Shown here piece by piece: positions 1 to 64,000 of a stretch of 64,000 nt of DNA. Source of the DNA: Basidiobolus meristosporus CBS 931.73 (lineage: Eukaryota; Fungi; Basidiobolomycota). A program made the position numbers and the translations under genes. Location of the stretch: contig MCFE01000192.1 of assembly GCA_002104905.1 (NCBI GenBank), positions 1 to 64,000 of the forward strand, read 5' to 3'. The notes under the pieces are model-generated. The model made no database searches, was not told the origin of the DNA, and saw only the letters and a program-made list of their open reading frames with translations. How positions within the stretch are numbered: position 1 is the stretch's first letter; each line of letters opens with the position of its first letter.

Positions 1-423
1 CGGAGACTATGATCCAAATGACTAAGTCAAGTAAATATTTGGGTGTCATCAAAAAAATTTTGACAGTATTCACTATTGCTAAACGGTACGGGGATAGCCC
101 GAGAGTAAAATACGGTGTTTGTATCTGGACTGCTTGTTAGAAATTCAAGTAAGCAGTATGAGGAGCAGGATAATGGAGTGACCGTTGAAGGACCATCAAC
201 ATCTTCTAGTTTGCTGCAACTATCCCACAAATAAAACGGCAAATGTGTTGTCAGAACAAGCAGTCTTATCTGTATCACATTATATGGCAAAGATATCAAC
301 AGAGATAGCCGATCCGTAGCCGGATGTATCGGTGAAAAGTGATCAGGTACAATGTTTCATCTAATGTTTCGAGATTTCTGAGTATATTTAACATGCGTAT
401 CACAATCAAGGCCCCTTGAATGA

Positions 424-1447
424 ATGACAATCCTTACTGTTTGGACCTGTTTAGCATTCTCACTATGGCTATTTCTTGGATACCACATTTCACAGGTCAC
501 TAGTAAGCGTCAAGGAGAATACAAAATAATTGGTGGAAGTCTTGCTAGCAGAGAATTTACATTTCTGGCCCATTTGGTTATGGAAAGGCAAACTAGCTGC
601 GGTGGAGTTGTTATTGCTACCAAATGGATCATCACTGCTGCCCATTGCATCTACAAAGACACGGTGGGCTACGGAAAACTAGAAATGGTTCCACCCAATG
701 AAATGGCAGTCTCTTTAGGATCCTTGGGAATCAAAGGTGACATACAGGCAAACGTTCGCCAGATCTATCCACACCCAAAGTATGATCCCAAGAAATACAA
801 GGTACAAATCCATCTCTCTGGTTCTGCAGCTCTTGTCCATCCCTAATCCTTGCATTCAGAATGATATAGCCCTTCTTGAGCTTTCGGAAGACCTGATATT
901 TAGTCAAAACCTATCAAGAATTCCGATCGACTCTAGCAGGATTACCCCTAACCAATTGGTCATTGCCGCTGGATGGGGTCAAACAGAAAGTAAACACTTG
1001 TCACCTCAACTACTACAAGTTACTCTTCGTACTGCGCCAAACCAAATCTGTCGTCGAGACCGACCAGGTTTTCGATCCCATAATGGACCACAGATATGTA
1101 CTGGCGGAACACCGGGGAAAGATACTTGTCCTGGGGATTCTGGAGGCCCACTGTTAACAAAGGAGCGGGAATCTTCAATGAAGCTGTTAGGAGTAACGAG
1201 CTTCGGAACATTTACTTCAGCAACCGGGTTTCGTTGCGGCGATGATACCCTTGGTTATTTTACTCATGTAGCATATCACATGATGTTTATAAAGCAAGTG
1301 ACCAAGCTAAATGATTCTCAACTGCTAAGCGCATCCCCCTATGTCAATTTCCACTCCAACCTTGGGCTTCATGCGAGCATGAAAATACCAACCTCTTGCT
1401 ATTTGATCCTACTTGTGCTCGTCAGTGCCTATTTATTCCATATATAG
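424..1447 (+). CDS. Secreted trypsin-like serine protease (S1A) with C-terminal hydrophobic, GPI-signal-like tail; 2 exons (intron 802-859)
   Basis: Signal peptide, mature N-terminus IIGG, catalytic motifs TAAHC / NDIALL / GDSGGP, Asp at S1 pocket (KDTCPGDS). GT..AG intron 802-859 joins ORFs 424..846 and 737..1447 in frame. Tail YLILLVLVSAYLFHI. Confidence 0.93.
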
Positions 1448-1680
1448 AAGTTCTGATAAGTGCAAGATGGCATTTCCGATGAACTAAGGGTGACGATGGT
1501 GTCCGCATCGAGATCAGGTACATCGCTGTGCTATGGGCAAATAATAAGTCGCCCCCAAGAATAATAAAGAATCATTGTTGACAAGATAAAATTTTCCTGG
1601 AGTTGATATAGATTGATTGGGTAGTAGAATTGCCAATCTACGAGGTGAGACATGATTGGCTAGAAATCCGTCCGATTTAT

Positions 1681-1720
1681 AGAATCTGCTGGAATCTGAG
1701 AGAAGAACCAGGAAATTTGC
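1681..1720 (+). promoter_or_regulatory. Step-type heat shock element upstream of Hsp70 copy 1
   Basis: nGAAn at 1681, 1691, 1701 and 1711 (exact 10-bp period), about 100 bp upstream of the ATG; TATA-like TATAAG at 1741. Confidence 0.6.
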
Positions 1721-1818
1721 CGAGACTGTATCAGTCACTATATAAGCCCAATATACTTCTATACTGAAAATCATTCATCGTTTTTGTTGCAATCCCCTGT
1801 TTTTAATTCACATAAACA

Positions 1819-2979
1819 ATGTCTAAAGCTGTTGGTATCGATTTGGGAACTACCTACTCCTGCGTTGGTGTCTGGCAAAACGATCGTGTCGAGATCATTG
1901 CCAACGACCAGGGTAACAGAACCACTCCCTCTTATGTTGCCTTCACCGACTCTGAGCGTCTCATTGGTGATGCTGCCAAGAACCAAGTCGCCATGAACCC
2001 CACCAACAGTGTGTTCGATGCCAAGCGTCTCATTGGCCGTCGTTTCAACGACTCCGAGGTCCAGTCCGACATGAAGCACTGGCCTTTCAAGATTGTCGAG
2101 AAGGATTCCAAGCCCTTGATCCAAGTCGAGTACAAGGGTGAGACCAAGACCTTCACTCCCGAGGAAATCTCCTCCATGATCTTGTTGAAGATGAGAGAGA
2201 CCGCCGAGGCCTACCTCGGTGGTGAGGTCAAGAACGCCGTTGTCACCGTTCCTGCCTACTTCAACGACTCTCAGCGTCAAGCTACCAAGGATGCCGGAGC
2301 TATTGCTGGTATGAACGTTCTTCGTATCATCAACGAGCCTACTGCCGCCGCCATTGCCTACGGTCTTGACCAAAAGACCAGTGGCGAGAAGAATGTCCTC
2401 ATTTTCGATCTCGGAGGAGGTACCTTCGATGTCTCCCTCTTGACCATTGAGGATGGCATCTTCGAAGTCAAGGCCACTGCTGGTGATACTCACTTGGGTG
2501 GTGAAGATTTCGACAACCGCCTCGTCAGCCACTTTGTCCAAGAGTTCAAGCGCAAGAACAAGAAGGACTTGTCGAGCAACGCTCGTGCCCTTCGTCGTCT
2601 CAGAACCGCCTGTGAGCGTGCCAAGAGAACTCTGTCCTCTGCTGCTCAGACCTCGATTGAGATCGACTCCTTGTTCGAGGGTATCGACTTCTACACCTCC
2701 CTGACCCGTGCCAGATTCGAGGAGCTGTGCCAAGACTTGTTCCGCTCCACCATGGACCCTGTTGAGAAGGTTCTCCGTGACTCCAAGATCGACAAATCGA
2801 ACGTCCACGAGATTGTCCTTGTTGGAGGATCCACCCGTATCCCCAAGATTCAGAAGCTCGTCTCGGACTACTTCAACGGCAAGGAGCCCAACAAATCCAT
2901 CAACCCCGATGAGGCTGTTGCCTACGGAGCCGCTGTCCAGGCTGCCATCTTGTCTGGAGATACCTCTGAGAAGACTCAA

Positions 2980-3012
<33 letters not shown>

Positions 3013-3780
3013 TTGGGTATTGAGACCGCCGGAGGAGTGATGACTCCCTTGATCAAGAGAAACACCACTGTCCCCACCAAGAAGTCCGAGACCTTCTCCA
3101 CCTACGCCGACAACCAGCCCGGAGTGTTGATCCAGGTGTTTGAAGGTGAGCGTGCCCGTACCAAGGACAACAACATTCTCGGCAAGTTCGAGCTTACCGG
3201 CATTCCACCTGCTCCTCGTGGCGTTCCTCAAATCGAGGTCACCTTCGATGTCGATGCCAACGGTATCTTGAACGTGTCTGCTCTGGACAAGACCACTGGT
3301 CGCTCCAACAAGATCACCATCACCAACGACAAGGGCCGTCTCTCGAAGGAGGATATCGAGCGCATGGTGTCTGAGGCTGAGAAGTACAAGGCCGAGGATG
3401 AAGCTGCCGCCTCCCGTATTTCTGCCAAGAACGGACTCGAGTCCTATGCCTACTCTCTCCGCAACACCCTCCAAGACGAGAAGGTTGCCGGACAATTGGA
3501 GGCTGATGACAAGAAGAAGCTCGAGGAAGCCATCAACAGCACCATCAGCTGGTTGGATGACAGCCAAGAAGCCTCCAAGGAGGAATACGAGGACAAGCAA
3601 AAGGAGTTGGAAGGTGTTGCCAACCCCATCATGACCAAGATGTACCAAGCTGCTGGTGGGGCCCCAGGTGCTGCCCCTGGAGGATTCCCTGGAGCTGGTG
3701 CCGCTCCCGGCGCTGCCCCCGGTGGATTCCCTGGAGGTGCCGCTGACAACAGTGAGCCAAGCATTGAAGAGCTTGATTAG
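1819..3780 (+). CDS. HSP70: Cytosolic Hsp70 (SSA/Hsc70 type), copy 1, intronless, 653 aa
   Basis: [32 protein letters not shown] signatures; GGAP-rich tail ending IEELD. Confidence 0.99.
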
Positions 3781-4419
3781 ATTTTAAATTTGAATGATCG
3801 AAGCAAACAATCGTGTATTTTTAGAATTTACTCACTACACATTACCCAAGCACTATCCTATATCCATTATGTTTATATTTTCCTAATTCCAACTTGTTAA
3901 AAATACAGCATAATTTTATGGGACAATAAATTTGCCATTACCTATACATTTTTATTCGACCTTAAGTATCCTGATTTTGGCCATGACACTACTGAATCCT
4001 TACGAGCGTGTCCGATAATAAATATGTAGTCTTTGCATTGGTAATAAATTACGAAAAAGTGTCTCAGCCGGATGATGTTGATTCATATGCGATGGAAACA
4101 TTTACTGTTATGATTGATATTAATATTCCAGGAAATCTGGACGCAATTTATGTAGAATAATAGTCAGCTTTTCCAATAATGTGTAATAACTACGATATTT
4201 CAAATGGGGAGTATAATTAAAGCAATATTGAAAGTTTATTATCGGTATTCTCAAAGAAATAGTCACATTTGTTTACTCACAGTCACGTAAATCTCGCAAA
4301 ATGTAAAAAGAGCAGGTACAGCGGCATAAACCAAGCTAATTAACTAGTGATGTTGTAACAGCCCACGTCAGAGAATGCAAGATAGCGAATGATTGGACTG
4401 AGTGAGTTTGAGAATGAAT

Positions 4420-4475
4420 GCTCTAGAATTTTCTTGAGTACGAAGCCATGTGAGAGCCTTCACGCTAAATATAAA
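4420..4475 (+). promoter_or_regulatory. HSE and TATA box of Hsp70 copy 2
   Basis: gCTCt-aGAAt-tTTCt-tGAGt at 4420-4439; TATAAA at 4470-4475; ATTGG (reverse CCAAT) at 4392. Confidence 0.55.
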
Positions 4476-4559
4476 TAATGTGTGCCCTTCACCTTGAAAT
4501 AATAATCTGTATATTTGTAAACTCTTTGACACCATAATTCTTCCCACCAAGAAAATATA

Positions 4560-4994
4560 ATGTCCAAAGCTGTAGGAATTGATTTAGGAACCACCTACTC
4601 CTGCGTTGGTGTCTGGCAAAACGATCGTGTCGAGATCATTGCCAACGACCAGGGTAACAGAACCACTCCCTCTTATGTTGCCTTCACCGATACTGAGCGT
4701 CTCATCGGTGACGCTGCCAAGAACCAAGTCGCCATGAACCCCACTAACAGCGTGTTCGATGCCAAGCGTCTCATTGGTCGTCGTTTCAACGACTCCGAGG
4801 TCCAGTCCGACATGAAGCACTGGCCTTTCAAGGTTATTGAGAAGGACTCCAAGCCCTTGATCCAAGTCGAGTACAAGGGTGAGACCAAGACCTTCACTCC
4901 CGAAGAAATCTCTTCCATGATCTTATTGAAGATGAGAGAAACCGCTGAGGCTTATCTTGGTAGTGATGTTAAGAATGCTGTAATTACCGTTCCT

Positions 4995-5032
<38 letters not shown>

Positions 5033-5720
5033 TGCAGGCTCTATTTCAGGATTAAATGTGCTTCGTATCATCAACGAGCCTACTGCCGCCGCCATTGCCT
5101 ACGGTCTTGACCAGAAGGCTAGTGGCGAGAAGAATGTCCTCATTTTCGATCTCGGAGGAGGTACCTTCGATGTCTCCCTCTTGACCATTGAGGATGGCAT
5201 CTTCGAAGTCAAGGCCACTGCTGGTGATACCCACTTGGGTGGTGAAGATTTCGACAACCGCCTCGTCAGCCACTTTGTCCAAGAGTTCAAGCGCAAGAAC
5301 AAGAAGGACTTGTCGAGCAACGCTCGTGCCCTTCGTCGTCTCAGAACTGCCTGTGAGCGTGCCAAGAGAACTCTGTCCTCTGCTGCTCAGACCTCGATTG
5401 AGATCGACTCCTTGTTCGAGGGTATTGACTTCTACACCTCCCTGACCCGTGCCAGATTCGAGGAGCTGTGCCAAGACTTGTTCCGCTCCACCATGGACCC
5501 TGTTGAGAAGGTTCTCCGTGACTCCAAGATCGACAAATCGAACGTCCACGAGATTGTCCTTGTTGGAGGATCCACCCGTATCCCCAAGATTCAGAAGCTC
5601 GTCTCGGACTACTTCAACGGCAAGGAGCCCAACAAATCCATCAACCCCGATGAGGCTGTTGCCTACGGAGCCGCTGTCCAGGCTGCCATCTTGTCTGGAG
5701 ATACCTCTGAGAAGACTCAA

Positions 5721-5753
<33 letters not shown>

Positions 5754-6524
5754 TTGGGTATTGAGACCGCCGGAGGAGTGATGACTCCCTTGATCAAGAG
5801 AAACACCACTGTCCCCACCAAGAAGTCCGAGACCTTCTCCACCTACGCCGACAACCAGCCCGGAGTGTTGATCCAGGTGTTTGAAGGTGAGCGTGCCCGT
5901 ACCAAGGACAACAACATTCTTGGCAAGTTTGAATTGTCTGGCATTCCACCTGCTCCTCGTGGCATTCCTCAAATCGAGGTCACCTTCGATGTCGATGCCA
6001 ACGGTATCTTGAACGTGTCTGCTCTGGACAAGACCACTGGTCGCTCCAACAAGATCACCATCACCAACGACAAGGGCCGTCTCTCGAAGGAGGATATCGA
6101 GCGCATGGTGTCTGAGGCTGAGAAGTACAAGGCCGAGGATGAAGCTGCCGCCTCCCGTATTTCTGCCAAGAACGGACTCGAGTCCTATGCCTACTCTCTC
6201 CGCAACACCCTTCAAGACGAGAAGGTTGCCGGACAATTGGAGGCTGATGACAAGAAGAAGCTCGAGGAAGCCATCAACAGCACCATCAGCTGGTTGGATG
6301 ACAGCCAAGAAGCCTCCAAGGAGGAATACGAGGACAAGCAAAAGGAGTTGGAAGGTGTTGCCAACCCCATCATGACCAAGATGTACCAAGCTGCTGGTGG
6401 GGCCCCAGGCGGTGCCCCTGGAGGGTTCCCTGGTGCTGGTGGTGCTCCTGGAGGATTTCCCGGATCTGATGGAGCTGCAGGAGGTGGTGACAATAGCGGG
6501 CCCACTGTTGAAGAGCTTGATTGA
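4560..6524 (+). CDS. HSP70: Cytosolic Hsp70, copy 2 (most divergent copy), intronless, 654 aa
   Basis: All Hsp70 signatures; unique residues [33 protein letters not shown]; ends VEELD. Confidence 0.99.
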
Positions 6525-7569
6525 ATTCTATCATAATTTTTTTCAGTGTATGTTGTATGTATTTTATTCAATTTTTCCTGCAAGATGTAAATTTTCAGAA
6601 TATACAATAAATTACAAGATTTATTGAACTCCAGCATATCTTTGGGTCTTTTTGTTGGTAAGGTATATATAAATGTGTGTGCTTGTAGCAATCAGCCTCA
6701 TGCGTATATGAAGTTAATTTTACTCTTCGGTCTGTTTGTGGGTAAACATGAATTCAAGCTGATAGTTCAGAACATAACAATTTTGTAACTTGATACTTAT
6801 ACGAATTATAACAATTATTTAATGGAGTTGGTTTTCATGAAAATATTAACATTTTCATCGTATCAGGCGAGCGTTTTCTATCGCGAGCCTGAATACTGAA
6901 TATACCAAGGAATCATGGTTATGCGTCAGTTTGCTAGCAGAGTGCAGTGTTGAATTCTCCATGTTCGATTCCTATGCATTAAAAAGTAGGATTTATGAAC
7001 AATGAGTTGGAAAACTGGGCGTATTGGCAATTATCATATAAATGTAAATCAACTTCGTTGATAACCCTTATTTGTCTCAGAGTATCGTCCTATAGAGTTG
7101 GGGCAAAACAACAATCATCCATTTGTTTAGAAAGCAGCTAATATCTGATAAAGCACGAGTGTAGTGTGTGGGCAGTTTCTTCTGACGCCTAACGAAAAAA
7201 ATGCTACCCACTCCGAGCTTGTGCATTCAGGTCCGATATATGCATTAGCCTCGTGTCTAAATGAAATATTATATCTGGCCAAATCAACTCACTTTGTCAC
7301 CGGCTATTCATTGGCGGTTAGCCAGAAGTTAGCACATAAGGTTTTTATACTAACGGTAAACAATATACATGATTTTTAAAAAAGTGGCTGTATATTAGTA
7401 GCACTTTAAGATACCGCTTTATATGCAAAAGCATCGATAAAAGTGAGGAATCGAAATGATTCGTTGATTGAGACCCATCCGTCCAAAACATTACTAATTA
7501 ATCCAGTCATCTAATCATCTCCTCTGATTGTTTGGGATAGAATACGGTGCGATATCGTAAGTGCCAGTT

Positions 7570-7622
7570 GGAAGGTTGAGGAATCATCTAGAAAGAGTTA
7601 CGGGCTTTATGGGGATATAAAA
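7570..7622 (+). promoter_or_regulatory. Step-type HSE and TATA box of Hsp70 copy 3
   Basis: gGAAg 7570, gGAAt 7580, aGAAa 7590 (10-bp period); ATATAAAA at 7615-7622. Confidence 0.55.
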
Positions 7623-7724
7623 GTAGCGAGTTTGAAACCTATCACTTCACCCTAATTTTCTAAATTTCATTTTACGTCGTAGTCACCGAACGCTAAAATA
7701 CCCATTTAGTTAATTTACTATACT

Positions 7725-8735
7725 ATGTCCAAAGCCGTCGGAATTGATTTGGGTACCACCTACTCCTGCGTTGGTGTCTGGCAAAACGATCGTGTCGAGA
7801 TCATTGCCAACGACCAGGGTAACAGAACCACTCCCTCTTATGTTGCCTTCACCGACTCTGAGCGTCTCATTGGTGATGCTGCCAAGAACCAAGTCGCCAT
7901 GAACCCCACCAACAGCGTGTTCGATGCCAAGCGTCTCATTGGTCGTCGTTTCAACGACTCCGAGGTCCAGTCCGACATGAAGCACTGGCCTTTCAAGGTC
8001 GTCGAGAAGGACTCCAAGCCTTTGATCCAAGTCGAGTACAAGGGTGAGACCAAGACCTTCACTCCCGAGGAAATCTCCTCCATGATCTTGTTGAAGATGA
8101 GAGAGACCGCCGAGGCCTACCTCGGTGGTGAGGTCAAGAACGCCGTTGTCACCGTTCCTGCCTACTTCAACGACTCTCAGCGTCAAGCTACCAAGGATGC
8201 CGGAGCTATTGCTGGTATGAACGTTCTTCGTATCATCAACGAGCCTACTGCCGCCGCCATTGCCTACGGTCTTGACCAAAAGACCAGTGGCGAGAAGAAT
8301 GTCCTCATTTTCGATCTCGGAGGAGGTACCTTCGATGTCTCCCTCTTGACCATTGAGGACGGCATCTTCGAAGTCAAGGCCACTGCTGGTGATACTCACT
8401 TGGGTGGTGAAGATTTCGACAACCGCCTCGTCAGCCACTTTGTCCAAGAGTTCAAGCGCAAGAACAAGAAGGACTTGTCGAGCAACGCTCGTGCCCTTCG
8501 TCGTCTCAGAACCGCCTGTGAGCGTGCCAAGAGAACTCTGTCCTCTGCTGCTCAGACCTCGATTGAGATCGACTCCTTGTTCGAGGGTATCGACTTCTAC
8601 ACCTCCCTGACCCGTGCCAGATTCGAGGAGCTGTGCCAAGACTTGTTCCGCTCCACCATGGACCCTGTTGAGAAGGTTCTCCGTGACTCCAAGATCGACA
8701 AATCGAACGTCCACGAGATTGTCCTTGTTGGAGGA

Positions 8736-8770
<35 letters not shown>

Positions 8771-8885
8771 GGACTACTTCAACGGCAAGGAGCCCAACAA
8801 ATCCATCAACCCCGATGAGGCTGTTGCCTACGGAGCCGCTGTCCAGGCTGCTATCTTGTCTGGAGATACCTCTGAGAAGACTCAA

Positions 8886-8918
<33 letters not shown>

Positions 8919-9665
8919 TTGGGTATTGAGACCGCCGGAGGAGTGATGACTCCCTTGATCAAGAGAAACACCACTGTCCCCACCAAGAAGTCCGAGACCT
9001 TCTCCACCTACGCTGACAACCAGCCCGGAGTGTTGATCCAGGTGTTTGAAGGTGAGCGTGCCCGTACCAAGGACAACAACATTCTCGGCAAGTTCGAGCT
9101 TACCGGCATTCCACCTGCTCCTCGTGGCGTTCCTCAAATCGAGGTCACCTTCGACGTCGATGCCAACGGTATCTTGAACGTGTCTGCTCTGGACAAGACC
9201 ACTGGTCGCTCCAACAAGATCACCATCACCAACGACAAGGGCCGTCTCTCGAAGGAGGATATCGAGCGCATGGTGTCTGAGGCTGAGAAGTACAAGGCCG
9301 AGGATGAAGCTGCCGCCTCCCGTATTTCTGCCAAGAACGGACTCGAGTCCTATGCCTACTCTCTCCGCAACACCCTTCAAGACGAGAAGGTTGCCGGACA
9401 ATTGGAGGCTGATGACAAGAAGAAGCTCGAGGAAGCCATCAACAGCACCATCAGCTGGTTGGATGACAGCCAAGAAGCCTCCAAGGAGGAATACGAGGAC
9501 AAGCAAAAGGAGTTGGAAGGTGTTGCCAACCCCATCATGACCAAGATGTACCAAGCTGCTGGCGGTGCCCCAGGTGCTGCTCCAGGAGGATTCCCTGGCG
9601 GTGCCGCCCCTGGTGGATTCCCTGGTGCCGATAGCAGTGAGCCCACTGTCGAGGAGTTGGATTAA
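7725..9665 (+). CDS. HSP70: Cytosolic Hsp70, copy 3, intronless, 646 aa
   Basis: Hsp70 signatures; protein appears identical to copies 4 and 5; ends VEELD. Confidence 0.99.
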
Positions 9666-10128
9666 ACGCAACTTGCTGTTAACTTCTTTTTGTTGTAAAT
9701 AGTTAAAATAAACAGTAGTTTGTACCCTAAATTTTACCTTATTATGGTTATTAACGACTCTTTTTATATGTTATCTGATCTATAAAATTATGCGTATTGC
9801 CCAAGTTGAAAATTTGGGCAGCAAACCCATATCTCTGTTGTCGAATTAACAAGCTATTTAATAACTCAGTTATCAGCTCATTTTAACCAATAATTTCTCA
9901 TGGAATGGTTTATGCTTCCTGAATAAACTTTCCAATTAATGCAGTCCTGCTCGAGTAATTTTGAGTAACAGAATAGTAGTTAACACCGTTTGACTCCCAA
10001 CACTTGGTGGTAATCAAGATATGCCTTTACAAGTTGATACCCTGCGTCATAGTTTCGGATAAATATGGAATGATCGATATGAACTATCACTGAGTAAGAT
10101 CATGACGTTGATTGTGCTTGATTTGTCC

Positions 10129-10193
10129 GGAAATCCCTGGAAGGTTCAAGAATAATCAAATGGCGAAATCTGTGATCAGTAGAGGTATATAAA
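10129..10193 (+). promoter_or_regulatory. Canonical HSE and TATA box of Hsp70 copy 4
   Basis: Perfect gGAAg-gTTCa-aGAAt at 10139-10153 plus an in-phase gGAAa at 10129; TATATAAA at 10186-10193. Confidence 0.75.
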
Positions 10194-10285
10194 CTGAGTT
10201 TCTTCACAACAGCTCCAACAGTTCATTTTGTATATTGCATTTCATCTACTTTTCTACACCTAGACTTTAGCATATACATTCCATA

Positions 10286-11296
10286 ATGTCCAAAGCTGTC
10301 GGAATTGACTTGGGAACCACCTACTCCTGCGTTGGTGTCTGGCAAAACGATCGTGTCGAGATCATTGCCAACGACCAGGGTAACAGAACCACCCCCTCTT
10401 ATGTTGCCTTCACCGACTCTGAGCGTCTCATCGGTGATGCTGCCAAGAACCAAGTCGCCATGAACCCCACAAACAGCGTGTTCGATGCCAAGCGTCTCAT
10501 TGGTCGTCGTTTCAACGACTCCGAGGTCCAGTCCGACATGAAGCACTGGCCTTTCAAGGTCGTCGAGAAGGACTCCAAGCCTTTGATCCAAGTCGAGTAC
10601 AAGGGTGAGACCAAGACCTTCACTCCCGAGGAAATCTCCTCCATGATCTTGTTGAAGATGAGAGAGACCGCCGAGGCCTACCTCGGTGGTGAGGTCAAGA
10701 ACGCCGTTGTCACCGTTCCTGCCTACTTCAACGACTCTCAGCGTCAAGCTACCAAGGATGCCGGAGCTATTGCTGGTATGAACGTTCTTCGTATCATCAA
10801 CGAGCCTACTGCCGCCGCCATTGCCTACGGTCTTGACCAAAAGACCAGTGGCGAGAAGAATGTCCTCATTTTCGATCTCGGAGGAGGTACCTTCGATGTC
10901 TCCCTCTTGACCATTGAGGACGGCATCTTCGAAGTCAAGGCCACTGCTGGTGATACCCACTTGGGTGGTGAAGATTTCGACAACCGCCTCGTCAGCCACT
11001 TTGTCCAAGAGTTCAAGCGCAAGAACAAGAAGGACTTGTCGAGCAACGCTCGTGCCCTTCGTCGTCTCAGAACCGCCTGTGAGCGTGCCAAGAGAACTCT
11101 GTCCTCTGCTGCTCAGACCTCGATTGAGATCGACTCCTTGTTCGAGGGTATCGACTTCTACACCTCCCTGACCCGTGCCAGATTCGAGGAACTGTGCCAA
11201 GACTTGTTCCGCTCCACCATGGACCCTGTTGAGAAGGTTCTTCGTGACTCCAAGATCGACAAATCGAACGTCCACGAGATTGTCCTTGTTGGAGGA

Positions 11297-11331
<35 letters not shown>

Positions 11332-12226
11332 GGACTACTTCAACGGCAAGGAGCCCAACAAATCCATCAACCCCGATGAGGCTGTTGCCTACGGAGCCGC
11401 TGTCCAGGCTGCTATCTTGTCTGGAGATACCTCTGAGAAGACTCAAGACTTGCTTTTGCTCGATGTTGCTCCTCTCTCCTTGGGTATTGAGACCGCCGGA
11501 GGAGTGATGACTCCCTTGATCAAGAGAAACACCACTGTCCCCACCAAGAAGTCCGAGACCTTCTCCACCTACGCCGACAACCAGCCCGGAGTGTTGATCC
11601 AGGTGTTTGAAGGTGAGCGTGCCCGTACCAAGGACAACAACATTCTCGGCAAGTTCGAGCTTACCGGCATTCCACCTGCTCCTCGTGGCGTTCCTCAAAT
11701 CGAGGTCACCTTCGACGTCGATGCCAACGGTATCTTGAACGTGTCTGCTCTGGACAAGACCACTGGTCGCTCCAACAAGATCACCATCACCAACGACAAG
11801 GGCCGTCTCTCGAAGGAGGATATCGAGCGCATGGTGTCTGAGGCTGAGAAGTACAAGGCCGAGGATGAAGCTGCCGCCTCCCGTATTTCTGCCAAGAACG
11901 GACTCGAGTCCTATGCCTACTCTCTCCGCAACACCCTTCAAGACGAGAAGGTTGCCGGACAATTGGAGGCTGATGACAAGAAGAAGCTCGAGGAAGCCAT
12001 CAACAGCACCATCAGCTGGTTGGATGACAGCCAAGAAGCCTCCAAGGAGGAATACGAGGACAAGCAAAAGGAGTTGGAAGGTGTTGCCAACCCCATCATG
12101 ACCAAGATGTACCAAGCTGCTGGCGGTGCTCCAGGTGCTGCTCCAGGAGGATTCCCTGGCGGTGCTGCCCCTGGTGGATTCCCTGGTGCCGATAGCAGTG
12201 AGCCCACTGTTGAGGAATTGGATTAA
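10286..12226 (+). CDS. HSP70: Cytosolic Hsp70, copy 4, intronless, 646 aa
   Basis: Hsp70 signatures; ends VEELD. Confidence 0.99.
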
Positions 12227-12505
12227 TTATCCGGCAATATAATATCAGTCAATTTGTTATATATGTATAGAGACATTCAATAAAATCATTGAATACTAAG
12301 GTTTATTTTGGTACTTCGTTTGCGTATGGGAAATTTATAATGCAGATTATTGCATTTATAATGGTTTATCATAGGAAATTTATTGATAATAGTAGGAAGA
12401 TTGGTTAATAAGCGACCACAGTAAACTTCCCATATGGCATGCATTTTGAGGAAATAGATATATACTTCTTAAACTTGGTCCTCCAAGTACCAGTACCATA
12501 TTACT

Positions 12506-13142
12506 ATGAAGCTATCCTTACTGTGCTCTAATGTCATATCAGTGTTTGTCCTAATAAGAAGCGTTGCGGGGGACTTTATAATTACTTCACCAACTGACAC
12601 CAAACTTTTGGCCGGGACTATGGGAAAGATATCATGGTAATCACCACTGTAGTTTCAATGTATTTTTATTGGAGCCAGCGTGTTTGACATCATTTTATGA
12701 ACACAGGATTGAGAGTGGTCCTTCTCCAGCTACACCCTCTACAATGAATATATATCTTCTTTTTGGCGGAGACCCAACCAGATTACAGATGGTGGCTAAT
12801 ATTGGGAGCTCAATAGCTGGCAACAAAGGGTTTTATGAATGGTTTATTTTAGCTACCACCAGGAGCAGCAAGAATTATGTGATCCGAATGGGGGACGGCG
12901 AATACGCTAGATACAGCCATTATTTCGAAATCTACAACCCAACAATGCCGGCACTTCCGGAGACTTTAGATGCCGCACCTCAAAATCCCAGCAAAACGAC
13001 GGTGCCTACTACGACTTTAAAATCTGAGGTAAACGTGAACAAGCTCGCTAATACCAACGGAATATCTGACTCGAATGCTGGGATTGTTCCAGGACTGTGG
13101 TGTATACTAGCCCTCATATCACTCATTCGATTACTAGTTTGA
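12506..13142 (+). CDS. Kre9/Knh1-like (Ser/Thr-rich GPI family) cell-surface protein; 2 exons (intron 12637-12706)
   Basis: Spliced product MKLSLLCSNVISVFVLIRSVAG-DFIITSPT..GKISW-IESGP..YEWFI..YSHYFEI, then a P/T-rich linker and a hydrophobic GPI-like end (DSNAGIVPGLWCILALISLIRLLV). The TSP..W..YS..F.I pattern is typical of this Ig-like domain. Confidence 0.75.
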
Positions 13143-13353
13143 AAGACTTGTAATATTCATTTTCTATACATTTTGATATGCATTAAAACAGCCTTTGCGA
13201 AATTACTCGTTGATATTACATTGGAAATTTCTAGATTTTCTAAATGACACTTGTTTATTCTAAGATACAAGGCTACGACTACATGAAATAATCACATATT
13301 TATAATTAGAGTACATTGTTAAATACATATAAATAGGACTATCAATTGGCTAT

Positions 13354-14100
13354 TTAATCCAACTCTTCAACAGTGGGCTCACTGCTATCGGCACCAGGGA
13401 ATCCACCAGGGGCAGCACCGCCAGGGAATCCTCCTGGAGCAGCACCTGGGGCACCGCCAGCAGCTTGGTACATCTTGGTCATGATGGGGTTGGCAACACC
13501 TTCCAACTCCTTTTGCTTGTCCTCGTATTCCTCCTTGGAGGCTTCTTGGCTGTCATCCAACCAGCTGATGGTGCTGTTGATGGCTTCCTCGAGCTTCTTC
13601 TTGTCATCAGCCTCCAATTGTCCGGCAACCTTCTCGTCTTGAAGGGTGTTGCGGAGAGAGTAGGCATAGGACTCGAGTCCGTTCTTGGCAGAAATACGGG
13701 AGGCGGCAGCTTCATCCTCGGCCTTGTACTTCTCAGCCTCAGACACCATGCGCTCGATATCCTCCTTCGAGAGACGGCCCTTGTCGTTGGTGATGGTGAT
13801 CTTGTTGGAGCGACCAGTGGTCTTGTCCAGAGCAGACACGTTCAAGATACCGTTGGCATCGACGTCGAAGGTGACCTCGATTTGAGGAACGCCACGAGGA
13901 GCAGGTGGAATGCCGGTAAGCTCGAACTTGCCGAGAATGTTGTTGTCCTTGGTACGGGCACGCTCACCTTCAAACACCTGGATCAACACTCCGGGCTGGT
14001 TGTCAGCGTAGGTGGAGAAGGTCTCGGACTTCTTGGTGGGGACAGTGGTGTTTCTCTTGATCAAGGGAGTCATCACTCCTCCGGCGGTCTCAATACCCAA

Positions 14101-14133
<33 letters not shown>

Positions 14134-14248
14134 TTGAGTCTTCTCAGAGGTATCTCCAGACAAGATAGCAGCCTGGACAGCGGCTCCGTAGGCAACAGCC
14201 TCATCGGGGTTGATGGATTTGTTGGGCTCCTTGCCGTTGAAGTAGTCC

Positions 14249-14283
<35 letters not shown>

Positions 14284-15294
14284 TCCTCCAACAAGGACAA
14301 TCTCGTGGACGTTCGATTTGTCGATCTTGGAGTCACGAAGAACCTTCTCAACAGGGTCCATGGTGGAGCGGAACAAGTCTTGGCACAGCTCCTCGAATCT
14401 GGCACGGGTCAGGGAGGTGTAGAAGTCGATACCCTCGAACAAGGAGTCGATCTCAATCGAGGTCTGAGCAGCAGAGGACAGAGTTCTCTTGGCACGCTCA
14501 CAGGCGGTTCTGAGACGACGAAGGGCACGAGCGTTGCTCGACAAGTCCTTCTTGTTCTTGCGCTTGAACTCTTGGACAAAGTGGCTGACGAGGCGGTTGT
14601 CGAAATCTTCACCACCCAAGTGAGTATCACCAGCAGTGGCCTTGACTTCGAAGATGCCATCCTCAATGGTCAAGAGGGAGACATCGAAGGTACCTCCTCC
14701 GAGATCGAAAATGAGGACATTCTTCTCGCCACTGGTCTTTTGGTCAAGACCGTAGGCAATGGCGGCGGCGGTAGGCTCGTTGATGATACGAAGAACGTTC
14801 ATACCAGCAATAGCTCCGGCGTCCTTGGTAGCTTGACGCTGAGAGTCGTTGAAGTAGGCAGGAACGGTGACAACGGCGTTCTTGACCTCACCACCGAGGT
14901 AGGCCTCGGCGGTCTCTCTCATCTTCAACAAGATCATGGAGGAGATTTCTTCGGGAGTGAAGGTCTTGGTCTCACCCTTGTACTCGACTTGGATCAAAGG
15001 CTTGGAGTCCTTCTCGACGACCTTGAAAGGCCAGTGCTTCATGTCGGACTGGACCTCGGAGTCGTTGAAACGACGGCCAATGAGTCGCTTGGCATCGAAC
15101 ACACTGTTGGTGGGGTTCATGGCGACTTGGTTCTTGGCAGCGTCACCAATGAGACGCTCAGAGTCGGTGAAGGCAACATAAGAGGGAGTGGTTCTGTTAC
15201 CCTGGTCGTTGGCAATGATCTCGACACGATCGTTTTGCCAGACACCAACGCAGGAGTAGGTGGTTCCCAAATCAATTCCGACAGCTTTGGACAT
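13354..15294 (-). CDS. HSP70: Cytosolic Hsp70, copy 5 (inverted), intronless, 646 aa
   Basis: Hsp70 signatures on the minus strand; ends VEELD. Confidence 0.99.
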
Positions 15295-15378
15295 GGTGAA
15301 ATGTGTAATTAAGTGTGAATGAAATAGTATGCGATATTAGGATATATTGAATGTCGAACTAGTTAGGCGCTAGTGAGG

Positions 15379-15436
15379 TTTTATACTTTGTTTTTGACAA
15401 AATTCAGGATTTTTCTCACAAATTCCAGCAAGTTCC
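15379..15436 (-). promoter_or_regulatory. TATA box and step-type HSE of Hsp70 copy 5
   Basis: nTTCn at 15402, 15412, 15422 and 15432 on the + strand (GAA on -, 10-bp period); GTATAAAA on - at 15379-15386. Confidence 0.6.
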
Positions 15437-16714
15437 ATTTTGTCAATCAAACATTTCACCAATCATGATAGATGCAGCTATACTTTACACCAAGATTTGG
15501 TAGATTAATACGAGTTAAATCAATTTTCGTCGTTTCGTGATTATCATGTAATTTGAGCGATTATGTGCAGTGAAGGGTTAATGTGTTGGTCTTCATCGTT
15601 ACAGTCTGCACAAAAGAAATTGGATAAAAAGAAAGGATTGTGGCTCGGCTGTATTCCAGGCGAAGTGAACTAAGCAGAAAAAAGGATATTTTGGATTGTA
15701 CATGACTCGTTTCGTAACTTATCAGCCTACTACCTTTTCCATGCCCATTCAGACTCAAAATTGGGAGCAGAACAGCGGCGATGAAAACGCACATGGCTGG
15801 TGCAATATCTAAAATCAAATCAGTCATCATGAATTATATGGGCAAATCACACATCATTGACAGGCAAGACCTGTACCACAATAGCCTGCAGTGCATAGTC
15901 CATGGTCCATAACCCATGAAAACTTACATGTTGAGTGAAACTGAATCAACCGGATAATCGGAATTAGTAGTTCTATGTCGCCACGACTGACCATTTACCA
16001 CGCACTACGGACCATTTACTACTCACTCCTTGACCAACACATGATACAGGTAAGAAAGCAGCGGTTGAAATACTGATTGTCCTTATATGAGATTCTGTCA
16101 CACAATGGTTTTATCACACAAATTAAATGGACACATACACACCCAAGCCATTCCGTTAGCATGCACAATCTGCCTCAACACAGAAACTATGGAACATGGA
16201 GATTGCCTCGTCATTCCATCACGTAATGTAGCATCCAGAAGGTATTGATCGGAACCTCTCGTCATTTGGCTGATCGCAATCCCTTTAGTAATCCCTCGTT
16301 GCCGACACCCGTAGCAAGGGCAAGGAAAGGCCAGGTTGGGCACTGTGAAAGTACTTTCGCCCCACTCTCTATGGGCGACCGATCTGAACATCTAGGGCAC
16401 TATTGGTGATAAGAGATAAGATAGTGGCCAGATGGCTAGCGCCAACCCTATAAATTCGTTTATCCCAGATCTGTCCAAGCAGTTGCTGTTTATTTATCCC
16501 AAAATTGATGTGTGATGGGGAGAGGAGCTTTTGAGGCGGATGATAATCCATGAAAGGAAGATATGCTTTTGTACAATGTGCGTGAGCTGTAGTATGATAT
16601 GGAAACAAAAGAGATGGACGAATGAGAAAGAATACTTCGATACAGTACATATGCAATATAAACGGAATGTCAGTTCAAGTCGTACGCCAACCAGAGGAAA
16701 TCTCAACCGGTCCC

Positions 16715-17550
16715 CTAGCCGATTGGCTTTGTCCGATCCAAGTGCTGCCTCGATACGTTGAGGATACTATTTGTAGTGTCGAAGCAGAACATGTCCGCAG
16801 GTGGCAGGAATCTCTCCTGGAAGTTGCTGTGCGAATACCGGGGAAGGGCTGCTGTATCCACGCTCATCCTTCTTTCTTGGATTGATGGGAGCTTTGGAAG
16901 GTGGAATCGGTCATCCGTTGGGGTGGAAGGGAAGGACCGAGGAACGCCAGCAGGCGTGTGCTCGAAAAAGAAGTAGTTCACATCTCCCTGGGCCCCCTGG
17001 TGATTGTGACTATCTTTGCTGGTATCCGAGCACACGCTGGACCGACGATGGCCTCGACGCGATTTGGAAGACATGTGGGTGCGATAATGTTGCATCATGT
17101 TGTCTTGCCGGGAAAACCTCGATGGGCATCCAGGCATCAAGCATGGAAAGTTCTTTTCGCCCGTATGTATGCGATTGTGTCGAGCTAGATGCCCACTGGA
17201 GATGGCTACGAGTTAGTCAACCTGCTTACAAATTGCCATGCAGGGAAACATGCATACCTTGTGGTGAAGCTCCGGAAGCAGCCCGGGTAGTTGCACTTGT
17301 ACTTTCTTCGGGATTGAATCGAGCTCGTGTCTGCGTTAGAGAAATTCGACTTCAGTGGCGAGGGAATTGGAGTAGAGTCGCTGGGCGAAGGAGAGGGTGA
17401 CGTGGAGTGGGCGGAAGCCATGTCATCATTCAGCAGGCTCACAATCTGGCCGTCTGATGTGGTGATGGATAGGCTTGACTTTCTCTCCTCACGGAAGTTA
17501 AGGACCAACTTCTGCTCAGAAGTCGAGTGGTCTTCACCAGCATGTACCAT
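16715..17550 (-). CDS. Two-finger C2H2 transcription factor, Nrg1-like; 2 exons (intron 17196-17257)
   Basis: Spliced [55 protein letters not shown] matches the fungal Nrg1-type finger pair. Confidence 0.85.
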
Positions 17551-20500
17551 TTTCGGGAATTAATTAATTATAGAAATATAGGAAGAGGAATATTAATGAC
17601 GGAGGGAAAGCAGGGTGAGGTGATCAAGCAACAGGACAAGTTTGAAAGATGGCTAGCCAGGAGGGACGCTTTTATATTTCATGTGAGATTCCTGTAAACT
17701 GGTTGAAATCAACGTGAATCCGCCGAATTTGTCAAGCGACCAAATAGAGCGAATCTAAAATCCTTCCCAATAAGGAATATCCTCCTGCTTACCTTCGAGC
17801 ATCCTATGTATTGGTGTAGCCGCCGGCTCCTGCAACAGTCGGATAATATCCATGATTCGCAACCCTCCAAATCCCATGTTTCCCTCCAGGCGAATCTTCG
17901 ATGGTTTCGTTGTGCACAGTGATTCAGGAACATACTGGATTTCGCCAGGAATAAGGCAGCAGCGTCTCTCAGGCAGGCATATTAACCTTTCATCATGATT
18001 ACTGGCATCGCAAGATCGACAAACCCATGGCCTAATCAACACCAACCGATGGGAAAACGGTCGGTCCTCGCAAGGCACGCTGCCATAAACCAATGGAAGC
18101 CGGATCTCTACCGCCCACTGACTCTATCGCTGACCAGAGTGACCAATATAGTTTATCGTGGCATCCACTTCTCGGTCACCGCACCATCCATTTTAGGGGC
18201 TAGCGGGTTCCAAGAACAGTGGGTTATGGTGAGAGAGTTCTGAAATGTTGGGGGAAAGATGGAGCATAGATGGGAATGAATTGATCTCAATGAATTGATC
18301 TCAATCTGGCCATAGATCGGTAAAATTCTGATCGTGGTCGAAGGGAGACAAGGTTTGGGTGGCTTGAAAGGGTAACGCTGCTAAACCATCCGCGGCTCAA
18401 AATGGCCAGTAATATGTACTTAGTGATATGTGCTTAGAACGACCAGTGATATGGCCTGATTAGCTACAGTACTCACGATTCGCATGCAAGGATAAACTAT
18501 CCCTTACGTTGCACACGGTGTGGTCACACATTATTTCAAGAAGATAGGTGGTCGTACATTATATCAACTAGATAGCGGGCGGGTCCTTGAATGGATTTCC
18601 TGAAATTCCCAAATACGGCCCCAGGAATGACGAGGTCCGATACTCGCTGTAAAGCCTTTCATTTGGCCTTCAGCAGCTCCGTAGCCCTGTACAACGAAAG
18701 GAGGTCTCCCGTGTCTTTCTGTTTGTTGGGACGAGATGCCTGCCTCAACCTCGACCTTGGCCCTTCTCTTCCTTTCCTCAAAAAGTCAATTCGCAATGAT
18801 CGCAGTCGACCGTAAAATGGAAAAATTCCAGGATCGCTCTTGAAACAAACTAGGTTAGCCTTACATGTCATGCTATTATTAATCCAACGATGGGCCTGTA
18901 GAGCGGCATCGCCAGTCGCTCATCCGTGTAAATGAGGACTCGGTACAGCCATTGCAATTTCCGTGACAGATGGCTCCGTATAGCTATCTCAACCCTCTCC
19001 CCAAAGCCTCTCTTTATGTCACCAAATGATATCATCCATGGCTTCTGAGTCACTTCGCTGCTACATTTCTGATCTGAACCTCGCCATTGCCCTACTGACG
19101 AAAAGATGATAATCCTGGGGATTACCCCCAATTTCAAAATCAAGGGGTGAGGTCTTACACGAGACGTCCCTGTGGAACGGTTCTCTAGGAGACATTTCTC
19201 AGACACCGCCCTGGCAAAAAGACTCGAGGCTCCTCACACCCAATCCCCCTAGGCCATCACCAAATTCCGGTTTTATCGTAGCAATGGGTTCCTATCGCAA
19301 TGAAGCTTTCCGGGCCTATACGAGAATAGCGATGCAACCCGTTGTGCTGGCTTTGGCTGCCCCGTCGATTCCCGCCCATTCCGCTCTCGCCCTTGATCTC
19401 CAACCATTCTTGTGACGAGGCGTCTCCCTTGATCTCCACGCATTCTAATGATGAAGCAAATCCCAAGAAGCTCTACGCTAATGGAAATTCGCGCCGTTTT
19501 CCAAATCTCGATATTTGCAGAGTCTAGACTCTGAGCATGAAAGATCTAATCGAGATCGTTGGGTTGACCATTCGCTAGCCAATCATGGGCATGTAGCGCC
19601 GACTAGATTTAGATGAATGTGTTGAATGCTAATTGGAGTATGGGATTCGAGCATTCTACAGAATGCCCAAAGTGACACCCAGGAACTTTGCCATAGCACA
19701 TGCGCATAGAATGCCTAAAGTGATCACTAGTCCTTAATTAAGCTTAAGTTGGATGCGAAGGTCTGCATGGAGTGGACAGCTTTGTATCAGCCGCAAGTAT
19801 CTACAAATTCATACATCCCAAAGCTCCAGCACAAGCAAGCGATCGCGATGTAGTTTTCTATTTTCGTCTTTATCGTTATCATATCTGTGATGCCTAGAGT
19901 CGGTCAAAACGGAGCGTTTTCTTGGCGGGTGGAGAGCTAGAGCAGGCTTTTCATATATCCTGATTCCGAGTTGTGGTGGGCGAATGGTTCCAGCAACCCA
20001 TTCATATGCACTAGCAACCAACAACTCGATCTGACCAGGTGGTGATCCATGGCATGTGATCGCGTCCCGGGCTCCAATTGAACAAATTGTTGCGCGACCA
20101 GATTGCGACCAGGATGACTGAACGAATATCCTAATCAAGTCTCGCAGTTACGTTCGAACCGACGGCTCGTGGATTATCCCCCTGCCATGCCGCAACACTT
20201 TCGATGATGCGAGATAATCATGGCATTGTTTCACGGTTCAGGCTAAATCCCAGGCAAGAGACACCCTGAGTTAATATGACGGCCATCACTCTGGGATCAT
20301 CTGGATTGCCGTTCCCTCAACAACACTGATGCCATTCGCTTGGGATTAGCAACACTATTGGCTGCTCAGTCCATCTGCCCGAAACCACAGATGTCCCGTG
20401 TAATGCAGCAGAAGATTCCCTCTTATCGCCTTTTCTCCGACGAATGATATTTACTTCATCTGGGCGTATATAGAGCGTTCCTGTTCGCCAGTGATGATGG

Positions 20501-21585
20501 TGTGCGATGAAGAACCTTGTTTGTGCGCCAACGCTTCGCACCTATCCTATAATCCATCTGGACCTAGTCGGGTTCGAGCAATGATGTGAACAAGGCCCCA
20601 GAAGCAGTTGAACTCCACCCTCATCATTCCAATGGAATGGCCAAGTTTCATTTGGAGTGCACATACGTTACGTTGATGTGCATTGTTTCAAGAAGGCTGG
20701 GGTAAACCCTTGTGCACATATTGATTTTTCCTTTGAACTGTGTTGCTGGCGGTCTTACATACAAGACTATTCATGCTAATCTCCATCCTTCCAAATCTCA
20801 CATTGGCTGTACGGTTTCAAATAAACGTCACACCAGGCTACAGTGGAATCCCAAGCTGTATAGATAGCGCTTCCAAGTAACATGCGCGCTATTGGCCATG
20901 TCTTACGGCAACATGGTCAGATGGTACTGGAATAGCCCTCTTCTGATATACTGATTAGCGCATATGGTATTAGAGGAATTATACGAATATGGAAATGCAA
21001 TGTCAATCCGTCCAACTGCAACTGTAGTGATGCAAGTGGGTTGCTGCTCTTGCGAATGGTGGCCACTGATGTATTTATTCGTTGGGTTGGTACGAGGGTA
21101 CTAGATCAAGCTAGATCGCAAACAAGCGCACAATGGTTACTTACTCGTGACCACTTATGATTGTAGGGGGCCATGGGTGGGCGAGATAGACTACCTACGC
21201 TGTACATATATACTTACGCCAGGCCACCCTCCCTGCATATACCTAATCTTAGGTCTTGCTCTTTGTCTTACCTTTCTAAAACCTTTGGGGCTCTAGAAAT
21301 GGGTGCGGAGACTCCGGCCCACGAAGGTGCACAAGGCCGTTACTTATATAACCATTGCGGGCGCTCCAGCTTTTTGCACTGAAGAGTCTCCTCATTCAGT
21401 GCTGGCATATAGCAGTGTCTTCGGTTTCCCCGGTGTAGGAATTAGCTTCTTCCCGCACTTAATAAAGATCCGCACAATGAATTTATTTGGGGAAACAATC
21501 GTCCTGCATCCCTTTGTCTCATAGGGGATTGAGTTGGCATGAAAAAATTGATTGATCAGATGCCTGAATTGGTTATCAACGGCTA

Positions 21586-22579
21586 ATGATGCAGCCAAGC
21601 TGTCATCCTATAAGCATGTCGCGTTTGTTTCTTACCAAACACCAATTGCCTAGTTTCAATATCTCTCAACGACAAAATTTTCACTCCGCTGTAACAACCA
21701 CACTGTACACCATGAGCAGCTGTCGTCAGGATAGTTGTGCGAATGCGACTTTTCAGGAAGATGTAAATAATATAACTAGTAATTTGGTAGAGCTCAAACT
21801 CTCTCCTCCGGATGAGAAGCAAGCATCCAACCAGAAAGATGAACTACAGAAAAAACAAGCTCCAAACAAACCTCTACGAAAGGGTAGAATTCTGACGACC
21901 CAGCAAAGAGCCCAGCCCCCAAATCGCACTAGCCCAACACAACTTAGACTTGCCATACGAACAGCCAAGTCTTCCAACAAGAACTTATTGGTGCTTGACT
22001 TGAATGGTACTTTGTTGTAAGTACCTTATCGCGATCTCATAGGAAACGCTATACGTACGTTGCTCACAACTCACACCTAGAATTCGTAACAAAAAATCCA
22101 AAGCGATCTACCTAAGGCCGCACGTTCCGGAGTTTATTGACTTCATTCTAAGCAAATTTTCGGTGCTAGTCTGGAGCTCCGCAATGCCTGTTAACGTCGA
22201 CCGAATGGTTGTTCACGTGTTTGAGCAACGCCATTCGCAACTCTTTGATATCTGGAATAGGACCCATCTCCGGTTAAGTCGCGAGGCATATAAAAAGAAG
22301 GTCGATGTGATCAAGGATTTATCCTGGGTATGGGAGAGATACCCTCAGTGGAATGGAACAAACACGATTCTGATAGACGATACTCCCTTTAAGGGTCAGT
22401 TGCAACCTTTTAACCATATCTGTCTAAGTGAATTCCTCAAAGATGACACGGACGACAAGGAGTTGCCAAATTTGAAGGCGTATCTAGAAGCCATGCTGGA
22501 TAGTGGCAATAGCGATGTAAGAGAATATATTGAACACCACAAGTACACACCCACGAAGCCAGTCGCCATCGAGAAATAA
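21586..22579 (+). CDS. NIF/FCP1-like HAD-family domain protein; 2 exons (intron 22017-22080)
   Basis: LLVLDLNGTL, YLRPHVPEF, VLVWSSA and TILIDDTPFK motifs join in frame across a GT..AG intron. Start codon uncertain (several upstream ATGs). Confidence 0.8.
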
Positions 22580-22759
22580 GCAGCGTGTATATCCCCTTCC
22601 CCTTCCCCACCTCAGACACGAGTATTTGGCACATGAGAAATTTGATGTCTTTAATTAAATAAAATCATTGATCTTTTGGGATCCCAGATTTACTTTGGAC
22701 TATATGTTATGAGAGTATGTAAAGTGGTGATCAAGAAAATCGAAGGCTAGCCGGGCAAA

Positions 22760-23631
22760 TTAGGCTCTGGCAGCGATCTTTTGGACGTCAGTCAGGCATT
22801 GAGCGAGAATCTCATCTTGAGTCTTGGGGTCGGCAAGTTGAGCCTTGACGGATTCGATCACACTCTGAGCAAGATCCTTCTGCTCTCTTTCACGGACGGT
22901 GTTCTCATATCTAACCCAAGAGTCAAGGACGCTCTTGATCTCAGATGAGACGGCAGCCTTTTGCTTGAGTTCGAAAGCCTCGGCTTCAAGACGAGCCATC
23001 TCCTTGGACATGACAAACAAATTCTTGGTGACATCGACGATGTCTTGAAGTTGGTTCACTTCGTTGACTCTCTCGTTGACTGAAACCTTGTGGTCCTCAC
23101 GAGCTTGAACCAAAATATCACGAACGCGGTTGATGTGACCCTCGGCCCACTCGTTGTAGGGTTGCTTCATGATCTTAAGGAGGTAGGTCACGATACCGAT
23201 GAAGGAGCCCAAGACCAAAGTTTCCTCGTTGAAAACGTAGATTTCCTTGGAGATGGCCCAAGTGATGATACCAGCACCCACGGTGATGTAGCCAGTCTTG
23301 CTGATGAAGGAGTTTCCGGGAAGGGCATCAATAATGCTTTGAGCCTTTTGCTGGGGCTCGACTTGCTTCTCTATACATATACCGGGGAAAACTTAATGTC
23401 CTGTCCACACCACCCAACATATTCAACTAGGCCCTAACCTTCTTTGGCGGTGGAGTAGTTTCTGACCAAAGCGGAGGTGGCAGAGCGTCTACCGAGAACG
23501 GAAGAGGTCAAAGCAAGATTTCTGAGGGCTAGAGGGGTTATTAATACGACGCTCGTCCGAAACCTTGGGGATTCCCCGTTCGTCAACGGATACTTACCAG
23601 GAGCGGTTCTGGTGGTGAATCTTAAAGCCAT
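22760..23631 (-). CDS. ATP4: Mitochondrial ATP synthase subunit b (subunit 4); 3 exons
   Basis: Presequence MALRFTTRTAP..; PQQKAQSIIDALPGNSFISKTG, ISKEIYVFNEET, KSVLDSWVRYE..REREQK motifs. Confidence 0.95.
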
Positions 23632-24158
23632 ATTTCTATAACAGGTAATTTGGGTTAAAGAGTGTAAAGGAGGTGGGTGTGCTGTGGAGTCAACTGAGGA
23701 GCAAGAGTCTTCAGGTGTTAAATCTACTGGGATATATTTACACAACAAATTCTACACTACCTTAGAAAACTTTCGTTGGGCACAAACGGGGAATTGAGCG
23801 AACCGCTACAAAACGTTCATCTCCTCCCAATGTTGGGGAATGAAAATTGGGGGCTCATTCGTGGGCATCAGGTCACGTGACGCTCCACAGATTCGAACAA
23901 TTGGGGTGAAATCGTGGTCACTGAATTGAACTCCAGTCTAGTTGCCTGTTAGTTGGCATCTTTCCCCCAGAAACCTAGTGAGATCCTCCCTCCCCCAATG
24001 TGGTAGAAATGCCAGATTGATTAATGTGGTAAGGAGGCTGGTGATTTCCAGGCCGAGCAAACGAAACCACAATTCTAATCAGACTGTTGCCAAATAATAT
24101 GATTGGAGTTGGACTGGGATGGGATGGATTGCTTTTATTTATACATCAACAACACAGA

Positions 24159-24536
24159 TTATTGCACAAATTTAAGAGCAATGTGAAGCTCGCCGGCATC
24201 CTTGCCTTTCTTGTCCTGAATGGGATACCACTTGTCGACCTCCGAGCCGCTGGAGAATACTTCATTGAGTGGGATGCTAATGCTCCCAATGAGCTCGTCC
24301 TTGCCGGTGCGTTCTTTATCAAGGCATTCTACTTGTAATTCGTTGTTGCCTTCATAGACATCAAAGGTGAATCTCTGTTGCCAAGCGGGGTTCAAAGTAT
24401 CTTTCTTCGAGTCCGTCTGCTGCTTATTGGCGCTGTCAAGGTGGAGCACCAAGTATGGGTCGCTCTTTCCCATAAATTCAACATTCTTGAGGTTTTTGCC
24501 TTCAATGGCGAAGATGTGAAGAGTTCCGCGAGGCAT
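24159..24536 (-). CDS. Single C2-domain protein, intronless
   Basis: GTLHIFAIEGKNL..GKSDPYL..KKDTLNPAW..F.F..ECLDKE..DELIG; likely start at MPRG (24536). Confidence 0.9.
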   Translation of the reverse strand: MPRGTLHIFAIEGKNLKNVEFMGKSDPYLVLHLDSANKQQTDSKKDTLNPAWQQRFTFDVYEGNNELQVECLDKERTGKDELIGSISIPLNEVFSSGSEVDKWYPIQDKKGKDAGELHIALKFVQ

Positions 24537-24849
24537 GGTTTTATTGTCAAATGGAATGAAAGGTGGCTTGGCCCTCAATCCTCGCTTGCTGTATGTATTT
24601 ATACTTCCAGCGAGGTCCGCTTGGCATCTCGCTGGCCAATCACATCACCCACTTTCAATTAAATCGTCATGCTGCCTACGACGTTGCCAAATTTTGGTTG
24701 GTATCTCCCTGGCAATTCAAACTGCACTTGCATTCATGCCTTCACGTCATCTAATCCAAGCTTAATTCCAAACTAGGTGGTGGCTAATGACGTCTCTACA
24801 CTGTCAACGTCGGGTTACGTCACGACAGCGATTTGATATGATTGATCCG

Positions 24850-24940
24850 AGTAGTTGTCAATATTGTTGTATTAGTAGTTGTCAATATTGTTGTATTAGT
24901 AGTTGTCAGTATTGTTGTATTAGTAGTTGTCAATATTGTT
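24850..24940. repeat. 24-bp minisatellite, about 3.8 units
   Basis: AGTAGTTGTCAATATTGTTGTATT at 24850, 24874, 24898 (one A>G) and a partial unit at 24922. Confidence 0.95.
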
Positions 24941-24976
24941 TCCAAATAAAATTATTAAATAAACACAAATTCGATA

Positions 24977-26104
24977 CTATGGGAGACTTGGAGAAATGAA
25001 CAGGACTAGTAGAGAGAGTACAAGCGAGGGCAGGGCCCTGACGCTGCTTGACAGGGTGTCATACGGGGGCACAGTATCGTCGCCAGAATTGGTCTTGATC
25101 TCATTGGCCGGGGTGCGGTTACGGAATGGTTCAAGTCCCGCTTCCGGAAGGGATGGGCCACTAGGCGGGTTTGCGCAGGGGACAAAAAGCTCTTCTTTGC
25201 CAGTAATCACCGATTCATAGGCATTCAGCTTCACATTGTTCTTGAATTCAAGATCGCCCAACCCCACTAGATCCATCAGATCGCTGACCCTGTCGGCAGA
25301 ATCGGGCCAAACATCATCAGGATAGCAGCATAGTAGTTTACGTCGCACCACTAGGAATCTCTCCAAATACTCTTGCTCGTTCGATGTGGCTTTTGGCCCA
25401 GTGAGATTGATGATGGTCCTCAGGCTCAGCCCATCGTCTTCCTCCCATCCATGCTGCACTGCAGTATCATAAAAGATAGCCTTTCCTAGGCTTGAGGTGA
25501 TCCCAACCTCTGCTGCCAACTCGACCGCAGGCAAGTAGTAGATTAGATCAGCGACATCATCCTGAACACTGCGAAACTCGGGCAAGCATGATTCTCGTTT
25601 CCAGAGCTCCGCAAAGGCCATCAGTTTGCTGACATCTCCATCGGGAATACTGCAGTCAGGATGAGTGGCTAGTCTACGAAGCTCTGGACGGTACCTGGAA
25701 AAGCCAGTCTCGGCCCCCACTCTTCGCTCGTATTCCTCTATCACGGTATACAGGTCCCCAGTGCCGGTGGTGAAGCCAACAGTGCCACAGGTAAAACCTC
25801 GCTGATCGCCAATATTCTCGCAGAATCCGTAGTTGATGGTTTTGCTAGCATGCTCGAACACGTTGGTTATCAACCGAATGATTTTCTTGGCTTTAGGATC
25901 AATCATTTCCTTCTTCAGGATCTCCTGGTAATTTCTGGGTAATTTGGGCGCGCACAAGGACTGCGCTCTGACCGGAAAGTCAAACATTTGACAGTTGGTG
26001 GGACTTTTGGCGAATTCGTTTTTGCAGTAATCAAACTTGCCCCCTTGCACCCTGATACTCAGGAAAATCCAGATCATCGACAGGGCTGCTCTTGACGGTA
26101 CCAT
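24977..26104 (-). CDS. GH46 chitosanase with signal peptide and GPI-like C-terminal tail, intronless
   Basis: Aligns by eye to Streptomyces-type GH46: NVFEHAS (catalytic Glu), ENIGDQRGFTCGTVGFTTGTGD (catalytic Asp and Thr), IFYDTAVQHG, EQEYLERFLVVRR, DRVS. N-terminal hydrophobic signal; C-terminal LPSLVLSLLVLFISPSLP. Confidence 0.9.
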   Translation of the reverse strand: MVPSRAALSMIWIFLSIRVQGGKFDYCKNEFAKSPTNCQMFDFPVRAQSLCAPKLPRNYQEILKKEMIDPKAKKIIRLITNVFEHASKTINYGFCENIGDQRGFTCGTVGFTTGTGDLYTVIEEYERRVGAETGFSRYRPELRRLATHPDCSIPDGDVSKLMAFAELWKRESCLPEFRSVQDDVADLIYYLPAVELAAEVGITSSLGKAIFYDTAVQHGWEEDDGLSLRTIINLTGPKATSNEQEYLERFLVVRRKLLCCYPDDVWPDSADRVSDLMDLVGLGDLEFKNNVKLNAYESVITGKEELFVPCANPPSGPSLPEAGLEPFRNRTPANEIKTNSGDDTVPPYDTLSSSVRALPSLVLSLLVLFISPSLP

Positions 26105-26490
26105 CGTGAAGTATATCAATCTTTCTAGGCTGCTGTTTGTTGGCTCGTGTGTGTATAGATGCTTCGCTTTCTATATTCGCTTCGACAGGGCTTTGATTAT
26201 ATTTATACTACGCAGTAATGTTGGTTGACCTAGTGAATTTTCCTCTGCAGTCAGGATCATTGTTCGCTCAATATTCGGACAGTGGGAGACGTGTTAGCTG
26301 ACCCAGTGCATATATCCATTATGATTTCTGGTGCCCACTCCAGCCAGTCCAGGAAGCCGGAGAAATCCCATCTACTGCATAGCAGGGTTAGGGTATCTGG
26401 TCAGAAATGATTGGTGTTGTTTCAGCGGGAGGATAATAATTTAGCCACGATAATCCGCACCATGCCAACAATTATCACATCGGATTGAAG

Positions 26491-26530
26491 CCATACATCG
26501 AGCAGATTAACCATACATCGAGCAGATTAA
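26491..26530. repeat. Exact 20-bp tandem duplication in the chitosanase/allantoicase divergent intergenic region
   Basis: CCATACATCGAGCAGATTAA x2. Confidence 0.9.
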
Positions 26531-26690
26531 TGCTAGTAAAAAAGATTATCTTGAAGATTATCAACCTCCCCAACACCCCTTTCTGAGATTTGAAACAAAC
26601 CCTTCATGTCCCTTGATGCCGATATAAAGCAACAAATGGGCTGGATTGGGGCTTGTACCAGTGCGATCCTTCTCCCCCATTACAAGAACA

Positions 26691-27728
26691 ATGGCCTCGT
26701 TTACTCGACTCCCTCTCGGTGACATTAAAACCACTCCTCTCGGCAATTATGTCGACCTCGCCAATTGCAAGCTAGGATCGAAGGTGGTGGCCGTATCCGA
26801 TGAGTTTTTTGCTGCTGCTTCCAACATGTTGAACCCTAAGCCCTCAGTACGTGAGATTGGTAAATTTGTGGAGACTGGCGCTTGGTTCGACGGGTGGGAA
26901 ACTCGCCGTCACAACCCCGACCATGACTGGGCCATCATTCAACTTGGTTTCCCTGGAACTATTGTTGGTTTTGACATCGATACTGCTCACTTCAATGGGA
27001 ACCATGCCCCCGTTGCTTCAGTCGAAGCTTGTTTCGTGAGTGAAGAAGAACTTAAAAGCGGTCAAGAACCAAACTACCAATGGGAGGAGCTACTTCCTCA
27101 GACCGATTTGAATCCGAACTCCAAACACTATTTCCTCCTGAATGTTCCTACTGAGACCGTATACAACTTTGTTCGTATCAATCAATATCCAGACGGTGGC
27201 ATCGCCCGTTTCCGTGTGTATGGCACTATTGTCCCCAACTTCCCGGAGAACAAAGAGGAGCTGATCGACTTGGCTTACGTGGGTAGTGGAGCTCGTGTTG
27301 TAACCTCCTCCAACGATCATTTCTCACCTGCCTCTAACATCATATTACCTACTCGTGGAGAGAACATGGGTGATGGTTGGGAGACAAAGCGCTCCCGTAC
27401 CCCTGGTCACGTTGACTATGTCATCGTGAAACTCGGAGCTCCAGGCCGCCTTGATAAGGCTATCTTCGATACCCTTCATTTCCGAGGCAATTTCCCTCAT
27501 CAAGCCTCATTGGAAGCATGTTACTCGGAGCAGGAAAACCCGCTGAATGACCCTGCAGTGGATACCGAAGCCTACTGGGTTACAATCTCCCCTAAACAAA
27601 AAACCGCTGCTGATACCGAACACGAATGGGATTTGACTCCCAAAGATAAGGTGTTTACTCACGTTCGTGCCACCATCTACCCCGATGGCGGCTTCAAGCG
27701 CCTCAGGGTTTATGGCTATCGGGCATAG
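26691..27728 (+). CDS. DAL2: Allantoicase, intronless
   Basis: Two allantoicase repeats: SDEFFA..DGWETRRH..DW and SNDHF..MGDGWETKRSR..GHVDY; YPDGGIARFRVYG and YPDGGFKRLRVYG. Confidence 0.95.
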   Translation: MASFTRLPLGDIKTTPLGNYVDLANCKLGSKVVAVSDEFFAAASNMLNPKPSVREIGKFVETGAWFDGWETRRHNPDHDWAIIQLGFPGTIVGFDIDTAHFNGNHAPVASVEACFVSEEELKSGQEPNYQWEELLPQTDLNPNSKHYFLLNVPTETVYNFVRINQYPDGGIARFRVYGTIVPNFPENKEELIDLAYVGSGARVVTSSNDHFSPASNIILPTRGENMGDGWETKRSRTPGHVDYVIVKLGAPGRLDKAIFDTLHFRGNFPHQASLEACYSEQENPLNDPAVDTEAYWVTISPKQKTAADTEHEWDLTPKDKVFTHVRATIYPDGGFKRLRVYGYRA

Positions 27729-28153
27729 AGCAACCTGCATTCATCTCATAATTATACTGTCTACGCATAACAATTGTATTTTTCCATACCTAATAAACCC
27801 TTACTCCTGATGGTGGTCATGTACTCTGGGTCGATTCGATCATGTTTCAACGATGTGGTAGTGTGACCATTGCACCTTCTATCAGTTTAGTGTCTGATTT
27901 GAGGGCATCGAGATACACCAGTAATATTCACCTAGACCAAGTAGTGATTAGTAGAACGAAACATATCATGTGTCAAGCAAAACACGAGAAATAGTCCCAA
28001 GGAACCAATCGCTTTCCATCAAGAAGCAACGACCGCAAGCGAAATTAGTCCATATAAAGTAAAAAAAAACTTCTTTGGATGAGAAATTCGGGAATATACT
28101 CAGTACTGGTAAGAGACCACTGACCTGGTTTCGTTTTCACACTCGCTACTTTA

Positions 28154-29963
28154 ATGTTGAGCTCCTCATGGTTACGTTTTTCGAGAGCTCGACTCTGTAC
28201 CTCGACCAGACAATATGGAATCATGGCCCGTGCCAAGCATAGAGCTGGTATATCACTAGAAAGCAATCTACGAAAGAATATGGAAAATGAGGCGGAGTTG
28301 GGACTAAAGAAGCTGGAGGAGACTCGGGTCGGAGAAAGGATTTCGGCTCCACCGACGAACATTTCCTCCATAGACAGGCCAGCCAGACCCGAGGGAATAA
28401 TACAAGAGGCGCTGGACTCCACTGAAATCAAAATCCCTGCTCCCACTAAAACTTTGCCTGTCTCACAAACCAAGGTGCAAACAACCACGACCTCAAAGAA
28501 AGCCAAGAACGTTCAAAGTAAACCTTACAAACCACCTCCACTTGTTTCCAGCACTGGTCAAGTTATTATCACTCAGCCAGGTAAGTTGGCCAATCTCGCA
28601 CTTGTCAGAGGAACGGTTTGTTAAAACGGAGCTTTACAGACATGCGAGTCAAACTTCCCAAAGTTTACGAAAGTATCGAACAGCCAGCGAACCCGCGACT
28701 ACTTCGTGTAGCGGTTGTTGGTGCGGCTAATGCTGGCAAATCCACCATAGTCAACCACTTGGTCGGCGAGGAGGTTGGTGAATCGTGTTGCTATTTGTCT
28801 AGGATTCGAAAAAACTAAAGCTTAGAATAGGTGTCCATCGTTTCAGCCAGACCACAGACAACTCGCGAGCGTATACTTGGGGTACTCTCCGAAGAAGACA
28901 CGCAGATTGTAAGCATATGTACGATTGAAAGGACTGCTATTCCCTGGAAACTAATCACCCATGGATCAAGGTTTTTCTGGACACGCCTGGTGTGATTCCG
29001 AACAAGAACAGATTGAGGTAAGATGCTTTCCTGACCAGCGCGTACCAGGTCTCGGTTACTGATCAAAGGGTTCACTATAGGTTGGTCCGTGAAATAGTGA
29101 GCTCCCCCTGGCACACAATCAACGAAGCTGACCACTGTTAGTACCGAACAACACTGTAGCCACAAAAAATCCCCCACGGTATTAACCATGTTTTCACCAG
29201 TGTTGGTTCTGATCGACGGCCCAGAGGCCATCAAGAGATTTTCCGTAGCAGAAACCTATCTGTTTGAGCGGCTAAAGGAGCTGAGTGTACCGGCCACCCT
29301 GGTATTAAACAAGGTAAAGGTAGAGAAGCCCATGTGTAGCGTGCAGTGCTAACCCCACTTCTTTTATTAGATGGATCTTGTTGAGGATAAGGACATGATC
29401 TCACTGCTTACCGACCACTACCAGAAACAGTATGGTCACTTCTTACGAGTCATATACACATCTGCACTGTACAATGTTGGTGTACCCGACGTCAAGGTAG
29501 GACTCAGTCGAACGCGTAGGCCGACAAGTCACCACTAAACACACGTTCACAGGAATGGTTGATGTCGCTGGCGAAGCCCAACAATTGGTTGTACGCGAGG
29601 GATCAGAAGGGAGATATGTCTGACCTGAAGCGAGTCGAGGAACTGATCAGAGCCGAATTCTTCTCCCGTCTGCATTCCTATCTCCCGTATACCATCCGTC
29701 AAGAGAATGTTGGCTGGACTAATATACCCAGCGGTGCCCTCCGCATCGATCAGAATATCTTCGTGGACAAACCCAGCCAAGAGGTAAGCCTACTTTCCCA
29801 AAGACACCCCCGAGCCGCACGCTGATCTTCGTCTCCTTAGAAAATCATCGTTGGCGCCCAAGGGAAAATCATCAAAGAGGTGACCACAGCGGCTACCGCA
29901 CGCATCGCCAGAATCCTACGGAGACCCATCCATTTATACTTAAGAGTGAGAACAAAGAAATAG
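28154..29963 (+). CDS. Era-like GTPase (ERAL1-like, probably mitochondrial), multi-exon
   Basis: G1 GAANAGKST, G2 PQTTRE, G3 DTPG, G4 NKMD, KH-type IIVGAQGKIIKEV; Arg/Ser-rich N-terminus. Exons join across canonical GT-AG introns. Confidence 0.88.
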
Positions 29964-30415
29964 CCGGATTTCTTTAAAAGTGCGACGTTTAATTTCAACC
30001 GATTCACCAGCCATTACTCAAGTGCTGACAAAATAAATGAGCGAAGACAGTGACACATTAATTCTTCCAGATCTTCGGTGAGTTTACTCTGCTGCATCCC
30101 CATCTCGGCCCCTGAACCGTATACCGTCTTTCGAATGGTTGCCTCGGAGTGCGTGTATGCGTGCGTATGTGTGCTGGCAATCATGGATGTTTCTGGGACA
30201 AGAGTAGGAAGAAGTCTATGGCTGGATGATTGATTTAAATAAAAATGGGTCGTGACCAAGAGATACGGGTTGAAAAGTGTATGTATAGTAAGACGTGAGG
30301 TTCAAGGTGATATGAAGCAATGACAGGATGTCAACAAGTAGTATGAATGCAGCAAGTGAAGGGGGATGAATGCGGCTTGTATAGTGTGTCAATAAATAGC
30401 GACTTCATATCAGGT

Positions 30416-31122
30416 CTAGGGTTCTGTAGCTGGCTTCTCATTTGGCTCGGTTTTTAATCGCTTGGGCTTTGGCTCCACGGCCTCGGTGATCTGTTTGTAC
30501 GAGGGATGCTGGTCGACTAGGTTCACGTAGTACTGTTGGAGAGTCTCCGGTGAGCAGTATAATTTCCAATCGATAAAGAACAGGAACTCAAGCTCTAGAG
30601 CGTTGATTTCTTGAGTGGAAACTCCACCGACTTTCGCGTAGTGTGTATTTGTGCAGTACGCATCACACAATGCCTTCGAAGCAACCACCACAGCTGTAAT
30701 GAGAAATCTATGAACTGTTAAGGATGAGATAATGAAGTTTCGATGTAACTCACTCACTCGATCTATATATACGAGTAACATGATGAGACAAGGCTTCTCT
30801 AAAGAGGTGTACTTCACTATACGTCTCAGGTAGTCATAAATAGAGATCCCAGGTGGCGTGCGCGAGTGAAATCTTGTCAGATTGTTGGGCGTCAAGGGGA
30901 TTTGATCGTTATGCGCTATCAACCGATTGAACATATCCGCTGTAACAAACAGATATTTAGTACACCTTCGGCGATAAACCAGATCTTGACCAACAAAACC
31001 AGGGCTTTACCAATCAAGTGTGTCAGGTGGGCGGTGTCAGCGAGGTAAAAATACTCCGGAACCTCGATGGTAACCTCAGTTTTGGCGACAACGATACCGT
31101 TGGACGAAGCGGAGTCGGACAT
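30416..31122 (-). CDS. Pho80/PREG-type cyclin; 2 exons
   Basis: LTRFHSRTPPGISIYDYLRRIVKY, VHRFLITAVVVASK, YAKVGGVSTQEINALELEFL. Probable start MSDSASS at 31122. Confidence 0.9.
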
Positions 31123-31937
31123 ATTGGAATTAAACTTGGCCAGAAAGAGTACAGCCTTGCTTGGAAAAGAACAAGAGTATATGCTAAAAGACACGTACAA
31201 GAAGGAAAGAAAAAAGTATTTGCCGAAAGTGAAATGGGTGTGTAGTAATCTATCCGCCGATCGAAGTCTTGTTTCGTGAAATAAGGTAGAAGCATGAAAC
31301 CAATTACTAACAAGACATAATCTCTATTCTTGTGATTGGGCTGTCTATAGCTTTTTCAAAAGAATTTATATATACACATATATATATGTATATATAACTA
31401 ACTAGTTGAATAAGTGAAAAAAATTCGGCGACAAAAGGGAAAGAAGGCCACCTCTATATGACTTTAAACGAGATGAAAGTAAAGGTTATCCGCTGAGCGA
31501 TAATTGGATCCAGCCACTTCTCACGCCTACTGATTGGCAGAAATTTCCGTGGTGAATCCTAGCGCAGAAGGGGACTTGCACCTGGAAAGTTAACCAACTT
31601 TGATTAAGAGATATTCTGGAATCATCTAATCCGCAACCTCCTTGTTCTGGATTCGACGTCATAACAATGGAAATTCCAGCTACGGTTACGTTTCGAGTTA
31701 AATTTTCAAGTATTCAAAGATCCTGCCATTCTTTCATTGCTGTCTGTTTCGCTTTTGTACTTTGTCCTATACTTAGTGAGTGAGCACTTCTCTTTACAAT
31801 ATGGTTGACTTGTCTCGTGTTAATATTCCTTTCTCTCCTTATTTGTTTAGTAAATCGAGCATTGTATAAGCTTTACGGCATATCATTATTTTCAAGGTTT
31901 ACTGGTTGCATCTTTCGAAAGTTAATTACTTGCTAAA

Positions 31938-32604
31938 ATGGCCAAAGGTAAGTGTCTTGCAACGCACAGGGTCCTTTGCCTTCTATACTCATCCCATCTA
32001 TCGTCAATAGTCCCAAGAAATTTCCGTCTTCTAGAAGAATTAGAAAAGGGTGAAAAAGGCATCGGAGATGGCACCTGTAGTTACGGTTTAGCCGATGGAG
32101 ATGACATAATGATGAGCAATTGGAACGGTACTATTCTTGGTCCACCCCACGTAAGAATATACTCGACTATTCTAACTGCCGTTTCTTTACTAATAATCTT
32201 ACCTTCAGTCTGTTCACGAGAACCGTATCTACTCCTTGAAAATCCACTGTGATGCCAACTATCCCGATTCACCACCTGCTGTTTCTTTCCTATCCCAAAT
32301 TAATCTTCCCTGTGTAAACCAGCAGAATGGTTTGGTAAGGACCTGTCCTACACACTAATGCTACAAACGCTTAGTTTTCTAACTTAACCTTTTATCTGAT
32401 AATAGGTTGAGCCCAGTAAGCTGAACTGCTTACAACACTGGAAGCGCAACTACACCTTGGAGACCGTGTTGACTGAGATCCGACGGTATGTGTAGTTCAA
32501 CTGCAGTGTCATAATCAGACTATCCTAATTGGTTTATTCGTAGTGAAATGGCTAGCTCGCACAACCGTAAACTTCCTCAACCTCAAGAAGGAACTTTCTA
32601 CTAA
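31938..32604 (+). CDS. MMS2: Ubiquitin-conjugating enzyme variant Mms2/UEV1, multi-exon
   Basis: MAK|[38 protein letters not shown]|[23 protein letters not shown]. Confidence 0.95.
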
Positions 32605-33175
32605 TGCCCCAAGCTCAAAGGGTACTCATAGCCTCTATTTTAATCCCAAGCTACTGGTCATTATTGAAATCCTTTTTGTCTTTCCTCTTATGATGCTTGT
32701 TAAATAAATCCTTGTAACAAGAACAATTCACCCATCATCGCATTCTCATCAGGAATTCCAGGAATGGGAATTATATCCCATTACGCCTTACAAAGCCAAT
32801 GGTGTGCCTCGTAAAGCATACGAATCTAGGTTTTTGAATGTTGCACATCAGAGTTCGAATATTCTGGTGTATCCAGTTGACATTGTTGCTGCACGGATCA
32901 ATTCGCTTGGTTGGAGTTCCCTTATCTCGAAGCCAACCTAAGCCAGCATATACTTATCATCTCGATTACTAAGCAGATAGAAAAATCATTTTGATTTCTA
33001 AACAATTATTCGATTTTCAATGAATGCTATTAGAATCTGGAAAACATAGACTTTTCTTATCAGTATTTAGTGCTTGCGTGCAATAAGCCAAACTGGCCCA
33101 TTCTTTTCATATTACCAACTTCAGTGCGGATACCAAACCCTCGAACATTAAGCACAAGATATACATAACAGCAAA

Positions 33176-35172
33176 ATGCCTTACACTTTCCCTAGTTATC
33201 CACCCTCTGCATCTCCCGAATTATTGGAGGAATTGAAGCAAGTAGCTTTAGATTGGGCGTTCGCCCATGGTCTTGTTATGCGTGCACCGATAGAGCCACA
33301 AACCGGCTTACCACCTGCCGGTCAAGTCATTAATGCACCTTTCGCACTTCTCCCGTCGCCTTTTCCAAAACATTGTTTTGAAGAAGCCATCGAACTTCAG
33401 CCAGCCATGAACCAGCTTCTACACACCGTTTCTGAGGATCACGAGTTTTTGCAGGAAATTATGGAAAGGTGATGAAATTTTGGTATATTCAGTATCTGTC
33501 TCACAGTTTGTGCTAATGTATTCAGCGAAATAGCTTGTCCAACGTTGACGACTTCATGAAGAACCTATACGATATCTTCTTGAAGGTGAAGGGGGAGGGT
33601 TTTTCGCAGGTAGGCCATTTATCAATGGTGAGTGTGGTTGGTGGTTTTATTTATACGAGCAATTTTTAGACCGTCTCTTTGGGCATTCATCGCTCGGATT
33701 ATTTATTACACGCTGTCGGCGAAGAGAAGCCTATTATCCAACAAGTAGAATTTAATACCATCGCTTCTTCTTTCGGAAGTTTAACCGGGCTAACCGGGCA
33801 ACTGCACAGGTACGGCTCTTAAAAGGTCATCAACTTCGGCTTATATTGATGGTTTGGTAGATATCTAGTCAATCACATCCAACACTTCCACCCAGAAATC
33901 GACGCTTCCCTATATACTCGTGAATCGCTTCCAGAAAGCAAATCTTTCACTGGAATCGCCAAAGGACTTGCTCAGGCACATGAGATTTACGGAGTTCAAG
34001 AGTAGAATATTATGTATACCATTGGCTGGAATTGGACTAGTTTTGACTGATCTTCATCCTCATAGTGCGGTTATCCTCTTTGTAGTTCAACCAAATGAGC
34101 GCAATATCTTTGACCAGCGTTGGATCGAATACAACCTTCTGAACAAGTAACCATACCCTTCACATCCTTTCTTTGTCCAGACAGCACACTAACAGGCGCT
34201 CAAGTCACGGCGTACGCGTAGTTCGTAAAACCCTATCTGAGGTTGCCGAGCAGGTCACCTTGGATGACAAACGTAACCTGATCATGTAAGTACATCTCTT
34301 GCATTGCTGTCAGCTTGCTGCCGATGTTGACCTGTCTGCTACAAAAGTGATGGTAAACGTATCTCGGTAACTTATTTCCGTTCTGGCTATGGTCCCGATG
34401 ACCATCCTTCCTCCAAGGTATGATGTAAGCGTACGAAAACAAGGATAGCTAGATTATAATGAGCAATATTTAGGAGTGGGATGCTAGATTGTTGATTGAA
34501 CGCTCTCGCGCCATCAAGTGTCCAACCATTGCTTATCAACTGGTTGGCGCCAAAAAAGTGCAACAGGTTCTGGCCAAGCCCGGCTTACTAGAAAGGTACG
34601 TTGGTCCTGTCACACATCACTAAACCCTACTAAACTTTCAAATCAGGTTTGTCCAGGATAAGAAGGTTGCTGAGAGGATCCGTCGCTCTTTCGCTGGGCT
34701 GTACCCTCTAGACGCGACTCCTGAAGGACGTGCGGCTGCCGAAATGGCGCTTAGTGATCCAGATCGTTTCGTGATGAAGCCACAGCGTGAGGGTGGCGGA
34801 AACAACATCTACGGACAGGATATCATTGATGCATTGAAGCAGATGTCAGTGGAGCAACAAAGCGCATACATTCTCATGGATCTGATCGTTCCTCCCACCG
34901 TCGAGAACTTGGTGGTTCGCCAAGGACAGCTACAAAACGGCACCTTCGTTAGTGAACTCGGGGTGTACGGTATCTGGATTAGGTAGGACTGATGTTGGTT
35001 TGATTTATATAGAATGCCTTCACTCAATGTTGGTTTGAAATACACTAGTGACGGCTCCAAGGTCCTAGTCAACGAAAATGCTGGCCATTTGCTTCGTACA
35101 AAGCTTTCCGATACCAAAGAGGGCGGTGTTGCAACTGGGTACGCGGTCATTGATAGCCCATTGTTAGTTTAG
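33176..35172 (+). CDS. GSH2: Glutathione synthetase (eukaryotic type), about 10 exons
   Basis: [79 protein letters not shown]. Confidence 0.96.
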
Positions 35173-35529
35173 GTCGTGATCCACATCGACTGGTGCTTCG
35201 TTTGTCCATTGAATGTTGTGTGAATAAAGTATGTTTTCACTCAAGTTATTGAGGGACATTTGCGGGAATTTACTTGTCAATGTCCCGCATGAGTGCATTT
35301 CCATTATGAGACACTGTGACTGCCTTGTCAATCAGATAGGATGAATCATTGATTTCCTGATCTGCTTCTCAGGTATTGTTTCATCCGTCAATTTAGCTCC
35401 TTGTTACATGGACAATAATTCGAATTTTATCCAATTTCTGGATCGAAACAATCATCAACTCCTTGGTGAACAATCACCTGAACCTAGACCTAGACTTCTA
35501 TCCCTTTTTCCACTTCAGCCAGCATTCTC

Positions 35530-37208
35530 ATGCCTGAGCCCATAACAAGTGCATTTTCTGAGAGTGCCATGACCAAGCAACCAATCACTTTCTACAAAGA
35601 AGAGAATCCCCCTCTTGTTCTTACGCTCAAGTCCATCGACAAAGCCAAGCGAGATCTCGTCTACCGCATTAAAGCAAAGGTATGTTTTGCCGGATACACT
35701 TACCCTTCGCTGTACTCAAGCAAAGAAACTTGTCTATTTTTACTGTGTGTACTCCGAACGCCAACCACTTCCGCCCATCTTCGTTGTACTATAGTCCGAA
35801 TTAACACAGTACAGGAAGAAGAACTACGACACGGTCGAAAGAACCTACGCCGAGTTCGAGCGACTGCATAGCTATCTGGTTAATGCTTACCCCGAATGTA
35901 TCGTCCCCATACTCCCTCGCCAACCTGATGACACCGGTAATCTTGATAGGAGTTTACGGCTGATTAAGAATTCCCTTCAAATCTTTTTGACTAGATTGGC
36001 TTCACACCCAATTTTACGTCAGGATTCGGAACTTCAATCATTCATCGAGTCCGATTTTGTGGTACGGTTTCTACTGAGGTTGTTTTGTTGAGGTCGGTAG
36101 CCCAACTTGCTAACCAAACATGCATACAGTATACACCCACAAGTAGAGCCAACCCGATCAAGGTTAGTCGTTTCCGTACGAAGCCCAAGGACGCCGGAAA
36201 CATATCCGAAGACAGAAAGGACCCGCTAGATCAAGAGTATTCGGCGCTAGTTGCGCTCGAAAGCAACCTCCAGAATGCTTCGAAGATCCTGACTCGCATT
36301 ACCAAAGCGAACAAAAGTAATTTCGACTCATTGTATGCTTATCCAATCCGGTCACTGAATGTGCCCTCCTCTCCAATGAACCCTTTTTCATCATAGACCT
36401 CACCGGATCTGAGGCGGAGGTCGCGGTCAAATTGTCATCATTCGCTGCATCCGAAGTAAACAGTCCGATGTCCAAGTATGGAACTTGCCTAACATGCAAA
36501 GCCGATTGTTAGTATTCACGCAACTCCCCTAGGCCTCTACGAAAACTAGGTGAATGTTTCCTTAAATGTGGCGAGCTGAATGGAGTGCAGGTAATTACTA
36601 GCTTCTGGGCTTCCCAAGACTTCGGTGTATTTATCACTAGGCCATTCTGCAGTTAGATCATAGGAACGCGCTACTGGGATACCTCTTTGACAGCTACGTC
36701 AGAAATGCCAAGTACATCCAGGTAATGAGGAATTTCGCAGACCAGGTGGTCAGCAATCGGTTCGAATAACGCTTGTTTTTGGAGTAGCTGTTGCTTCTAA
36801 ACCGCATCAATGTCAAAGCGGAATACGAAAACTCCGTCAAGACCTCGGAAAAACGACGACAGGCCATAGTGGTGATGAAAGCTTCGTCAAATATCAAGTC
36901 GGAAAAGGTCAACCAGGCGGTGGAAGATCTGGAGGAGGTAGCCATCACTTTCTTCGACTCGGCTTTGCTCAAGGTCGACATGTGATCTAACCGTTTCTGT
37001 GAATGCTGTCCAGGCCAAACAATTCGAGACCTACAAGCGAGCCCTGCACAACAAGATTGACAGGAACCTGAGAAGTGAGATTGAGATTTACGAAGAAACC
37101 AAGGTGTACGACTTTTTGAGCTGCTTCAACACGTACGCACGAAAGCAACTGGAACTGGAGCGACAGAAAGTTCAGTTGTGGGAAAGGATGTTGAACGAGT
37201 TGATTTAG
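35530..37208 (+). CDS. VPS17: PX-BAR sorting nexin, Vps17-like (retromer), multi-exon
   Basis: PX: VERTYAEFERLHSYL..HPILRQDSELQSFIESDF; BAR: KASSNIKSEKVNQAVEDLEE, resembling Vps17. Confidence 0.75.
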
Positions 37209-37822
37209 CTGCTCATGTTACTCTTCGTCCCCACTCGATAATCTGTCTACAGGCAATACCAACATCTAAATGATCCCCAGGAATGTCTTGCTCTGTAGAG
37301 GTTCCACTTTCTTACTTTTTCTGACTTTCAACCACCAAAACATCCCTCTCCTCCTAGATCCAAACCAACCTTCCCCATTTTTACACTGAATGCACTGCAC
37401 TAAGTATCATTCATGGGTTTTGTGAGCATTTAATCAAAGCGATTAAAATAATAAATAGCAGCGTCCGTTCTTTGATAAAGTTCCACCCGAATATTTGGCA
37501 ACAAGAAGTTAGCTATGTATGGGAGTGGGGGACAAACGAGTCCCGGAAAGGTGAGGGATTGGTGGGATACTGAGTGGGCGAGCAGAAAGGGGAAAAGAAT
37601 ATTGCGCAATATGTAGAAAAGAAACGGGAGCCAGGCTCTAGATGATGTTTCCCGTGTAACTGGGGTTTCTATTCCCTTCTATCCTCCATTTGATGGGCTG
37701 GATGATGAAGGGTACGGATAATGGAACTTGAACTTGCACTTCGATGTGTGTCGACGTAGATACCGGATGCTCGTATGTATTTTGGCTGGGTTTGTTTGGT
37801 TTGCGATGCTCCATCAAGCCCG

Positions 37823-38588
37823 CTAGTGATGCTTACCGTTGGCCACTCCCTTTTTCTTCTGCTCCGCGTAAACCGCCTTCCCGACCGCCACTTGCATGCG
37901 TTGCTGCAGCGCGGGACGATATCCCAACGCGAAGAGGATCTCGAGGAAGACGAAGAAGGGGGAGAAGAGTAGAACTAAGGGAAGATTGCGCGTAAGTACG
38001 ACTATTCAGCTAACGAGGAAAGCAAGATTTCGTAGGCAAGGTGGAGATGGAGCAGAGGGCTCCGAAAAGCGGGGGGGAGAATGCAGGGACTTACCATGGA
38101 TAAGGTTATCCCGGAAATTCAAGGGCTGTTTCTCGAAAAACCGGTGGGTGAACAGTTGCAGTCCCCAACAGGTCAAGTGGATGATGAGGGCCCACTGGAA
38201 GTAGTTTGGTAAAGCGTTGGAGAAGCGTAGGGAGTAATAGGCGGTGCACAGCAGTACCGGCGAGTAGAAAATCTAAATGGTTCAAATACTCGAAATGAGT
38301 AAGGTCTTCCCCGCGCGTTGGTTGCCAGAATATGCTTACCGCTGCCACAGGTTCCAGCAGAAAGTAGAAGGAGATATAACCCAGGACCGCCAACCAAGGA
38401 AGATGGACCGGGATGGGCTGACTGCTCCAAATATTCACGTGAAATAGGGGACCCAACTTCACGGTCAGCGTGAAGGCGCTCCAGAGCAACAGAGGAATGC
38501 CCACAACGTGGCTTACGATGTTGACCCTGTTGGCGTGGTGCTGGCCGTAGAAGATAAACTGCTTTTCAAAGTCAAGGTATCTGCTCAT
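37823..38588 (-). CDS. Mpo1/DUF962 family membrane protein (2-hydroxy fatty acid dioxygenase-like); 3 exons
   Basis: FEKQFIFYGQHHANRVNIVSHVVGIP; spliced HLTCWGLQLFTHRFFEK..DNL; PFFVFLEILFALGYRP. Confidence 0.85.
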
Positions 38589-39136
38589 ATTACGGGCTTT
38601 AGTGTGGGTGGGTTAGGTTAGAAAAGGCTTGCGGGTTTAGTGGGATGGGAGAACCAGGTTCCTCTGTTTTAAAGAGTTGGGCTGTTAGAGAGCTTAGCGC
38701 AATAAGCGACTGGTAGACACCACGTCAGTACGTTTTAGAGAGGTGCGCAGTTTGGAGAGGTAACCAAAGAGAATGGTGGAAAATCATTTAAATGCCTCGT
38801 TCCCAACAACCCCTCGAAAATGGATGCGATATATAGAAATACACATGTGTCTATGGAGATTTAGTCGGGCACCAATAGGATGTACCTCGCATGCATCCTT
38901 TATGCTAGTAAAAACCATTCGTGCCATGATTTATTAAATCGTGTTTGAGGATTGATTACTATTTGCTAGAGGCATGGTCTAGATTAAGGTTGAGACCACC
39001 AGAGTCCCCCATCCATCGTATCGTTCCAACCAAAGACTATGCAGCCATCTTCAACAAGTGTAATTTGAACGAGGTAAGTTTATTGAGCTTTGTCCAACCA
39101 GACAGGAAGTTCAACCGTGGATGGATTTGAAAGAAC

Positions 39137-39694
39137 TTATTCAGACTTGGTCTTGGGGCCCTTGGTCTTGGCAGTACCGCGGAACTTCTTGAGACGGTTC
39201 TTGCGCTCCTTGCGTTGCTTGCGAGAAGTGATACCATGCTCGCCAAGTCCGTGACGAACCAAGCGGTACTTGGGCTCGAACTTCTTGGCGGAATCCAAGG
39301 AGTCGTAAATGAGGGCAAACCCGGTGGACTTGCCACCACCGAACACGGTACGGAAACCGAAGCAGAAGACGTTCTCCTTGTCAGATTTGTACATCTTGGC
39401 GAGCTTTTCGCGAAGTTCGTCCTTGCTGATGTTGGCCTTGCCGGGGTGCAAGATGTCGACGACGAACTGTTTGCGTTGCAAAAGACGGTTGGTCAAGAAT
39501 TTGCGAGTACGAATGGTTACGGTGGCGTCGGCCTGCAAATAGTCAAACGAAATAATGTTACTTCCGGTTCCTCTACGACATATCTATCTATCTCAGATCT
39601 CCATCCATCCGTGCATTCCGGGATGATGATGATGATGATGATGACTACCCTACAGTGAATTCTCCTATTGATTAATCTGCTCTATACTGACCAT
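39137..39694 (-). CDS. RPS24: 40S ribosomal protein S24 (eS24); exon 1 is the ATG only
   Basis: [48 protein letters not shown]; ATG|gtcagt..ttgcag|GCC. Confidence 0.97.
39622..39642. repeat. (GAT)7 microsatellite in the RPS24 intron
   Basis: Seven perfect GAT units. Confidence 0.9.
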
Positions 39695-40107
39695 CTTTAT
39701 AGTTTCAGTCCTTGAACCACGGGGATATAGAAACACGGGAAAGAGAGAGATTCTTCCAAAGGTCGTTTACTTTATTCATCTCCATGAAAAAAATTCATCT
39801 GACTCAGCATATAATCGCTCCACCAATCACTCCGGTATAAATGTGCAGATGGTCAAATTCTGATCCGGCGAGCATGCATTTTGCTATGGGAATTTAACTG
39901 GATTGCTTAGCTCTATCCAACTTTGCAAGGGGAATTAAGCTGGATTACACATTGCCGCAGATGACGGTTGTATTTCGTTGTTACTGGTGTTGATGCGTCA
40001 GTCGGTGCTTTCGATGTCTCTTGAAGGGTGGCAATATAAATACAATTATGAACATATTTGTATTCAGGCATGGTGTGATCAACACTGGTTCTCGTTGTAC
40101 ATCTCCA

Positions 40108-42278
40108 CTAGCTCACCAATGAATGAATGCTCAATAGAGCTTGGGTTGAGTTCATGGCAGAAATCCAGGATAATCGTGCAAGTGGAGATATCACAAAGGG
40201 TCGATCCCTTTGGATGGACTCCGCATCTATCCAGCTAGAAGAGTTGAGTAAGTGCATGAAATTCTCAAATGATCCGAGTGGCATTACCAGCCGTGGCACT
40301 ATGTCCAATCGATTATGATCGCTAGCGATCTTAAATATTTGCTCTATGGTAACGAAAGTACGACTACTTGCGTCGAGTGACTCCTGCAGAGCATTGGCAA
40401 ACATGTCGACCGAAGTTTCGTTAAATGGAAGGTGATCTGGGCGCAGCACTGTCAATACCTCGGTCCACAATGAGGGGTGCTGGGAAACTTACCTCGTGCT
40501 ATCTCTGCAAAGCCATGGCTCGACAGATTGGTCAAGTCATCGGATGATCGTTCAGACGGATGACTTATCCACGAGCAGAATGTCAACGGCCCTTCGAGCT
40601 ATGATCAGAGAGTCATGCGATTAGGATTGCTCGAAGATGGCAGAGCCGACAATGCTTACCCCCGATAGAGAGCTGAATTGCCCAACATTTGCTATCCATG
40701 AATAGACTTTCTCTCGCCATGACACTGGCGTTATCGAAAGTAGCCAAACGCAATGCGCTCTATAGGTTGGCGAATCTAATGATTCGTTCTTCAGAATTCG
40801 GTCACGTAGTCTAAGAAAGTCGTCGTAATCGCACGGGCTCTGCGGCGGATTGCTGAGGAGACGGACCAGTTGGCCAAGGTATTCGGGATAAAACTAAGTC
40901 ATAGGATTTTAGTGTCGACAAAGGTTGGAACGATGGTTGTGGGGCCATACGTTTGGCAATTGCTCGGGCGGAGAATCCTCAAAAAAGCATTGGTTCCACC
41001 CAATAAATGCTCGGACAACACGCCAATCCGACGTATCCTGAATTAGCTTGACCAGAAAATCGAAGGCTTTAGGGCCTACTGCCGAGTTGTCGAGGGTTAC
41101 CCTGTACACTAGTGAGTTTCTGATGGCATCCCGTATATCGCGGGGTCTGAGGTAGCGACCAAACAATATAGTGTTGAGAACACTCGTCACCTGATCAGAG
41201 AAGCTGTTGATACTGGTGGCATAGTAGAAGTTAAAAGTTGCTACCACACTTACTTCATGCTCAAGGATAAGCGGAGAAAATATACACAGGCTATTGAACA
41301 ATGTTAGTACTCACTAATGTGGGGAGTATCCATACTGGGCAGCATACCTCTTCCTCGTACTTATATCCAAGCCATCGTATACAAATTGATTCACGAAGAT
41401 TATTTCCTTGATCAAGGCCTCCATGAAAACCAGTTGAGTCGCAGTTGAGATCTGCTTTCCCTCCGTCGCATCACTGTGGGCAATTCCCTTACATAGGCCC
41501 AGTACTTTTCAACAAGGCGAATGGAGTGTGGGCTTGTACAAAGGCGAATACAATCGATACACAGAATTGGGAGAAGCTCGGGCTAGTTTGAATACGATAT
41601 CCTTTGTAAGTTTGTTTTGATAAGGTAGTTGATGGTATCATCCTAGCATACCAGAAGCTGGGGATTTAATTGCAATGTATCGTCGATAAATGATATTAAT
41701 GTGTCTATCGATTCGTGGATAAGTAGTTCATCGACCTCATACGAAGAGAATCCACACTGTTGTGCGATAGGCAGCGCTTCAGTTACGGCAGAATTGCGAG
41801 TTTTGAGTAATTGACGAATGCTAGACAAACACCAGAAACTGGGGATAATCGAGGTGCGGATTAGAAAACTGAAGTAGGGTGAAGCATAAATAATGGTAAC
41901 CTCGAGCTCGAGTCGACATCTGTTTCGAGGTTTTCTTCCTCCGCAACATATTGGTTAAACAGGCAAGAAGTGACTTGGCGGTAGATTTCTGGACTGAAAA
42001 TTAAGGATTGATGACAGAGAGAATTGGTGGCTGCTTTTAAGATCTCCGAAGGGTCCTGGGGTTGGGATTCTTTTTGGTTTTTCTCTGTGTAGTGCTAGCG
42101 AGACGAAAATGAGTCGATCTTCCACAAAAATAATGCCAGCAATGAATACCTTCTCTAGATCCCATAGGGAACTTGAGAGCAAATGCCGGCTTTTCTGGTA
42201 CTCTGATAGTGATTGCGTCGTCAATTCAGGGACCTTTTTCCATTTATTTATTTCCTGTTCTGTTTCAAACCAATTCAT
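40108..42278 (-). CDS. Uncharacterised multi-exon protein (helical-looking); boundaries approximate
   Basis: Chain of open segments flanked by GT/AG sites (MNWFETEQEINKW.., EILKAATNSLCHQ.., IRQLLKTRNSAV.., YPEYLGQLVRLLS.., VLRPDHLPFNETSVD..). No family recognised. Confidence 0.5.
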
Positions 42279-42779
42279 CAACGTTTATGACATAGAAGAT
42301 TCCAGAGCACTTTAGGTGGAGGCAGGCTCTGAGAGATAGTAAAGAAATCACGAGATTATAATGAAAAGGAATAATGCTGTAAAGATCAACCAAATCCAAA
42401 CCCAAATCCAAATAAATACTCCGATCATGTATTATATATTATGGTTGATACCATGTTTTCACTTGATTTTCTTTCCCAAGCTGTCATATAGCCCAAATAG
42501 TGTGTATCGATTGTAATAGAGCCCTTTGCCGTACTAATCATTGAGCATAATCACTGCATGCAATCCAGAGATCCCCCAGCTATTCTTTGGACTGCATCGA
42601 TTGTCTGAAATTAACACGAGTAGAAGAATAGCCATCTACTGTCCATTTCGGTATAAGACTGATGATTTTGGGACAACCCATCAGGTTTACTCTCCCAAAA
42701 GCTGGTCCACCAGTTGGTAAAATGAATCATTAGAAAGTCTTTTTTACTAAAGCACATTCGACAAGGCTCTACTCCACCA

Positions 42780-43469
42780 ATGCACACAAATACCTTAAGC
42801 TCTGCAGATGATGGGAGTCACTCACCGAACCATTATACCAGAAGTCCAATAGAGACTAGCAGCTTGAGACACTACGCTACCGGATCGCTAGCCGTTCCCT
42901 CGGAAGCGTACACAAGTCGCAATTCAATCCCGGATTTCTACAATCCCCTAGCCAGCCCTTCAAGATCCTATGAGGAGATAGGCTATATGCCAGGCACAAT
43001 GGAGTACGAGCTCGCGGCTGACTATTTAAGGATGTCTATGGGAACCACATCCATCAATCAATATCAGACAAGATCATATCTATCCACCCCTACGCCGCCT
43101 CTTATAGTTGCGTCCCCAGCACACTCCAGCGTTTGCCCAAGTATCGGAAGAAAAGGTAAAGAGAAAGAGATCCACAACAGCCACGACAGTTCCAAACTCT
43201 ATCCCACCTCAGATCAACCGCTATTTTCCCAGTCCATCCCCATTGAAGATATCCATATAGAGCCCCATCATTACATGATCCCCACAGGGGCCTACCTCTT
43301 CTTATTTGGCTTTCTACTGATGCCGTTGTGGTGGCTGGGCTCCCGATATCCGAGGGTTCCCAACTCGAAGATGGAGCAACGCTGGAAGTGCTACAATCGG
43401 CTGATGTCGTTTATCTCGGTGTTTATTTTGTGTGGGATTTTTGCGTTCACCGTATGGGCATTAAGTTAA
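42780..43469 (+). CDS. Hypothetical membrane protein: low-complexity N-terminus, two C-terminal TM segments
   Basis: 229-aa intronless ORF ending GAYLFLFGFLLMPLWWLGSRY..EQRWKCYNRLMSFISVFILCGIFAFTVWALS. Confidence 0.65.
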   Translation: MHTNTLSSADDGSHSPNHYTRSPIETSSLRHYATGSLAVPSEAYTSRNSIPDFYNPLASPSRSYEEIGYMPGTMEYELAADYLRMSMGTTSINQYQTRSYLSTPTPPLIVASPAHSSVCPSIGRKGKEKEIHNSHDSSKLYPTSDQPLFSQSIPIEDIHIEPHHYMIPTGAYLFLFGFLLMPLWWLGSRYPRVPNSKMEQRWKCYNRLMSFISVFILCGIFAFTVWALS

Positions 43470-43761
43470 GAACGAATCTCCACCTTTGGCTATTTAACTC
43501 GATTACTAGCTGATGAGCTGTCGACTTCCAAATAAATACCCAGTTTGAAGTATGCATCACGAAGAACAAACCTGCTTGAACGATCGATTGTGAGAAGGGT
43601 GGTTTATTTGACAAGGACCAGTCTGCGCCAAATTACTGGGATGAGTTTGTATATCCCTCACATTACAGAAACAAATATTACATGGCAAAAGGAAATGTAT
43701 GATTAAAATGACACTAAACTAATCAAGAAAACATGTGTATATTCAGATAGGGCGGTATGCG

Positions 43762-45048
43762 TCATCTCGATCTGTGCTTCTTCATCTGCGATTGACATTC
43801 TTTACAGTACCACGCACCTTTGGGGGGTGCCTTGAGATCCACACACTGGTAGTGGAACCATTCGATTTCACACTGCCGGTACAGAATGAGTATCAAGCAT
43901 GCGCAAGCTTAGTTACTAGATTTCAATTTACCTCTGTGTTGTCGCACGCAATCATCTCTCCGAAAGATATTTGATTGCAATAGCAATAGGTGGGCTCATT
44001 CGGATCGATTGGTGACTCTTGGGAGTTTGCGCTTTAGGTGCCCGAGAACATTACGTTACTAACCTGATCTGCCGAAACTCCAGATGCTCACCTACCTTCT
44101 TTTCAACTTGTCTTTATGCGATCCATCCCGCTCCCTCCTGTGGGTTCGTTCCTTAAATCCATTCTGATTGTGAGGCCTTGTGGGTTTGTCCTGAGGCTTT
44201 TCAGTGTGATTGGAATCCACCCCTGACTCAGACGTCTCCGAATTCTCTTTACGATTACGCCTGCCTGTAACCGCGTAAACAAGCGTTAGAAAAGTTCAGG
44301 AGAACAACAAGGCGGTGTGGTGTAGAACCCGTCAGTAGAACGGAACTCAAACCCAAGCCCCACAAATCCTTCCTACAAAACCTTACCGTTTCTTCTCTCC
44401 CCGCGGCTTGGTTTTTTCTTTGTGGAGGGATTTTCATCGCCGCTGCTTGCTTGGTGGGTGGTTTCGTGTACGTTCAAAATGTTTCGGGAGTCGTAACGGG
44501 TTTGCTCAGCCTGCTCGTTGTCCAGGAAGCCTTTCCAATCCCTATCAAGTCTTGTAAGGTGTTTTTGAACCTAAAAAGATGCCAGTTTAGTAGTGCTATC
44601 GCCGGGATCAGCTAAAGTAATTCTCACCGTTTCGTGAAGAGTATCAGCCAACTGAACTCGCTCCGCCTCTGGCGAAAGTGTCTGCTTGACGTAATTGTGT
44701 AGCCTTCTTATGGCCTGATTTCGCTCCTTCATATTGTCCAGGGTAGATAGATTGATGTATGAATTGACTTCTTCGTCCAAATCACTGGTGAATTCTAGAC
44801 AACGAATACCCAGTGGTGAGTGTACATGGATGAGAGGTAAGGGGGGTTGGGTGGGAAATATTTGGAAACAGGCATACTTTGTGAGAATGCTTCCACTTCT
44901 TTGAACGACGTACAAAAACGCTGCAACTCCGAAGGCAACGAATCAAGAGCTAGTTGAAATGATACGATTAACTTGAGACAAACAGTATGGAAGTGCGCCA
45001 TCTATCTCCGGTATGCTTACTATCAAGATAATCTCTAACGTAGTCCAT
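43762..45048 (-). CDS. ING-family PHD-finger chromatin protein, multi-exon
   Basis: N-terminus MDYVRDYLD|[20 protein letters not shown]; C-terminus [25 protein letters not shown]|[26 protein letters not shown]. Confidence 0.92.
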
Positions 45049-45512
45049 AACGATGAAATGTCACACTCTGTCACCAAACACGCCGGTACGCTGGTAGAAT
45101 ACTTGTCAAGTAACAATAGACCCAGCAACACTAGCACATGCTTATCAGACGTCTAAAATACACTATATCTCAAACAAGTAACCCCATGTCGAAAAAAACC
45201 TTGTGATACAAGATCCGGTTTCCACTTCTGGTTGCTACGTGAGAAATGCATCCACAGCATCCGTTGATCTAATTAGACGGTCAAGATTGCTATTCAACCA
45301 ACTATTCAGAATCACCACAAACTGTTTATATGCTTATAATTTATGGTACATCAAGCAAACCCGAATCGACCTCGATAAGGTTACATATGAATGACAGTCA
45401 GAATTCCCTAAATAGTATTAAGCTGATCTCTTGCAGGGCTGGGGTACAGATGAATGCTGGCAACATCAGATGTGGTGTATCAATTTATTCGTTTATACGG
45501 ATTTGTACAAGT

Positions 45513-46405
45513 TTATAGAGCTTCAGCTTGCTCGACAGATTCGGTAGCTTCTTGGGCAACGGGAGCTTCAGCTTTTTTGGCGAAATCCTCAGAGATGGGC
45601 TCAGTGACGACAGGTTCATCCTTGGGCTCCATGACGGTGATCATGTCAGGAAGAGGGTTCTTGGGTCCGATCTTACCAGAAGGATCCCAATCCAACATGA
45701 TCTTGACCTTGATACCGAGAACACCTTGTCTAAGAAGGACGTGGCGGACAGCAGTGTCAATGTAGTCACGGACGGGTTGACCGGAGTGGATCATGAAACC
45801 GTCGGCGAACTTCATGGCCTTGGCACGGGCAGCACGAAGCTTACCAGAGATAACAACCTCGGCACCCTTAGCACCAGACTCCATGGCGAAACGAAGAACG
45901 GAGTGGGCGGCACGACGGACGGCAAGTCCGGCGAGCAACTTGTGGCGAACAGCCTCGCATTGTGCGACGGCACAGAGACCACGGTTGGCAACTCTCTCGG
46001 CGTAAAGCTCGACAGTGTTCTCGGGGAAGTTGAAACGCTTCTGGACAACAGAGGTCAATTCACGAATACGACGGCCCTTCTCACCAAGAACGTCTTGAGT
46101 ACGAGTAGCACGGATGATGATTTCAGTGCGGGCAGGGGTGACACGCACTTCAACACCGGAGTAACCCTCCTCGGCGAGTTCGCGGGTGAAGAACTCGTTA
46201 AGTTCAGCGTAGAAAACGCCATCGGCGACGAACTTGATTAAAAAATGGATGAGAATAAGCATCACAACAAACTGGCATAACTAGAATTCCACGCTACAAT
46301 GGATGGATAGCCGGCATTATAGATTCGTGAACTAAGCTAGTAAAGTGGAAATATAGAGAAGGTGGTTGAACGTACCTTTCTCTTCTTGGAGATTTGAGCA
46401 GCCAT
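45513..46405 (-). CDS. RPS3: 40S ribosomal protein S3 (uS3); 2 exons
   Basis: [10 protein letters not shown]|[43 protein letters not shown]. Confidence 0.98.
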
Positions 46406-46905
46406 GTTTGGAGTAGAGAGAGAAAACCATTTTGCATCCCATTCCCAATTATAACTGGCCCGAATCCCAATTCACAAGATCTACAATTTTTTTCTCTTTT
46501 TTTTCGATCTTTTCGTGGTTCTGGTTTTTATTCAGCCTATGTCCGGCATGCATGATCTCCAATATTGATGTCAATCATGCTTTGGAAATGCCTGCTGCTG
46601 GCAATCGATATTTTATACATGTTTTTATTGCGTGAGGGGCTGGGTCCAATGAACAGCCGACTAGTTTATTTCATCACGTGGGCCCATCGAATTATGCTCC
46701 CAGTAAATTAGGGTGAGTAATCAGGGACACAAAGAGCGAAGAAGCGTACGATATTGGCGAAAAAAAGCGTTTGTTTTCAGGTTGGGTAAACTTAGACAGA
46801 TAGAGGCTGTGGTGTACTCATTGTTTTGGCTTTAATTTACAATCTCCGTTCACCTACGCGTAAGCTTTCGAATCAACGCAACCCCTTCCTTCGAACATAG
46901 AAATC

Positions 46906-49183
46906 ATGGATATGGAAAAAAACGAGGAGCTGTACCCCGTTGCAGTTTTAATTGACGAACTCAAACACGAGGAAGTGAACCTGCGCTTGAATGCTGTCAA
47001 AAGCATCTCTACCATTGCTCTTGCCCTGGGCCCTGAGAGAACAAGGGAGGAGCTCATCCCCTTTCTCAATGGTATATATATATACATATGGTTTCTTATC
47101 TGCATCATCAGCCCTGAAGTCTGCTGCATGCTTTTTCCTGCTTTCAACGTTAATTCTTTTTGCCGGCATGTATATAGAATCCTTGGATGACGAAGATGAA
47201 ATTTTGATGACTCTGGCTGAGCAGCTGGGCGACTTTGTGGAGTATATTGGTGGGCCAGCCTATGCTCATGTCATCCTTCAAACTCTCGAAAACTTGGCCG
47301 CAGTTGAAGAAACCTCGGTTCGCACCAAAGTAGGCTGCCTTTCCGCTATTGTTAGACAGGCGCGCCTTCTGTTTGCTTTACTAAATATTTCAACCTCATC
47401 CGTAGGCCGTTGAGTCCTTATCCAAGATCTGTGAATCTTTGAACCAACAGCAGCTAGACGAGTACTACATTCCTCTCCTTCGCAGACTTTCAGCTGGTGA
47501 CTGGTTTACCAGTCGTACTAGCGCTGCCGGTCTTTATACCGCCGCTTATTCCTTGGCCACTCCAGCCGTCCAAGATGAGTTGAGACGGCTGTTTGCTCAG
47601 CTTTGTAACGACGACACCCCGATGGTTCGCAGAGCCGCCGCTTCCAACTTGGCCAAGTTCACCAAGAAAATCCAAAAGAGCCATGTGGTGGATGAGATCA
47701 TACCTTTGTTCAATACATTAGCACAGGATGAGCAGGTGCGGAGTTAGACCTTAGATTCAGCCATATATCCGTACCCCATTAGCACACATCTTTGCTAACT
47801 GAATGCTTGTAGGACTCTGTTCGCCTCCTTACCGTGGAGGACCTTATATCCATTGCTGAGGTTCTGACCTGTGAGGAAACAGAAGAGAAGCTTCTTGAGG
47901 TCATCCGTTCCCTGTGCTCTGACAAATCTTGGAGAGTCAGATACATGGTGGCGGAAAACTTTGTTCAGCTCAGCAAGGCTGCCGGTGCACGTGTTGTCCA
48001 TGAAGAGCTCATTGGCTACTTCATCAGCTTCTTGCAGGATAGTGAGGGTGAGGTCCGTAGCGCCGCCGCCTCCCAAGTCCCAGGTAGATGCTACTCAATG
48101 GAATGCCACCCTTGGGGAAATAGAGATTAATCGAGTTGCGTTTCTGAATAAGGTTTCGGGGAGATTATTGGCAAAGAGGATGTCCTTGAGCATTTGCTCC
48201 CGCATCTTAAAGACCTTGTTTCCGACCAATCCCAGCACGTCAGAGCCTCTGTGGCCTCTCATATCAGTGGCTTGGCCCCAATCCTTGGGAAGGAGGAGTA
48301 AGTCTTTTCCAGCCAGATTGAGTTAATGTATCCTAAACAGTGGTTCTAATTGATCGATGTGCATAGCATTATCCAGCACCTTCTTCCATTGTTCTTGGTT
48401 CTGTTGAAAGACGAGTTCCCAGATGTTCGACTCAACATCATCTCAAAATTGGAGCAAGTCAATAAGAGTAGGCTGTTCTGCACTCCGGGATGTTTGCTGC
48501 AACGTTGAGCTAAGATTTCCATATTTAGTCATAGGCATCGAGCTGCTTTCTCAATCGCTCTTGCCCGCTATTGTGGAGTTGGCTGAGGATAAGCAGTGGC
48601 GAGTACGACTTGCCATCATCGAATACATCCCCTTGTTGGCAAAGCAACTCGGTGTTGAGTTCTTTGACGAGAAGCTTGGAAACCTATGCATGTCTTGGTT
48701 GGGCGACAGTGTCTATTCCATCCGTGAGGCTGCCACCATCAACCTGAAAAAGCTGACCGAGGTTTTCGGGGTGGAGTGGGCAAAGCAAACCATCCTTCCA
48801 AAAGTCCTGGCTATGGCTGCACATCCTAACTACTTGTACAGAATGACAACCATCTTTGCTATCACGGTAAGTCAATCGAGCCCAGGCCCGTCCAAAACCG
48901 GCCCTAACGCCTTGCGATTCAATAGACCATGGCTTCTGCGGTCACTCCACAGGTGATCAAGGAATCCATCTTACCGACTGTGGCCAGCCTTATTTCCGAT
49001 CCCATTCCCAACATTCGATTCAATGTTGCCAAATCACTAGAAAGCCTAATTCCCTTGTTGAGATCATCCCCAGAGACGGAATCCGTGGTCGAGAGTGACG
49101 TCAAGCCCGCCCTACTCCAGCTGAGTGAAGACTCGGATGTTGATGTCAAATTCTTTGCCCAGCGTGCATTGTTGGCCAACTAG
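46906..49183 (+). CDS. TPD3: PP2A scaffold A subunit (HEAT repeats), multi-exon
   Basis: [83 protein letters not shown]. Confidence 0.97.
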
Positions 49184-49777
49184 GGAGCTCTTCTATATCC
49201 ACTGGGTTTCAATTCATCGACCCATATGTTTTGCTTTTCTGTTGAGGAACCACTCTTGACCCAGCTGTCGAGAATCCACCATTTCCACCACTTTTAAAAG
49301 AATGCTTGGAATCATTTTCAATGCTAGTTTCTGGAATTATTCTAACTTATCCATTGTCAAGCTACTAGAAAACAAGTAAACAAGTTTAACAAAACTACTA
49401 TTACCTTCATGCAAGCCGATCCTGATCCCATTCGGAATCGGGTTACTTTGCTAAGCCACAGTCTCTTTAGAGCTCAGCCACGATAACCATTCAATCATAC
49501 TAACCTAGTCCTCAGCAGCACATACAGCTTACTTAGAGTGTCAGATTGCAGGATGCGCAATCATTCGCCTACCAAATGGCTTTCTACGCATTATGCCTCT
49601 ACATTGATCTGTTCAGAATAAACATCGGGTGCGTTTCAAGTGCTGGTATAAATACCAATCCCGCAGAGTGAGAATGGTTGTCGATGACCCAACAAATTAA
49701 TCTCAACGAGAATCGCTAACCAAACATCTAAAGACTCCAAGTAAAATTAACCTATTCTCTAACGCTCACTATAAACC

Positions 49778-51499
49778 ATGACGGCATCCATTCTTGATAT
49801 CGTGTGGGTATCCGCCAAGCCCATCCTGAAGCTGGTCCTCAACACTGGGTTGGGGGTTGTTCTTGCTAGGACGGGCGTGCTTAATCAAAATTCTGCCAAA
49901 GCACTGTCCAAGATCATTGTCAATTTCTTGCTTCCTTGTCTTCTCTTTGGCAATCTAGTGCGCTCTATCCAGATAAGCAATCTAGGGCAGATGGGAATCT
50001 TGGCTTTGGTCATATTGTTCTACATCATATTAGGCGCGGTATGGGGGATTATATACCGGTTCACCTTCAAATTGCCAAGGAGATTTCGAAACGGTTTTAT
50101 TGCTGCCTCTATCTGGGGAAATTGGGGGGATCTCCCACTTTCTGTTATGTCCACGCTTGGAAATACCGCGCCATTTAGACCGGGGGACGGTGATGTTGGG
50201 GTGACATACATGTGCGTATTTATCGTCATGTTTAACCTCAGTCTGTTTACCCTGGGTGGATATAGGCTCGTTGAAAGCGACCACAAACAACAGGACCCAG
50301 ACGAGGAGACCAGCGCAGACTGTCAAATAACGGATGGAACTTCAATCGAAAAAGCGGACACCAAGTTCAACAAATTTGGTAGACTCACTAAAAGATTTAC
50401 TAATCGCGAACAACACTTTCCCGTATCTCCAATGGTACCATATCATGAGAAATGTCTTCCCGCCTCACCACCACCACCTCCGATATTTGAGGAGCAATCC
50501 GAAGACTCCGATAGTGATTTTGACCTCAGCTATTACTTTAAACCTCAAAAACAGTATAGCCCTCCAGGCCCTGTCAAGAAAAATGTAACATGCATAACGA
50601 AGAAAGACGAGCAGAATACAAAGAACCCAGTTTCGAATAACCCAGCTCCTTGCGAATCCCAAGACAAACCTTTCTCCTGCTTAAGTTCACCAACCTACAC
50701 AGCCTACGAAAAGCGTAAAGGCTCGGCTCTCAGTTCTGTTCCAAGTTTCCGACTACCATCAATTTATGAGGCCGCTCCGGTTCGACCATCGATGGCTCGG
50801 ACCCGAACCTACACGTCTATATCCGATTTCCAGCCGATCACGGAGACGGAGAAGGTCGATCCGAGTTTGATGGGCAAATCGATTCGTACACGTAGAACTT
50901 ACAGCACTATAGGCGATTTTGATAAAGCGCAGGGTGAAAGAGAAAATACAACACTACACAGGGTCGTGGACATGATCCGAGTTATCTTTTCCCCTCCGAA
51001 CATTGCCATTATTTTGGGCATCACCGTTGGCCTGGCCCCTCCCTTGAAACGGTTGTTCGTTAAGACGTCGCCTAGTCAATCGGAGCCACCGCTTTCATTT
51101 TTGTTCGAAGTAGTGCTAACAATAGGTGGCGCTTACCTTCCTATATCACTATGCAATCTCGGTGCTGCTCTCTCGCACCTTCAGATTCGGGCTATTCCTC
51201 TGCACATTTCCATTTCCTTTGCAGTAGTGAAACTGGTTGTCACACCAATCATAGGAATCGCCTTGGTGCAGGCATTGGTGTTCAAGCTTCATCTCATCTC
51301 TCCCGATGACAGACCATTGAGGTTTTTGGCCATGTTCGCCTCATGCGTGCCCACCGCAACATCCATCATGGTGCTAACGCAGTTCTTCAGCTCCGATGGT
51401 GACACGAAGGAGGTTGCTGCCATCTTGGTCGTTCAGTATCTCATGGGGATAGTTACGATGATATGTACATTGATTTATATCGTGCACATTTTGGCTTGA
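49778..51499 (+). CDS. Auxin efflux carrier (AEC/PILS, Ecm3-like) membrane transporter, intronless
   Basis: N-terminal TM block (LLPCLLF..GNWGDLPLS), long hydrophilic loop, C-terminal TM block (PPNIAIILG..GGAYLPISLCNLGAAL..CVPTATS). Confidence 0.88.
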   Translation: MTASILDIVWVSAKPILKLVLNTGLGVVLARTGVLNQNSAKALSKIIVNFLLPCLLFGNLVRSIQISNLGQMGILALVILFYIILGAVWGIIYRFTFKLPRRFRNGFIAASIWGNWGDLPLSVMSTLGNTAPFRPGDGDVGVTYMCVFIVMFNLSLFTLGGYRLVESDHKQQDPDEETSADCQITDGTSIEKADTKFNKFGRLTKRFTNREQHFPVSPMVPYHEKCLPASPPPPPIFEEQSEDSDSDFDLSYYFKPQKQYSPPGPVKKNVTCITKKDEQNTKNPVSNNPAPCESQDKPFSCLSSPTYTAYEKRKGSALSSVPSFRLPSIYEAAPVRPSMARTRTYTSISDFQPITETEKVDPSLMGKSIRTRRTYSTIGDFDKAQGERENTTLHRVVDMIRVIFSPPNIAIILGITVGLAPPLKRLFVKTSPSQSEPPLSFLFEVVLTIGGAYLPISLCNLGAALSHLQIRAIPLHISISFAVVKLVVTPIIGIALVQALVFKLHLISPDDRPLRFLAMFASCVPTATSIMVLTQFFSSDGDTKEVAAILVVQYLMGIVTMICTLIYIVHILA

Positions 51500-51694
51500 G
51501 TCCATCAATGCTCATATGGAAATGATCAAAATACTGTATAAAAGGCTCCCTAAGGTTTCTATTCCCCATGATAACTCGATAAAACTGTATAATCTGAGAA
51601 TCTGGCATATTGGATACCATTTTATTATTTCAAATGTACATCAAATCATCAGCCACGTGCCCCCTATTGTACAGCATTGTTCGTAGCGATGCGT

Positions 51695-53068
51695 CTAATC
51701 GACATCTCGTTTGATAGCCATCATAGCAGTCAGGGCTGCACCAACCCCGCTGCCATCCTTGGCAAGCACTATCTTGACTCTGCTGGCCACATCGGTGCCG
51801 AGAAGTTGCTCCAAGACTTTCGATAGCAGCCCCTTGAAACCAGGAAGAAATTGAAATACGGTGCCATCTACACCTACGGTCACCGGTTGGGTCAGGAGAT
51901 CTTTTCTCTTGAGAAGAACGGCAGACAATGCGGCACCACTCAATTGAGCTGCACGCTCAGCTACCAACTGGGCTACCCTTTTCACCAACTGGCGATCACT
52001 AGCTGTGGTCTCGGGGATTCCCATGGTGTTCTCTAGAATCAACTTGATTTCCTCCAAATCCGCACTGTTATCGGAGATGATCGATGACACATAAGCTGTG
52101 TCAAAGTTGAAGGGTTGGTTCATCTCCACCGAGCAGCGTGATCCAAAGATAACATTTCTGTCGATCAAATCAATCAGAATGTTCCGGGTGATCTCACCAA
52201 GGTACAACCCGGAAATCATCTTCTCGAACACCTGGTGGAATGGCTCAGGTGATGAGTTGTCCAGACGGTTGTCGTACTGTGTAACTGGAAGAACCTTCTT
52301 GTCATTACCGAAGGCCCCCCATTCCATGTTGATGGCCATCTCTGCGTCCTCCATGGATCCTTGCCATTTAGGGATGTTCTCAATGCGCTCGATGTAAGCA
52401 GTATTGGTACCAGTACCAAAGATGACTCCAACACTGGTCGAGGGCTCGGCATAGGCGGCTGCCAACATAGTTCCGACGGTATCGTTGACCAGGGCAGCAA
52501 CCTTAATGTTGCTCATGTGTCTACGATTCAAGGCGTCCTGTAGCAATTGAGCTACATCATGACCCACAACATTGGTAGCGGTGAAGCTCTTAGTCCAGCG
52601 TAGGAGTTTACCACGATTAATGGCGGTCTGGTTGATAGGGAATGAGAAGGTAAAGCCAAGAGGGATAATCGAAGTTTGACTCAGAAGTTCTGTTTCAGGG
52701 CGTTGAGTAATAAAATCCTCCACACATTCGGCAAGGAAATCGAAAAGCACCTTTCCATCCCCGGTCTTGTGTTCGGCAGAAAGCGCATATTTGTGTTGAG
52801 CAGTTACGAATTCTCCGTTTCCCTTCAAGTCGATCAGACAAACGCGGAAGTTGGTACCTCCAAGATCCAAGGCCAAGTAAGATCCAGTCTCCTGCCCAGT
52901 TGGACGTCCCGTCACAAATGATGGGATCATGGCCAGGTTACAACCGTCAGCCTCCAACCCCTCTTGCATAGCCTTCAAGAATCCATCCACGATCTCGCGG
53001 AGTTTCTCATCTGAGAGAGCAAACTGTGATTGGAGCTTGGTGAAGGCAGCGGTCTGAGTTTCATTCAT
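51695..53068 (-). CDS. HXK: Hexokinase, intronless
   Basis: LALDLGGTNFRV, LGFTFSFP, VNDTVGT, INMEWGAF, FEKMISGLYLGE, KDGSGVGAA. Confidence 0.97.
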   Translation of the reverse strand: MNETQTAAFTKLQSQFALSDEKLREIVDGFLKAMQEGLEADGCNLAMIPSFVTGRPTGQETGSYLALDLGGTNFRVCLIDLKGNGEFVTAQHKYALSAEHKTGDGKVLFDFLAECVEDFITQRPETELLSQTSIIPLGFTFSFPINQTAINRGKLLRWTKSFTATNVVGHDVAQLLQDALNRRHMSNIKVAALVNDTVGTMLAAAYAEPSTSVGVIFGTGTNTAYIERIENIPKWQGSMEDAEMAINMEWGAFGNDKKVLPVTQYDNRLDNSSPEPFHQVFEKMISGLYLGEITRNILIDLIDRNVIFGSRCSVEMNQPFNFDTAYVSSIISDNSADLEEIKLILENTMGIPETTASDRQLVKRVAQLVAERAAQLSGAALSAVLLKRKDLLTQPVTVGVDGTVFQFLPGFKGLLSKVLEQLLGTDVASRVKIVLAKDGSGVGAALTAMMAIKRDVD

Positions 53069-54364
53069 CTTGTGTATGTCAATGTCGTGGAGTCAGGTGG
53101 GGAACATGGCCAAGCTTTATATGTATGCCGAAGAAGTGGCTCAATCTCAGTAGGCACAACCACCTCTCGTCTCACTACATTCACTCTAATCCACCTCCGA
53201 TTCGTCAGTCGACGACGTAAAATCACATTGGCTATAATGTCGACAAACGTAGTTTAATCAACTTGGCAATCTTATTGATCTCTTATCGTTTGGCATTTTT
53301 GTATATATTTGCTACCTTAAGCAACAGTCAACTAGCCTGGGAGCCAACGGTTTCAGCAAAAGAAAGATTCTGAAAACATACCAATTTACGATTGTTACGA
53401 AAGACTGAGCTTGCAGATATGAAAGGTTGGAATTGTCTGAATGCTGGCCTAGATATTCCCCGATCACCAAGATAACAATCATGGCTTGATAACTCCAGGT
53501 ACCGAATATCATTTTACCCCGCATCTGGAATTTCCATTTTTGCGGCGATTTGAAACAATATCGATGCAAGTGACACCTTGGGAAGGATTATTACGGAAAC
53601 TCAGGTATTACATACATCCAAGGCTCCCTGTATCACTTCGCATACCAATCAACCTGATCCTTGATGATCACCGTAACGGCCACGAGCAATACTAGGTGGG
53701 CGGACTCTAAGAATGCGTCCATGAAACCTGTGCAACCTGAGCGTGTGCCCACACTGATCGAGGTAGATACAAGTACCAGGTTTATCCACTCAACCAAATC
53801 GTCACGCCCCGTTATTCTAAATCCACGGAAATTGAAAAATCATCCCAAATCGACATACCAAAAAGGCATCAAATTTACCAATCTTCAAACCATGGGTCAG
53901 CCACCCGTCAATCATAAACCATCTACGCACTGGTTTTCGTCTCAGCATAACATCATTTGAGTAAATAGAAGGGTGAAACCGCCCGAATCCTTGCTAACTG
54001 GAAGCCTATTCGATCAACCAAACACGTATCTCAGCATTCGGGTCTGGATTAACCCGCTGTAGTTGGCACCAAGATATGCATGACGCAGCCAATGAGCATC
54101 GCATCAAGCGCTCTAATAACTCAGAAACTTTAAAGTCATTCAATCCACACATTTGAGTATCAATGAGACACAATCTGAGTGGCATGTTTAGAAGATAGAC
54201 GATAACCGCTCAAATATGGATAATCTGGAATGTAGCCTTTCGTATTTGGCGATTCCCAAGAAGGAAAGAAAAGTTTGGAGTATATTGGGCCACTCGTTCA
54301 AGCATCGTTGGGTTATAAAAGGCACTGGTCGTGGCTTTTGCTGCCCAACTCAACAAATTTTCCA

Positions 54365-55777
54365 ATGGTTCTGAAGAAAGGTGACATCAATTCCGACGCT
54401 ACTACTTACGACTCCACGGACCTCAAGTTCACGCCTTACATCTGGCTATGTGGTGTGACCGCCGCATTAGCTGCTTTCGCCTCCGGCTTCAACAGTGCCG
54501 CTCCCAACACTCCCGAGTCTGTCATCAGAAACTGTGATCTCAATGCTCACAGTAGCGGTGGCCTTCCCGCCTGTCTCCCAATGTCATCTGGTACTTGGGG
54601 TCTCGCCGTGGGTATCCTCGCCATTGGTGGTCTCGTTGGTGGTCTCAGTGCTGGTCCAGCTGCCAACAGATTCGGCCGTAAGTGGACGCTTATATGCAAC
54701 AATGCCTTCTTCATTGTCGGTGCTATCCTTGTTGCCACTGCTACCACCGTGGCTCAGTTCGTGGCTGGCCGTGTGATCATCGGTATTGCTTGTGGTGCGG
54801 CCTCCGTAGTGGCCCCAATGTATGTTGCCGAGATCTCCACCAATGGAGCTCGTGGCATCCTCGGAACCATGTACCAGCTTTTCACGGTGATTGGCATCTT
54901 GGTTGCCAACTGCGCCGGTATTGGATTGACCAGCGTTCCAGGATGGAGATACTTGTTCGGCATTGCCATCTTCCCTCCCATCCTCCAAGTGATCCTTCTG
55001 TTGTTCTGTACCGAGTCGCCAGGATATCTGTTGTCCAAGAACAAGGTCGATGAGGCTAGGGTTGCGTTGCAAAAGCTCCGCAGTGGGTGTGTGATTGACA
55101 ACGAGTTCAACGAGATGATCAGTGCTGCTCACAGTGAGGAAGGAAAGGAAGAGGCACTCAACATCGTCCAGGTGCTCAAGAACAGCCGTCTCTGCAAGCT
55201 CTTCATCGTTGCCATGATCATGCACGCCTACCAACAGCTCTCCGGCATCAACAGTGTCATCTTCTACTCCACCAACATCTTCAACGACATCTTCGGTGTG
55301 GACAACTCCCAGTATGTCACAGTCGGTGTCGGGTGCCTCAACCTGGTGATGACCCTCGTCTCGGTAGCCCTGATCGACCGTGTTGGCAGAAAGCCATTGC
55401 TGTACACCAGTGGTATTGGGATGTGCGTGTGCTCAGTGCTGATTGTGATTGCCTCCATCTATGGGGTCAACACACTCATGGTTGTCGCTGTGATGCTCTT
55501 CGTGGCTACCTTCGCTGTCGGCCTTGGTCCAATCCCCTGGATGTTGATGCCTGAGCTCATTCCCACCTATGCCATCGGAGCTGCCAGCTCCACTGCCACT
55601 GCCGTCAACTGGCTGTTCAACTTTGTCATCGGTCAAACCTTCCCTCCAATGAAGGATGCACTTGGCAACTACTCCTTCCTTCCCTACGCTGTTATCTGCG
55701 CTCTCGGTATCGCCTTCACTCTATTCTTCGTCCCAGAAACCAAAGGACGCAACCCCAACGAAATCTCCAAACAGTAA
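54365..55777 (+). CDS. MFS sugar porter, GLUT-like, copy 1, intronless (likely start 54365, MVLKK)
   Basis: NRFGRK, PMYVAEIS..RG, QQLSGINSVIFYS, DRVGRK, GPIPW, PETKG; TATAAAA about 50 bp upstream of the 54365 ATG. Confidence 0.96.
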   Translation: MVLKKGDINSDATTYDSTDLKFTPYIWLCGVTAALAAFASGFNSAAPNTPESVIRNCDLNAHSSGGLPACLPMSSGTWGLAVGILAIGGLVGGLSAGPAANRFGRKWTLICNNAFFIVGAILVATATTVAQFVAGRVIIGIACGAASVVAPMYVAEISTNGARGILGTMYQLFTVIGILVANCAGIGLTSVPGWRYLFGIAIFPPILQVILLLFCTESPGYLLSKNKVDEARVALQKLRSGCVIDNEFNEMISAAHSEEGKEEALNIVQVLKNSRLCKLFIVAMIMHAYQQLSGINSVIFYSTNIFNDIFGVDNSQYVTVGVGCLNLVMTLVSVALIDRVGRKPLLYTSGIGMCVCSVLIVIASIYGVNTLMVVAVMLFVATFAVGLGPIPWMLMPELIPTYAIGAASSTATAVNWLFNFVIGQTFPPMKDALGNYSFLPYAVICALGIAFTLFFVPETKGRNPNEISKQ

Positions 55778-57169
55778 TACACCTTCCCGGTAGTCCCAGT
55801 GACTCAAGGTTTTATCTTTATCCAGCATTATTTAATCGATTGCATCAAGCTGTATATAATAAAAATTTCGGTACATCCATTGGTTGGCATGGTATTCTCC
55901 AGCCAACTTTAAAGTCAAATGAAACCATGCAATTTAATAAACGAATTCCTCCTATTGGGATGGGACGGGCAAGAAGCACATAATTTCTAGGGAATTCTGA
56001 GTCAACATTGGGATTTAGGAAATAGTGGGATCTGGTTTCCAAGATTGGCAAGATGTACTACGTTACCTTGACGAGGTGAATACATTCCATTTAGTCGAGC
56101 CATTCTGGGTATAGGAAATCCAGACAGTGGATAAGAAATTACGGCATCGATCAATAGGGCGATTCCTTCAATTCCAAAATCATACGATGCATTACAGTTT
56201 GGATCTGGCGCTCCAAGATCTACCTGAAACTGGAATAACGTGTGTAGTGGCGAATCACACATTCAAAATATACCAATAAGCTTGTCTTTTCTGATTTGTT
56301 TATAGGCGTCATTGGGTTCCCAATTGGAGAGGTAGTCCTCGTGAGATGTGCTTGTCTGTGGGAAGGGTTACCAAGTGTCGGGTATGATCCATCCAAACGA
56401 TGGGCATTACAGGTTCACACACCTTTGCGATAACAAAGGTAACAAACCAAACCCAAACCCAAACCATAGTATCAGTCACCACTTGGTGACTTCATCGTTC
56501 GAGGGTGCTGTAGGAGTTGATTGGGCATGGCCAGAATCTTCATCGATTGAACTAGATCTGTACCACGATTGCTGAGAAAAAACCCGAATAGACCCGAAGA
56601 TCCAATGGCATTTCGTATATTAGCGTTGATTCAAACCTGTGTTTGGGTACATGGCTTACAGGTGTGTTGGAACGGTAGTAAATGCTGCTCATTTTGGTCC
56701 GAAATTGATTCCAGATTTGACCAAATTTGCGGGCATCCCACTTGCACATTGCTGGATCCAAAATTTGGAGTTGTCCTACCATGTCCCTCAAATGATGCTC
56801 GTTTACCTCAGCGCCAGGTGAGACATGTGTACGGTTAAAGCATCATTTTATCGGATTTGCGATAACATACAAGACTCGAACGCTGGATCATCAGGTGGGT
56901 ATAATGGGAAATCGCCATTGCTCCGTGAATAATTCGCAAGAAATTAAGCGTCCGTCTCAGCGTTATCAAGTGTATCTTTCTAGATACGAGCGGGCCACCA
57001 CATTTAGTATTGCTTATATCTGATTATAATGGTAATGGCTTCTGGAGTAGTTGCGGAGGTTGCAACTCTAGAACCATCAGGAAATGGTCTCAAATTTCAG
57101 ATTCAGCAGGTATAAATATCTTGACCGCTCCACTGGGAATGGACATCAAGTCTAAGAAGTCTTTTCAAT

Positions 57170-58579
57170 ATGGCTGACAAAAAGAATTACAACTCTGATA
57201 TCTCTACTTGTGACTCGAAAAATCTCAAGTTCACGCCCTACATCTGGCTATGTGGTGTGACCGCCGCATTGGCTGCTTTCGCTTCCGGCTTCAACAGTGC
57301 CGCTCCCAACACTCCCGAGTCTGTCATCAGAAACTGTGATCTCAATGCTCACAGTAGCGGTGGCCTTCCCGCCTGTCTCCCAATGTCATCTGGTACTTGG
57401 GGTCTCGCCGTGGGTATCCTCGCCATTGGTGGTCTCGTTGGTGGTCTCAGTGCTGGTCCAGCTGCCAACAGATTCGGCCGTAAGTGGACGCTTATATGCA
57501 ACAATGCCTTCTTCATTGTCGGTGCTATCCTTGTTGCCACTGCTACCACCGTGGCTCAGTTCGTGGCTGGCCGTGTGATCATCGGTATTGCTTGTGGTGC
57601 GGCCTCCGTAGTGGCCCCAATGTATGTTGCCGAGATCTCCACCAATGGAGCTCGTGGCATCCTCGGAACCATGTACCAGCTTTTCACGGTGATTGGCATC
57701 TTGGTTGCCAACTGCGCCGGTATTGGATTGACCAGTGTTCCAGGATGGAGATACTTGTTCGGCATTGCCATCTTCCCTCCCATCCTCCAAGTGATCCTTC
57801 TGTTGTTCTGTACCGAGTCGCCAGGATATCTGCTGTCCAAGAACAAGGTCGATGAGGCTAGGGTTGCGTTGCAAAAGCTCCGCAGTGGATGCGTGATTGA
57901 CAACGAGTTCAACGAGATGATCAGTGCTGCTCACAGTGAGGAAGGAAAGGAAGAGGCACTCAACATCGTCCAGGTGCTCAAGAACAGCCGTCTCTGCAAG
58001 CTCTTCATCGTTGCCATGATCATGCACGCCTACCAACAGCTCTCCGGCATCAACAGTGTCATCTTCTACTCCACCAACATCTTCAACGACATCTTCGGTG
58101 TGGACAACTCCCAGTATGTCACAGTCGGTGTCGGATGCCTCAACCTGGTGATGACCCTCGTCTCGGTAGCCCTGATCGACCGTGTTGGCAGAAAGCCATT
58201 GCTGTACACCAGTGGTATTGGCATGTGCGTGTGCTCAGTGCTGATCGTGATTGCCTCCATCTATGGGGTCAACACACTCATGGTTGTCGCTGTGATGCTC
58301 TTCGTGGCTACCTTCGCTGTCGGCCTTGGTCCAATCCCCTGGATGTTGATGCCTGAGCTCATTCCCACCTATGCCATCGGAGCTGCCAGCTCCACTGCCA
58401 CTGCCGTCAACTGGCTGTTCAACTTTGTCATCGGTCAAACCTTCCCTCCAATGAAGGATGCACTTGGCAACTACTCCTTCCTTCCCTACGCTGTTATCTG
58501 CGCCCTTGGCATTGTGTACACCTTCTTCCTGGTCCCAGAAACCAAAGGACGCAACCCCAACGAAATTTCCAAACAATAA
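57170..58579 (+). CDS. MFS sugar porter, GLUT-like, copy 2, intronless
   Basis: Same motifs; nearly identical to copies 1 and 4. Confidence 0.96.
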   Translation: MADKKNYNSDISTCDSKNLKFTPYIWLCGVTAALAAFASGFNSAAPNTPESVIRNCDLNAHSSGGLPACLPMSSGTWGLAVGILAIGGLVGGLSAGPAANRFGRKWTLICNNAFFIVGAILVATATTVAQFVAGRVIIGIACGAASVVAPMYVAEISTNGARGILGTMYQLFTVIGILVANCAGIGLTSVPGWRYLFGIAIFPPILQVILLLFCTESPGYLLSKNKVDEARVALQKLRSGCVIDNEFNEMISAAHSEEGKEEALNIVQVLKNSRLCKLFIVAMIMHAYQQLSGINSVIFYSTNIFNDIFGVDNSQYVTVGVGCLNLVMTLVSVALIDRVGRKPLLYTSGIGMCVCSVLIVIASIYGVNTLMVVAVMLFVATFAVGLGPIPWMLMPELIPTYAIGAASSTATAVNWLFNFVIGQTFPPMKDALGNYSFLPYAVICALGIVYTFFLVPETKGRNPNEISKQ

Positions 58580-59469
58580 TAGACTGACTCTTCATGAGTA
58601 GCAACGATCCATAGCATATGTATAATAAATGCCTATTTCACGGTACGACTTCGTGTTATCGAAACTCCTATCGAACTACTGGTGCTTTCAAGAAATCGAG
58701 TTTATGCCGAGCTCTCGAATACACGTCACTTTAGTAAAAACCCCACTGTATCCGGTCAGCCCTCGGAGCTTGTGTCTGTTTCTTGTTCTTAGTGTATTGT
58801 ATTTCATATCTACGCGAGCATCCATTGAATTGGGAGTTACCGATCAGCGATCTTAAGGCATGGTTGGATTCTAGTCCTGTGAGCTACACAAGGTTTAATT
58901 AGTTTATCGTTAGACGGCGCGTTTCATTTTACTATATTGAATGACTAAAACAAGAAAAGGGGATGACCGCACACACCCAAAGCCGTGCTTGATATCAACA
59001 ATGTACATATATGTGGTATTGAAAGCGCCTCGGCCTTCGTTTAGTGACCAAAAGTGTTGGGCGGTTTTACATTCGATCATAGAGTTGTAGCGTTTCTTCT
59101 CTTGACCAGCAAGTGGGAGCAATCTAGATATCTGTACCCGTTTCTCCTCAGTGGCTTAAATCTATGGTTCAATATAGCAGAAAATGGATGATCGGTTGAC
59201 GGTAAAAGAAATTTCGAACTATCAATGCCATCTAAAAGAGGGTATATGGCACAAACTTCGACCAACCATCGGGGGGGATTGGCAAATTTAGGTTTAGATC
59301 GATTTGATAAGTGGAATTAAAATCTGGAGTTGGCGTCAAGTATTTATAGCAACACTCCAAAGATGTAAGTGAGAACATTCATCAGAAATCCCGCATCATA
59401 AGATTTGCCCAGTATCCTTATTTAACAATCACTGCAGGGCTTTTCTGATGATCTCTTCAATAGTGGACT

Positions 59470-60876
59470 ATGCTCAGTACCAAAACCCACTCTACTGATA
59501 CTTCAGTGACTGACTCAAAGAATATTAAATTTACCCCGCATATATGGCTATGTGGTTTAACTGCCTCCCTTGCCTCCTTTGCCTCCGGCTTTAACAGTGC
59601 CGCCCCGAATACCCCCGAATCTGTCATTAGAAACTGCGACTTGAGCGCATCAAGTGGGGGATTTCCGGCGTGCCTCCCGATGTCTTCAGGTACCTGGGGT
59701 TTAGCTGTTGGCATTTTTGCCATTGGTGGCTTGGTTGGAGGCTTAAGTGCTGGTCCATCGGCAAATAAAATTGGAAGAAAGAACACTCTGCTATTCAACA
59801 ATATCTTTTTCATTGCCGGTGCCATTCTGATCGCCACCGCAACTTCAGTGGCGCAATTTGTCGCTGGACGGGTGATCATTGGTATAGCATGCGGTGCTGG
59901 TTCAGTGGTTGCCCCAATGTATGTTGCCGAAATCTCTACTAATGCTGCTCGCGGAATTCTCGGGACTATGTACCAACTTTTTCTGGTGATTGGTATACTG
60001 ATAGCAAACTGTGCTGGCCTGGGGCTGACCAATTCCCCGGGTTGGAGAATTCTCTTTGGTTTGGCTATTGTGCCCTCCATTGTTCAGGTTGCTCTATTAC
60101 CATTCTGTACCGAATCACCTTGCTACCTCTTATCCAAAAACAAAGTCCACGAGGCCAGAATCGCTTTGCAGAAGCTCCGCAGTGGATGTGTGATCGACAG
60201 CGAGTTCAACGAGATGATCAGTGCTGCTCGCAGTGATGAGACCAAGGATGATTCACTCAATATTATTCAAGTACTCAAGAACGCCAGGCTCCGCAAGCTC
60301 TTCATCGTTGCCATGATCATGCACGCCTACCAACAACTGTCCGGTATCAACAGTGTTATCTACTACTCGACCAATATTTTTAATGACATCTTTGGTGTTG
60401 AGAACTCCCAATACGTCACAGTGGCCGTTGCAAGTTTCAACCTGGTGATGACCTTCGCCTCGGTCGTTTTGATCGATCGGGTTAGCCGAAAGTTTCTGCT
60501 ATATATCAGCGGTATTGGAATGTGCCTCTGCTCCATTTTGATCGTGATTGCCTCCATTTATAACGTCGATATCCTCATGGTGATTTCTGTCATGTTATTT
60601 TCCGCTACTTTCGCTGTCGGCCTTGGCCCTATTCCATGGATGTTGATGCCGGAGCTTATTCCCACTTATGCCATTGGCGCTGCCAGCTCCACCGCTACCG
60701 CCGTCAATTGGCTGTTCAACTTCGTTATCGGCCAAACATTCCCACCAATGAAAGATGGTCTTGGAGATTATGCATTCCTCCCATATGCCATAATATGTGC
60801 TCTAGGTATTGCCTACACATTCTTCCTCGTACCAGAAACAAAGGGGTGCAACCCAAATGAGGTGGCAAAGCAGTAA
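59470..60876 (+). CDS. MFS sugar porter, GLUT-like, copy 3 (divergent), intronless
   Basis: Same motifs; many synonymous and amino-acid differences from copies 1, 2 and 4. Confidence 0.96.
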   Translation: MLSTKTHSTDTSVTDSKNIKFTPHIWLCGLTASLASFASGFNSAAPNTPESVIRNCDLSASSGGFPACLPMSSGTWGLAVGIFAIGGLVGGLSAGPSANKIGRKNTLLFNNIFFIAGAILIATATSVAQFVAGRVIIGIACGAGSVVAPMYVAEISTNAARGILGTMYQLFLVIGILIANCAGLGLTNSPGWRILFGLAIVPSIVQVALLPFCTESPCYLLSKNKVHEARIALQKLRSGCVIDSEFNEMISAARSDETKDDSLNIIQVLKNARLRKLFIVAMIMHAYQQLSGINSVIYYSTNIFNDIFGVENSQYVTVAVASFNLVMTFASVVLIDRVSRKFLLYISGIGMCLCSILIVIASIYNVDILMVISVMLFSATFAVGLGPIPWMLMPELIPTYAIGAASSTATAVNWLFNFVIGQTFPPMKDGLGDYAFLPYAIICALGIAYTFFLVPETKGCNPNEVAKQ

Positions 60877-61703
60877 ATATCTAGCAGCCTCGCCAAAATG
60901 CTCATACCCGACCACCTCATCCTCCCGCTAAACACAACATTCACTAATATACATTTTCATCGATTCTTTTCACCACCAGCCCAACAATAAAGCATTGAAA
61001 TATACTACTGGATCTAGAATCTGTACGAGAATCTTTTCTTGCTTCGTAAGGGAAATGTAACGGACACCCCAACACAAAAAGCTCCGTCTACGAAATGAAA
61101 ATGGATCACTGTCTTGGAACAGCCCCGTAGAAAATCCTCTGCCACATCGATGAATATTTATGGAGATACAGGGTTTTAGGTGGATCGATCGCCTCTGTTT
61201 CAGGCGTATATCTCTTATCTACAATATCAATGGCATCTAGTATATATATTGAGGTTCATACATCACCATAAAGATTTGAAATGTGTGTGTCCAAGCCACT
61301 TCCCGAGAATAATTTTCTTCTATAGGCACCCTCTTAGAAGTGGCTTCATCAGATGGAATCTAGATTTTTGCGTATATCAGCAACGCTTCATTTGCCATGG
61401 CAATTTTGACTTGCAATCAGGGTTTGATTGAAAACATCTGAATTCCTTGTTTTGCGATGATTTAGTCCATTTTAGGCAGTAGAAATTAGTCAACCTAATG
61501 TTGTATTAATTTATCTTCTCCAAAATCATCGACACATTCTAGAAGTTGAACGGTCGATTTCGCAGTGCAATACTCTTGTGTTATGGCTGATACGGGCAAA
61601 TCCATTGACTTCATGCAAACCCGTTACTTGCCTTTCACTATAAATAAGCAAAGACCCCCTTTGTGCCGCCATCATTATCTAACTAAGCAATTGGTTCTAT
61701 CAA

Positions 61704-63113
61704 ATGTCGGACAAAAAGAACTATAACTCCGATATCTCTACTTGTGACTCGAAAAATCTCAAGTTCACGCCCTACATCTGGCTATGTGGTGTGACCGCCG
61801 CATTGGCTGCTTTCGCCTCCGGCTTCAACAGTGCCGCTCCCAACACTCCCGAGTCTGTCATCAGAAACTGCGATCTCAATGCTCACAGTAGCGGTGGCCT
61901 TCCTGCCTGTCTCCCAATGTCATCTGGTACTTGGGGTCTCGCCGTGGGTATCCTCGCCATTGGTGGTCTCGTTGGTGGCCTCAGTGCTGGTCCAGCTGCC
62001 AACAGATTCGGCCGTAAGTGGACGCTTATATGCAACAATGCCTTCTTCATTGTCGGTGCTATCCTTGTTGCCACTGCTACCACCGTGGCTCAGTTCGTGG
62101 CTGGCCGTGTGATCATCGGTATTGCTTGTGGTGCGGCCTCCGTAGTGGCCCCAATGTATGTTGCCGAGATCTCCACCAATGGAGCTCGTGGCATCCTCGG
62201 AACCATGTACCAGCTTTTCACGGTGATTGGCATCTTGGTTGCCAACTGCGCCGGTATTGGATTGACCAGCGTTCCAGGATGGAGATACTTGTTCGGCATT
62301 GCCATCTTCCCTCCCATCCTCCAAGTGATCCTTCTGTTGTTCTGTACTGAGTCGCCAGGATATCTGCTGTCCAAGAACAAGGTCGATGAGGCTAGGGTTG
62401 CGTTGCAAAAGCTCCGCAGTGGATGCGTGATTGACAACGAGTTCAACGAGATGATCAGTGCTGCTCACAGTGAGGAAGGAAAGGAAGAGGCACTCAACAT
62501 CGTCCAGGTGCTCAAGAACAGCCGTCTCTGCAAGCTCTTCATCGTTGCCATGATCATGCACGCCTACCAACAGCTCTCCGGCATCAACAGTGTCATCTTC
62601 TACTCCACCAACATCTTCAACGACATCTTCGGTGTGGACAACTCCCAGTATGTCACAGTCGGTGTCGGGTGCCTCAACCTGGTGATGACCCTTGTCTCGG
62701 TAGCCCTGATCGACCGTGTTGGCAGAAAGCCATTGTTGTACACCAGTGGTATTGGCATGTGCGTGTGCTCAGTGCTGATTGTGATTGCCTCCATCTATGG
62801 GGTCAACACACTCATGGTTGTCGCTGTGATGCTCTTCGTGGCTACCTTCGCTGTCGGCCTTGGTCCAATCCCCTGGATGTTGATGCCTGAGCTCATTCCC
62901 ACCTATGCCATCGGAGCTGCCAGCTCCACTGCCACTGCCGTCAACTGGCTGTTCAACTTTGTCATCGGTCAAACCTTCCCTCCAATGAAGGATGCACTTG
63001 GCAACTACTCCTTCCTTCCCTACGCTGTTATCTGTGCCCTTGGCATTGTGTATACCTTCTTCCTAGTCCCAGAAACCAAAGGACGCAACCCCAACGAAAT
63101 CCCCAGAGACTAA
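61704..63113 (+). CDS. MFS sugar porter, GLUT-like, copy 4, intronless
   Basis: Same motifs; ends NEIPRD instead of NEISKQ. Confidence 0.96.
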   Translation: MSDKKNYNSDISTCDSKNLKFTPYIWLCGVTAALAAFASGFNSAAPNTPESVIRNCDLNAHSSGGLPACLPMSSGTWGLAVGILAIGGLVGGLSAGPAANRFGRKWTLICNNAFFIVGAILVATATTVAQFVAGRVIIGIACGAASVVAPMYVAEISTNGARGILGTMYQLFTVIGILVANCAGIGLTSVPGWRYLFGIAIFPPILQVILLLFCTESPGYLLSKNKVDEARVALQKLRSGCVIDNEFNEMISAAHSEEGKEEALNIVQVLKNSRLCKLFIVAMIMHAYQQLSGINSVIFYSTNIFNDIFGVDNSQYVTVGVGCLNLVMTLVSVALIDRVGRKPLLYTSGIGMCVCSVLIVIASIYGVNTLMVVAVMLFVATFAVGLGPIPWMLMPELIPTYAIGAASSTATAVNWLFNFVIGQTFPPMKDALGNYSFLPYAVICALGIVYTFFLVPETKGRNPNEIPRD

Positions 63114-63758
63114 GCATTACAGTAATTGGTTTTCATTGCATTCACTCACCATCATATCATAATACATCTGCGCTTGATTTATAAATAATAAATTTGACAT
63201 TTCCATTCAGCTAATTAGAATTATTTTCTACGAGGCATAATAAATAACTACGATACTTATCTAACCTCTGTATATAACGATCTTAAGGTTGATAATATAA
63301 CACCGCGGCCATGTAAATTACCACATTACTATATTCGAGCACTTTAGATTTACATGGTCGCGTACACATAAGTTAGAATAGCACGTGTGTGAGGTGAAAG
63401 TGTAAGAAATCCCGAGAATACAAATTTCTGTACTCTAAAATTTATACATATTGGTAATCCCAGAAGTAATCATCTTCAGCAGTTAACAAACTTGGCACCA
63501 GCTGCATGATTGCACTTACCACTTTAGTCAATCTCCGCTATAAAAAGCCAATTATTCGTGAGGCATTCGCGACAACGAACCTCTTCCCAAACTTCTAGAG
63601 TCCGCAATCCGTTTAAGGAAATTCATGGGTAGCTACTCAGCATTTCATAGGGATTTTGGAACATCTTTTCAGAGCAGTTCGGACGTTCTATTATGGTTAA
63701 TCAATGCCTATAACTTGAATAATTGCCCACTTTCCTAGGTTTTGGTGGAGACAATAAT

Positions 63759-64000
63759 TTACACTGAGGTATGAGATCTCTGGCTTCTCGAGACACCATA
63801 TTCTACGCCATCATATTCTAGGAAATGGCTCGGTGTAATTTGGATTCTGGCTAGGCTGTACTTTGCGATGGATTCACTTGTTCGTTGTCCTATACCATTT
63901 GAGCATCTTGAAACCATTTCAACATTGACCGCTCCGCTCCCAAATACCCCGAATCCGTGCTCATTAAGTCCTAAATTGGCAGAGATTATAGCCATCTTAC
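63759..64000 (-). CDS. Possible 3' end of a gene entering from beyond the window
   Basis: Open frame to the window edge, convergent with the transporter array; no recognisable motif. Confidence 0.25.
   Translation of the reverse strand, partial: KMAIISANLGLNEHGFGVFGSGAVNVEMVSRCSNGIGQRTSESIAKYSLARIQITPSHFLEYDGVEYGVSRSQRSHTSV

What the first reader, a model, noticed from the sequence alone, without database searches (positions are those of the whole stretch)
24977..26104. Bacterial-type GH46 chitosanase fitted with a fungal signal peptide and GPI-like anchor
Seen: an intronless ORF with the GH46 catalytic region (Glu in NVFEH, Asp/Thr in IGDQRGFT), extra Cys residues (FDYCK..TNCQ..LCAP; CCYP), a signal peptide, a P/S/T linker and a hydrophobic C-terminus. 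Known: GH46 is mainly bacterial and chloroviral, while typical fungal chitosanases are GH75; early-diverging fungi have chitosan-rich walls. Inference: a horizontally acquired enzyme repurposed as a surface-tethered chitosanase, for own-wall remodelling or attack on fungal/insect chitosan.
Basis: partly seen in the sequence, partly recalled or inferred. Interest (0 to 1): 0.75.

Follow-up and report, generated by a model that had tools for sequence, protein, structure and literature searches.

The report
Fungal GH46 chitosanase with GPI-like tail
This is an intact Basidiobolus gene for a secreted chitosan-cutting enzyme from an old, fungus-wide branch of family GH46, not a recent bacterial import; its one unusual feature is a predicted lipid (GPI) anchor signal at the C-terminus.

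Summary
Window 24977-26104 (- strand) is an intact, intronless 375-codon ORF. It has a GH46 domain (Pfam E 1e-36; modelled fold TM 0.87 to solved GH46 enzymes) and the catalytic residues E84, D100 and T105. It also has a signal-peptide-like N-terminus, 10 cysteines, a Pro-rich disordered stalk and an uncharged hydrophobic C-terminus.

The gene is not a recent bacterial acquisition:
- It lies in a ~20-kb block collinear with Basidiobolus ranarum, where a 78%-identical, same-architecture ortholog occupies the same slot.
- In ML trees all zygomycete GH46 sequences (Basidiobolus, Zoopagales, Mucorales, Umbelopsis, Endogonales) form one clade (99/98) apart from all 41 named bacterial sequences in that tree.
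- That clade carries its own N-terminal Cys module and CC motif.
- GH46 in zygomycetes is already in the literature (2011, 2015, 2023).

The GPI-like signal is new at a modest level. It consists of S352-S-S, a 6-residue spacer and a 15-residue tail, kept in register in the ortholog. A crude rule finds it in only 3 of 49 fungal family members. It is a prediction only; no RNA run was listed.

The deposited annotation of this genome (B. meristosporus assembly) holds only a 135-aa fragment of the gene. The scan's first readers also noted GH46 paralogs with GPI-like tails elsewhere in this genome.

The parts
24977..26104 (-). Complete CDS: 375 codons plus TAG stop, single exon
   Evidence: The ortholog P0001 (373 aa, 78% identity, 99% coverage) is also a single exon. 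Against that ortholog, dN is 0.068 over the GH46 domain while dS is saturated.
26042..26104 (-). Signal-peptide-like N-terminus (residues 1-21; predicted cleavage after VQG)
   Evidence: Charged n-region (R5), a 12-residue hydrophobic core, V at -3 and G at -1. The ortholog has the same layout, ending VHG before AKFDYC. This is rule-based; SignalP was not run.
25889..26041 (-). Fungus-specific N-terminal Cys module (residues 22-72; C27, C38, C51)
   Evidence: It is conserved in nearly all full-length fungal homologs and absent from the bacterial-type rows (alignment A1). The top 15 library clusters align from query residues 8-25 or are N-terminally shorter proteins. Later hits mostly start at about residue 70. 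AF2 pLDDT is about 73-95 here. There is no Pfam match.
25331..25870 (-). GH46 catalytic domain as matched by Pfam (residues 79-258). The modelled fold runs to about residue 320 (window 25145).
   Evidence: PF01374 at E 1.1e-36. PDB sequence hits to GH46 enzymes. Foldseek gives TM 0.87 and rmsd 2.1-2.5 to 6lwu and 7c6c.
25853..25855 (-). Codon of E84, predicted general acid
   Evidence: It aligns to E19 of 7c6c, which is Ala in the E19A mutant 7c6d. It is at least 90% conserved in A1 and A2.
25790..25807 (-). Codons of D100 to T105 (DQRGFT): predicted general base Asp, Arg, and water-positioning Thr
   Evidence: Gapless alignment to D35..T40 of 7c6c. In the fungal alignment A1, D100, R102, G103 and T105 are each at least 90% conserved. 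In the mixed alignment A2, G103 and T105 are invariant and D100 is at least 90% conserved.
25325..25330 (-). Codons of C259-C260, the CC motif (LLCCYP) typical of the fungal clade
   Evidence: At least 90% conserved among the fungal rows. The two bacterial-type rows P0036 and P0037 have other residues here.
25052..25174 (-). Pro-rich stalk (residues 311-351) after the last Cys (C310), with one N-glycosylation sequon (N329-R-T)
   Evidence: Composition. pLDDT falls below 55 from residue 321. dN/dS against the ortholog is 0.13, so the stretch is constrained coding sequence.
24980..25051 (-). GPI-attachment-like signal (residues 352-375): candidate omega site S352-S353-S354, spacer VRALPS, and an uncharged 15-residue hydrophobic tail
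   Evidence: Rule-based scan. The ortholog has S-T-G, MRTLPT and a 14-residue tail in the same register. Both ORFs end within one codon of each other.
25469..25873 (-). The only gene model for this locus in the deposited annotation: a 135-aa fragment (residues 78-212)
   Evidence: Called genes on GCA_002104905.1 MCFE01000192.1 and its translation. The full 375-aa sequence is not in the protein collection.

Best explanation
The gene encodes a full-length member of the zygomycete clade of GH46 endo-chitosanases, in Basidiobolus meristosporus (assembly GCA_002104905.1). It was inherited vertically within Basidiobolus and belongs to a family that has expanded in that genus.

Proposed mechanism:
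1. The signal peptide sends the protein into the ER.
2. The ten cysteines, including a fungus-specific N-terminal module and a CC motif, form disulfides that stabilise the two-lobed helical GH46 fold.
3. E84 (acid) and D100 (base, through a water held by T105) cleave beta-1,4 GlcN linkages in chitosan or partly deacetylated chitin, with inversion as in characterised GH46 enzymes.
4. The C-terminal 24 residues are read as a GPI-attachment signal and cut at about S352. The enzyme then sits on a roughly 40-residue Pro-rich stalk at the outer face of the plasma membrane, or is transferred into the wall.
5. There it would trim the fungus's own deacetylated chitin during growth, or work on chitosan in direct contact with the hypha.

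What is shown: the ORF, the family, the fold, the catalytic residues, the clade, synteny and purifying selection.

What is inferred: secretion, GPI attachment, the substrate and the biological role.
For: Family and fold.

Catalytic residues: (E84 aligns to the residue mutated in 7c6d), with conservation.

Fungal clade:
- The word search returned 37 hits, and every named one is a zygomycete.
- In the exhaustive search, the top 15 clusters with names are all fungal.
- The ML trees place 41 fungal rows plus one unnamed fungal-type row in one clade at 99/98. The window is sister to B. ranarum P0001 at 100/100.

Resident gene: about 20 kb is collinear with B. ranarum, in the order zinc finger, NIF, ATP synthase b, C2, GH46, cyclin, UQ_con, glutathione synthase, PX/Vps5. 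GC is 0.51 and GC3 0.57, inside the neighbours' range.

Selection: domain dN is 0.068 with dS saturated. The stalk has dN/dS 0.13.

GPI-like signal:
- There is no charged residue in the last 19 positions.
- The omega triplet, spacer and tail are in the same register in both species although only 9 of 23 aligned tail residues are identical.
- AF2 leaves residues 328-375 unstructured.

Literature: zygomycete GH46 enzymes are known, Cys-rich, only distantly related to bacterial ones, and thought to recycle wall chitosan (PMC3032700, PMC4663542).
Against: - No dedicated predictor (SignalP, NetGPI, big-PI) could be run. My GPI scan is a crude rule.
- No RNA run was listed, so expression and transcript ends are untested. 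The public annotation holds only a fragment of the gene.
- No fungal GH46 has been characterised biochemically in the papers I could search, so chitosanase activity is by homology only.
- To my knowledge, Basidiobolus walls are usually described as chitin-glucan rather than chitosan-rich, which weakens the own-wall role.
- The stalk is short and Pro-rich, not the long Ser/Thr-rich region typical of wall-linked GPI proteins.
- Chlorovirus, oomycete, chytrid and Kickxellomycotina GH46 sequences are not in my trees.
Confidence: 0.6

Rival explanations
1. Same enzyme, but not GPI-anchored. The hydrophobic C-terminus would act as a plain C-terminal membrane span, or be clipped or ignored, and the chitosanase would be released into the medium as a digestive enzyme. 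Basidiobolus lives on insect remains in the guts and dung of insectivorous amphibians and reptiles.
For: - Most family members, including five Basidiobolus-clade paralogs (P0002, P0005, P0006, P0007, P0011), have no tail.
- The family is expanded in Basidiobolus, with at least 8 copies in B. ranarum, which suits nutrition.
- The stalk is short.
- No predictor or experiment backs the anchor.
Against: - The tail has no flanking basic residues or cytosolic stub, as a stop-transfer span usually has.
- Small residues sit at the right distance (omega, omega+2) in both orthologs.
- The tail's length and hydrophobicity are kept over a divergence at which synonymous sites are saturated.
Confidence: 0.3
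2. One reading: a bacterial-type GH46 acquired by horizontal transfer in the Basidiobolus lineage and then fitted with eukaryotic targeting signals.
For: - GH46 is mostly bacterial.
- The gene is intronless.
- Basidiobolus has a literature record of bacterial gene acquisitions (PMC7466969, title and abstract).
Against: - The ortholog sits in a conserved syntenic slot in B. ranarum.
- All zygomycete GH46 sequences form one clade at 99/98, whose inner branching is broadly species-like.
- The N-terminal Cys module and CC motif are shared with Mucoromycota.
- Composition is ordinary.
- The intronless neighbours (C2, allantoicase) show that lack of introns is not diagnostic here.
Confidence: 0.03
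3. This concerns the origin of the whole clade and is not exclusive of the best explanation. One ancient transfer of GH46 from bacteria (or a giant virus) into an early fungus would be followed by vertical descent, duplication, and loss in Dikarya.
For: - GH46 is reported as absent from animals and plants and was first seen in eukaryotes in a zygomycete (PMC4663542).
- Ascomycetes use GH75 instead (PMC3032700).
- The fungal clade is a single branch in a tree whose other named rows are all bacterial. Its nearest rows in the quick tree are a Patescibacteria and a Bacteroidota sequence.
Against: - The tree is unrooted, so nesting inside bacteria is not shown.
- The nearest bacterial neighbours have open or modest support.
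- Chytrids are also reported to have GH46 (PMC6572847), which pushes any transfer very deep.
- Chloroviral and oomycete sequences are missing from my trees.
Confidence: 0.4
4. The protein acts on another substrate such as bacterial peptidoglycan. Databases name it 'lysozyme-like protein', and GH46 cluster E proteins carry peptidoglycan-binding domains.
For: - Database names.
- The best bacterial hit, from Laceyella, is fused to an M23 peptidase.
- Basidiobolus lives among gut bacteria.
Against: - E84, D100 and T105 are present.
- D117 is invariant in both alignments. It has the same spacing as the -2 subsite Asp that binds the GlcN amino group, a residue conserved in chitosanase clusters A-D but not in cluster E (PMC4663542).
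- The closest structures are true chitosanases crystallised with GlcN oligomers.
Confidence: 0.07

Closest known systems
Zygomycete GH46 proteins (Rhizopus oryzae RO3G_09825 and a second copy; Lichtheimia ramosa LRAMOSA04613 and LRAMOSA01487), described in PMC3032700, PMC4663542 and PMC10769135
   Same: Same clade in my tree, judging by the Rhizopus and other Mucorales rows. They share the signal peptide, the N-terminal Cys module, 10-12 cysteines, the CC motif and the catalytic residues.
   Different: The Mucoromycota members sampled here end in a short Cys-containing tail or a His-rich tail. None has a hydrophobic C-terminus. Identity to the window protein is 35-48%.
Basidiobolus ranarum K7432_003969 (P0001, 373 aa, annotated 'hypothetical / lysozyme-like protein')
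   Same: A 1:1 ortholog: 78% identity, the same syntenic slot, the same architecture including the GPI-like signal, and a single exon.
   Different: It comes from a different species. The signal peptide and tail sequences have diverged (7 of 20 and 9 of 23 residues identical), but their physical character is kept.
Bacterial GH46 chitosanases with solved structures (Bacillus subtilis CsnMY002 7c6c/7c6d, Gynuella GsCsn46A 6lwu, Streptomyces N174 1chk)
   Same: The fold (TM 0.87 for the best matches 6lwu and 7c6c; 0.77 for 1chk), the catalytic Glu/Asp/Thr, and an endo-acting cleft.
   Different: Foldseek sequence identity is 25-34%. They lack the N-terminal Cys module, the CC motif, the stalk and the tail, and they are soluble secreted enzymes.
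GPI-anchored fungal wall enzymes (GH18 chitinases such as A. nidulans ChiA, Cryptococcus chitin deacetylases Cda1-3, Gas/Gel GH72, Dfg5 GH76). Named from general knowledge; Dfg5 from PMC7902864.
   Same: The same logic would apply: signal peptide, catalytic domain, flexible stalk and GPI signal, giving a polysaccharide-modifying enzyme held at the membrane/wall interface.
   Different: The catalytic family is different. Anchoring here is predicted only.
GH75 chitosanases of filamentous ascomycetes
   Same: The presumed substrate (chitosan) and extracellular location.
   Different: An unrelated family. GH75 is absent from zygomycetes, which use GH46 (and GH8) instead (PMC3032700, PMC9866270).

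Membership tests
GH46 (CAZy) / Pfam PF01374 | Profile match above the curated threshold | tested here: met
   126.9 bits against a cut-off of 27, E 1.1e-36, residues 79-258.
GH46 (CAZy) / Pfam PF01374 | Catalytic general-acid Glu (E22 in CsnN174, E19 in CsnMY002) | tested here: met
   E84 aligns without gaps to E19 of 7c6c, which is Ala in the E19A mutant 7c6d. It is at least 90% conserved.
GH46 (CAZy) / Pfam PF01374 | General-base Asp and water-positioning Thr (D40/T45 in CsnN174, D35/T40 in CsnMY002) | tested here: met
   D100 and T105 lie in DQRGFT, in gapless register with 7c6c. T105 is invariant in A2 and at least 90% conserved in A1. D100 is at least 90% conserved in both.
GH46 (CAZy) / Pfam PF01374 | The -2 subsite Asp that binds the GlcN amino group, conserved in clusters A-D (PMC4663542) | tested here: met
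   D117 (GTGD) is invariant in A1 and A2. Its spacing from the Thr (+12) equals the T45-to-D57 spacing of CsnN174. That numbering comes from my own knowledge, so the mapping is inferred.
GH46 (CAZy) / Pfam PF01374 | Two-lobed, mainly helical lysozyme-like fold | tested here: met
   AF2 mean pLDDT is 83. Foldseek gives TM 0.87 and rmsd 2.1-2.5 to 6lwu and 7c6c.
GH46 (CAZy) / Pfam PF01374 | Endo-chitosanase activity (EC 3.2.1.132) | not testable with these tools
   This needs recombinant enzyme and chitosan substrates.
Zygomycete GH46 clade | Groups with the Mucoromycota and Zoopagomycota sequences, apart from bacteria | tested here: met
   The clade of 41 fungal rows plus one unnamed fungal-type row has UFBoot 99 / SH-aLRT 98. 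The quick tree of 128 rows gives SH-aLRT 95.
Zygomycete GH46 clade | N-terminal Cys module (C..C..F.F) and the CC motif after the RR(K/Q)L helix | tested here: met
   C27, C38 and C259/C260 align with the fungal consensus.
GPI-anchored protein | Cleavable N-terminal signal peptide | tested here: met
   Met by rule only: R5, a 12-residue hydrophobic core, and VQG at -3..-1. SignalP was not available.
GPI-anchored protein | C-terminal signal: small omega and omega+2 residues, a 5-10 residue spacer, and an uncharged hydrophobic tail running to the C-terminus | tested here: met
   S352-S-S, VRALPS and a 15-residue tail. The same register is found in ortholog P0001. Only 3 of 49 family members pass the rule. 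The rule is crude and not a validated predictor.
GPI-anchored protein | Actual lipid remodelling or attachment and surface location | not testable with these tools
   This needs PI-PLC or HF-pyridine release, or a tagged-tail reporter.
Recent bacterium-to-fungus horizontal transfer | Recipient sequence nested within a donor clade, away from other fungi | tested here: not met
Recent bacterium-to-fungus horizontal transfer | Absent from the syntenic position in close relatives, or patchy among relatives | tested here: not met
   It is present in the same slot in B. ranarum and widespread in zygomycetes.
Recent bacterium-to-fungus horizontal transfer | Composition unlike the host genome | tested here: not met
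   GC is 0.51 and GC3 0.57, against 0.44-0.52 and 0.40-0.62 in neighbouring coding stretches. The codon-usage correlation was too noisy to use.

The most novel reading that the evidence does not exclude
This orthogroup (the window gene plus B. ranarum K7432_003969) would be the first GPI-anchored member of GH46, and the first surface-tethered chitosanase of any family. It would have arisen inside the expanded Basidiobolus GH46 family by adding a stalk and an omega signal to a secreted enzyme. That would mark a split between freely secreted (digestive) and cell-surface (wall-remodelling or contact-digestion) chitosanases in a gut-dwelling fungus.
Probability: 0.5. Interest if true: 0.35.

Novelty: new variant of a known kind. 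Interest (0 to 1): 0.27.

Why it matters
Zygomycete fungi lack the GH75 chitosanases of ascomycetes. At least one survey of fungal wall proteins therefore concluded that chitosan-rich lineages have no chitosanases at all (PMC5872309). The GH46 clade fills that gap, but no fungal member had been characterised in the literature I could search.

A member held at the cell surface would be a natural candidate for the enzyme that loosens deacetylated chitin during hyphal growth, spore release or germination. It would also be a simple test case for GPI targeting in an early-diverging fungus.

On the practical side, the public annotation of this genome carries only a 135-aa fragment of the gene. CAZyme and secretome counts for B. 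meristosporus therefore miss its secretion and anchoring signals.

The HGT claim, which gave the finding most of its original interest, does not hold.

Tried and rejected
1. RNA evidence. The look-up of sequencing runs listed no RNA run for window 24600-26500. Expression, transcript ends and absence of a 3' intron remain untested.
2. Chlorovirus GH46. Two scans of viral contigs, with a fungal alignment and then a mixed alignment, gave nothing and then one contig (L067) that groups with Bacteroidota. Cluster C is therefore missing from the trees.
3. Codon-usage correlation with neighbours was too noisy to use. Neighbour-versus-neighbour r ranged from -0.06 to 0.60, and two of my exon frames contained stops. 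Only GC and GC3 are used.
4. Disulfide pairing from the AF2 model could not be read, because the coordinates are not exposed to scripts.
5. One literature search with min_terms 2 returned only taxonomy papers. Phrase searches for 'fungal GH46' and similar found nothing.
6. Contamination or a chimeric assembly was considered and rejected on synteny.
7. Pseudogene was considered and rejected: the ORF is intact, dN is 0.068, and the length is conserved.
8. A hidden 3' intron removing the tail was considered unlikely. Both species keep the frame open to within one codon of the same end, and the stalk has dN/dS 0.13.
9. The organism behind P0055, the unnamed sister of all zygomycete GH46, was not pursued. 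Its neighbourhood looks eukaryotic, with a split Methyltransf_16 gene.
Full report
**Observation.**
- The ORF list shows one long open frame at 24977-26119 on the - strand. From the first ATG (26104) it encodes 375 residues and ends in TAG.
- Pfam assigns residues 79-258 to Glyco_hydro_46 (PF01374) at E 1.1e-36, 126.9 bits against a threshold of 27.
- The closest solved proteins are all GH46 chitosanases. The best is Bacillus subtilis CsnMY002 (7c6c, E 6e-35).
- The alignment to 7c6c is gapless over the active site. Query E84 pairs with E19, the residue changed to Ala in the substrate complex 7c6d. D100 and T105 pair with D35 and T40.
- An AlphaFold2 model built on 36 homologs has mean pLDDT 83. 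Residues 23-320 are confident and 328-375 are disordered.
- Foldseek ranks GH46 structures first, with TM 0.87 and rmsd 2.1-2.5 Å.

**Source and annotation.**
- The neighbouring C2 protein and allantoicase are found by exact sequence in a public assembly.
- The C2 gene sits on GCA_002104905.1, contig MCFE01000192.1.
- This is the assembly that also encodes P0005 and P0021, which NCBI names Basidiobolus meristosporus CBS 931.73.
- The deposited annotation calls only a 135-aa piece of the gene, residues 78-212 at window 25469-25873. The full protein is not in the 15-billion-protein collection.

**Resident fungal gene.**
- The best hit is B. ranarum K7432_003969 (P0001): 373 aa, 78% identity, 99% coverage. 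It is also a single exon.
- tblastx of window 14-38 kb against that B. ranarum contig gives a collinear series: zinc finger, NIF phosphatase, ATP synthase b, C2, GH46, a GTPase fragment, cyclin, UQ_con, glutathione synthase and PX/Vps5. Several of these break into exon-sized blocks.
- This excludes contamination or an assembly chimera and places the gene before the split of the two species.
- Against the ortholog, the GH46 domain has dN 0.068 while synonymous sites are saturated. The stalk has dN/dS 0.13. The signal peptide and tail have diverged in sequence (dN about 0.5) but not in length or character.
- GC (0.51) and GC3 (0.57) fall within the range of neighbouring coding stretches.

**Family distribution and phylogeny.**
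- The word-based search found 37 relatives. All named ones are zygomycetes: at least eight B. ranarum paralogs, B. meristosporus, many Mucorales, Umbelopsis, Jimgerdemannia and Syncephalis.
- The exhaustive search of 1.84 billion representatives found 1060 hits.
  - The top 15 clusters (E ≤ 1e-43) either align from query residues 8-25, so they include the N-terminal Cys module, or are N-terminally shorter proteins.
  - Those with names are fungal: Basidiobolus, Bifiguratus, Jimgerdemannia, Thamnocephalis, Piptocephalis and Zychaea.
  - After them, most hits start near residue 70. The one that could be named is bacterial, a Laceyella M23-GH46 fusion.
- A scan of one genome per bacterial species returned 65 loci at 27-41% identity.
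- A quick ML tree of 128 domains puts all 45 fungal rows in one clade with two rows I had labelled unknown (SH-aLRT 95). One of these is a second Jimgerdemannia entry and the other is P0055.
- A careful tree of 96 rows gives UFBoot 99 / SH-aLRT 98 for 41 fungal rows plus P0055.
  - P0055 is an unnamed sequence that has the fungal N-module and CC motif.
  - Mucoromycota form a 100/94 group nested among Zoopagales and Basidiobolus.
  - Umbelopsis is sister to a Mucorales group.
  - Two old Mucoromycota paralog lines each contain Jimgerdemannia.
  - Besides window/P0001 (100/100) there are three more B. ranarum / B. meristosporus pairs.
- The literature agrees:
  - Lichtheimia GH46 were reported as the first eukaryotic members, with 10-12 cysteines (PMC4663542).
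  - 'Numerous GH46 genes' occur in Kickxellomycotina (PMC9866270).
  - GH46 is also reported in chytrids (PMC6572847).
- Whether the clade began with a very old transfer cannot be decided from an unrooted tree that lacks chloroviral, oomycete and chytrid sequences.

**The C-terminus.**
- This is the only feature not already described for the family.
- After the last cysteine (C310) come 41 residues with 8 Pro and one NRT sequon. Next come S352-S353-S354, then VRALPS, then a 15-residue uncharged hydrophobic tail.
- The ortholog has S-T-G, MRTLPT and a 14-residue tail in exactly the same register, although only 9 of the 23 aligned residues are identical. Both ORFs stop within one codon of each other.
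- This layout is that of a GPI-attachment signal.
- A crude rule required small omega and omega+2 residues, no charge from omega+9 onward, and mean hydropathy above 1. It passes only the window protein, P0001 and P0021 among 49 fungal family members.
- Three other Basidiobolus paralogs (P0003, P0004, P0012) have shorter or charged hydrophobic ends. No Mucoromycota member has one.
- The tail is therefore an addition within one Basidiobolus sub-lineage of an expanded family.
- First-reader notes elsewhere in this genome also mention GH46 paralogs with GPI-like tails. I checked only P0021 among B. meristosporus paralogs.
- No validated predictor and no RNA data were available, so anchoring remains an inference. 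I put it at roughly 0.55-0.6.

**Mechanism proposed.** The protein would enter the ER through its signal peptide and form disulfides. GPI transamidation would occur near S352, displaying the enzyme on a short stalk at the membrane/wall interface. There it would hydrolyse GlcN-GlcN linkages with inversion, using E84 and D100. The role could be trimming the fungus's own deacetylated chitin or contact digestion of chitosan. The main rival is a plain secreted digestive enzyme whose tail is not used for anchoring.

**Comparison and novelty.**
- It is a member of GH46 on every defining feature testable here.
- It belongs to the already-known zygomycete branch of that family.
- It works like the GPI-anchored chitinases, chitin deacetylases and glucan-modifying enzymes of other fungi.
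- I found no published GH46 or other chitosanase with a GPI anchor.
- I therefore rate it a new variant of a known kind. Interest is low to moderate, because the HGT story fails and the anchor is only predicted.

Noticed in passing
window 25469-25873 (-): The deposited annotation of this assembly (GCA_002104905.1, MCFE01000192.1) models the gene only as a 135-aa internal fragment (residues 78-212). Other B. meristosporus GH46 models are also N-terminally truncated or marked partial (P0021, P0040, P0198).
   Followed up: yes
window 26691-27728 (+): There is an intronless allantoicase gene (345 aa, PF03561, E 6e-99) between GH46 and the GTPase gene. It has no counterpart at the syntenic place on the B. 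ranarum contig. B. ranarum does have a 188-aa allantoicase fragment on a separate 4.8-kb contig, so the difference may be assembly fragmentation rather than a real rearrangement.
   Followed up: partly
window 24850-24940: A 24-bp unit is repeated 3.8 times (97% matches), starting 37 nt downstream of the GH46 stop codon in the AT-rich 3' flank. On the + strand it produces a spurious Cys-rich repeat ORF (24787-24999).
   Followed up: no
window 26491-26530: A perfect 20-bp direct repeat (2 copies) lies in the 540-nt divergent intergenic region between GH46 and allantoicase. It may be a shared promoter element.
   Followed up: no
P0047 (ENA metagenome, 1159 aa, contig 60.7 kb): This protein has three to four tandem GH46 domains separated by poly-Pro linkers, behind a roughly 290-residue N-terminal region. 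It groups with Actinomycetota rows on a long branch.
   Followed up: no
P0055; L068 8001-9119: This is an unnamed 372-aa GH46 with the fungal N-module and CC motif and a His/Lys-rich tail. It is sister to all zygomycete sequences (99/98). Its neighbourhood looks eukaryotic, with a split Methyltransf_16 gene. Similar His-rich tails occur in Gongronella (P0008) and Hesseltinella (P0013).
   Followed up: partly
P0048 / L001 (Laceyella sacchari, 683-693 aa): The best-scoring bacterial relative (43% identity over the domain) is a fusion of an M23 peptidase region with a C-terminal GH46 domain.
   Followed up: no
P0014, P0029 (Rhizopus), P0042 (Bifiguratus): These are GH46 domains joined to an aldo-keto reductase (PF00248) or to an areA GATA-like region within single gene models of 524-674 aa. 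They are probably merged neighbouring genes in those annotations.
   Followed up: no
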